A stretch of DNA of 64,000 bases from the NCBI GenBank assembly GCA_964016885.1, contig OZ024742.1, positions 357,802,001-357,866,000 of the forward strand, in the 5' to 3' direction. Origin of the DNA: Eledone cirrhosa. Its lineage: Eukaryota. Under the pieces are notes generated by a model, which was not told the origin of the DNA, did no database searches, and saw only the letters and a program-made list of their open reading frames with translations. Positions 1-64,000 of this stretch are shown here, piece after piece. A program made the translations under genes and the position numbers. Numbering within the stretch: the first letter of the stretch is position 1; every line of letters begins with the position of its first letter.

Positions 1-3000
1 CCCCTTCTTTCATACCTATAAAATGTAGTAGGTATGGCCCCTACCTTCAAACCTATCAAATGTAGTAGGTATGGCCCCTTCCTTCAGACCTATCAAAGGT
101 GGTAGGTGTGGCCCCTTCCTTCATACCTTTCAATTGTGGTAGGTATGGCTCAATCCTTCAGACCTTTCAATTGTGGTAGGTATGGCTCCATCCTTCAGAC
201 CTATGAAAGGTGGTTTTTATGGCCCCTTCCTTCAGACCTATCAAAGGTGGTAGGTATGGCGCCTTCCTTCAGACCTTTCAAATGTGGTAAGTATGGCTCC
301 TTCCTTCAGACCTATCAAAGGTGTTAGGTATGGCCCCTTCCTTCAGACCTATCAAAGGTGGTAGGTATGGCGCCTTCCTTCAGACATATCAAAGGTGGTA
401 GGTATGGCCCCTTCCTTCAGACCTTTCAAATGTGGTAGGTATGGCCCCTTCCTTCAGACCTATCAAAGGTGGTAGGTATGGCCCCTTCCTTCAGACCTTT
501 CAAATGTGTTAAGTATGGCCCATTCCTTCAGACCTATCAAATGTAGTAGGTATGACCCCTTCCTTTAGACCTATCAAATGTGGTAGGTATGGCCCAATCC
601 TTCAGACCTATCAAATGTGGTAGGTATGGCCCCTTCCTTCAGACCTATCAAATGTACTAGGTATGGCCCCTTCCTTCAGACCTATCAAATGTGGTAGGTA
701 CGCCCCCTTCCTTCAGACGCATCAAAGTTGGTGGGTATGGCCCCTTCCTTCAAACCTATCAAATGTGGTAGGTATGGCCCCATCCCTCAGACCTATCAAG
801 TGTGTTAGGTATGGCCCCTTCTTTCTGACCTGTCAACTGTGGTAGGTATGGCCCCTTCCTTCTGACCTATCAAATGTTGTAGGTATGGCCCCTTCTTTTA
901 GACCTATCAAAGGTGGTAGTTATGGCCCGTTCCTTCAGACCAATCAAATATGGTAGGTATGGCCCCTCCTTCAGACCTATCAAAGGTGGCAGGTATGGCC
1001 CCTTCCTTCAGACCTATAAAAGGTGGTAGGTAAGGCCCCTTGCTTCAGACCTATCAAATGTGGTAGGTATGGCCCCTTGCTTCATACCTATCAAATATGG
1101 TAGGTATAGCCCCTTCCTTCAGATCTAACAATTATGGTAGGTATGGCCCCTATATTCAGACCTATCAAAGGCGGTAGTTATGGCCCCTTCTTTCAGACCT
1201 ACAAAATGTAGTAGGTATGGCCCCTACCTTCAAACCTATCAAATGTAGTAGGTATGGCCCCTTCCTTCAAACCTATTAAAGGTGGTAGGTATGGCCCCTT
1301 CCTTCAGACGTTTGAAATGCGGTAGGTATGGCCCCTTCCTTGAGACCATTCAAATGTGGTAGGTATGGCCCCTTCCTTCAGACCTATCAAAGGTGCTATG
1401 TAAGGCCCCTTCCTTCAGACCTATCAAATCTGGTATGTATGGCCCCTTCCTTCAGACCTATGAAAGGTGGTTGGTAGGGCCCCTTCCTTCAGACCTATCA
1501 AAGGCGGTAGGTATGGCCCCTTCCTTCAGACCTATCAAATGTAGTAGGTATGGCCCCTACCTTCAAACCTATCAAATGTAGTAGGTATGGCCCCTTCCTT
1601 CACACCTGTCAAAGATGGTAGGTATGGCCGCTTCCTTTAGACCTTACAAATGTGGTAGGTATGGTCCCTTCCTTCAGACCTATCAAAGGTGGTAGTTATG
1701 GCCCCTTCCTTCAGACCTTTCAAATATGGTAGGTATGGCTCCTTACTTCAGACCTATCAAAGGTGGTAGGTATGGCACATTTCTTCAGACCTATCAGAGG
1801 TGGTAGGTATGGCCCCTTCCTTCTAACCTTTCAAATGTGTTAGGTATGGCCCCACCATTCAGACCTTTCAAATGTGGTAGGTATGGCCCCTTCCTTCAGA
1901 CCTGTCAAATATGGTAGGTATAGCCCCTTCCTTCAGATCTATCAATTATGGTAGGTATGGCCCCTATATTCAGACCTATCAAAGGCGGTAGGTATGGCCC
2001 CTTCTTTCAGGCCTATCAAAGGTGGTTCTTATGGCCCCTTACTTCAGACCTATCAAAGGTGGTAGGTATGGCCCCTTCCTTCAGACCTATCAAATGTGGT
2101 ATGTACGGCCCCTTCCTTCAGACATTTCAAATGTAGTAGGTATGGCCCCTTCCTTCAGACCTATCAAAGGCGGTAGGTATGGCACCTTCCTTCAGACCTT
2201 TCAAATGTGGTAGGTATGGCTCCATCCTTCAGACCTATCAAAGGTGGTAGGTATGGACCCTTCCTTCAGACCTATCAAAGGTGGTAGGTATGGCCCGTTC
2301 CTTCAGACCAATCAAATATGGTAGGTATGGCCCCTTCCTTCAGACCTATCAAAGGTGGTAGGTATGGCGCCTTCCTTCAGACCTATAAAAGGTGGTAGGT
2401 AAGGCCCCTTCCTTCAGACCTATCAAATATGGTATGTATGGCCCCTTCCTTCAGACCTTTCAAATGTGTTCGGTATGGCCCCTTCCTTCTAACCTTTCAA
2501 ATGTGTTAGGTATGGCCCCACCATTCAGACCTTTCAAATGTGGTAGGTATGGCCCCTTCCTTCAGACCTGTCAAATGTGTTAGGTATGGCCCCATCCTTC
2601 AGACCTTTCAAATGTAGTAGGTATGGCCCCTTCCTTCAGACCTGTCAAATGTGTTAGGTATGGCCCCATCCTTCAGACCTTTAAAATATGGTAGGTATAG
2701 CCCCTTCCTTCAGATCTATCTATTATGGTAGGTATGGCCCCTATATTCAGACCTATCAAAGGCGGTAGGTATGGCCCCTTCTTTCAGACCCACAAAATGT
2801 AGTAGGTATGGACCCTTCCTTCAGACATATCAAAGGTGGTATGTGTGGCCCCTATATTCAGACCTATCAAATGTACTAGGTATGGCCCGTTCCTTCAGAC
2901 CTATCAAATGTGGTAGGTACCCCCCCTTCCTTCCGACGTATCAAAGTTGGTGGGTATGGCCCCTTCCTTCAAACCTATCAAATGTGGTAGGTATGGCCCC

Positions 3001-6000
3001 ATCCCTCAGACCTATCAAGTGTGTTAGGTATGGCCCCTTCTTTCTGACCTGTCAACTGTGATAGGTATGGCCCCTTCCTTCTGATCTATCAAATGTTGTA
3101 GGTATGGCCCCTTCTTTTAGACCTACCAAAGGTGGTAGTTATGGCCCGTTCCTTCAGACCAATAAAATATGGTAGGTTTGGCCCCTTCCTTCAGACCTAT
3201 CAAAGGTGGCAGGTATGGCCCCTTCCTTCAGACCTATAAAAGGTGGTAGGTAAGGCCCCTTGCTTCAGACCTATCAAATGTGGTAGGTATGGCCCCTTCC
3301 TTCGGACCTATCAAATATGGTAGGTATGGCCCCTTCCTTCAGACCTATCAAATGTAGTAGTTATGGCCCCTACCTTCAATCCTATCAAATGTAGTAGGTA
3401 CGGCCCCTTCCTTCACACCTGTCAAAGATGGTAGGTATGGCCGCTTCCTTTAGACCTGACAAATGTGGTAGGTATGGTCCCTTCCTTCAGACCTATCAAA
3501 GGTGGTAGTTATGGCCCCTTCCTTCAGACCTTTCAAATATGGTAGGTATGGCCCCTTACTTCAGACCTATCAAAGGTGGTAGGTATGGCACATTCCTTCA
3601 GACCTATCAGAGGTGGTAGGTATGGCCCCTTCCTTCTAACCTTTCAAATGTGTTAGGTATGGCCCCACCATTCAGACCTTTCAAATGTGGTAGGTATGGC
3701 CACTTCCTTCAGACCTGCAAATGTGTTAGGTATGGCCCCATCCTTCAGACCTTTCAAATGTAGTAGGTATGGCCCCTTCCTTCAGACCTGTCAAATGTGT
3801 TAGGTATGGCCCCATCCTGCAGACCTTTCAAATATGGTAGTTATAGCCCCTTCCTTCAGATCTATCAATTATGGTAGGTATGGCCCCTATATTCAGACCT
3901 ATCAAAGGCGGTAGGTATGGCCCCTTCTTTCAGACCCACAAATTGTAGTAGGTATGGCCCCTACCTTCAAACCTATCAAATGTAGTAGGTATGGCCCCTT
4001 CCTTCAGACATATCAAAGGTGGTATGTGTGGCCCCTACATTCAGACCTATCAAATGTAGTAGGTATGGCCCCTTCCTTCAAATCTATCAAAGGTGGTAGG
4101 TATGACTCCTTCCTTTAGACCTATCAGATGTGGTAGGTATGGCCCCTCCCTTCTAACCTTTCAAATGTGGTAGGTATGGTCCCTTCCTTCAGACCTGTCA
4201 AATGTGTTAGTTATGGCCCCATCCTTCAGACCTTTCAAATGTAGTAGGTATGACCCCTTCCTTCAGACCTGTCAAATGTGTTAGGTATAGCCCCATCCTT
4301 CAGACCTTTCAAATATGGTAGGTATAGCCCCTTCCTTCAGATCTATCAATTATGGTAGGTATGGCCCCTATATTCAGACCTTTCAAATGTAGTAGGTATG
4401 GCCCCTTCCTTCAGACCTGTCAAATGTATTAGGTATGGCCCCATCCTTCAGATCATTCAAATATGGTAGGTATAGCCCCTTCCTTCAAATCTATCAAAGG
4501 TGGTAGGTATGGCCCCTTCCTTCAGACCTTTCAAGTGCGGTAGGTATGGCCCCTTCCTTCAGACCTATCAAAGGTGGTAGGTATGGCCCCTTCCTTTAGA
4601 CCTATCAAATGTGGTATGTACGGTCCCTTCCTTCAGACATTTCAAATGTAGTAGGTATGGTCCCTTCCTTCAGACCTTTCAAATGTGGTAGGTATCGCCC
4701 CTTTCTTCAGACCTATCAAAGGTGCTAGGTAAGGCCCATTCCTTCAGACCCTTCAAATGCAGTAGGTATGGCCCCTTCCTTCAGACCTATCAAACGTGGT
4801 AGGTATGGCCCCTTCCTTCATACCTTTCAAATGTGGTAGGTATGGCTCCTTCCTTCAGACATATCAAATGTAGTAGGTATGGCCCCTTCCTTCAGACCTA
4901 TCAAAGGTGGTAGGTGTGGCCCCTATATTCAGACCTATCAAATGTAGTAGGTTTAGCCCCTTCCTTCACACCTATCAAAGGTGGTAGGTATGGCCCCTTC
5001 CTTCAGACCTATCAAAGGGGGTAGGTATGGCCCCTTGCTTCAGACCTATCAAAGGTGGTAGGTAAGGCCCCTTCCTTCAGACCTTTCAAATGTGGTATAT
5101 ATGGCCCTGTCCTTCAGACCTTTCAAATGTGTTAGGTATGGCCCCATCCTTCAGACCTTTCAAGTGTGGTAGGTATGGCCCCTTCCTTCAAACCTGTCAA
5201 ATGTGTTAGGTATGGCCCCATCCTTCAGACCTTTCAAATATGGAAGGTATGGCCCCTTCCTTCAGGCCTATCAAATGTAGTAAGTATGGCCCCTTCCTTC
5301 AGACCTATCAAAGGTGCTATGTGTGGCCCCTTCCTTCAGACCTATCAAAGGTGGTATGTATGTCCCCTTCCTTCAGACCTATCAAAGGTGGTAGGTATGA
5401 CCACTTCCTTCAGACCTTACAAATGTGGGAGATATGGTCCCTTCCTTCAGACCTATCAAATGTGGTAGGTATGGCCCCTTCCTTCAGACATATCAAATAT
5501 GGTAGGTATGGCCCCTTCCTTCAAACCTATCAAAGGTGGTCGGTATTGCGCCTTCCTTCAGACCTATCAAAGGTGGTAGGTATGGCCCCTTCCTTCAGAC
5601 CTATCAAAGGTGGTAGGTAAGGCCCCTTCCTTCAGACCTATCAAATGTGGTAGGTATGGCCCCTTCCTTCAGACCTACAAAATATGGTAAGTATGGCCCC
5701 TTCGTTCAGACCTTTCAAAGGTGGTAGCTATGGCCCCTTCCTTCAGACCTATCAAATGTGGTAGGTATGGGCCCTTCCTTCAGACCTACCAATATGGTAG
5801 GTATGGCACCTTCCTGCAGACCTATCAAAGGTGGTAGGTATGGCCCCTTCCTTCAGACCTTTCAAACGTGGTAGGTATGGCCCCTTCCTTTTGACCTATC
5901 AAATATGCTAGGTATGGCCCCTTTCTTCAGGCCTATCAAAGGTGGTTCTTATGGCCCCTTCCTTCAGACCTATCAAAGGTGGTAGGTATGGCCCCTTCTT

Positions 6001-7291
6001 TCAGACCTATCAAATGTGGTAGGTACGGCCCCTTGCTTCAAACATTTCAAATGTGGTAGGTATGGCCCCTTCCTTCAGACCTTTCAAATGTGGTAGGTAT
6101 GGCTCCTTCCTTCAGACCTATCAAATGTAGTAGGTATGGCCCCTTCCTTCAGACCTTTCAAATGTGGTAGGTATCGCTTCTTCCTTCAGACCTATCAAAT
6201 GTGGTAGGTATGGCCCCTTACTTCAGACCTATCAAAGGTGGTAGGTATGGCCCCTTACTTCAGACCTATCAAAGGTGGTAGGTATGGCCCCTTCCTTCAG
6301 ACCTGTCAAATGTGTTAGGTATGGCCCCAGCCTTCAGACCTTACAAATGTGGTAGGTATGGTCCCTACCTTCAGACCTATCAAAGGTGCTAGGTATGGCC
6401 CCTTCCTTCAGACCTATCAAATATGGTAGGTATGGCCCCTTCCTTCAGACCTATCAAAGGTGATAGGTATGGCCCCTTCCTTCAGACCTATCAAAGGTGA
6501 GTAGGTAAGGCCCCTTCCTTCAGACATTTCAAATGTGGTAGTTAAGGCCCCTTCCTTCAGACCTATCAAAGGCGGTAGGTATGGCCCCTTGCTTCAGAAT
6601 AATCAAATATGGTAGGTATGGCCCCTTCCTTTAGACCTATCAAAGATAGTAGGTGTGGCCCCTACATTCAGACCTATCAAAGGTGGTAGGTATGGCCGCT
6701 TCCTTTAGACCTTACAAATGTGGTAGGTATGGTCCCTTCCTTCAGACCTATCAAAGGTGGTAGTTATGGCCCCTTCCTTCAGACCTTTCAAATATGGTAG
6801 GTATGGCCCCTTACTTCAGACCTATCAAAGGTGGTAGGTATGGCACATTCCTTCAGACCTATCAAAGATGGTAGGTATGGCCCCTTCCTTCAGACCTTTC
6901 AAATGTGGTAAGTATGTCCCCTTCCTTCAGACCTTTCAAATGTGATAAGTATGTCCCCTTCCTTCAGACATATCAAAGGTGCTAGGTAAGGCCCCTTCCT
7001 TCAGACCTATCAAATGTAGTAGACATGGCCCCTTCCTTCAGACCTTTCAAATGTGTTAGGTATGGTCCATTCCTTCAGACCTATCAAAGGTGGTAGGTAA
7101 AGCCCCTTCCTTCAGACCTATCAAAGGTGGAAGGTATGGCCCCTTACTTCAGACCTTTCAAATGTTGTAGGTATGGCCCCTTCCTTCTGACCTATCAAAT
7201 ATGGTAGGTATGGCCCCTTCCTTCAAACCTATCAAAGGTGGTAGGTATGGCCCCTTCCTTCAGACCTATCAAATGTGGTAGGTATGGCCCC

Positions 7292-10200
7292 TTCCTTCAG
7301 ACCTATCAAAGGTGGTAGGTAAGAACCCTTCCTTCAGACCTATCAAATGTGGTAGGTATGGCCCCGTTCTTCAGACCTACCAAATATGGTAAGTAAGGCC
7401 CCTTCCTTCAGACCTTTCAAAGGTGGTAGCTATGGCCCCTTCCTTCAGACCTACCAATATGGTAGGTATGGCACCTTCCTGCAGACCTATCAAAGGTGGT
7501 AGGTATGGCCCCTTCCTTCAGACCTTTAAAACGTGGTAGGTATGGCCCCTTCCTTTTGACCTATCAAATATGCTATGTATGGCCCCTTCCTTCAGGCCTA
7601 TCAAAGGTGGTTCTTATGGCCCCTTCCTTCAGACCTATCAAAGGTGGTAGGTATGGCCCCTTCCTTCAGACCTATCAAATGTGGTAGGTACGGCCCCTTG
7701 CTTTAGACATTTCAAATGTGGTAGGTATGGCCCCTTCCTTCAGACCTTTCAAATGTGGTAGGTATGGCTCCTTCCTTCAGACCTATCAAATGTAGTAGGT
7801 ATGGCCCCTTCCTTCAGACCTTTCAAATGTGGTAGGTATGGCGCCTTCATTCAGACCTATCAAATTTAGTAGGTATGGCCCCTTCCTTCAGACCTCTCAA
7901 ATGTGGTAGGTATGGGCCCTTCCTTCAGACCTGTCAAATGTGTTAGGTATGGCCCCATCCTTCAGACCTTACAAATGTGGTAGGTATGGTCCCTACCTTC
8001 AGACCTATCAAAGGTGCTAGGTATGGCCCCTTCCTTCAGACCTATCAAATATGGTAGGTATGGCCCCTTCCTTCAGACCTATCAAAGGTGGTAGGTATGG
8101 CCCCTTCCTTCAGACCTATCAAAGGTGATAGGTATGGCCCCTTCCTTCAGACCTATCAAAGGTGAGTAGGTAATGCCCCTTCCTTCAGACCTTTCAAATG
8201 TGGTAGGTATGGCCTTTTCCTTCAGACCTTTCAAATGTGGTAGGTATGGGCCCTTCCTTCAGACCTATCAAATTTAGTAGGTATGGCCCCTTCCTTCAGA
8301 CCTTACAAATGTGGTAGGTATGGTCCCTACCTTCAGACCTATCAAAGGTGATAGGTATGGCCCCTTCCTTCAGACCTATCAAATATGGTAGGTATGGCCC
8401 CTTCCTTCAGACCTATCAAATGTGGTAGGTATCGCCCCTTCCTTCAGACCTATCAAAGGTGATAGTTATGGCCCCTTCCTTCAGACCTATCAAAGGTGGT
8501 AGGTATGGCCCCTTCCTTCAGACCTATCAAAGGTGGTAGGTATGGCCCCTTCCTTCAGACCTATCAAAGGTGGTAGGTATGGCCCCTTCCTTCAGACCTA
8601 TCAAAGGTGATAGGTATGGCCCCTTCCTTCAGACCTATCAAAGGTGAGTAGTTAAGGCCCCTTCCTTCAGACCTATCAAAGGCTGTAGGTATGGCCCCTT
8701 CCTTCAGACCAATGAGATGTGGTAGGTATGGCCCCTTGCTTCAGAATAATCAAATATGCTAGGTATGGACCCTTCCTTCTGACCTATCAAATATGCTAGG
8801 TATGGCCCCTTACTTCAGACCTTTCAAATGTTGTAGGTGTGGCCCCTTCCTTCTGACCTATCAAATATGCTACGTATGGCCCCTTCCTTCAGGCCTATCA
8901 AAGGTGGTAGGTATGGCCCCTTCCTTCAGACCTATCAAATGTGGTATGTACGGCCCCTTCCTTCAGACCTTTCAAATGTGGTATGTATCGCCCCTTCCTT
9001 CAGACCTATGAAAGGTGCTATGTAAGGCCCCTTCCTTCAAACCTTTCAAATGTGGTAGGTATGGCTCCTTCCTTCAGACCTATCAAATGTAGTAGGTATG
9101 GCCCCTTCCTTCAGACCTATCAAAGGTGGTAGGTGTGGCCCCTATATTCAGACCTATAAAATGTAGTAGGTATGGCCCCTTCCTTCACACCTATTAATGG
9201 TGGTAGGTATGGCCCCTTGCTTCAGACCTATCAAAGGTGGTAGGTATGGCCCCTCCCTTCAGACTTATCAAAGGTGGTAGCTATGGCCCCTTCCTTCAGA
9301 CCTATCAAAGGTGGTAGGTATGGCACATTCCTTCAGACCTATCAAAGAAGGTAGGTATGGTCCATTCCTGCAGACCTATCAAAGGTGGAAGGTATGGCCC
9401 CTTACTTCAGACCTTTCAAATGTTGTAGGTATGGCCCCTTCCTTCTGACCTATCAAATATGGTAGGTATGGCCCCTTCCTTCAGACCTTTCAAAGGTGGT
9501 AGCTATGGCCCCTTCCTTCAGACCTATCAAATGTGGTAGGTATGGCCCCTTCCTTCAGACGTACCAATATGGTAGGTATGGCACCTTCCTGCAGACCTAT
9601 CAAAGGTGGTAGGTATGGCCCCTTCCTTCAGACCTTTAAAACGTGGTAGGTATGGCCCCTTCCTTTTGACCTATCAAATATGCTAGGTATGGCCCCTTCC
9701 TTCAGGCCTATCAAAGGTGGTTCTTATGGCCCCTTCCTTCAGACCTATCAAAGGTGGTAGGTATGGCGCCTTCCTTCAGAACTATCAAATTTAGTAGGTA
9801 TGGCCCCTTCCTTCAGACCTATCAAATGTGGTAGGTATGGCTCCTTCCTTCAGACCTATCAAAGGTGGTAGGTAAGAACCCTTCCTTCAGACCTATCAAA
9901 TGTGGTAGGTATGGCCCCGTTCTTCAGACCTACCAAATATGGTAAGTAAGGCCCCTTCCTTCAGACCTTTCAAAGGTGGAAGCTATGGCCCCTTCCTTCA
10001 GACCTACCAATATGGTAGGTATGGCACCTTCCTGCAGACCTATCAAAGGTGGTAGGTATGGCCCCTTCCTTCAGACCTTTAAAACGTGGTAGGTATGGCC
10101 CCTTCCTTTTGACCTATCAAATATGCTATGTATGGCCCCTTCCTTCAGGCCTATCAAAGGTAGTTCTTATGGCCCCTTCCTTCAGACCTATCAAAGGTGG

Positions 10201-12400
10201 TAGGTATGGCCCCTTCCTTCAGACCTATCAAATGTGGTAGGTACGGCCCCTTGCTTCAGACATTTCAAATGTGGTAGGTATGGCCCCTTCCTTCAGACCT
10301 TTCAAATGTGGTAGGTATGGCTCCTTCCTTCAGACCTATCAAATGTAGTAGGTATGGCCCCTTCCTTCAGACCTTTCAAATGTGGTAGGTATGGCGCCTT
10401 CATTCAGACCTATCAAATTTAGTAGGTATGGCCCCTTCCTTCAGACCTCTCAAATGTGGTAGGTATGGGCCCTTCCTTCAGACCTGTCAAATGTGTTAGG
10501 TATGGCCCCATCCTTCAGACCTTACAAATGTGGTAGGTATGGTCCCTACCTTCAGACCTATCAAAGGTGCTAGGTATGGCCCCTTCCTTCAGACCTATCA
10601 AATATGGTAGGTATGGCCCCTTCCTTCAGACCTATCAAAGGTGGTAGGTATGGCCCCTTCCTTCAGACCTATCAAAGGTGATAGGTATGGCCCCTTCCTT
10701 CAGACCTATCAAAGGTGAGTAGGTAATGCCCCTTCCTTCAGACCTTTCAAATGTGGTAGGTATGGCCTTTTCCTTCAGACCTTTCAAATGTGGTAGGTAT
10801 GGGCCCTTCCTTCAGACCTATCAAATTTAGTAGGTATGGCCCCTTCCTTCAGACCTTACAAATGTGGTAGGTATGGTCCCTACCTTCAGACCTATCAAAG
10901 GTGATAGGTATGGCCCCTTCCTTCAGACCTATCAAATATGGTAGGTATGGCCCCTTCCTTCAGACCTATCAAATGTGGTAGGTATCGCCCCTTCCTTCAG
11001 ACCTATCAAAGGTGATAGGTATGGCCCCTTCCTTCAGACCTATCAAAGGTGGTAGGTATGGCCCCTTCCTTCAGACCTATCAAAGGTGGTAGGTATGGCC
11101 CCTTCCTTCAGACCTATCAAAGGTGGTAGGTATGGCCCCTTCCTTCAGACCTATCAAAGGTGATAGGTATGGCCCCTTCCTTCAGACCTATCAAAGGTGA
11201 GTAGTTAAGGCCCCTTCCTTCAGACCTATCAAAGGCTGTAGGTCTGGCCCCTTCCTTCAGACCAATGAGAGGTGGTAGGTATGGCCCCTTGCTTCAGAAT
11301 AATCAAATATGCTAGGTATGGACCCTTCCTTCTGACCTATCAAATATGCTAGGTATGGCCCCTTACTTCAGACCTTTCAAATGTTGTAGGTGTGGCCCCT
11401 TCCTTCTGACCTATCAAATATGCTACGTATGGCCCCTTCCTTCAGGCCTATCAAAGGTGGTAGGTATGGCCCCTTCCTTCAGACCTATCAAATGTGGTAT
11501 GTACGGCCCCTTCCTTCAGACCTTTCAAATGTGGTATGTATCGCCCCTTCCTTCAGACCTATGAAAGGTGCTATGTAAGGCCCCTTCCTTCAAACCTTTC
11601 AAATGTGGTAGGTATGGCTCCTTCCTTCAGACCTATCAAATGTAGTAGGTATGGCCCCTTCCTTCAGACCTATCAAAGGTGGTAGGTGTGGCCCCTATAT
11701 TCAGACCTATAAAATGTAGTAGGTATGGCCCCTTCCTTCACACCTATTAATGGTGGTAGGTATGGCCCCTTGCTTCAGACCTATCAAAGGTGGTAGGTAT
11801 GGCCCCTCCCTTCAGACTTATCAAAGGTGGTAGCTATGGCCCCTTCCTTCAGACCTATCAAAGGTGGTAGGTATGGCACATTCCTTCAGACCTATCAAAG
11901 AAGGTAGGTATGGTCCATTCCTGCAGACCTATCAAAGGTGGAAGGTATGGCCCCTTACTTCAGACCTTTCAAATGTTGTAGGTATGGCCCCTTCCTTCTG
12001 ACCTATCAAATATGGTAGGTATGGCCCCTTCCTTCAGACCTTTCAAAGGTGGTAGCTATGGCCCCTTCCTTCAGACCTATCAAATGTGGTAGGTATGGCC
12101 CCTTCCTTCAGACGTACCAATATGGTAGGTATGGCACCTTCCTGCAGACCTATCAAAGGTGGTAGGTATGGCCCCTTCCTTCAGACCTTTAAAACGTGGT
12201 AGGTATGGCCCCTTCCTTTTGACCTATCAAATATGCTAGGTATGGCCCCTTCCTTCAGGCCTATCAAAGGTGGTTCTTATGGCCCCTTCCTTCAGACCTA
12301 TCAAAGGTGGTAGGTATGGCGCCTTCCTTCAGAACTATCAAATTTAGTAGGTATGGCCCCTTCCTTCAGACCTATCAAATGTGGTAGGTATGGCTCCTTC
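7292..12400. repeat. Higher-order tandem duplication of 2553 bp (69 monomers) within the satellite
   Basis: Rare variants recur at an exact 2553-bp offset: AAGAACCC at 7321/9874 and GAACTATCAAATTTAG at 9779/12332. Spurious ORF translations are identical at 7496/10049 and 8793/11346. Boundaries are approximate. Confidence 0.9.
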
Positions 12401-15400
12401 CTTCAGACCTATCAAATGTAGTAGGTATGGCCCCTTCCTTCAGACCTATCAAAGGTGGTAGGTGTGGCTCCTATATTCAGACCTATAAAATGTAGTAGGT
12501 ATGGCCCCTTCCTTCACACCTATCAATGGTGGTAGGTATGGCCCCTTCCTTCAGACCTATCAAAGGTGGTAGGTATGGCCCCTTGCTTCAGACCTATCAA
12601 AGGTGGTAGGTATGGCTCCTTCCTTCAGACCTTTCAAATGTGGTAGGTATGGCCCTGTCCTTCAGACCTTTCAAATGTGTTAGGTATGGCCCCATCCTTC
12701 AGACCTTTCAAGTGTGGTAGGTATGGCCCCTTCCTTCAAACCTGTCAAATGTGTTAGGTATGGCCCCATCCTTCAGACCTTTCAAATATGGAAGGTATGG
12801 CCCCTTCCTTCAGATCTCTCAAGTATGCTATGTATGGCCCCATCCTTCAAGCCTATCGAATGTAGTAGGTATTGCCCCTACCTTCAAACCTATCAAATGT
12901 AGTAAGTATGGCCGCTTCCTTTAGACCTATCAAAGGTGGTAGGTGTGGCCCCTTTCTTCAGACCTATCAAATGTAGTAGATATGGCCCCTTCCTTCACAC
13001 CTATCAAAGGTGGTATGTATGTCCCCTTCCTTCAGACCTATCAAATATGGTAGGTATGGCCCCTTCCTTCAAACCTATACAAGGTGGTAGGTATGACCTC
13101 TTCCTTCAGACCTTACAAATGTGGGAGATATGGTCCCTTCCTTCAGACCTATCAAAGGTGGTAGGTATGGCCCCTTCCTTCAGACCTATCAAATATGGTA
13201 GGTATGGCCCCTTCCTTCAAACCTATACAAGGTGGTAGGTATGGCCCCTTCTTTCAGACCTATCAAAGGTGGTAGGTATGGCCCCTTCCTTCAGACCTAT
13301 CAAAGGTGGTAGGTAAGGCCCCTTCCTTCAGACCTATCAAATGTGGTAGGTAAGGCCCCTTCATTCAGACCTACCAAATGTGGTAAGTATGGCCCCTTCC
13401 TTCAGACCTTTCAAAGGTGGTAGGTATGGCACCATCCTGCAGACCTATCAAAGGTGGTAGGTATGGCCCCTTCCTTCAGACCTTTCAAATATGCTAGGTA
13501 TGGCCCCTTCCTTCAGGCCTATCAAAGGTGGTTCTTATGGCCCCTTCCTTCAGACCTGTCAAAGTTGGTAGGTATGGCCCCTTCCTTTAGACCTATCAAA
13601 TGTGGTAGGTACGGCCCCTTGCTTCAGACCTATCAAAGGTGGTAGGTATGGCCCCTTCCTTCAGACCTTTCAAATGTGGTAGGTATGGCTCCTTCCTTCA
13701 GACCTATCAAATGTAGTACGTATGGCCCCTTCCTTCAGACCTATCAAAGCTGGTAGGTAAGGCGCCTTCATTCAGACCTATCAAATATGGTATGTATGGC
13801 CCCTTCCTTCAGACATTTCAAATGTGGTAGGTATGGTCCCTTCCTCCAGACCTATCAAAGTCGGTAGGTATGGTCCCTTCCTTTAGACCTATGAGAGGTG
13901 GTAGGAATGGCCCCTTCCTTCAGACCTTTCAAATGTGGTAGGTATGGGCCCTTCCTTCAGACCTGTCAAATGTGTTAGGTATGGCCCCATCCTTCAGACC
14001 TTACAAATGTGGAAGGTATGGTCCCTACCTTCAGACCTATCAAAGGTGCTAGGTATGGCCCCTTCCTTCAGACCTATCAAATATGGTAGGTATGGCCCCT
14101 TCCTTCAGACCTATCAAAGGTGGTAGGTATGGCCCCTTCCTTCAGACCTATCAAAGGTGAGTAGGTAAGGCCCCTTCCTTCAGACATTTCAAATGTGGTA
14201 GGTATGGCCCCTTCCTTCAGACCTATCAAAGGCGGTAGGTATGACCCCTTCCTTCAGACCTATCAAAGTTGAAGGGTAAGGCCCCTTCCTTCAGACCTAT
14301 CAAATGTAGTAGGTATGGCCCCATCCTTCAGACCTTTCAACTATGTTATGTATGGCCCCTTCCTTCTGATCTGTAAAATGTGCTAGGTATGGCCCCTTCC
14401 TTCAGACATATCAAAGGTGGTAGGTATGGCCCCTTCCTTCAGACCTATAAAAGGTGGTAGGTATGGCCCCTTCCTTCAGAACCTTCAAAGGTTGCAGGTA
14501 TGGCCCCTTCCTTCAGACCTATCAAAGGTGGTAAGTATGGCCCCTTCCTTCAGACCTATCAAATGTAGTAGGTATGGCCCCTTCCTTCACACCTATCAAA
14601 CGTGGTAGGTATGGCCCCTTCCTTCATACCTTTCAAATATGGTAGGTATGGCCCCTTACTTCAGACCTATCAAAGGTGGTAGGTATGGCCCCTTCCTTCA
14701 GACCAATCTAAGGTGGTAAGTCTGGTCCCTTGCTTCAGACCTTTCAAATGTGGTAGGTATGGCCCCTTCCTTCAGACATATTAAAGGTGCTAGGTAAGGC
14801 CCCTTCCTTCAGACCTATCAAATGTGGTAAGTATGGCCCCGTTCCTTCAGACCTATCAAATGTGGTAAGAATGGCCCCTTCCTTCTGACCTATCAAATGT
14901 AGTAGATATGGCCCCTTCCTTCAGACCTTTCAAATGTGCTAGGTATGGCCCCTTCCTTCAGACCTATCAAATGTGGTAGGTATGGCCCCTTCCTTCAGAC
15001 CTATCAAATGAGGTAAGTATGGCCCCGTTCCTTCAGACCTATCAAATGTGGTAGGTATGGCCCCTTCCTTCTGACCTATCAAATGTGCTAGATATGGCCC
15101 CTTCCTTCAGACCTTTCAAATGTGGTGAGTATCGGCCCTTCATTTAGACCTATCAAAGGTGCTAGGTATGGCTCCTTTCTTTAGACCTATCAAATGTAGT
15201 AGGTATGGCCCCTTCCTTCAGACCTATAAAAGGTGGTAGGTATGGCCCCTTCCTTCAGAACCTTCAAATGTTGAGGTATGGCCCCTCCCTTCAGACCTAT
15301 CAAAGGTGGTAAGTATGGGCCCTTCCTTCAGACCTATCAAAGGTAGTAGGTATGGCCCCATCCTTCAGAGCTATCAAAGGTGGTAGGTATGGCCACTTCC

Positions 15401-18400
15401 TTCAGAGCTATCAAATGTGGTAGGTATGGCCCCTTCCTTCTGACCTATCAAATATGCTAGGTATGGCCCCTTCCTTCAGACCTATCAAAGGTGGTAGGTA
15501 TGGCCACTTCCTTCAGACCTATCAAATGTGGTAAGTATGGCCCCTTCCTTCAGACCTATGAGAGGTGGTAGGAATGGCCCCTTCCTTCAGACCTTTCAAA
15601 TGTGGTAGGTATGGGCCCTTCCTTCAGACCTGTCAAATGTGTTAGGTATGGCCCCATCCTTCAGACCTTACAAATGTGGTAGGTATGGTCCCTACCTTCA
15701 GACCTATCAAAGGTGCTAGGTATGGCCCCTTCCTTCAGACCTATCAAATATGGTAGGTATGGCCCCTTCCTTCAGACCTATCAAAGGTGGTAGGTATGGC
15801 CCCTTCCTTCAGACCTATCAAAGGTGAGTAGGTAAGGCCCCTTCCTTCAGACATTTCAAATGTGGTAGGTATGGCCCCTTCCTTCAGACCTATCAAAGGC
15901 GGTAGGTATGACCCCTTCCTTCAGACCTATCAAAGTTGAAGGGTAAGGCCCCTTCCTTCAGACCTATCAAATGTAGTAGGTATGGCCCCATCCTTCAGAC
16001 CTTTCAACTATGTTATGTATGGCCCCTTCCTTCTGATCTGTCAAATGTGCTAGGTATGGCCCCTTTCTTCAGACATATCAAAGGTGGTATGTATGGCCCC
16101 TTCCTTCAGACCTATAAAAGGTGGTAGGTATGGCCCCTTCCTTCAGAACCTTCAAAGGTTGCAGGTATGGCCCCTTCCTTCAGACCTATCAAAGGTGGTA
16201 AGTATGGCCCCTTCCTTCAGACCTATCAAATGTAGTAGGTATGGCCCCTTCCTTCACACCTATCAAACGTGGTAGGTATGGCCCCTTCCTTCAGACCTTT
16301 CAAATATGGTAGGTATGGCCCCTTACTTCAGACCTATCAAAGGTGGTAGGTATGGCCCCTTCCTTCAGACCAATCTAAGGTGGTAAGTCTGGTCCCTTGC
16401 TTCAGACATTTCAAATGTGGTAGGTATGGCCCCTTCCTTCAGACATATTAAAGGTGCTAGGTAAGGCCCCTTCCTTCTGATCTGTCAAATGTAGTAGATA
16501 TGGCCCCTTCCTTCAGACCTTTCAAATATGGTAGGTATGGCCCCTTACTTCAGACCTATCAAAGGTGGTAGGTATGGCCCCTTCCTTCAGACCAATCTAA
16601 GGTGGTAAGTCTGGTCCCTTGCTTCAGACCTTTCAAATGTGGTAGGTATGGCCCCTTCCTTCAGACATATTAAAGGTGCTAGGTAAGGCCCCTTCCTTCT
16701 GATCTGTCAAATGTAGTAGATATGGCCCCTTCCTTCAGACCTTTCAAATGTGCTAGGTATGGCCCCTTCCTTCAGACCTATCAAATGTGGTAGGTATGGC
16801 CCCTTCCTTCAGACCTATCAAATGTGGTAAGTATGGCCCCGTTCCTTCAGACCTATCAAATGTGGTAGGTATGGCCCCTTCCTTCTGACCTATCAAATGT
16901 GCAATGATATGGCCCCTTCCTTCAGACCTATCAAATGTGGTAAGTATGGCCCCTTCCTTCAGACCTATCAAATGTGGTAGGTATGACCCCTTCCTTCAGA
17001 CCTATCAAAGTTGATGGGTAAGGCCCCTTCCTTCAGACCTATCAAAGGTGGTAGGTATGGCTCCATCCTTCAGACCTTTCAAATATGTTATGTATGGCCC
17101 CTTCCATCTGATCTGTCAAATGTGGTAGATATGGCCCCTTCCTTCTGACCTATCAAATGTGGTAGATATGGCCCCTTCCTTCAGACTTTTCAAATGTGGT
17201 AGGCATGGTCCCTTCCTTCGGACCTATCAAAGGTGGTAGGTGTGGCCCCTATATTCAGACCTATCAAATGTAGTAGGTATGGCCCATTCCTTCTGAACTA
17301 TGAAAGGTGGTAGGTATGGCCCCTTCCTTGAGACCTTACAAACGTGGAAGGTATGGTCCCTTCCTTCAGACCTATGAAAGGTGGTAGGTATGGCCTCTTC
17401 CTTCAGACCTATCAAAGGTGATAGGTAAGGTCCCTTCCTTCAGACTTAACAAATGTGTTAGGTAAGGCCCCTTCTTTCAGACCTATCAAAGGTGGTAGGT
17501 ATGGCCCCTTCCTTCAAAGCTATCAAACGTGGTAGGTATGGCCCCTTCCTTCAGACCTATCAAATGTGGTAGGTATGGGCCCTTCCTTCAGACCTACCAA
17601 ATATGGTAGGTATGGCCCCTTCCTTCAGACATATCAAAGGTGGTATGTATGGCCCCTTCCTTCAGACCTATAAAAGGTGGTAGGTATGGCCCTTTTCTTC
17701 AGAACCTTCAAAGCTTCCAGGTATGGCCCCTTCCTTCAGACCTATCAAAGGTGGTAAGTATGGGCCCTTCCTTCAGACCTATCAAAGGTATTAGGTATGG
17801 CCCCATCCTTCAGACCTATCAAATATGGTACGTATGGCCCCTTCCTTCTGACCTATCAAATATGCTAGGTATGGCCCCTTCCTTCAGACCTATCAAAGGT
17901 GGTAGGTATGGCCCCTTAATTTCAGACCTATCAAAGGTGGTAGGTATGGCCACTTCCTTCAGACCTATCAAAGGTGGTAGGTATGGCCCCTTTCTTCAGA
18001 CCTATCAAATGTGGTAGGTATGGCCCCTTCCTTCGGACCTATCAAATATGGTACGTATAGCCCATTCCTTCAGACCTATCAAATGTAGTAGGTATGGCCC
18101 CTATTTTCAAACCTATCAAATGTAGTAGGTATGGCCTCTTCCTTCAGACCTATCAAAGGTAGTAGGTGCGGCCCCTACATTCTGACCTATAAAATGTAGT
18201 AGATATGGCCGCTTCCTTCAGACCTTTCAAATATGGTAGGTATGTCCCCTTACTTCAGACCTATCAAAGGTGGTAGGTATGGCCCCTTCCTTCAGACCTA
18301 TCAAAGGTAGTAGGTATGGCCCCTTCCTTTAGACCTTTCAAATGTGGTATGTATGGCCCCTTCCTTCAGACATATCAAAGGTGATAGGTAAGGCCCCTTC

Positions 18401-21400
18401 CTTCAGACCTATCAAATGTAGTAGATATGGCCCCTTCCTTCAGACCTTTCAAATGTGTTAGGTATGGCCCCTTCCTTCAGACCTATCAAATGTGGTAGGT
18501 ATAGACCCTTCCTTCAGACCTATCAAATGTGGTAAGTATGGCCCCTTCCTTCAGACCTATCAAATGTGGTAGGTATGGCCCCTTCCTTCAGACCTATCAA
18601 TGTTGATGGGTAAGGCCCCCTCCTTCTGATCTGTCAAATGTGGTAGGTATGGCCCCTTCCTTCTGACCTATCAAATGTGGTAGATATGGCCCCTTCCTTC
18701 AGACGTATCAAAGGGTGTATGTACGGCCCCTTCCCAAGACCTTTCAAATGTGGTAGGTATTGTCCCTTCCTTCAGACCTTTCAAATGTGGTAGGTATCAG
18801 CCCTTCATTTAGACCTATCAAAGGTGCTAGGTGAGGCCCCTTCCTTCAGACCTATCAAATGTGGTAGGTATGGCCCCTTCCTTCAGACCATTCAAATGTG
18901 GTAGGTATGGCTCCTTCCTTCAGACGTATCAAATGTAGTAGGTATGGCCCCTTCTTTCAGACCTATCAAAGGTGGTAGGTGTGGCCCCTATATTCAGACC
19001 CATCAAACGTAGTAGGTATGGCCCCTTCTTTGACACCTATCAAAGTTGGTAGGTATGGCCCCTTCCTTCAGACCTATCAAAGGTGGTAGGTATGGCCCCT
19101 TCCTTTAGACCTATCAAATGTGGTAGGTATGGCCCATTCCTTCTGAACTATGAAAGGTGGTATGTATGGCCCCTTCCTTCAGACCTATCAAAGGTGGTAT
19201 TAATGGCCTCTTCCTTCAGACCTATCAAAGGTGGTAGGTAAGGCCCCTTCATTCAGACCTATCAAATGTGGTAGGTATGGCCCTTTCCTTCAGGCCCTCC
19301 AAATATGGTAAGTATGGCCCCTTCCTTCAGACCTTTCAAAGGTGGCAGCTATGGCCCCTACCTTCAGACCTATCACATGTAGTAGGTATGGCCCCTACCT
19401 TCAGACCTATCAAAGGTGGTAGGTATGGCCGCTTCCTTCAGACCTTACAAATGTGGTAGGTATGGTCCCTTCCTTCAGACCTATCAAATGTGGTAGGTAT
19501 GGCTCCTTCCTTCAGACCTTTCAAGTATGCTAGGTATGTCCCCTTACTTCAGACCTATCAAAGGTGTTAGGTATGGCCTCTTCCTTCAGACCTATCAAAG
19601 GTAGTAGGTATGGCCCCTTCCTTCAGACGTATCAAAGGTGGTAGGTATGGCCCCTTCCTTCAAACCTATCAAAAGTGGTAGGTATGGCCCCTTCCTTCAG
19701 ACCTATAAAAGGTGGTAGGTATGGGCCCTTCCTTCAGACCTATCAAATGTGGCAGGTATGGCCCCTTCCTTCAGACCTATCAAATGTGGTAGGTATGGGC
19801 CCTTCCTTCAGACCTACCAAATATGGTAGGTATGGCCCCTTCCTTCAGACCTATCAAAGGTGGTAGGTATGGCCCCTTCCTTCAGACCTATCAAAGGTGG
19901 TATGTATGGCCCCTTCCTTCAGACCTATAAAAGGTGGTAGGTATGGCCCCTTCCTTCAGACCTATCAAAGGTAGTAGGTATGGCCCCATCCTTCAGACCT
20001 ATCAAATATGGTACGTATGGCCCCTTCCTGCTGACCTATCAAATATGCTAGGTATAGCCCCTTCCTTCAGACCTATCAAAGGTGGTAGGTATGGCCCCTT
20101 AATTTCAGACCTATGAAAGGTGGTAGGTATGGCCACTTCCTTCAGACCTATCAAAGGTGGTAGATATGGCCCCTTCCTTCAGACCTATCAAATGTGGTAG
20201 GTATGGCCCCTTTCTTTGGACCTATCAAATGTAGTATGTATGGCCCCTATTTTCAAACCTATCAAATGTAGTAGGTATGGCCTCTTCCTTCAGACCTATC
20301 AAAGGTAGTAGGTGTGGCCCCTACATTCAGACCTATCAAATGTAGTAGGTATGGCCCCTTCCTTCACACCTATCAAAGGTGGTAGGTATGGCCGCTTCCT
20401 TCAGACCTTACAAATGTGGTAGGTATGGTCCCTTCCTTCAGACCTATCAAAGGTGGTAGGTATGGCCCCTTCCTTCAGACCTTTTCAAATATGGGAAGTA
20501 TGTCCCCTTACTTCAGACCTATCAAAGGTGGTAGGTATGGCCCCTTCCTTCAGACCTATCAAAGGTGGTAGGTATGGCCCCTTCCTTCAGACCTATCAAA
20601 TGTAGTAGATATGGCCCCTTCCTTCAGACCTTTCAAATGTGTTAGGTATAGCCCCTTCCTTCAGACCTATCAAATGTGGTAAGTATGGCCCCTTCCTTCA
20701 GACCTATCAAATGTGGTAAGTATGGCCCCTTCCTTCAGACCTATCAAAGTTGATGGGTATGGCCCCTTCCTTCAGACCTTTCAAAGGTGGTAGGTAAGGC
20801 CCCTTCCTTCAGACCTATCAAAGGCGGTAGGTAGGGCCCCTTCCTTCAGACCTTTCAAATGTGGTAAGTATGGCCCCTTCCTTCAGACGTTTCAAATGTG
20901 GTAGGTATCGCCCCTTCCTTCAGACCTATCAAATGTGTTAGGTATGGCTCCTTCCTTCAGACCTATCTAATATGGTACATATGGCCCCTTCCTTCAGACC
21001 TATCAAATGTGGTAGGTATAGACCCTTCCTTCAGACCTATCAAATGTGGTAAGTATGGCCCCTTCCTTCAGACCTATCAAATGTGGTAGATATGGCCCCT
21101 TCCTTCAGACCTATCAAAGTTGATGGGTAAGGCCCCCTCCTTCTGATCTGTCAAATGTGGTAGGTATGGCCCCTTCCTTCTGACCTATCAAATGTGGTAG
21201 ATATAGCCCCTTCCTTCAGACCTTTCAAATGTGGTAGGTATCGGCCCTTCATTTAGACCTATCAAAGGTGCTAGGTGAGGCCCCTTCCTTCAGACCTATC
21301 AAAGGTGGTAGTAATGGCCTCTTCCTTCAGACCTATCAAAGGTGGTAGGTAAGGCCCCTTCATTCAGACCTATCAAAGGTGATAGGTATGGCCCCTTCCT

Positions 21401-24400
21401 TCAAACCTATCAAACGTGGTAGGTATGGCACCTTCCTTCAGACCTATCAAAGGTGGTAGGTATGGCCCCTTCCTTCAGATCTATCAAATGTGGTAGGTAT
21501 AGCCCCTTCCTTCAGACCTATCAAATGTGGTAAGTATGGCCCCTTCCTTCAGACCTATCAAATGTGGTAAGTAAGGGCCCTTCCTTCAGACCTATCAAAG
21601 TTGATGGGTATGGCCCCTTCCTTCAGACCTTTCAAAGGTGTTAGGTAAGGCCCCTTCCTTCAGACCTATCAATGGCGGTAGGTACGGCCCCTTCCTTCAG
21701 ACCTTTCAAATGTGGTAAGTATGGCCCCTTCCTTCAGACGTTTCAAATGTGGTAGGTATAGCTCCTTCCTTCAGACCTATCAAAGGTGTTAGGTATGGCC
21801 CCTTCCTTCAGACCTATCAAAGGTGTTAGGTATGACCTCTTCCTTCAGACCTTACAAATGTGGAAGGTATGGCCCCTTCCTTCAGACCTATCAAAGGTGG
21901 TAGGTATGGCCCCTTCCTTCAGACCTATCAAAGGTGGTAGGTATGACCTCTTCCTTCAGACCTATCAAACGTGGTAGGTATGGCCCCTTCCTTCAAACCT
22001 ATCAAATGTGGTAGGTATGGCCCATTCCTTCTGACCTATGAAAGGTGGTAGGTATGGCCCCTTCCTTCAGACCTATCAAAGGTGGTAGGTACGGCCCCTT
22101 CCTTCAGACCTATCAAAGGTGGTAGGTATGACCTCTTCCTTCAGACCTATCAAACGTGGTAGGTATGGCCCCTTCCTTCAAACCTATCAAATGTGGTAGG
22201 TATGGCCCCTTCCTTCAAACCTATCAAACGTGGTAGGTATGGCCCCTTCCTTCAGACCTACCAAATATGGTAGGTATGGCCCCTTCCTTCAGACTTATCA
22301 AAGGTGGTAGGTATGGCCCCTTCCTTCAGACCTATCAAAGGTGGTAGTTATGGCCCCTTCCTTCAGAACCTTCAAAGGTTGCAGGTATGGCCCCTTCCTT
22401 CAGACCTATCAAAGGTGGTAGGTATGGCCACTTCCTTCAGACCTATCAAATGTGGTAGGTATGGCCCCTTCCTTCGGACCTATCAAATATGGTAGATATG
22501 GCCCTTTCCTTCAGAACTATCAAAGGTAGTAGGTGTGGCCCCTACATTCTGACCTATCAAAGGTGGTAGGTATGGCCCCTTCCTTCACACCTATCAAAGG
22601 TGGTAGGTATGGCCCCTTCCTTAAGACCTATCAAAGGTGGTAGGTATGGCCCCTTCCTTCAGACCTTACAAATGTGGTAGGTATGGTCCCTTCCTTCAGA
22701 CCTATCAAAGGTGGTAGGTATGGCCCCTTCCTTCAGACCTTTCAAATATGGTAGGTATGGCCCCTTACTTCAGACCTATTAAAGGTTGTAGGTATGGCCC
22801 CTTCCTTCAGACCTATCAAAGGTGGTAGGTATGGCCCCTTCCTTCAGACCTTTCAAATGTGGTAGGTATGGCCCCTTCCTTCAGACATATCAAAGGTGCT
22901 AGGTAAGGCCCCTTCCTTCAGACCTATCAAATGTAGTAGATATGGCCCCTACCTTCAGACATTTCAAATGTGGTAGGTATGGCCCCTTCCTTCAGATCTA
23001 TCAAATGTGGTAGGTATGGCCTCTTCCTTCAGACCTATCAAATGTGGTAGGTATGGCCCCTTCCTTCAGACCTATCAAAGTTGATGGGTAAGGCCCCTTC
23101 CTTCAGACCTATCAAAGGTGGTAGCTATGGCCCCATCCTTCAGACCTTTCAAATATGTTAGGTATGGCCCCTTCCTTCTGATCTGTCAAATGTGGTAGAT
23201 ATGGCCCCTTCCTTCAGACCTATCAAAGGCGGTAGGTACGGCCTCTTCATTCAGACCTTTCAAATGTGGTAGGTATGTTCCCTTCCTTCAGACCTATCAA
23301 ATGTGGTAGGTATAGCCCCTTCCTTCAGACCTATCAAATGTGGTAAGTATGGCCCCTTCCTTCAGACCTATCAAAAGTAGTAGGTATGGCCCCATCCTAC
23401 AGACCTATCAAATATGGTAGGTATGGCCCCTTCCTTCTGACCTATCAAATATGCTAGGTATGGCCCCTTCCTTCAGACCTATCAAAGGGGGTAGGTATGG
23501 CCCCTTCCTTCAGACCTATCAAAGGTGGTAGGTATGGCCCCTTTCTTCAGACCTATCAAAGGTGCTATGTAAGTCCACTTTCTTCAGACCTATCAAAGGT
23601 GGTAGGTATGGCCCCTTCCTTCAGACCTATCAAAGGTGGTAGGTATGGTCCCTTCCTTCAGACCTATCAAAGGTGGTAGGTATGGCCCCTTCCTTCAGAC
23701 CTATCAAAGGTGGTAGGTAAGGCCCCTTCATTCAGACCTATCAAATGTGGTAGGTATGGCCCCTTCCTTCAGACCTATCAAATGTGGTAGGTATGGCCAC
23801 TTCCTTCGGACCTATCAAATATGGTAGGTATGGCCCCTTCCTTCTGACCTATCAAATATGCTAGGTATGGCCCCTTCCTTCAGACCTATCAAAGGGGGTA
23901 GGTATGGCCCCTTCCTTCAGACCTATCAAAGGTGGTAGGTATGGCCCCTTTCTTCAGACCTATCAAAGGTGCTAGGTAAGGCCGCTTCCTTCAGACCTAT
24001 CAAAGGTGGTAGTAATGGCCCCTTCCTTCAGACCTTTCAAATATGGTAGGTATGGCCCCTTACTTCAGACCTATCAAAGGTGGTAGGTATGGCCCCTTCC
24101 TTCAGACCTATCAAAGGTGGTAGATATGACCTCTTCCTTCAGACCTTACAAATGTGGTAGGTATTGTCCCTTCCTTCAGACCTATCAAAGGTGGTAGGTA
24201 TGGCCCCTTCCTTCAGACCTATCAAAGGTGGTAGGTATGGTCCCTTCCTTCAGACATATCAAAGGTGTTATGTAAGGCCCCTTCCTTCAGACCTATCAAA
24301 TGTAGTAGATATGGCCCCTTCCTTCAGACCTTTCAAATGTGTTAGGTATGTTCCCTTCCTTCAGACCTATCAAATGTGGTAGGTATAGCCCCTTCCTTCA

Positions 24401-27400
24401 GACCTATCAAATGTGGTAAGTATGGCCCCTTCCTTCAGACCTATCAAATGTGGTAGATATGGCCCCTTCCTTCAGACCTATCAAAGCTGATGGGTAAGGC
24501 CCCTTCCTTCAGACCTATCAAAGGTGGTAGGTATCGCTCCTTCCTTCAGTCCTTTCAAATGTGGTAGGTATGGCCTCTTCCTTCTGATCTGTCAAATGTG
24601 GTAGGTGTGGCCTCTTCCTTCGGACCTATCAAATGTGGTAGATATGGCCCCTTCCTTCAGACCTATCAAAAGCGGTAGGTACGGCCTCTTCCTTCAGACC
24701 TTTCAAATGTGGTAGGTATTGTCCCTTCCTTCAGACCTATCAAATGTGGTAGGTATCGGTCCTTCATTTAGATCTATCAAAGGTGCTCGTTAAGGCCCCT
24801 TCCTTCAGATCTATCAAAGGTGGTAGGTATGGCCCCTTCTTTCAGACCATTCAAAGGTGGTAGGTATGGCTCCTTCCTTCAGACCTATCAAATGTAGTAG
24901 GTATGGCCCCTTCCTTCAAACCTATCAAATGTAGTAGGTATGGCCACTTCCTTCAGACCTATGAAAGGTGGTAGGTGTGGCCCCTATATTCAGACCTATC
25001 AAATGTCGTAGGTATGGCCCCTTCCTTGACACCTATCAAAGTTGGTAGGTATGGCCCCTTCCTTCAGACCTATCAAAGGATGTAGGTATGACCTCTTCCT
25101 TCAGACCTTACATATGTGGTAGGTATTGTCCCTTCCTTCAGACCTATCAAAGGTGGTAGGTATGGCCCCTTACTTCAGACCTATCAAAGGTGGTAGGTAT
25201 GGCCCCTTCCTTCAGACCTATCAAAGGTGGTAGATATGACCTCTTCCTTCAGACCTTACAAATGTGGTAGGTATTGTCCCTTCCTTCAGACCTATCAAAG
25301 GTGGTAGGTATGGCCCCTTCCTTCAGACCTATCAAAGGTGGTAGTAATGGCCTCTTCCTTCAGACCTATCAAAGGTGGTAGGTAAGGCCCCTTCCTTCAG
25401 ACCTATCAAAGGTGGTAGGTATGGCCCCTTCCTTCAGACCTATCAAAGGTGGTAGGTATGGCCCCTTCCTTCAGACCTATCAAAGGTGGTAGTAATGGCC
25501 CCTTCATTCAGACCTATGAAATGTGTTACGTAAGGCCCCTTCCTTCAGAACTATCAAAGGTGGTAGGTATGTCCCCTTCCTTCAGACCTATCAAAGGTGG
25601 TAGGTATGGCCCCTTCCTTCAGACCTATCAAAGGTGGTAGTAATGGCCCCTTCATTCAGACCTATGAAATGTGTTACGTAAGGCCCCTTCCTTCAGAACT
25701 ATCAAAGGTGGTAGGTATGGCCCCTTCCTTCAGACCTATCAAAGGTGGTAGGTATGGCCCCTTCCTTCAGACCTTTCAAATGTGGTAGGTATGGCCCCTA
25801 CCTTCAGACATATCAAAGGTGTTATGTAAGGCCCCTTCCTTCAGACCTATCAAATGTAGTAGATATGGCCCCTTCCTTCAGACCTTTCAAATGTGTTAGG
25901 TATGTTCCCTTCCTTCAGACCTATCAAATGTGGTAGGTATAGCCCCTTCCTTCAGACCTATCAAATGTGGTAAGTATGGCCCCTTCCTTCAGACCTATCA
26001 AATGTGGTAGGTATGGCCCCTTCCTTCAGACCTATCAAAGCTGATGGGTAAGGCCCCTTCCTTCAGACCTATCAAAGGTGGTAGGTATGGCCCCATCCTT
26101 CAAACCTTTCAAATATGTTAGGTATGGCCCCTTCCTTCTGATCTGTCAAATGTGGTAGATATGGCCCCTTCCTTCAGACCTATCAAAGGCGGTAGGTACG
26201 GCCTCTTCATTCAGACCTTTCAAATGTGGTAGGTATTGTCCCTTCCTTCAGACCTATCAAATGTGGTAGGTATCGGCCCTTCATTTAGATCTATCAAAGG
26301 TGCTCGTTAAGGCCCCTTCCTTCAGATCTATCAAAGGTGGTAGGTATGGCCCCTTCTTTCAGACCATTCAAATGTGGTAGGTAAGGCCACTTCCTTCAGA
26401 CCTATGAAAGGTGGTAGGTGTGGCCCCTATATTCAGACCTATCAAAAGTCGTAGGTATGGCCCCTTCCTTGACACCTATCAAAGTTGGTAGGTATGGCCC
26501 CTTCCTTCAGTCCTATCAAAGGATGTATGTATGACCTCTTCCTTCAGACCTTACATATGTGGTAGGTATTGTCCCTTCCTTCAGACCTATCGAATGTGGT
26601 AGGTATGGCCACTTCCTTCGGACCTATCAAATATGGTAGGTATAGCCCCTTTCTTCAGATCTATCAAATGTAGTAGGTATGGCCCCTATTTTCAAACCTA
26701 TCAAATGTAGTAAGTATGGCCCCTTCCTTCAAACCTATCAAAGGTGGTAGGTATGGCCCCTTCCTTCAGACTTTACAAATGTGGTAGGTATGGCCCCTTA
26801 CTTCAGACCTATCAAAGGTGGTAGGTATGGCCCCTTCCTTCAGACCTTTCAAATATGGTAGGTATGGCCCCTTACTTCAGACCTATCAAAGGTGGTAGGT
26901 ATGGCCCCTTCCTTCAGACCTATCAAAGGTGGTAGTTATGGCCCCTTCCTTCAGACCTATCAAATGTGGTAGGTATGGCCCCTTCCTTCAGACCTATCAA
27001 AGGTGGTAGGTAAGGCCCCTTCATTCAGACCTATGAAATGTGTTACGTAAGCCCCTTCCTTCAGACCTATCAAAGGTGGTAGGTATGGCCCCTTCCTTCA
27101 GACCTATCAAAGGTGGTAGGTATGGCCCCTTACTTCAGACCTTTCAAATGTGGTAGGTATGGCCCCTTCCTTCAGACCTATCAAATGTAGTAGATATGGC
27201 CCCTTCCTTCAGACCTTTCAAATGTGTTATTTATGGCCCCTTCCTTCAGACCTATCAAATGTGGTAGGTATAGCCCCTTCCTTCAGACCTATCAAATGTG
27301 GTAAGTATGGCCCCTTCCTTCAGACCTATCAAAGGTGGTAGGTATGGCCCCATCCTTCAGACCTTTCAAATATGTTAGGTATGGCCCCTTCCTTCTGATC

Positions 27401-27759
27401 TGTCAAATATGGTAGGTATGGCCCCTTCCTTCTGACCTATCAAATGTGGTAGATATGGCTCCTTCCTTCAGACCTATCAAATGTAGTACGTATGGCCCCT
27501 TCCTTCAGACCTATCAAAGGTGGTAGGTGTGGTCCCTATATTCAGACCTATCGAATGTAGTAGGTATGGCACTTCCTTCAGACCTATCAAAGGTAGTAGG
27601 TAAGGCCCCTTCCTTCAAACCTAACAAATGTGTTAGGTATGGCCCCTTCCTTCAGACCTATCAAAGGTGGTAGGTATGGCCCCTTCCTTCAAACCTATCA
27701 AATATGGTAGGTATGGCCCCTTCCTTCAGACATATCAAATGTGGTAAGTATGGGCCCTT

Positions 27760-30700
27760 CCTTCAGACCTACCAAATATGGTAGGTATGGCCCTTTCCTT
27801 CAGACCTATCAAAGGTGGTAGGTATGGCCCCTTCCTTCAGACCTATCAAAGGTGGTATGTTTGGCCCCTTCCTTCAGACCTATAAAATGTGGTAGGTATG
27901 GCCCTTTCCTTCAGAACCTTCAAATGTTCCAGGTATGGCCCCTTCCTTCAGACCTATCTAAGTTGGTAAGTATGGGCCCTTCCTCCAGACCTATCAAAGG
28001 TAGTAGATATGGCCCCATCCGTCAGACCTATCAAATATGGTAGGAATGGACCCTTCCTTCTGACCTATAAAATATGCTAGGTAAGGCCCCTTCCTTCAGA
28101 CCTATCAAATATGTTAGGTATAGCCCCTTCCTTCAGATCTATCAAATGTAGTAGGTATGGCCTCTTCCTTCAAACCAATCAAAGGTGGTAGGTATTACCT
28201 CTTCCTTCAGACCTTACAAATGTGGTAGGTATTGTCCCTTCCTTCAGACCTATCAAAGGTGGTAGGTATGGCCCCTTCCTTCAGACCTATCAAAGGTGGT
28301 AGGTAAGGCCCCTTCATTCAGACCTATGAAATGTGGTAGGTATGGCCCCTTCCTTCAGACCTATCAAAGCTGATGGGTAAGGCCCCTTCATTCAGACCTA
28401 TCAAAGGTGGTAGGTATGGCCCCATCCTTCAGACCTTTCAAATATGTTAGGTATGGCCCCTTCCTTCTGATCTGTCAAATGTGGTAGGTATGGCCCCTTC
28501 CTTCTGACCTATCAAATGTGGTAGATATGGGCCCTTCCTTCAGACCTATCAAAGGCGGTAGGTACGGCCTCTTCCTTCAGACCTTTCAAATGTAGGTAGG
28601 TATTGTCCCTTCCTTCAGACCTATCAAATGTGGTAGGTATCGGCCCTTTATTTAGATCTATCAAAGGTGCTCATTAAGACCCCATCCTTCAGACCATTCA
28701 AAGGTGGTAGGTATGGCTCCTTCCTTCAGACCTATCAAATGTAGTAGGTAAGGCCCCTTCCTTCAGACCTATGAAAGGTGGTAGGTGTGGCCCCTATATT
28801 CAGACCTATCAAATGTAGTAGGTATGGCCCCTTCCTTGACACCTATCAAAGTTGGTAGGTATGACCTCTTCCTTCAGACCTATCAAAGGTGGTAGGTATG
28901 GCCCCTTCCTTCAGACCTATCAAAGGTGGTAGGTATGGTCCCTTCCTTCAGACCTATCAAAGGTGGTAGGTATGGTCCCTTCCTTCAGACCTATCAAAGG
29001 TGGTAGGTATGGCCCCTTCCTTCAGACCTATCAAAGGTAGTAGGTATGGTCCCTTCCTTCAGACCTATCAAAGGTGGTAGCTATGGTCCCTTCCTTCAGA
29101 CCTATCAAAGGTGGTAGGTATGGTCCCTTCCTTCAGACCTATCAAAGGTGGTAGGTATGGCCCCTTCCTTCAGACCTATCAAAGGTGGTAGGTATGGCCC
29201 CTTCCTTCAGACCTATCAAAGGTAGTAGGTATGGTCCCTTCCTTCAGACCTATCAAAGGTGGTAGGTATGGTCCCTTCCTTCAGACCTATCAAAGGTGGT
29301 AGGTATGGCCCCTTCCTTCAGACCTATCAAAGGTAGTAGGTATGGTCCCTTCCTTCAGACCTATCAAAGGTGGTAGCTATGGTCCCTTCCTTCAGACCTA
29401 TCAAAGGTGGTAGGTATGGTCCCTTCCTTCAGACCTATCAAAGGTGGTAGGTATGGCCCCTTCCTTCAGACCTATCAAAGGTGGTAGGTATGGCCCCTTC
29501 CTTCAGACCTATCAAAGGTTGTAGGTAAGGCCCCTTCCTTCAGACCTATCAATGGTGGTAGGTATGGCCCCTTCCTTCAGACCTATCAAAGGTGGTAGGT
29601 AAGGCCCCTTCCTTCAGACCTATGAAAGGTGGTAGGTGTGGCCCCTATATTCAGACCTATCAAATGTAGTAGGTATGGCCCCTTCCTTGACACCTATCAA
29701 AGGTGGTAGGTATGGCCCCTTCCTTCAGACCTATCAAAGGTGGTAGGTAAGGCTCCTTCCTTCAGACCTATCAAATGTGTTAATTAAGGCCCCTTCCTTC
29801 AGACCTATCAAATATGGTAGGTATGGCCCCTTCCTTCAGACCTATCAAATGTTGTAGGTATGGCCCCTTACTTCAGACCTACCAAATATGGTAGGTATGG
29901 CCCCTTCCTGCAGACCTATCAAAGGTGGTAGCTATGGCCCCATTTTTCAGACCTATCAAATATGGTAAGTAAGGCCCCATCCTTCAGACCTATGAAAGGT
30001 GGTAGGTATGGCCCCTTCCTTCAGACCTTTCAAAGGTGGTAGGTATGGCCCCTTCCTTCAGACCTATCAAAGGTGGTAGGTATGGCCCCTTCCTTCAGAC
30101 CTATCAAAGGTGGTAGGTAAGGCCCCTTCCTTCAGACCTATCAAAGGTGGTAGGTATGGCCCCTTCCTTCAGACCTATCAAAGGTGGTAGGTAAGGCCCC
30201 TTCCTTCAGACCTATCACAGGTGGTAGGTAAGGCCCCTTCCTTCAGACCTATCACAGGGGGTAGGTATGGCCCCTTCCTTCAGACCTATCAAAGGTGGTA
30301 GGTAAGGCCCCTTCCTTCAGACCTTTCAAAGGTGGTAGGTATGGCCCCTTCCTTCAGACCTTTCAAAGGTGGTAGGTATGGCCCCTTCCTTCAGACCTTT
30401 CAAAGGTGGTAGGTATGGCCCCTTCCTTCAGACCTATCAAAGGTGGTAGGTAAGGCCCCTTCCTTCAGACCTATCACAGGTGGTAGGTAAGGCCCCTTCC
30501 TTCAGACCTATCAAAGGTGGTAGGTATGGTCCCTTCCTTCAGACCTATCAAAGGTGGTAGGTAAGGCCCCTTCCTTCAGACCTACCAAATATGGTAGGTA
30601 TGGCCCTTTCCTTCAGACCTATCAAAGGTGGTAGGTATGGCCCCTTCCTTCAGACCTATCAAAGGTGGTATGTTTGGCCCCTTCCTTCAGACCTATAAAA

Positions 30701-33700
30701 TGTGGTAGGTATGGCCCTTTCCTTCAGAACCTTCAAAGGTTCCAGGTATGGCCCCTTCCTTCAGACCTATCTAAGTTGGTAAGTATGGGCCCTTCCTCCA
30801 GACCTATCAAAGGTAGTAGATATGGCCCCATCCGTCAGACCTATCAAATATGGTAGGAATGGACCCTTCCTTCTGACCTATAAAATATGCTAGGTAAGGC
30901 CCCTTCCTACAGACCTATCAAATATGTTAGGTATAGCCCCTTCCTTCAGATCTATCAAATGTAGTAGGTATGGCCTCTTCCTTCAAACCAATCAAAGGTG
31001 GTAGGTATGGCCCCTTCCTTCAGACCTTACAAATGTGGTAGGTATGGTCCCTTCCTTCAGACCTTTCAAATATGGTAGGTATGGCCCCTTACTTCAGACC
31101 TATCAAAGGTGGTAGGTATTACCTCTTCCTTCAGACCTTACAAATGTGGTAGGTATTCTCCCTTCCTTCAGACCTATCAAAGGTGGTAGGTATGGCCCCT
31201 TCCTTCAGACCTATCAAAGGTGGTAGGTAAGGCCCCTTCATTCAGACCTATGAAATGTGGTAGGTATGGCCCCTTCCTTCAGACCTATCAAAGCTGATGG
31301 GTAAGGCCCCTTCATTCAGACCTATCAAAGGTGGTAGGTATGGCCCCATCCTTCAGACCTTTCAAATATGTTAGGTATGGCCCCTTCCTTCTGATCTGTC
31401 AAATGTGGTAGGTATGGCCCCTTCCTTCTGACCTATCAAATGTGGTAGATATGGGCCCTTCCTTCAGACCTATCAAAGGCGGTAGGTACGGCCTCTTCCT
31501 TCAGACCTTTCAAATGTGGTAGGTATTGTCCCTTCCTTCAGACCTATCAAATGTGGTAGGTATCGGCCCTTTATTTAGATCTATCAAAGGTGCTCATTAA
31601 GGCCCCATCCTTCAGACCATTCAAAGGTGGTAGGTATGGCTCCTTCCTTCAGACCTATCAAATGTAGTAGGTAAGGCCCCTTCCTTCAGACCTATGAAAG
31701 GTGGTAGGTGTGGCCCCTATATTCAGACCTATCAAATGTAGTAGGTATGGCCCCTTCCTTGACACCTATCAAAGTTGGTAGGTATGACCTCTTCCTTCAG
31801 ACCTATCAAAGGTGGTAGGTATGGCCCCTTCCTTCAGACCTATCAAAGGTGGTAGGTATGGTCCCTTCCTTCAGACCTATCAAAGGTGGTAGGTATGGTC
31901 CCTTCCTTCAGACCTATCAAAGGTGGTAGGTATGGCCCCTTCCTTCAGACCTATCAAAGGTAGTAGGTATGGTCCCTTCCTTCAGACCTATCAAAGGTGG
32001 TAGCTATGGTCCCTTCCTTCAGACCTATCAAAGGTGGTAGGTATGGTCCCTTCCTTCAGACCTATCAAAGGTGGTAGGTATGGCCCCTTCCTTCAGACCT
32101 ATCAAAGGTGGTAGGTATGGCCCCTTCCTTCAGACCTATCAAAGGTAGTAGGTATGGTCCCTTCCTTCAGACCTATCAAAGGTGGTAGGTATGGTCCCTT
32201 CCTTCAGACCTATCAAAGGTGGTAGGTATGGCCCCTTCCTTCAGACCTATCAAAGGTGGTAGGTATGGCCCCTTCCTTCAGACCTATCAAAGGTAGTAGG
32301 TATGGTCCCTTCCTTCAGACCTATCAAAGGTGGTAGCTATGGTCCCTTCCTTCAGACCTATCAAAGGTGGTAGGTATGGTCCCTTCCTTCAGACCTATCA
32401 AAGGTGGTAGGTATGGCCCCTTCCTTCAGACCTATCAAAGGTGGTAGGTATGGCCCCTTCCTTCAGACCTATCAAAGGTGGTAGGTAAGGCCCCTTCCTT
32501 CAGACCTATCAATGGTGGTAGGTATGGCCCCTTCCTTCAGACCTATCAAAGGTGGTAGGTAAGGCCCCTTCCTTCAGACCTATGAAAGGTGGTAGGTGTG
32601 GCCCCTATATTCAGACCTATCAAATGTAGTAGGTATGGCCCCTTCCTTGACACCTATCAAAGGTGGTAGGTATGGCCCCTTCCTTCAGACCTATCAAAGG
32701 TGGTAGGTAAGGCTCCTTCCTTCAGACCTATCAAATGTGTTAATTAAGGCCCCTTCCTTCAGACCTATCAAATATGGTAGGTATGGCCCCTTCCTTCAGA
32801 CCTATCAAATGTTGTAGGTATGGCCCCTTACTTCAGACCTACCAAATATGGTAGGTATGGCCCCTTCCTGCAGACCTATCAAAGGTGGTAGCTATGGCCC
32901 CATTTTTCAGACCTATCAAATATGGTAAGTAAGGCCCCATCCTTCAGACCTATGAAAGGTGGTAGGTATGGCCCCTTCCTTCAGACCTTTCAAAGGTGGT
33001 AGGTATGGCCCCTTCCTTCAGACCTATCAAAGGTGGTAGGTATGGCCCCTTCCTTCAGACCTATCAAAGGTGGTAGGTAAGGCCCCTTCCTTCAGACCTA
33101 TCAAAGGTGGTAGGTATGGCCCCTTCCTTCAGACCTATCAAAGGTGGTAGGTAAGGCCCCTTCCTTCAGACCTATCACAGGTGGTAGGTAAGGCCCCTTC
33201 CTTCAGACCTATCACAGGGGGTAGGTATGGCCCCTTCCTTCAGACCTATCAAAGGTGGTAGGTAAGGCCCCTTCCTTCAGACCTTTCAAAGGTGGTAGGT
33301 ATGGCCCCTTCCTTCAGACCTTTCAAAGGTGGTAGGTATGGCCCCTTCCTTCAGACCTTTCAAAGGTGGTAGGTATGGCCCCTTCCTTCAGACCTATCAA
33401 AGGTGGTAGGTAAGGCCCCTTCCTTCAGACCTATCACAGGTGGTAGGTAAGGCCCCTTCCTTCAGACCTATCAAAGGTGGTAGGTATGGTCCCTTCCTTC
33501 AGACCTATCAAAGGTGGTAGGTAAGGCCCCTTCCTTCAGACCTATCACAGGTGGTAGGTATGGCCCCTTCCTTCAGACCTATCACAGGTGGTAGGTAAGG
33601 CCCCTTCCTTCAGACCTATCACAGGTGGTAGGTAAGGCCCCTTCCTTCAGACCTATCACAGGTGGTAGGTAAGGCCCCTTCCTTCAGACCTATCAAAGGT

Positions 33701-36700
33701 GGTAGGTATGGTCCCTTCCTTCAGACCTATCACAGGTGGTAGGTAAGGCCCCTTCCTTCAGACCTATCAAAGGTGGTAGGTAAGGCCCCTTCCTTCAGAC
33801 CTATCACAGGTGGTAGGTATGGCCCCTTCCTTCAGACCTATCACAGGTGGTAGGTAAGGCCCCTTCCTTCAGACCTATCACAGTTGGTAGGTAAGGCCCC
33901 TTCCTTCAGACCTATCAAAGGTGGTAGGTAAGGCCCCTTCCTTCAGACCTATCACAGGTGGTAGGTATGGCCCCTTCCTTCAGACCTATCAAAGGTGGTA
34001 GGTATGGCCCCTTCCTTCAGACCTATCAAAGGTGGTAGGTATGGCCCCTTCCTTCAGACCTTTCAAAGGTGGTAGGTATGGCCCCTTCCTTCAGACCTAT
34101 CAAAGGTGGTAGGTAAGGCCCCTTCCTTCAGACCTATCACAGGTGGTAGGTAAGGCCCCTTCCTTCAGACCTATCAAAGGTGGTAGGTATGGTCCCTTCC
34201 TTCAGACCTATCAAAGGTGGTAGGTATGGTCCCTTCCTTCAGACCTATCAAAGGTGGTAGGTAAGGCCCCTTCCTTCAGACCTATCAAAGGTGGTAGGTA
34301 TGGTCCCTTCCTTCAGACCTATCAAAGGTGGTAGGTATGGTCCCTTCCTTCAGACCTATCAAAGGTGGTAGGTATGGTCCCTTCCTTCAGACCTATCAAA
34401 GGTGGTAGGTATGGCCCCTCCCTTCAGACTTATCAAAGGTGGTAGCTATGGTCCCTTCCTTCAGACCTATCACAGGTGGTAGGTATGGCCCCTTCCTTCA
34501 GACCTATCACAGGTGGTAGGTAAGACCCCTTCCTTCAGACCTATCACAGGTGGTAGGTAAGGCCCCTTCCTTCAGACCTATCACAGGTGGTAGGTAAGGC
34601 CCCTTCCTTCAGACCTATCAAAGGTGGTAGGTATGGTCCCTTCCTTCAGACCTATCACAGGTGGTAGGTATCGGCCCTTTATTTAGATCTATCAAAGGTG
34701 CTCATTAAGGCCCCATCCTTCAGACCATTCAAAGGTGGTAGGTATGGCTCCTTCCTTCAGACCTATCAAATGTAGTAGGTAAGGCCCCTTCCTTCAGACC
34801 TATGAAAGGTGGTAGGTGTGGCCCCTATATTCAGACCTATCAAATGTAGTAGGTATGGCCCCTTCCTTGACACCTATCAAAGTTGGTAGGTATGACCTCT
34901 TCCTTCAGACCTATCAAAGGTGGTAGGTATGGCCCCTTCCTTCAGACCTATCAAAGGTGGTAGGTATGGTCCCTTCCTTCAGACCTATCAAAGGTGGTAG
35001 GTATGGTCCCTTCCTTCAGACCTATCAAAGGTGGTAGGTATGGCCCCTTCCTTCAGACCTATCAAAGGTAGTAGGTATGGTCCCTTCCTTCAGACCTATC
35101 AAATATGGTAGGAATGGACCCTTCCTTCTGACCTATAAAATATGCTAGGTAAGGCCCCTTCCTTCAGACCTATCAAATATGTTAGGTATAGCCCCTTCCT
35201 TCAGATCTATCAAATGTAGTAGGTATGGCCTCTTCCTTCAAACCAATCAAAGGTGGTAGGTATGGCCCCTTCCTTCAGACCTTACAAATGTGGTAGGTAT
35301 GGTCCCTTCCTTCAGACCTTTCAAATATGGTAGGTATGGCCCCTTACTTCAGACCTATCAAAGGTGGTAGGTATTACCTCTTCCTTCAGACCTTACAAAT
35401 GTGGTAGGTATTCTCCCTTCCTTCAGACCTATCAAAGGTGGTAGGTATGGCCCCTTCCTTCAGACCTATCAAAGGTGGTAGGTAAGGCCCCTTCATTCAG
35501 ACCTATGAAATGTGGTAGGTATGGCCCCTTCCTTCAGACCTATCAAAGCTGATGGGTAAGGCCCCTTCATTCAGACCTATCAAAGGTGGTAGGTATGGCC
35601 CCATCCTTCAGACCTTTCAAATATGTTAGGTATGGCCCCTTCCTTCTGATCTGTCAAATGTGGTAGGTATGGCCCCTTCCTTCTGACCTATCAAATGTGG
35701 TAGATATGGGCCCTTCCTTCAGACCTATCAAAGGCGGTAGGTACGGCCTCTTCCTTCAGACCTTTCAAATGTGGTAGGTATTGTCCCTTCCTTCAGACCT
35801 ATCAAATGTGGTAGGTATCGGCCCTTTATTTAGATCTATCAAAGGTGCTCATTAAGGCCCCATCCTTCAGACCATTCAAAGGTGGTAGGTATGGCTCCTT
35901 CCTTCAGACCTATCAAATGTAGTAGGTAAGGCCCCTTCCTTCAGACCTATGAAAGGTGGTAGGTGTGGCCCCTATATTCAGACCTATCAAATGTAGTAGG
36001 TATGGCCCCTTCCTTGACACCTATCAAAGTTGGTAGGTATGACCTCTTCCTTCAGACCTATCAAAGGTGGTAGGTATGGCCCCTTCCTTCAGACCTATCA
36101 AAGGTGGTAGGTATGGTCCCTTCCTTCAGACCTATCAAAGGTGGTAGGTATGGTCCCTTCCTTCAGACCTATCAAAGGTGGTAGGTATGGCCCCTTCCTT
36201 CAGACCTATCAAAGGTAGTAGGTATGGTCCCTTCCTTCAGACCTATCAAAGGTGGTAGCTATGGTCCCTTCCTTCAGACCTATCAAAGGTGGTAGGTATG
36301 GTCCCTTCCTTCAGACCTATCAAAGGTGGTAGGTATGGCCCCTTCCTTCAGACCTATCAAAGGTGGTAGGTATGGCCCCTTCCTTCAGACCTATCAAAGG
36401 TAGTAGGTATGGTCCCTTCCTTCAGACCTATCAAAGGTGGTAGGTATGGTCCCTTCCTTCAGACCTATCAAAGGTGGTAGGTATGGCCCCTTCCTTCAGA
36501 CCTATCAAAGGTGGTAGGTATGGCCCCTTCCTTCAGACCTATCAAAGGTAGTAGGTATGGTCCCTTCCTTCAGACCTATCAAAGGTGGTAGCTATGGTCC
36601 CTTCCTTCAGACCTATCAAAGGTGGTAGGTATGGTCCCTTCCTTCAGACCTATCAAAGGTGGTAGGTATGGCCCCTTCCTTCAGACCTATCAAAGGTGGT

Positions 36701-39700
36701 AGGTATGGCCCCTTCCTTCAGACCTATCAAAGGTGGTAGGTAAGGCCCCTTCCTTCAGACCTATCAATGGTGGTAGGTATGGCCCCTTCCTTCAGACCTA
36801 TCAAAGGTGGTAGGTAAGGCCCCTTCCTTCAGACCTATGAAAGGTGGTAGGTGTGGCCCCTATATTCAGACCTATCAAATGTAGTAGGTATGGCCCCTTC
36901 CTTGACACCTATCAAAGGTGGTAGGTATGGCCCCTTCCTTCAGACCTATCAAAGGTGGTAGGTAAGGCTCCTTCCTTCAGACCTATCAAATGTGTTAATT
37001 AAGGCCCCTTCCTTCAGACCTATCAAATATGGTAGGTATGGCCCCTTCCTTCAGACCTATCAAATGTTGTAGGTATGGCCCCTTACTTCAGACCTACCAA
37101 ATATGGTAGGTATGGCCCCTTCCTGCAGACCTATCAAAGGTGGTAGCTATGGCCCCATTTTTCAGACCTATCAAATATGGTAAGTAAGGCCCCATCCTTC
37201 AGACCTATGAAAGGTGGTAGGTATGGCCCCTTCCTTCAGACCTTTCAAAGGTGGTAGGTATGGCCCCTTCCTTCAGACCTATCAAAGGTGGTAGGTATGG
37301 CCCCTTCCTTCAGACCTATCAAAGGTGGTAGGTAAGGCCCCTTCCTTCAGACCTATCAAAGGTGGTAGGTATGGCCCCTTCCTTCAGACCTATCAAAGGT
37401 GGTAGGTAAGGCCCCTTCCTTCAGACCTATCACAGGTGGTAGGTAAGGCCCCTTCCTTCAGACCTATCACAGGGGGTAGGTATGGCCCCTTCCTTCAGAC
37501 CTATCAAAGGTGGTAGGTAAGGCCCCTTCCTTCAGACCTTTCAAAGGTGGTAGGTATGGCCCCTTCCTTCAGACCTTTCAAAGGTGGTAGGTATGGCCCC
37601 TTCCTTCAGACCTTTCAAAGGTGGTAGGTATGGCCCCTTCCTTCAGACCTATCAAAGGTGGTAGGTAAGGCCCCTTCCTTCAGACCTATCACAGGTGGTA
37701 GGTAAGGCCCCTTCCTTCAGACCTATCAAAGGTGGTAGGTATGGTCCCTTCCTTCAGACCTATCAAAGGTGGTAGGTAAGGCCCCTTCCTTCAGACCTAT
37801 CACAGGTGGTAGGTATGGCCCCTTCCTTCAGACCTATCACAGGTGGTAGGTAAGGCCCCTTCCTTCAGACCTATCACAGGTGGTAGGTAAGGCCCCTTCC
37901 TTCAGACCTATCACAGGTGGTAGGTAAGGCCCCTTCCTTCAGACCTATCAAAGGTGGTAGGTATGGTCCCTTCCTTCAGACCTATCACAGGTGGTAGGTA
38001 AGGCCCCTTCCTTCAGACCTATCAAAGGTGGTAGGTAAGGCCCCTTCCTTCAGACCTATCACAGGTGGTAGGTATGGCCCCTTCCTTCAGACCTATCACA
38101 GGTGGTAGGTAAGGCCCCTTCCTTCAGACCTATCACAGTTGGTAGGTAAGGCCCCTTCCTTCAGACCTATCAAAGGTGGTAGGTAAGGCCCCTTCCTTCA
38201 GACCTATCACAGGTGGTAGGTATGGCCCCTTCCTTCAGACCTATCAAAGGTGGTAGGTATGGCCCCTTCCTTCAGACCTATCAAAGGTGGTAGGTAAGGC
38301 CCCTTCCTTCAGACCTATCAAAGGTGGTAGGTAAGGCCCCTTCCTTCAGACCTATCAAAGGTGGTAGGTATGGCCCCTTCCTTCAGACCTATCAAAGGTG
38401 GTAGGTATGGCCCCTTCCTTCAGACCTTTCAAAGGTGGTAGGTATGGCCCCTTCCTTCAGACCTATCAAAGGTGGTAGGTAAGGCCCCTTCCTTCAGACC
38501 TATCACAGGTGGTAGGTAAGGCCCCTTCCTTCAGACCTATCAAAGGTGGTAGGTATGGTCCCTTCCTTCAGACCTATCAAAGGTGGTAGGTATGGTCCCT
38601 TCCTTCAGACCTATCAAAGGTGGTAGGTAAGGCCCCTTCCTTCAGACCTATCAAAGGTGGTAGGTATGGTCCCTTCCTTCAGACCTATCAAAGGTGGTAG
38701 GTATGGTCCCTTCCTTCAGACCTATCAAAGGTGGTAGGTATGGTCCCTTCCTTCAGACCTATCAAAGGTGGTAGGTATGGCCCCTCCCTTCAGACTTATC
38801 AAAGGTGGTAGCTATGGTCCCTTCCTTCAGACCTATCACAGGTGGTAGGTATGGCCCCTTCCTTCAGACCTATCACAGGTGGTAGGTAAGACCCCTTCCT
38901 TCAGACCTATCACAGGTGGTAGGTAAGGCCCCTTCCTTCAGACCTATCACAGGTGGTAGGTAAGGCCCCTTCCTTCAGACCTATCAAAGGTGGTAGGTAT
39001 GGTCCCTTCCTTCAGACCTATCACAGGTGGTAGGTATCGGCCCTTTATTTAGATCTATCAAAGGTGCTCATTAAGGCCCCATCCTTCAGACCATTCAAAG
39101 GTGGTAGGTATGGCTCCTTCCTTCAGACCTATCAAATGTAGTAGGTAAGGCCCCTTCCTTCAGACCTATGAAAGGTGGTAGGTGTGGCCCCTATATTCAG
39201 ACCTATCAAATGTAGTAGGTATGGCCCCTTCCTTGACACCTATCAAAGTTGGTAGGTATGACCTCTTCCTTCAGACCTATCAAAGGTGGTAGGTATGGCC
39301 CCTTCCTTCAGACCTATCAAAGGTGGTAGGTATGGTCCCTTCCTTCAGACCTATCAAAGGTGGTAGGTATGGTCCCTTCCTTCAGACCTATCAAAGGTGG
39401 TAGGTATGGCCCCTTCCTTCAGACCTATCAAAGGTAGTAGGTATGGTCCCTTCCTTCAGACCTATCAAAGGTGGTAGCTATGGTCCCTTCCTTCAGACCT
39501 ATCAAAGGTGGTAGGTATGGTCCCTTCCTTCAGACCTATCAAAGGTGGTAGGTATGGCCCCTTCCTTCAGACCTATCAAAGGTGGTAGGTATGGCCCCTT
39601 CCTTCAGACCTATCAAAGGTAGTAGGTATGGTCCCTTCCTTCAGACCTATCAAAGGTGGTAGGTATGGTCCCTTCCTTCAGACCTATCAAAGGTGGTAGG

Positions 39701-42130
39701 TATGGCCCCTTCCTTCAGACCTATCAAAGGTGGTAGGTATGGCCCCTTCCTTCAGACCTATCAAAGGTAGTAGGTATGGTCCCTTCCTTCAGACCTATCA
39801 AAGGTGGTAGCTATGGTCCCTTCCTTCAGACCTATCAAAGGTGGTAGGTATGGTCCCTTCCTTCAGACCTATCAAAGGTGGTAGGTATGGCCCCTTCCTT
39901 CAGACCTATCAAAGGTGGTAGGTATGGCCCCTTCCTTCAGACCTATCAAAGGTGGTAGGTAAGGCCCCTTCCTTCAGACCTATCAATGGTGGTAGGTATG
40001 GCCCCTTCCTTCAGACCTATCAAAGGTGGTAGGTAAGGCCCCTTCCTTCAGACCTATGAAAGGTGGTAGGTGTGGCCCCTATATTCAGACCTATCAAATG
40101 TAGTAGGTATGGCCCCTTCCTTGACACCTATCAAAGGTGGTAGGTATGGCCCCTTCCTTCAGACCTATCAAAGGTGGTAGGTAAGGCTCCTTCCTTCAGA
40201 CCTATCAAATGTGTTAATTAAGGCCCCTTCCTTCAGACCTATCAAATATGGTAGGTATGGCCCCTTCCTTCAGACCTATCAAATGTTGTAGGTATGGCCC
40301 CTTACTTCAGACCTACCAAATATGGTAGGTATGGCCCCTTCCTGCAGACCTATCAAAGGTGGTAGCTATGGCCCCATTTTTCAGACCTATCAAATATGGT
40401 AAGTAAGGCCCCATCCTTCAGACCTATGAAAGGTGGTAGGTATGGCCCCTTCCTTCAGACCTTTCAAAGGTGGTAGGTATGGCCCCTTCCTTCAGACCTA
40501 TCAAAGGTGGTAGGTATGGCCCCTTCCTTCAGACCTATCAAAGGTGGTAGGTAAGGCCCCTTCCTTCAGACCTATCAAAGGTGGTAGGTATGGCCCCTTC
40601 CTTCAGACCTATCAAAGGTGGTAGGTAAGGCCCCTTCCTTCAGACCTATCACAGGTGGTAGGTAAGGCCCCTTCCTTCAGACCTATCACAGGGGGTAGGT
40701 ATGGCCCCTTCCTTCAGACCTATCAAAGGTGGTAGGTAAGGCCCCTTCCTTCAGACCTTTCAAAGGTGGTAGGTATGGCCCCTTCCTTCAGACCTTTCAA
40801 AGGTGGTAGGTATGGCCCCTTCCTTCAGACCTTTCAAAGGTGGTAGGTATGGCCCCTTCCTTCAGACCTATCAAAGGTGGTAGGTAAGGCCCCTTCCTTC
40901 AGACCTATCACAGGTGGTAGGTAAGGCCCCTTCCTTCAGACCTATCAAAGGTGGTAGGTATGGTCCCTTCCTTCAGACCTATCAAAGGTGGTAGGTAAGG
41001 CCCCTTCCTTCAGACCTATCACAGGTGGTAGGTATGGCCCCTTCCTTCAGACCTATCACAGGTGGTAGGTAAGGCCCCTTCCTTCAGACCTATCACAGGT
41101 GGTAGGTAAGGCCCCTTCCTTCAGACCTATCACAGGTGGTAGGTAAGGCCCCTTCCTTCAGACCTATCAAAGGTGGTAGGTATGGTCCCTTCCTTCAGAC
41201 CTATCACAGGTGGTAGGTAAGGCCCCTTCCTTCAGACCTATCAAAGGTGGTAGGTAAGGCCCCTTCCTTCAGACCTATCACAGGTGGTAGGTATGGCCCC
41301 TTCCTTCAGACCTATCACAGGTGGTAGGTAAGGCCCCTTCCTTCAGACCTATCACAGTTGGTAGGTAAGGCCCCTTCCTTCAGACCTATCAAAGGTGGTA
41401 GGTAAGGCCCCTTCCTTCAGACCTATCACAGGTGGTAGGTATGGCCCCTTCCTTCAGACCTATCAAAGGTGGTAGGTATGGCCCCTTCCTTCAGACCTAT
41501 CAAAGGTGGTAGGTATGGCCCCTTCCTTCAGACCTTTCAAAGGTGGTAGGTATGGCCCCTTCCTTCAGACCTATCAAAGGTGGTAGGTAAGGCCCCTTCC
41601 TTCAGACCTATCACAGGTGGTAGGTAAGGCCCCTTCCTTCAGACCTATCAAAGGTGGTAGGTATGGTCCCTTCCTTCAGACCTATCAAAGGTGGTAGGTA
41701 TGGTCCCTTCCTTCAGACCTATCAAAGGTGGTAGGTAAGGCCCCTTCCTTCAGACCTATCAAAGGTGGTAGGTATGGTCCCTTCCTTCAGACCTATCAAA
41801 GGTGGTAGGTATGGTCCCTTCCTTCAGACCTATCAAAGGTGGTAGGTATGGTCCCTTCCTTCAGACCTATCAAAGGTGGTAGGTATGGCCCCTCCCTTCA
41901 GACTTATCAAAGGTGGTAGCTATGGTCCCTTCCTTCAGACCTATCACAGGTGGTAGGTATGGCCCCTTCCTTCAGACCTATCACAGGTGGTAGGTAAGAC
42001 CCCTTCCTTCAGACCTATCACAGGTGGTAGGTAAGGCCCCTTCCTTCAGACCTATCACAGGTGGTAGGTAAGGCCCCTTCCTTCAGACCTATCAAAGGTG
42101 GTAGGTATGGTCCCTTCCTTCAGACCTATC
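27760..42130. repeat. Higher-order repeat block with ~2.9-3.2-kb units of variable monomer count
   Basis: Marker TCATTA at 28671, 31594, 34702, 35849 and 39068 (spacings 79, 84, 31, 87 x 37 bp). Marker TAATTAAGGC at 29781, 32741, 36996 and 40215 (80, 115, 87 x 37 bp). Boundaries are approximate. Confidence 0.88.
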
Positions 42131-43344
42131 ACAGGTGGTAGGTAAGGCCCCTTCCTTCAGACCTATCAAAGGTGGTAGGTAAGGCCCCTTCCTTCAGACC
42201 TATCACAGGTGGTAGGTATGGCCCCTTCCTTCAGACCTATCACAGGTGGTAGGTAAGGCCCCTTCCTTCAGACCTATCAAAGGTGGTAGGTAAGGCCCCT
42301 TCCTTCAGACCTATCAAAGGTGGTAGGTAAGGCCCCTTCCTTCAGACCTATCACAGGTGGTAGGTATGGCCCCTTCCTTCAGACCTATCACAGGTGGTAG
42401 GTAAGGCCCCTTCCTTCAGACCTATCACAGGTGGTAGGTAAGGCCCCTTCCTTCAGACCTATCAAAGGTGGTAGGTATGGTCCCTTCCTTCAGACCTATC
42501 AAAGGTGGTAGGTAAGGCCCCTTCCTTCAGACCTATCACAGGTGGTAGGTATGGCCCCTTCCTTCAGACCTATCACAGGTGGTAGGTAAGGCCCCTTCCT
42601 TCAGACCTATCACAGGTGGTAGGTAAGGCCCCTTCCTTCAGACCTATCAAAGGTGGTAGGTATGGCCCCTTCCTTCAGACCTATCAAAGGTGGTAGGTAA
42701 GGCCCCTTCCTTCAGACCTATCAAAGGTGGTAGGTAAGGCCCCTTCCTTCAGACCTATCAAAGGTGGTAGGTATGGCCCCTTCCTTCAGACCTATCAAAG
42801 GTGGTAGGTATGGCCCCTTCCTTCAGACCTTTCAATGGTGGTAGGTATGGCCCCTTCCTTCAGACCTATCAAAGGTGGTAGGTAAGGCCCCTTCCTTCAG
42901 ACCTATCACAGGTGGTAGGTAAGGCCCCTTCCTTCAGACCTATCAAAGGTGGTAGGTATGGTCCCTTCCTTCAGACCTATCAAATGTGGTAGGTATGGCC
43001 CCGTCCTTCAGACCTATCAAAGGTGGTAGGTATGGCCCCTTACTTCAGACCTACCAAATATGGTAGGTATGGCCCCTTCCTTCAGACCTATCAAAGGTGG
43101 TAGGTATGGCCCCTTCCTTCAGACCTATCAAAGGTGGTAGGTAAGGCCCCTTCCTTCAGACCTATCAACATTTTAAAACATGAAAAGGAAATTGCTAATT
43201 TAAAGAAAATTGAAAAATAATACATCGAATGTATTCTATATATTTGATGTATTATTTTTCAATTCTGTTTTGTGTGTGTATGTGTCTATATACATATACA
43301 TGTGTACGTGTGTATAGATACATATGTGTATATATATAGATATA

Positions 43345-43643
43345 TCATCATCATCATCATTTTACGTCCACTTTTCCCTGCTTGCAAGGTTGGGACGGGA
43401 ACTGATTCTGGCTTGATTTCTACAGTTGGATGCCCTTCCTAACACCAACCTTATTTACAGTTAGTGCTGGGTGCTTTTTTTTGCTGTGGCACCTCTATGA
43501 CCACTTTGCAGTGGAATAATATGGACCCTAGTCCCTATCATCTCATTTCTACAGGTGAGTAAACTGGAGCAATGTGAAATAAAGTGTCTTGTTCAAGGAA
43601 ACAACACATCACCCGCTCTGAGAATTGAACTCACGTTTCGATA
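43345..43643 (-). mobile_element. SINE copy (tRNA-type head remnant, (ATG)n tail), 5'-truncated
   Basis: The minus strand reads a B-box-like GAGTTCAATTC, then a core TTTCCTTGAACAAGACACTTTATTTCACATTGCTCCAG, and ends ...GGACGTAAAATGATGATGATG. A highly similar second copy lies at 59869-60141. Confidence 0.75.
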
Positions 43644-43680
43644 TACATACATATATATATATATACATAAATATATATAC

Positions 43681-43745
<65 letters not shown>

Positions 43746-43791
43746 TGTACGTATATCGAAAGGTGAGTTCAATTCTCAGAGTGGGTGATGT
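43606..43791. repeat. Inverted repeat (~44-bp arms) around a (TA)n tract
   Basis: 43607-43650 CATCACCCGCTCTGAGAATTGAACTCACGTTTCGATATAC is the reverse complement of 43747-43790, with about 3 mismatches. Confidence 0.9.
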
Positions 43792-43803
43792 ATGTATATA
43801 TAT

Positions 43804-43875
<72 letters not shown>

Positions 43876-44189
43876 TGGCTGCCAACTCGTTTTCGAGTAC
43901 GGCCAGTACTTTATATCTATGTAGGAGAAACCCTACCAATGCGCTGAACGAGTGTGACTTTTTAGTCCAGCCAGCGACATGAAAATTCTGGTACAGACAC
44001 TACACTTGTGTCAATTATTCACACATAGTCCTGGGCCCATGGTACCATGTGACAAGTGCAGAGAGATCTTCAGATACAAATCAATGCCTGTGCCGTGAAG
44101 CTTTTATAGTGAGCAAAGGCACTGCACAAAGCCAGTCCCACTCTCTTAACCAAGATGATATTTACCAAAAAGAAGAACAAGTCAACATC

Positions 44190-44471
44190 ATTGGAAACCA
44201 TCAGAGTTGCAGGTGTTATATCAGAGTTTTCCTTCTCCTAGAATTGACAAAGGCTAAGGGGTGATCTCTCCCGGTGATTTTGGATGACCATTAACTTTTA
44301 AGAGCTCCTTTTCCCTTTGACAGGTTTTGCCTTTAGTCCTGCAGGATGTCCAAAGTCACCCTCCCCACCAAGAAACGTTGGTGGGGTTGCTAGTTTAGTC
44401 GCCAATGACCCGACCATGAGACAGGTTGTACTGGGATACATGTTACCAGTAGCACCAACTGGTGACCTGAC
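44190..44471 (-). mobile_element. Possible fragment of an RTE-type LINE 5' region
   Basis: The minus-strand motifs TTAGCCTT...TCTAGGAGAAGGAAAACTCTGA and GGGTCATTGGCGACTAAACTAGCAACCCCACC resemble RTE-clade 5' UTR sequence as I recall it. There is no ORF support and no search was run. Confidence 0.3.
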
Positions 44472-44482
44472 ATATATAAATA

Positions 44483-45275
<793 letters not shown>

Positions 45276-45293
45276 CAAGTTAATATAAATTAA

Positions 45294-46171
45294 TCTATAT
45301 ATATAAAACTGAGGTTGTCTGTCTGTCTATCGATTTTTGGCACACATCTCCTCTTAGAATCTCTCACGGAATTGCACCGAAATTGCTATACTTGTACATT
45401 GAGCCCTAGCGAAGACATCGGAAAAAAAATATTTCAAATTGACCCGCCCTATCTGACGAAATCGAATATAATGTATCGATTTTTGAGCGTAAGTGATCAG
45501 TTATTTCCCTTTGTTCTGTTTACATTGAGCGTCTGCGTGCAAAAATTAAAAAAATTACGCTGGCTTTCTCAGCGTTTAAAATGACATTAACACAATACAC
45601 GATTTAAAGACTACGTAAAACAATATTTTTACTTGAAAACAAGTCTATTTAAAAACTACTTAAAACAAGCAAATATTTCGTAAAAAAAAGCAAAAATTAT
45701 ATAAGTTTATTTAAAATATATGTATCTGTAAATTTCGTTAGGCGTGCAGACAGACAGTCGTGCAGAGAGGTGATATACGCGTGCAGACAGATAGTCGTGC
45801 AGAGAGGTGATATAGGCGTGCAGACAGACAGTCGTGCAGAGAGGTGATATAGGCGTGCAGACAGACATAACTGATAATTTGGTTACGCTAATGTTTTTCT
45901 CTGCGTTGCAGTGTTTACATTTTCGATCTTTGTTAATAAATAACCAGTGCAGTTTTTATCCCCAGCATCCTCTTTTGTTATAACATTCGGGTTATCGTTA
46001 TGTTTTCTTAACTTCATAAGGCATATTGTTGGTTGAGGGAATATTAATCAAAAACACCACATGCAAGTCTGCACAGTAGACACTACAGTTTTAAGCCAAA
46101 AACGAAACTTAACATTGTAACTTTAACACAGCTACTGAGCGACCCCGAGCAACGCCGGGCTTTACTGCTAG
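45294..46171 (+). mobile_element. Non-autonomous Helitron (878 bp)
   Basis: 5' end TCTATATATATAAAACTGAGGTTGTCTGTCTG. 3' subterminal hairpin CCCGAGCAACGCCGGG, then CTAG. Inserted between A and T with no TSD. The empty site CAAGTTAATATAAATTAA^TATATGATAAACAC is preserved in the inverted copy at 46748-46834. Confidence 0.93.
45740..45867. repeat. 37-bp internal tandem repeat of the Helitron (~3.5 copies)
   Basis: AGGCGTGCAGACAGACAGTCGTGCAGAGAGGTGATAT starts at 45740, 45777, 45814 and 45851. Confidence 0.95.
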
Positions 46172-46686
46172 TATATGATAAACACATAAGTGTTTGTACT
46201 GTAAATGACCAAGTTAGCTAGATTGAAAAATACTAATTAAAATAAATATAGTTTGCCTGTCTCGATTTAAAATAATAAATCAATAAAAACAAACCCATAT
46301 TGGCAATAACCGTGATACCTGGACAAATTTAAATTTCAAAATCCAAACATGTTCCGCAGACAAATTTAAATTTCAAGACCCAAATAAGTTTCGCAACGAT
46401 AGTAAAAAAAAGTGAAAGATTCCAATTTCTGTGGTCATCAACAGGTATCCAGAAAATTAGCATGTTTCACCTCGAAATATTTTTGGAGGTCTGGTTTACA
46501 CGCGCTAACTCACGTGGTTTTCCAGCTCCGAGCTATCCCCATACTCATGGTGCTAGAAATAACAGACTTTTTATATGGGATTAAAATATTTAGCTCAACA
46601 AAAGGAGCCGTAATACTATATTATATTTAGAGTTATAAACTCAAACAGTCCTTTACAATTAATTAGCTCAAAGAAAGAAGCATTTG

Positions 46687-46921
46687 TGAGTTTATAACTC
46701 TAAATATAATATAGTATTACGGCTCCTTTGTTGAGCTAAATTTATTTTAATTAGTATTTTTCAATCTAGCTAACTTGGTCATTTACAGTACAAACACTTA
46801 TGTGTTTATCATATATTAATTTATATTAACTTGTATGTCACGGCTAAGAAATGCTTCTTTCTTTGAGGTAATTAATAGTAAAGGACTGTTTGAGTTTATA
46901 ACTCTAAATATAATATAGTAT
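46687..46921. repeat. 204-bp unit with terminal direct repeat (~1.15 copies), plus inverted partial copies upstream
   Basis: TGAGTTTATAACTCTAAATATAATATAGTA occurs at 46687 and 46891. Inverted pieces lie at 46589-46685 and at 45276-45293 + 46172-46248 (split by the Helitron). Confidence 0.8.
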
Positions 46922-46929
46922 ATTTATAT

Positions 46930-47040
<111 letters not shown>

Positions 47041-47071
47041 TATATGGATATATATATATATATATATATGG

Positions 47072-47196
<125 letters not shown>

Positions 47197-47202
47197 TACA
47201 TA

Positions 47203-47246
<44 letters not shown>

Positions 47247-47256
47247 AATATATATG

Positions 47257-47341
<85 letters not shown>

Positions 47342-47410
47342 CCATATATATATCCATATATATATATATATCCATATATATATCCAATATATATATCCAT
47401 ATATATATAT

Positions 47411-47541
<131 letters not shown>

Positions 47542-47542
47542 C

Positions 47543-47699
47543 ATGAACCAAAGTATCGTCTTCCTGTCTTCCTCCGGTTGCAACGTTTTTTGAAATATCC
47601 AGTTCTGCGTTTACAGATTGACTTTGTTAGTTTCAGAAGATCCCGTTAAGGGTGAAAGCAGCGATTCTTTGTTTAAACTTTAATCTGTTATTTTAATAA

Positions 47700-47700
<1 letters not shown>
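47543..47700 (+). mobile_element. Short repeat family A, copy 2 (longer 5' part)
   Basis: Matches the reverse complement of 54553-54708. Flanked by (TA)n on both sides. Confidence 0.85.
47613..47688 (+). ncRNA. Type I hammerhead-like ribozyme with variant core (family A; other copies at 44606-44680 +, 54793-54868 +, 54565-54640 -)
   Basis: Layout: ACAGATTGA-ctttgtt-AGTTT (bulged stem I), core CAGAAGA, T-CCC-gttaa-GGG-T (stem II), GAAA, GCA...TGY (stem III), TT, then AAACT-TTAATCTGT (stem I partner). The core has U4A, and position 10.1/11.1 is U-U. Confidence 0.6.
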
Positions 47701-47732
<32 letters not shown>

Positions 47733-47747
47733 CATATATACATATAC

Positions 47748-47780
<33 letters not shown>

Positions 47781-47875
47781 CATATATACATATACATATA
47801 TATATATATATACATATATACATATATACATATATACATATACATATATATATATATATACATATATACATATAC

Positions 47876-47926
<51 letters not shown>

Positions 47927-47945
47927 TACATATACATATATATAC

Positions 47946-48110
<165 letters not shown>

Positions 48111-48133
48111 CATTTATATATATATATATATAT

Positions 48134-48251
48134 ATAGGAACCAGTAAGACCCCGACAGCTGAGCTCAAGCCGTTTCGACGGCTAATTCTGAGTCCAGAAT
48201 TAGCCGTCGAAACGGCTTGAGCTCAGCTGTCGGGGTCTTACTGGTTCCTAT
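48134..48251. repeat. Perfect palindrome, 57-bp arms with a 4-nt loop
   Basis: ATAGGAACCAGTAAGACCCCGACAGCTGAGCTCAAGCCGTTTCGACGGCTAATTCTG, then agtc, then its exact reverse complement. Related to the repeat family at 55302-55507. Confidence 0.97.
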
Positions 48252-48328
48252 TACCCACTCTACTACCTCAAGTATTGAGTACTTTGGTGCGTTATGGTTC
48301 ACCTGGTTCCTTACCACATTTCCTTCGT

Positions 48329-48370
<42 letters not shown>

Positions 48371-48371
48371 C

Positions 48372-48426
<55 letters not shown>

Positions 48427-48452
48427 CATGTATATATATGTATATATATATG

Positions 48453-48597
<145 letters not shown>

Positions 48598-48662
48598 GTA
48601 TATATGTATATATATATATATATATATATGTATATGTATATATGTATATATATATATGTATA

Positions 48663-48795
<133 letters not shown>

Positions 48796-49075
48796 GGATA
48801 TATATATATATGGATATATATTTATATATGGATATATATATATATGGATATATATATAATTAAGTTAAAGTGTACATCTACATATGTATACGGAAGTATT
48901 AGTATGCATATAAATACACACATGTATACATATGTACATGTACTCAGCTTTTCACTAGACACTTTACAGTGAGTGTCAGCTAGTCTGTATGTAACCACAC
49001 AGGCGGACCGGGTTTTAGAGTCATACGAGTTTTCAAGGAAACACATTTCCTCTATTCTCCAGAGGGCCAGACAGG

Positions 49076-49120
49076 AATACTGGACTAGTTTCGATGTTAT
49101 TACATCTCATCAGCAATATT
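49076..49120 (-). ncRNA. Type I minimal hammerhead ribozyme, copy 1
   Basis: Minus strand AATATTG CTGATGA GATGT aata ACATC GAAA CTAG TC^ CAGTATT. It has a full core, a 7-bp stem I, a 5-bp stem II, palindromic ACTAGT as stem III and a GUC cleavage triplet. Confidence 0.93.
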
Positions 49121-49544
49121 TACCCATCTTCCGGCTTCTCTGGAGAATTGTAAAAGCACATATCGTTATATGCTTTTTCTATGAAAATTAGTAGTGGGTA
49201 GACTAATTTGCATAGAACGTGAGTCATTGTACGCACCGGTTCAGCGGAAACGATAAAAACAAATAACGAAACGAAATTAAATTTCGTTTCGCTTCTAACT
49301 CACTTTTGTATGACTGACGCTTAAACAATTAAGTTAAAGTGTACATCTACATATGTATACGGAAGTATTAGTATGCATATAAATACACACATGTATACAT
49401 ATGTACATGTACTCAGCTTTTCACTAGACACTTTACAGTGAGTGTCAGCTAGTCTGTATGTAACCACACAGGCGGACCGGGTTTTAGAGTCATACGAGTT
49501 TTCAAGGAAACACATTTCCTCTATTCTCCAGAGGGCCAGACAGG

Positions 49545-49589
49545 AATATTGGACTAGTTTCGATGTTATTACATCTCATCAGCAATACT
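49545..49589 (-). ncRNA. Type I minimal hammerhead ribozyme, copy 2
   Basis: Minus strand AGTATTG CTGATGA GATGT aata ACATC GAAA CTAG TC^ CAATATT. Both differences from copy 1 in stem I keep pairing (A-U versus G-U). Confidence 0.93.
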
Positions 49590-49943
49590 TACCGATCTTC
49601 CGGCTTCTCTGGAGAATTGTAAAAGCACATATCGTTATATGCTTTTTCTATGAAAATTAGTAGTGGGTAGACTAATTTGCATAGAACGTGAGTCATTGTA
49701 CGCACCGGTTCAGCGGAAACGATAAAAACAAATAACGAAACGAAATTAAATTTCGTTTCGCTTCTAACTCACTTTTGTATGACTGACGCTTAAACAATTA
49801 AGTTAAAGTGTACATCTACATATGTATACGGAAGTATTAGTATGCATATAAATACACACATGTATACATATGTACATGTACTCAGCTTTTCACTAGACAC
49901 TTTACAGTGAAGCCGGAAGAGGGGTAAATATTGCTGATGAGAT

Positions 49944-50011
49944 ATACACACATACATACACACACACATACATATACATACACACATACACACACACACA
50001 TATATACACAT

Positions 50012-50068
<57 letters not shown>

Positions 50069-50107
50069 TATATATACATACACATACATCCAGATACACA
50101 CATACAT

Positions 50108-50138
<31 letters not shown>

Positions 50139-50141
50139 CAC

Positions 50142-50189
<48 letters not shown>

Positions 50190-50480
50190 CCACACATACA
50201 TACACACACACACACATATATATATACATACACACATACTAACATACACACACACACACATATATATACACACATACACACACACACACACACACGCATA
50301 TATATATATATATACACATACGCATACATCCAGATACCCACATACATACACACACACACACACACGCACACACAATACATACATCCACATGCACACACAT
50401 ACACACACACACACATATACACATACATACACCCACACGCAGAGAAATGGCCTTCAAATATATATATATATATATACATA
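49944..50480. repeat. Mixed (CA)n/(TA)n microsatellite (a similar CA-rich tract lies at 60630-61200)
   Basis: Read directly from the sequence. Confidence 0.95.
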
Positions 50481-50775
50481 CAGACACATATATTTTTTCC
50501 ATAATATAAGAATTTGGGGCAGTGAAATTAAAATACAAGTCATTCTGATCACATTGAGTTCTTCATGTAGATTGAGCCCCGCAACCGACAGTGGTGAATT
50601 CTGTGTGCGCATATATATATAGATATATGTGTGTGCACGTGCAGGGTTTAACATGGATGTGTTGGTCACACAAAGGCATTATCTGTCAATGAATAAACCT
50701 GATTCTACAGAATTGGTCTCTGGTCTTTAATAGTAGTGATTCCGTGCGTATGTGTGTTTATATTTTATGACAATT

Positions 50776-52242
50776 CTATTGGGGTGATAACCCGTTTAGT
50801 TTGGGTTTAAATTTGTTAAGGAATAGATTTTCTTTGTTTATTCTTTGTTGTTGTGTGAACGAATCTGAGCACTTGTAGAAGGGGAAGATTTTAAAGTTGG
50901 GTAGTGTCATTCCTGCGCAGTTCGCAATATGGCTGCTCAAGGGGATTTTTCTTGTGTTAGCGTCCCGGATTTGTTGGCGGTGGATGGTCATTCTTTTGCG
51001 TAATGAGGTGCCCGTCTGTCCTATGTAGTTGTGTTTGCACCCACCGCAAGTTATTGCGTAAATCAAGTTCTCCGAGTTGCAGGTGAAATTGTTTTTTACT
51101 GTAAATGTTTGGCTATCTTTGAATGTAAATGTTTGTCCTTCAGTGAGGTAGAGGCACGTTCCACAGTTTGTTCTACCACATTTGGTAACTGTAGGGTTGA
51201 GGATTGGTTTGGGTATATTTGGTCCAGTGAGAATGCGTTTAAGTGATTTGGGTTGTCTTTTACTTTTAAGGATCTTGTGTGTTTCAAGAATAGACTTCAT
51301 TTTTACATCTTTAAGTAGGATGGGGAGGTTTTTGTGTAGGTGATCAAACATTTCGGTATTTCTGGGGTTGAAAGTGGATACATATGGCAGGGTGTTGAGT
51401 GTGGTTTTCTGTTTTGGATTGTTAAGTTGATGGGGATTTAGGTGTTTTGCCCTGTCTATTCCATTGTTGATTATTTCAAGTGGAAAGGCTCTTAAGATAA
51501 GGGTGTCTTTTAGTTCCTTTAGTCTTTGCTCCCGTTTAGGTGGATCTGATACTATGGTACATATACGTTTGGCCAAATTGTAAGGAATGTTAAGTTTTGT
51601 ATGTTTTGGGTGACTTGATGTGAAAAAGAGGTATTGCTTGGAATCTGTGGGTTTATAGAATATATCTGTATCTAATTTCCCGTCTATTACAGAGATGAGA
51701 ATATCCAAGAAGGCTAATTCCTTAGGATTGGATTCCATTGTGAATTGTATGTTATTATCTATGTTGTTTATCATGTTTTTAAACGTAGTAAGTGAGTTCA
51801 TGTCTTCTTGCCATAGGATAAAGCAGTCGTCTAGATATCTTTTCCAATTGGCTTTGAGGTGTGTGTGGAAAGAGTCTCCAAATAAGAGAAGGGACTGACT
51901 GTATATTTGTTGTTCATGGAATCCCATGACTAGGTTGGCATATGTGGGTGCTACTTTCGTGCCCATTGCCGTACCTGATACTTGTCTGTATGTTGAACCA
52001 TTGAATGTGAAGTAGTTTTTTTGTAGGATAAAGCGGAGTCCGTCAGTGATAAAATCTGTGTTGATGCGTGTCGGTATTTCTGATGGGTGTGTGTTAAGCC
52101 AGTATTGGACTGCTGTTATTCCATAGTTGTGAGGTATGTTTGTGTAGAGGTTTATTACGTCAAAGGAGACAAGAATTGTATTTGCACTTACTGTTTTAGG
52201 GAGGTGTTTCAGCATGTCAAGGTCATATAACTTCTCATTCAC
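50776..52242 (-). CDS. Penelope-like retroelement (Neptune-type) reverse transcriptase + GIY-YIG endonuclease, 5'-truncated
   Basis: 488-aa stop-free frame. RT motifs LVSFDVINLYTNIP, YRQVSGTAMGTKVAPTYANL, WKRYLDDCFILW, FTME and LAFLDI. PLE thumb FYKPTD..YL.F.S.HP. Cys linker CGRTNCGTC. GIY-YIG motifs NLIYAITCGGCKHNYIGQT...RMTIH...H...KE...LN. The N-terminal domain and first RT motifs are missing, so the annotated GTG start is not the real start. Confidence 0.95.
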   Translation of the reverse strand: MNEKLYDLDMLKHLPKTVSANTILVSFDVINLYTNIPHNYGITAVQYWLNTHPSEIPTRINTDFITDGLRFILQKNYFTFNGSTYRQVSGTAMGTKVAPTYANLVMGFHEQQIYSQSLLLFGDSFHTHLKANWKRYLDDCFILWQEDMNSLTTFKNMINNIDNNIQFTMESNPKELAFLDILISVIDGKLDTDIFYKPTDSKQYLFFTSSHPKHTKLNIPYNLAKRICTIVSDPPKREQRLKELKDTLILRAFPLEIINNGIDRAKHLNPHQLNNPKQKTTLNTLPYVSTFNPRNTEMFDHLHKNLPILLKDVKMKSILETHKILKSKRQPKSLKRILTGPNIPKPILNPTVTKCGRTNCGTCLYLTEGQTFTFKDSQTFTVKNNFTCNSENLIYAITCGGCKHNYIGQTGTSLRKRMTIHRQQIRDANTRKIPLSSHIANCAGMTLPNFKIFPFYKCSDSFTQQQRINKENLFLNKFKPKLNGLSPQ

Positions 52243-52383
52243 TACCAGAAAGGGACACAGCAGTCAACCTGTTGTTGCTACCTAGATGAAAACTGCTATG
52301 AAATCCCACAATGAATTTTATACTTGAATTTTCAAGTCTCAAATTTTAACCCTTCGTATTATTAATTTTTCTTAATATTAATC

Positions 52384-52432
52384 AACATTTGAAAAGATGG
52401 CTTTTGCAGACCCATCGAAACCGGGCATTTTT
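52384..52432 (+). ncRNA. Decayed minimal hammerhead with a U3-A8 core
   Basis: TTGAAAA GATGG...CCATC GAAA CCGG GC. Stem II and the palindromic CCGG are intact. U16.1 is replaced by G and stem I is imperfect. Confidence 0.45.
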
Positions 52433-52552
52433 TATACCCTTTATTATTTCCTTACCTTATAAAATTATGTTTTTTCACAAAAAAGTATTCTGTCTCTTAT
52501 ATATTCCATGTGCCATTACCAACCTCAATTTTCTCTCTATATATATATATAT

Positions 52553-52593
<41 letters not shown>

Positions 52594-52646
52594 TATATAC
52601 ATATATATATATACACATATATATATATGTATATATATATATATAC

Positions 52647-52690
<44 letters not shown>

Positions 52691-52691
52691 G

Positions 52692-52858
<167 letters not shown>

Positions 52859-53428
52859 GTTTTTGTTCTTCGTTTTTATTTTATTTATTTTTTTACTACC
52901 ACATGCTGTCTGTTTTCCTATCATCTGTTATTATATCCTGGTATGTCTATTTGTATTCATCGCGTAAATATGTCTTAAGCATTTTCCATTGATTCTGTGT
53001 CTGCTATTGTAGTATTAACATTAATATGTCATATTATTTTTTGTAATTGAATTATAAATATATGTCCGATATTGAGGTACTGTTTTGTAATATTTTATAA
53101 ATTTGAACTGCCGATGCCTCTGTATATTATATATATTTATATATATTTTTTAACCATACTTTTATTTGTATTTTTTCTTACCCTGTGAAAAACTTTATAT
53201 ACAATTTGTTGACCTTAAATGATACGTATGATCTAGTTTTATATATTTTTTAATGTCAGTATATTATTCCATTGTTTTTAGTATTGTTTATGCACACCGT
53301 CAGGGTGGTTATTCTATTATAATGATTATTATTATATTATAAAGAGTATATTTATATTTAAATATTTAAATAAGTGTTAGTATGTGTTTGTGTAAATGTG
53401 TATATATATGGATATATATATATACATA

Positions 53429-53947
53429 TGTAGTGACCTACATTCTGCGGGCTCACATAATCCTCTGTGCGTGATTTGGCTCAGTTCAGCCAATCAGCGC
53501 CAGTAGAAGAGGATGTATCCCTACGCGCCCTGAGGAAGAAATTCCCCGCGAAGATTTGAAGAATCTCTCTCTTGTACCAGAAACTTCGAGCCAGCACACG
53601 CATAATGTAGCAGTGAGATATTGCACCCCTAGCCTCGCCGGCTTAACGGCACATTCCCTTTTGTAACCTCTTTTTATCTGTAACTTCAACCATATAAATA
53701 AACAAACATTTCATCTCTAATTACTGCGGTTGAAGTCGTTATTATGTTACTCGTGTCTCAATAACATCTTTAATCCATGCTGCTGGAATTGGCGACCTGA
53801 CGAAAGGAATATTGTAAATAGATGGTAAATAGTTCGAGGGACCTTCCCTCACGTCTATGTCAACAAGATAATCCAACGACCTTCAATCATCTACCCTGTT
53901 AAGGAAACGACCACTGATTCTACCACCCTGCTAAAGTGGCGACTACT
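53429..53947 (+). mobile_element. Possible solo LTR (Gypsy-like)
   Basis: A more GC-rich island in AT-rich DNA. It starts TGTAGTG and ends ...GACTACT (imperfect terminal inverted repeat). It contains a CCAAT box (53490), AATAAA (53697) and TGGCGAC motifs. There is no second copy and no clear TSD. Confidence 0.4.
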
Positions 53948-54260
53948 CTATATCCAATACTGCTAAACATATATTAAGCTTTTTATTTCTTATTATCCAT
54001 TATATTGTATTCTATATCATATTATAATTCTTATAATTCTCACATTGTATTACCATGTTGTGTTTCATGTATTTGTCTTATACTGTACTTTTAACGTGAG
54101 TTTGACATATTACTCGCTCTCTAACCCTATAGACTATATTTGCAAATGCACACTATTAGTTTTAGCATATCTTTCCATGTTGTCTTTCCTAAGTTTTCAT
54201 GGATATAAATTCCCTGTTCTTCTGAGTTTTAGTTGTTATGGCCGTTAATGCTTCTTGTCT

Positions 54261-54320
54261 CTTTACTTGCTCTGATGAGTCCCTATTAATGGGACAAAAC
54301 AATGTCGTCTAATAAAGACT
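54261..54320 (+). ncRNA. Decayed type I minimal hammerhead
   Basis: CTGATGA GTCCC tattaat GGGAC AAAAC aat GTC. Stem II is a perfect 5 bp. GAAA has become AAAA, consistent with CpG decay. AATAAA follows. Confidence 0.6.
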
Positions 54321-54371
54321 TTTGATGTATTGAAGGCTTCTTTGTTTATTTTTTATAATTTTTATAATTTT

Positions 54372-54463
<92 letters not shown>

Positions 54464-54549
54464 GTAATAATAATAAATTTGAAGACTAAAATCCAAAGAG
54501 GGCTCGATAAGGATAAATATATATCAAATATATAAGAACCATAGAGCAA

Positions 54550-54883
54550 ATATTTATTAAAATAACAGATTAAAGTTTAAGCAAAGAATCGCTGCTTTCA
54601 CCCTTAACGGGATCTTCTGAAACATACAAAGTCAATCTGTGAACGCAGAAGTGAATATTTAAAAAAAACGTTGCAACCGGAGGAAGGCAGGAAGACGATA
54701 CTTTGGTTTGTGGAAACATTCCCTGGCAAAGAGCGGGAAAAAACGAATATAATACGATTGCAACATTTTTTTAAATATTCACTTCTGCGTTCACAGATTG
54801 ACTTTGTTAGTTTCAGAAGATCCCGTTAAAGGTGAAAGCAGCGATTCTTTGCTTAAACTTTAATCTGTTATTTTAATAAATAT
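54550..54883. repeat. Inverted pair of family A copies (arms 54550-54676 and 54758-54883)
   Basis: The arms are reverse complements with a few substitutions. Confidence 0.92.
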
Positions 54884-54961
54884 ATATATATATATATATA
54901 TATACTTCGTTTTTGAATTTTTTTTGCAAGATTTCTTATCTGAAAATATCTGTTTAAACAG

Positions 54962-55385
54962 ATATTGTTACACTTTTGCAGGATTATGCTGCCAATAAAA
55001 ACACACACATCTGTTGGTTTTTACTTCAATTTATTATAAACTTCTGGTCGGTTGGTTCGATAACCAGATGGTTATTTAAATATCGTCAAAGCTCTTTCAT
55101 CACACATTCAGTGAAATAGAAACCCAGACACTGAGGTCATAGAATGTGTGATGAAAGAGCTTTGACAATATTTAAACAACCGTCCTGTTTTATGAACCAA
55201 CCAACCAAATGGAAATTTATAATAAATTGAAGAGAAATCCAACAGGTGCGTGTGTTTTTATTGGCAGCATGACCCTCCCAAAGTATAACAATATATATAT
55301 AACGAAGGAAGTGTGGTACGGAACCAGTTCAGACCTAGCTGTCGAAACGGCCGGAGCTCAGCTGTCGGGGTCTTGACTCTTTTCT

Positions 55386-55421
<36 letters not shown>

Positions 55422-55658
55422 GGAAAAGAGTCAAGACCCCGACAGCTGAGCTCTGGCCGTTTCGACAGCTAGGTCTTAACTGGTTCCGTACCACACTTCC
55501 TTCGTTTTATATATATTGTTATACTTTGGGAGGGTCATGCTGCCAATAAAAACACACGCACCTGTTGGATTTCTCTTCAATTTATTATAAATTTCCATTT
55601 GGTTGGTTGGTTCATAAAACAGGACGGTTGTTTAAATATTGTCAAAGCTCTTTCATCA
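54962..55658. repeat. Chain of inverted repeats: 236-bp arms 55149-55384 and 55423-55658 around (TA)n, plus a diverged third copy at 54962-55109
   Basis: Direct reverse-complement match. The mirror-image ORFs 55258-55494(-) and 55313-55549(+) are nearly identical. Confidence 0.95.
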
Positions 55659-55667
55659 TATATATAA

Positions 55668-56295
<628 letters not shown>

Positions 56296-56335
56296 GGACA
56301 TATTAACTTCTATATATATATATATATATATATAT

Positions 56336-56879
56336 CAGTATTCTTCTCCCCATTTTTTCACATATATTTACCTAAACTGCGATTCTGTTTTTTTCTCTCT
56401 CTCTCTCTCTCTCTTACTGCTCCCTCGTACTCTCTGTTTCTCCTACTTTCTTTCGCCCCCTCTGTCATGTCAGTTAACTCTTCCTCACACTTCCACTCAC
56501 TCACTCACTGTTTCTCCCCTTCTCACTTCACCCCGTTCGCGACGAAAACATTTTCTCTCTTTCTCACATTTGGATTCATCCCGAAAGGTCTTTTTTCTAA
56601 GCGCTCATATATTCACCTAGCTTATGCTAACAGAATAACTATGTAGCTTGTTCCCTTCCTCTCTACGGTTAGCTCTCCTCTTTGTTGTTATCTTGTCTCA
56701 CTCGCTTTACGCGTTTTAATTGTCCTAATAACTTAATTTAGTTATTATTGCACCGACGTGAGTTATATGATTTTTAATGCAATGAAATATCTATGATCGT
56801 GGGCAAATCACTGATGAGGGACTCATTTTATTACATGTTATCCATGTGCAACCTGCAGTATTCTTCTCCCCATTTTTTC

Positions 56880-56880
<1 letters not shown>
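56336..56880 (+). mobile_element. 520-bp unit with a 25-bp terminal direct repeat (family B, copy 1)
   Basis: CAGTATTCTTCTCCCCATTTTTTCA occurs at 56336 and 56856. Homologous to 61202-61930. Contains a CTGATGA-GGGA...TCC half-hammerhead at 56810. Confidence 0.78.
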
Positions 56881-56911
<31 letters not shown>

Positions 56912-57443
56912 ATATATAATGTTCAACATTACATGTATATCTCCTCAACACCAACGTACATATTTACAATCCTATATAGATACACACACATATTGCCACT
57001 GTTTCAGTTATAATTAAATAACATTTTATGATCTTTATTATGCAATAGTTTAAATGGCAACTGCAGATTAAAGAAATTGTTCTTATGTAGAGAGAGTGAA
57101 GAGATTTATTTAAAAAATTAAATGGAAATACACAGAAAATTTTTAAAAAATGGAGCCTTTGTTGTGACAACAGCACAATAAAAGCATCTGTGAGTGAGAG
57201 GAAAAGAATTTGTCAGTAAAATCTTAATAGTGAGATAGAGAGGAAGTTATAAAAAAGAAATAGAGAGCAAATAATAAAAGATAGAGAAAGAGGAACAAGA
57301 AAAAGTGTAAAACACTCTGAGATGAGGCAGCAGTGGAGGAATATATACACACAGAATCATCATTTAATATCTGCTTTCCCTGCTAGTATGGGTTTGGCAG
57401 GTTGACACAAACTGATTCAGTATTCAAGCAGAGCCACTAACCA

Positions 57444-58211
57444 AGCAGACAAGTCTGTGGGGCTGTCTTTCACACCAGTCAGCTCACTGGGGCTGTATCT
57501 CACAGCAGACAGTGCTGTAGGGCTGTATCTCACAGCAGACAGACCTGTAGGGTTGTATCTCACAGCAGATAGACCTCTAGGGCTGTGTCTCACAGCAGAC
57601 AGTCCTGTAGGGCTGTATCTCACAGCAGACAGTCCTATAGAGCTGTATATCACAGCAGACAGACCTGTAGGGCTGTATCTCACAGCAGACAGTCCTATAG
57701 GGCTGTATCTCACAGCAGACAGACCTGTAGGGCTGTATCTCACAGCAGATAGACCTTTCGGGCTGTATCTCACAGCAGATATACCTCTAGGGCTGTATCT
57801 CACAGCAGACAGTCTTGTAGGGCTGTATCTCACAGCAGACATCCTATAGGGCTGTATCTCACAGCAGACAGACCTGTAGGGCTGTATCTCACAGCAGATA
57901 GACCTGTAGGGTTGTATCTCACAGCAAATAGGCCTGTATCTCACAGCAGATATACCTCTAGGGCTGTATCTCACAGCAGACAGTCTTGTAGGGCTGTATC
58001 TCACAGCAGACAGTCCTATAGGGCTGTATCTCACAGCAGACAGATCTGTAGGGCTGTATCTCACAGCAGACAGTCCTATAGGGCTGTATCTCACAGCAGA
58101 CAGACCTGTAGGGTTGTATCTCACAGCAGACAGTCTTGTAGGGTTGTATCTCACAGCAGACAGTCCTGTAGGGCTGGTTCGCACAGCAGACAGCTCAGTG
58201 GGGCTGTATCT
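57444..58211. repeat. 30-bp minisatellite (~25 copies)
   Basis: GGGCTGTATCTCACAGCAGACAG(A/T)CCTGTA in tandem. It explains the SAVRYSPTGL repeat ORF. Confidence 0.97.
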
Positions 58212-59868
58212 ACATGACCAGTGTACAGTGTGTACTGGCTGCTTTTTATCGTGACACCTACACAACCACTTTACAGTGTGGGCTGGGTGCTTTTTGTCAT
58301 GTTGCCAAAACAACAATTTTACAGTATGGACTGGGGGCTGGAGTGAGTGGTGTGCCTGGAGATGGGGGGATTATAACTAGGAACATGGGTGAGGGGTGGG
58401 GTGTTATGACGTGGGAGTTGTATGGAAGGTACAGGAAAGTGGGGCATACTAGATGTATGCTTCAACTCATGCGCATGGGAGGGCAGTTTATTGCATATAA
58501 ATTAAATTGCATTCTTTCAAAAAAACTGGAATAAATCCTCTATATATTAACAACCATTCAAAGTTATTTGTGTACCAGTAGTTTTATAGATGTACCAAAT
58601 AGAGAATACTGGTATTCATTTTAGACTTGGTTAGCCATGAGAGAATTTGAACCTAATAAACAAAAATCAAATACTGTCTTGTCCTAACTTTCATTATAAA
58701 CTTTTAACACTAACTACAGCCAATAAGGAAATTAATCTTGAAAATGCTACTGTGTATTCAGATACCTTTATTTCATGAAGCTACCATTAGATTTCAGGAT
58801 GAAGGAACTGCATTTTTAAAGAGATAGGCCATTACATTTCTTCCTTTATCAGCTGATATATTCTGTGTTAACACCCGAGACTATTATCTAGAGACAAATT
58901 GAAAGTACAGGAATTTATTTATCAATTTCGTTGTGCTGTCTGTAGATACAATACAAATTGTCTATTTTTATCTTTTGTCCATACATTCATATGTATTCAG
59001 AGCAGTGCATGAGGATTATGTGGGATGAATATTTCTTGAAGATATTTATGGTAATAAATGCCTATATGTTGCAATATTAATGGACTAGTTAATCGAAGCC
59101 AAATCTTGGCGTTAAAATCATTCTTATATCTAGTTAACCCATGTTATAGTCGTAATCTTCTGGGAAAGTTCCAAAAGAACTATCATGTCAGTAATTCAGA
59201 GCATAGTTTATTGACTAGAAGCTGGCTCTTACAATGAAAGTACTGAAGAGATAATTTCCTTTCACTGAAATTTAGTCAGGAGAATGGCTGAAGCAATTAA
59301 CTTAATAGAGACAAAACGTTTTGAACACATTTAAAAGTAAAGACCTGAGGCAATAATTCAGAACATAATAAGATGCTCTAACATCAGTTCAGCTACATGA
59401 CATCCCTTGGTACTAGAGAGATAGGTGAAGAAAAAGAATATTGTACAGTTTGCAATAAAGAAAAATCACACAAATCTAATAGAATTATTATTAAATAATT
59501 TCCCATAATTTTCTTTATGAAAATAAACCAAATAATTACAATGCATTTAACACCTGCATTCACTAACTGGCAACAATTTTAGATTTAGTGATTCTCTTTT
59601 AAAAGATTTCCAAATTTGACTTGATTTACACCAACACCACGCAAATATTTCTATCTCTTAATCTAGAAAAGCCTGAGAGATCTTTACACACTGCTTTCCT
59701 TCTTTATATTAATAAGTAAGAATAGAAATCACACAGAATTGGTTGCTTTTTCAGTACACTTTATCTAAGAGTATATATAAATTAGGTTGTAACATAAATT
59801 CCCATTGTTTCTGTTATTAAACAAATTATAACAACGGCGGGAATTTATGTTACAACCCAATATATATA

Positions 59869-60141
59869 TTTCATTTCATCATTCATTTCATTTCATTTTA
59901 CGTCCGCTTTTCCCTGATTGCAAGATTGGGACGGGAACTGATTCTGGCTTGATTCTACAGCTGGATGCCCTTCCTAACACCAACTTCATTTACAGTGAGT
60001 GCTGGGTGCTTTTTTGCCGTGGCACCTCCACGACCACTTGCAGTGGAATGATATGGACCCCAGTCCCTATTATCTCATTTCTACAGCTGAGTAAACTGGA
60101 GCAATGTGAAATAAAATGTCTTGCTCAAGGAAACAACACAT
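59869..60141 (-). mobile_element. SINE copy 2, 5'-truncated, with a terminal fold-back
   Basis: Colinear with 43360-43610. 60092-60123 is repeated in inverted orientation at 60142-60173, immediately before (TA)n. Confidence 0.78.
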
Positions 60142-60171
60142 CAAGACACTTTATTTCACATTGCTCCAGTT

Positions 60172-60208
<37 letters not shown>

Positions 60209-61201
60209 CTGATGGTAGCTAAGATGCTTCCATAGGCGGTATGCCGATTGAGCACTCTATGCTCTTACAGAGCAGAGTATGATATAATATAAAACGAAAA
60301 ATCAGTGATGCATCTGAACTCAATTTATTGTGTGTTTCAATTGTTTCGCCGGCGGACAGCTCGAGACCCGATCATTGTGTGGATCTGTCTGATTCTGGAC
60401 CCGCAGGTTCGACGGACACGTCTAATGATTTCGGAGCAAATTCTTTCACTGGGGTATTACCATCAAAAACTTCATCCTCTTTGCGCGTCCTGTTATTGGC
60501 CGCTGGTTGTCTACGTCATCATAATTATGACCACAGGTATCATTCAGCTGACCATCAGCTGTCCCATGTCTGCCACACTTCAATGAATTACTGATGGGTT
60601 TGGTAGTTCACACGTCCACGCGTGCACTCTCACACGCACACACAATCACATATATAACGACAATCGTACGCATAGACTCCCGCTATACACACACACATTT
60701 AAGAGAACATATAAACCTATAAACATATGCATACACAGACGCATGCCTACATGCCTATATACATCATCACACACACACACACACAGATGGATACGCGTAT
60801 ATATACCCGTACACACAAACACGTACAGACATATACATAGACATCCCCCCCTTCTTTTTCTCTCATGCACACACACATACACACACGTATCCATATATAC
60901 AGGCACAGATACACACTCGCTCGCAAACACACACATATATATATATACACACACAAACAAGTCCTTTCCCTACAGTGGGTGCTCTTACACACGCACACAC
61001 ACACTGGCTCATATACACTCTTACAGATATGCACATATTCACATACACGGCCACACACGCATAAAAAGATATATATATATATATATACAAATAGGATATA
61101 CACACAAAGTCATATAAAGATACACAATGGGTCATACATGAAAGTATGCATCTTGTAATAAACAAGCACATATATAAACAATATAATCATATATATATAT
61201 A

Positions 61202-61925
61202 TTGTTTACTTGTCTCACTCGCTTTACGCGTTTCACTTGTCCCAATAGCTTATTTTAGTTATTGCTCGCACCAACCTGAGGTATCTGATTTTTAATGCGG
61301 TGAAATACCAATGATGGTTGGCAAATCACTGATGAGGGACTAATTTTATAATATGTAATCCATGTGCAACCATGCAGTATTCTTCTCCCCTTGTTTTTCA
61401 TATATATTTACCTAAACTACGATTATCTGTTTCTCTCTTTCTCTCTTACTGCTCCCCGTTCTCTCTGTTTTTCTTACCTTCTTTCGCCCCCGCTGTCAGT
61501 TACACTTTCTCTCGACTGACCTCTTCCTCGCACTTCCACTCACTCACTCTCTGTTTCTCCCCTTCTCACTTCCTCCCGTTCGCTAGTAGTGGGGTTCCTT
61601 CTTTCTCACACCCCATTCACGGCGTACGGTCTGCTTCTCTGACCGCTCATGAAATTCACCCAGATTATGCTGATCGGATAACTATCATGTTGCCTGCTGT
61701 TTTTCCAACCTTCGGTTTGCTTTTCCTTCTGTTGTTTACTTGTCTCACTTGCTTTTCGCGTTTCACTTGTCCCAATAGCTTATTTTAGTTATTGCTCGCA
61801 CCAACCTGAGGTATCTGATTTTTAATGCGATGAAATAGCAATGATGGTTGGCAAATCACTGACGAGGGACTAATTTCATAATATGTAATCCATGTGCAAC
61901 CATGCAGTATTCTTCTCCCCTTGTT

Positions 61926-61930
<5 letters not shown>
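61202..61930 (+). mobile_element. 530-bp tandem unit, 1.37 copies (family B, copy 2)
   Basis: TTGTTTACTTGTCTCACT starts at 61202 and 61732. It has the same 3' junction (TTTTCA|TATATA) as 56880. CTGATGA/CTGACGA occur at 61329 and 61859. Confidence 0.82.
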
Positions 61931-61984
<54 letters not shown>

Positions 61985-62023
61985 TATTGAAGTTTGCTTG
62001 AAGCATTGTGGAACAATAAGTAA

Positions 62024-63631
<1,608 letters not shown>

Positions 63632-63834
63632 TATATATACATACATATATATATATACATACATATATATATATATATATACACATACATGTATACATAT
63701 ATATAAAGAAATATAAAATATATTAAAAATATACATATAACGTCACACACATAGAGATACACAGTGTGCTATACATGTAAGGGCGCGCCCAGTTATGTCT
63801 ACAAAGATGTTGTTACGTTGCGAACATGGATCAA

Positions 63835-64000
63835 ACCACATATGGAATCTTCACGCAAAGACACATAATGGGCGTTCATAGTATTACAGTAAATAGTATG
63901 CGCAGACGGTACATAGAAAATGCGTGCAGAATATATATAAAAAAAAGAAAATACTATGAACGTCCATTATGTGGGTTTGCGTGAAGGTTTCACACGTGGT
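63835..64000. repeat. Inverted repeat with 51-bp or longer arms (63835-63885 and 63950-64000), running off the window edge
   Basis: ACCACATATGGAATCTTCACGCAAAGACACATAATGGGCGTTCATAGTATT matches the reverse complement of the last 51 bases with about 7 mismatches. Confidence 0.85.

Follow-up and report, generated by a model that had tools for sequence, protein, structure and literature searches.

A 469-bp tandem array with two type I hammerhead ribozymes in Eledone cirrhosa, a likely insertion of an animal non-LTR retrozyme

Retrozymes of metazoans give rise to circular RNAs, which have been shown in coral, mussel and axolotl (PMC7229834). Further traits that define the non-LTR class are dispersal in many genomic copies, the lack of LTR, PBS and PPT, and target-site duplications that exceed 4 bp where they occur. 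In a recent preprint, 20 of 31 vertebrate genomes are reported to contain retrozymes, the units of which measure 51-972 bp; the same preprint finds that one of nine Xenopus dimers was cleaved, while the other eight were not (Li, Clavereau and Pollet 2026, bioRxiv 10.64898/2026.07.22.740005). The axolotl hammerhead HHR_Amex1 is described as cleaving poorly on its own and better in dimers (PMC7229834). The minimal hammerheads (min-HHRs) of metazoan Penelope-like elements (PLEs) are described with a helix II of 7-8 bp and an unpaired 5' base, a helix I of 4-5 bp, and a poorly defined loop 1 (PMC4209133). Insertions of the PLEs themselves are reported to form partial tandems, many of which carry an inverted 5' piece, and to favour microsatellites (PMC8557442). 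According to work on an Anolis PLE, the element cuts AT-rich DNA, extends both strands, and starts reverse transcription at two points 30-40 nt apart (PMC11167929). In the giant squid, the genome annotation contains 235 hammerhead loci.

The DNA analysed here, referred to as the window, is a stretch of 64 kb from Eledone cirrhosa. It contains one array of a 469-bp unit, detected by Tandem Repeats Finder at 48858-49910 with a period of 469, 2.2 copies and 99% matches. The initial annotation had placed its end at 49943. The period and the copy number stand, but the direct repeat stops at 49910, and the last 33 nt of that interval are an inverted piece. The array and its surroundings comprise the following features.

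46908..48857, no strand: (TA)n-rich left flank, no target-site duplication readable
48858..49910, minus strand: tandem array of 2.245 units of 469 bp, non-coding, 37.1% GC
49545..49589, minus strand: upstream type I hammerhead (B), C3 at 49582, predicted cut at 49552/49551
49076..49120, minus strand: downstream type I hammerhead (A), C3 at 49113, predicted cut at 49083/49082
49083..49551, minus strand: predicted monomer of 469 nt, delimited by the two cuts, with ends that pair with each other as a perfect 7-bp helix I
49054..49148, minus strand: 11-bp clamp (49054-49064 with 49138-49148), which closes the extended helix I
49267..49291, no strand: 25-nt dyad with a 12-bp stem, second copy at 49736-49760
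49911..49943, plus strand: inverted piece of 33 nt, identical at 32 positions to the 5' arm and core of hammerhead A (49104-49136)
49946..50438, no strand: (AC/AT)n right flank, a microsatellite

The copies agree at 581 of the 584 compared positions, and all 115 positions that are covered by three passes of the array are identical. The three differences (49080/49549, 49119/49588 and 49125/49594) all lie in ribozyme arms, the first in the 3' arm of hammerhead A and the other two in the 5' arm of hammerhead B. It had been proposed that two stem I substitutions between the copies preserve pairing. Two of the differences (49080/49549 and 49119/49588) indeed retain pairing as G-U, but the third, 49125/49594, removes one of the distal pairs of stem I from the copy at 49545-49600. 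The differences cluster within 46 nt, which in a simulation with random placement has a probability of P 0.016. On the RNA strand, two of the three read as A-to-G changes, and both have an AAU context in helix I.

The layout of the array is tandem and not LTR-like. No stop-to-stop frame of 150 aa lies inside it, and two microsatellite frames overlap its ends. A tblastn comparison of 120 PLE homologues with the array gave no matches, and the unit holds no ORF remnant. The outer ends of the array correspond to positions 225 and 448 of the monomer and are thus 223 nt apart on the unit. With microsatellites on both sides, a target-site duplication is unreadable.

The minus strand contains two complete hammerhead cores, the C17 residues of which are at 49552 and 49083. 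These positions agree with the cleavage sites (49552/49551 and 49083/49082) and the monomer (49083-49551) that were predicted in the initial annotation. Rfam model HH9 aligns in full to both copies, at 49530-49600 with 32.4 bits (E 5.8e-06) and at 49061-49131 with 30.6 bits (E 2.1e-05), in each case below the gathering score of 52; at the gathering level, an Rfam scan of the whole window yields nothing that reaches threshold. A strict hammerhead descriptor found no match in 20,000 dinucleotide shuffles of the unit. In the array hammerheads, helix I consists of 7 bp with a bulged extension, and helix II of 4-5 bp (4 in the HH9 alignment) with a 6-nt loop and no extra base. Helix III has at most one pair and is capped by a palindromic CUAG loop. 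Judged by its sequence, the ribozyme is a canonical metazoan type I hammerhead of the newt/axolotl (HHR_Amex1) type. The earlier description of one minimal hammerhead per unit was correct in that there are two complete cores, but the minimal label does not apply, as the sizes of helices I and II are canonical and the ribozyme aligns to HH9. Identity with the min-HHR of PLEs is ruled out by the 4-5 bp of helix II and by the 7 bp and extension of helix I. A plant LTR retrozyme, with type III hammerheads in two LTRs, is likewise ruled out by the type I topology and the tandem units.

Other parts of the window contain hammerhead-like sequences as well. Positions 1-43168 are occupied by a 37-bp satellite of about 1167 copies with 88% matches and free of indels, in which six hammerhead-like matches were rejected for their mismatched core. 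Degenerate motifs unrelated to the array are found at 54272-54306 (plus strand) and 55924-55850 (minus strand), the latter with a palindromic helix III and a long helix II. At about 52390-52430 (plus strand), just 5' of the PLE frame described below, there may be a decayed, inverted hammerhead, which was seen by eye and missed by the relaxed scan. Rfam matches to miRNA families on AT-rich hairpins are far below gathering and were taken as chance. The window also contains a 30-bp minisatellite at 57444-58211 (about 26 copies).

The unit is strongly predicted to fold, as had been noted from the sequence together with the 11-bp clamp and the 25-nt dyad, both of which were recovered. The linear monomer reaches -159.3 kcal/mol (z -10.2, with none of 100 shuffles as good). 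The circular fold, which the initial annotation had suggested as a check, reaches -155.0 kcal/mol (z -9.6 against 40 shuffles) with 69% of the bases paired. In the circular monomer, helices I and II have probabilities of 0.6-1.0, and helix III has a probability of 0.

The palindromic ACTAGT of stem III had been taken to suit a double-hammerhead fold, and an isolated dimer model bears this out. For the genomic dimer (49040-49620), the double hammerhead has -196.9 kcal/mol, compared to -183.5 for two single hammerheads and -201.2 for the free minimum (MFE). The double fold is thus better than the two singles by 13.4 kcal/mol, and the same preference is seen in a perfect-tandem control. Without constraints, the genomic dimer forms the 6-bp palindromic helix in its MFE (P 0.39), together with a single swapped helix I (P 0.74). 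When the direct part of the array is folded in its full length of 1053 nt, the MFE is 9.4 kcal/mol better than the double fold and 15.1 better than the singles, so that the double fold has an advantage over the singles of about 6 kcal/mol; in the ensembles of this direct part and of the perfect-tandem control, in which the double fold lies 1.4 kcal/mol above the MFE, the palindromic helix has a probability of 0.0. These folding models omit tertiary contacts, magnesium and co-transcriptional folding. Within these terms, the models support the behaviour that has been proposed for this type of ribozyme in the literature, in which cutting depends on dimers and the circle is protected.

The two predicted cuts may not be served equally well. 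In the models, the 5' arm of the upstream ribozyme folds onto its own core, and the probability of the swapped helix required for cutting at 49083/49082 is 0.04, compared to 0.30 in the control. We attribute the predicted weakening mainly to the base at 49594, which would lengthen the hairpin of the 5' arm.

The inverted piece adds a further complication. It joins the array via a microhomology of 5 out of 6 positions at 49905-49910, and it lies at the 5' end of the minus-strand RNA, where it is antisense to the ribozyme in a read-through transcript. Including the piece in the model leaves core A fully paired and raises the gap between the double fold and the MFE to 25.7 kcal/mol. In read-through RNA from the right flank, the inverted piece would therefore be expected to block one ribozyme, and, since it pairs core A completely, release of a monomer from the array copy would need an internal start of transcription. 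With regard to the exact release of 49083-49551 that was expected from the sequence, the cut sites are as proposed, but in the models both the third substitution and the inverted piece count against the active fold, and eight of the nine Xenopus dimers tested by Li et al. remained uncut. It is doubtful that the array copy itself yields a circle. At both diagnostic sites, the inverted piece carries the base of copy A, so that the monomer ends alternate in the order A/B/A/B.

Inversions next to microsatellites are common in the window. Outside the array, 7 of 13 inverted pairs touch masked microsatellite, and the inverted piece is therefore not a specific mark of a PLE. A repeat without a ribozyme, at 60100-60165, has a fold-back piece beside (TA)n in the same layout as the array. 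Fold-back duplications are altogether dense, involve several unrelated repeats and in many cases touch (TA)n (43606-43791, 46580-46751, 48137-48248, 54561-54872, 55155-55652, 60100-60165, 62029-63555 and 63835-64000). They could be PLE-type insertions, products of fold-back repair, or effects of assembly.

A Penelope-like element is found nearby, 0.8 kb from the array and on the same strand.

50776..52263, minus strand: 5'-truncated Penelope-like element, unbroken frame of 495 codons with reverse transcriptase (RT), CX4CX2C linker and GIY-YIG

The RT match of this frame is below the Pfam cut-off. The frame is 60% identical to its best homologue, a protein of 758 residues, and begins at residue 261 of it, which identifies the element as 5'-truncated. 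That the frame is unbroken suggests a young PLE family. A CX2-5CxxC linker is described for Neptune and Nematis elements (PMC8557442), and by its linker the frame is of the Neptune/Nematis type. Among the at least 120 homologues listed, the named eukaryote ones are all molluscan (Argonauta, Pinctada, Saccostrea and Mytilus), and the other named ones come from assemblies of bivalve gill symbionts. On their own, these homologues make a molluscan host likely, perhaps a cephalopod. Neither at the DNA nor at the protein level was the array found to resemble this PLE, and the PLE is probably separate from it. The PLE represents a candidate for the class of element that may have mobilised the array, and mobilisation by a PLE would be expected by analogy with the retrozyme class.

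The array resembles metazoan non-LTR retrozymes, as they are described, in its tandem, non-coding units that each contain a single type I hammerhead, in a low GC content, in a predicted circle that is highly self-paired, and in co-occurrence with PLEs. Its units of a few hundred bp are arranged head to tail, and at least two consecutive ones contain a complete type I hammerhead. The unit is non-coding, with a GC content below 50%, and the monomer is predicted to form a highly self-paired circle in which the hammerhead is accessible. At 469 nt, the unit is longer than the circles of about 170-400 nt reported in PMC7229834, but lies inside the range of 51-972 bp given in the 2026 preprint. Mytilus ribozymes are described as lacking most of the loop 1/loop 2 contact residues, whereas the array ribozyme aligns to HH9 across them. 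The array is known here from its sequence and from folding models.

Within the class, the array has the features of the newt/HHR_Amex1 type, namely a helix I with a bulged extension, a helix II of 4 bp, and a helix III of one pair with a palindromic loop. This type is defined by a helix I of about 6 bp that continues past a bulge, a looped helix II of 4 bp, and a helix III of 1-2 bp under a palindromic loop (PMC7229834, PMC4209133). With newt satellite 2 and HHR_Amex1 (PMC7229834, PMC4209133) it shares the one-pair helix III, the palindromic tetraloop, the canonical helices I and II, and the predicted dependence of cleavage on dimers; it differs from them in its invertebrate host and in the unit length of 469 bp instead of about 330 bp. 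The minimal hammerheads of PLE pseudo-LTRs are similar with respect to the palindromic helix III region and the predicted dimeric activity (PMC4209133), but their long helix II (7-8 bp) and short helix I (4-5 bp) are absent from the array. Insertions of Neptune-type PLEs are similar in the partial tandem, the inverted piece at the 5' end, the microsatellite or AT-rich target and the lack of a readable target-site duplication (PMC8557442, PMC11167929). In contrast to these elements, the array is non-coding, and its outer ends are 223 nt and not 30-40 nt apart.

Sequences related to the unit were also sought outside the window. Among 24 sequencing runs listed, nine share at least 0.2 of the 45 words that were sampled from the unit. 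They come from six studies and carry six organism labels, or five of each when the possible source is excluded; eleven further rows with a share below 0.2 are omitted from this count. The word sharing suggests a retrozyme family that is common to relatives. Pattern scans gave two matching loci in metagenomes and two in viruses, and none in prokaryote genomes. The four loci were rejected as relatives of the unit, as they share only the core and none is in a tandem repeat. Each is a solitary hammerhead-like motif that shares the palindromic helix III; two lie in metagenome contigs (L001 480-512, minus strand; L002 292-328, plus strand) and two in viral contigs (L003 and L004, 1201-1233, plus strand).

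In view of these similarities, the array is very likely a metazoan non-LTR retrozyme, and thus belongs to a class that is already described. The reading that we prefer is that it is a recent insertion of such an animal retrozyme, copied into a TA microsatellite by PLE enzymes, and we consider this likely. In the folding models, a lone ribozyme is nearly devoid of helix III. In a multimer, successive copies could swap the arms of helix I and pair ACUAGU with ACUAGU. The multimer would then cut itself, and the resulting 469-nt monomer or circle would be largely protected. By comparison with the known class, a host ligase of the RtcB type may close the cut monomer, and a PLE reverse transcriptase may copy a template of more than unit length, across uncut ribozyme sites. 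The copied stretch spans two cut sites, so that its synthesis in a single round of reverse transcription would have required either a circle or an uncut multimer as template. The non-integer copy number had been read as a trace of reverse transcription around a circle. It is compatible with a circular template, but also with an uncut multimer or a local duplication. The divergent RT-PCR that had been suggested as a test for the circle is not diagnostic alone, because tandem transcripts carry the same junction.

With respect to the template, origin of the array from a circle has a nearly even chance in our estimation. The identity of the copies at 581 of 584 positions fits repeated passes round one circle, but a single circular template combined with random mutation does not explain the clustering of the three differences well. 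Alternatively, and with a lower though still appreciable probability, the array may have been reverse-transcribed from an uncut linear multimer or a dimer circle, either of them made up of slightly different units, in which case the ribozyme was not involved in the insertion. This would be consistent with the clustering of the three differences around the cut, all within helix I, and with the A/B/A/B alternation of monomer ends that we infer from four sites. The clustered differences and the alternation hint at a mixed multimer or at editing, at very few sites. However, the other 581 positions are identical, including all those covered by three passes, as would be the case for a circle, and three sites are so few that mutation after insertion suffices for them at a level of about 2%. 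Later duplication as DNA is a rather unlikely origin of the array. In its complete form, which we regard as improbable, this explanation holds that a single fragment with a hammerhead, such as part of a PLE pseudo-LTR, was inserted and then duplicated locally as an inert relic, with no RNA circle, and that the inverted piece arose by repair at the microsatellite. Li et al. indeed propose local tandem amplification of units derived from pseudo-LTRs, the fold-back pieces beside (TA)n also occur in repeats without ribozymes (e.g. at 60100-60165), and with arbitrary ends any array has a non-integer count. The inert relic is difficult to reconcile with the exceptional predicted structure of the whole unit, beyond the ribozyme (z of about -10), with a ribozyme that is canonical and not of the PLE min-type, and with a unit free of ORF remnants.

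The proximity of the PLE at 50776-52263, on the same strand and 0.8 kb away, raises the question whether the array is its downstream pseudo-LTR, all the more since type I hammerheads occur in tandem pseudo-LTRs of PLEs. This is very improbable. Unrelated sequence of about 290 nt lies between the two, in addition to roughly 500 nt of microsatellite and the inverted piece, the array has no similarity to the PLE or its homologues, and an ATG at the start of helix II is directly followed by stops. The long microsatellite flanks could also have led an assembler to duplicate one unit, but an assembly artefact is hardly credible in view of the three differences between the copies, two of which retain pairing, and of a layout that is typical of the retrozyme class.

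For newt satellite 2, an internal promoter of the snRNA type is reported (cited in PMC2220036), of which the array unit contains only weak motif echoes.

49206..49213, minus strand: octamer motif (DSE-type, motif according to PMC1790723), one exact match per unit
49430-49448, minus strand: weak PSE-like motif, in each unit

Chance alone yields the octamer in 397 of 20,000 shuffles. The PSE-like motif matches the human U6 PSE at 13 of 19 positions, a score attained by 300 of 3000 shuffles and not significant; its match to a vertebrate consensus is attained by 592 of 20,000 shuffles, and by eye no TATA is evident 18-22 nt downstream of it. The octamer is a weak lead to an internal promoter, noticed post hoc and not significant alone. 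Heavy RNA editing is known in cephalopods. Together with the clustered copy differences, two of which are A-to-G, these points would allow for a cephalopod retrozyme family with an internal promoter of the snRNA type, the multimeric RNA of which is A-to-I edited in helix I before reverse transcription. This is a long shot, but if it were true, the genome would record the editing of a ribozyme.

A description of a cephalopod retrozyme was not found among the papers listed by literature searches or in the main text of PMC7229834, the supplements of which may list cases. To specialists, a retrozyme in a cephalopod would be unsurprising, given the hammerhead loci of the giant squid. The array adds to the described class a member that is structurally clean and apparently young. 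It may also serve as a test case, since the weak helix III predicts that dimers cut, and that the monomer or circle is stable. For testing the prediction of dimer cutting, the locus itself offers natural variants and a built-in antisense arm.
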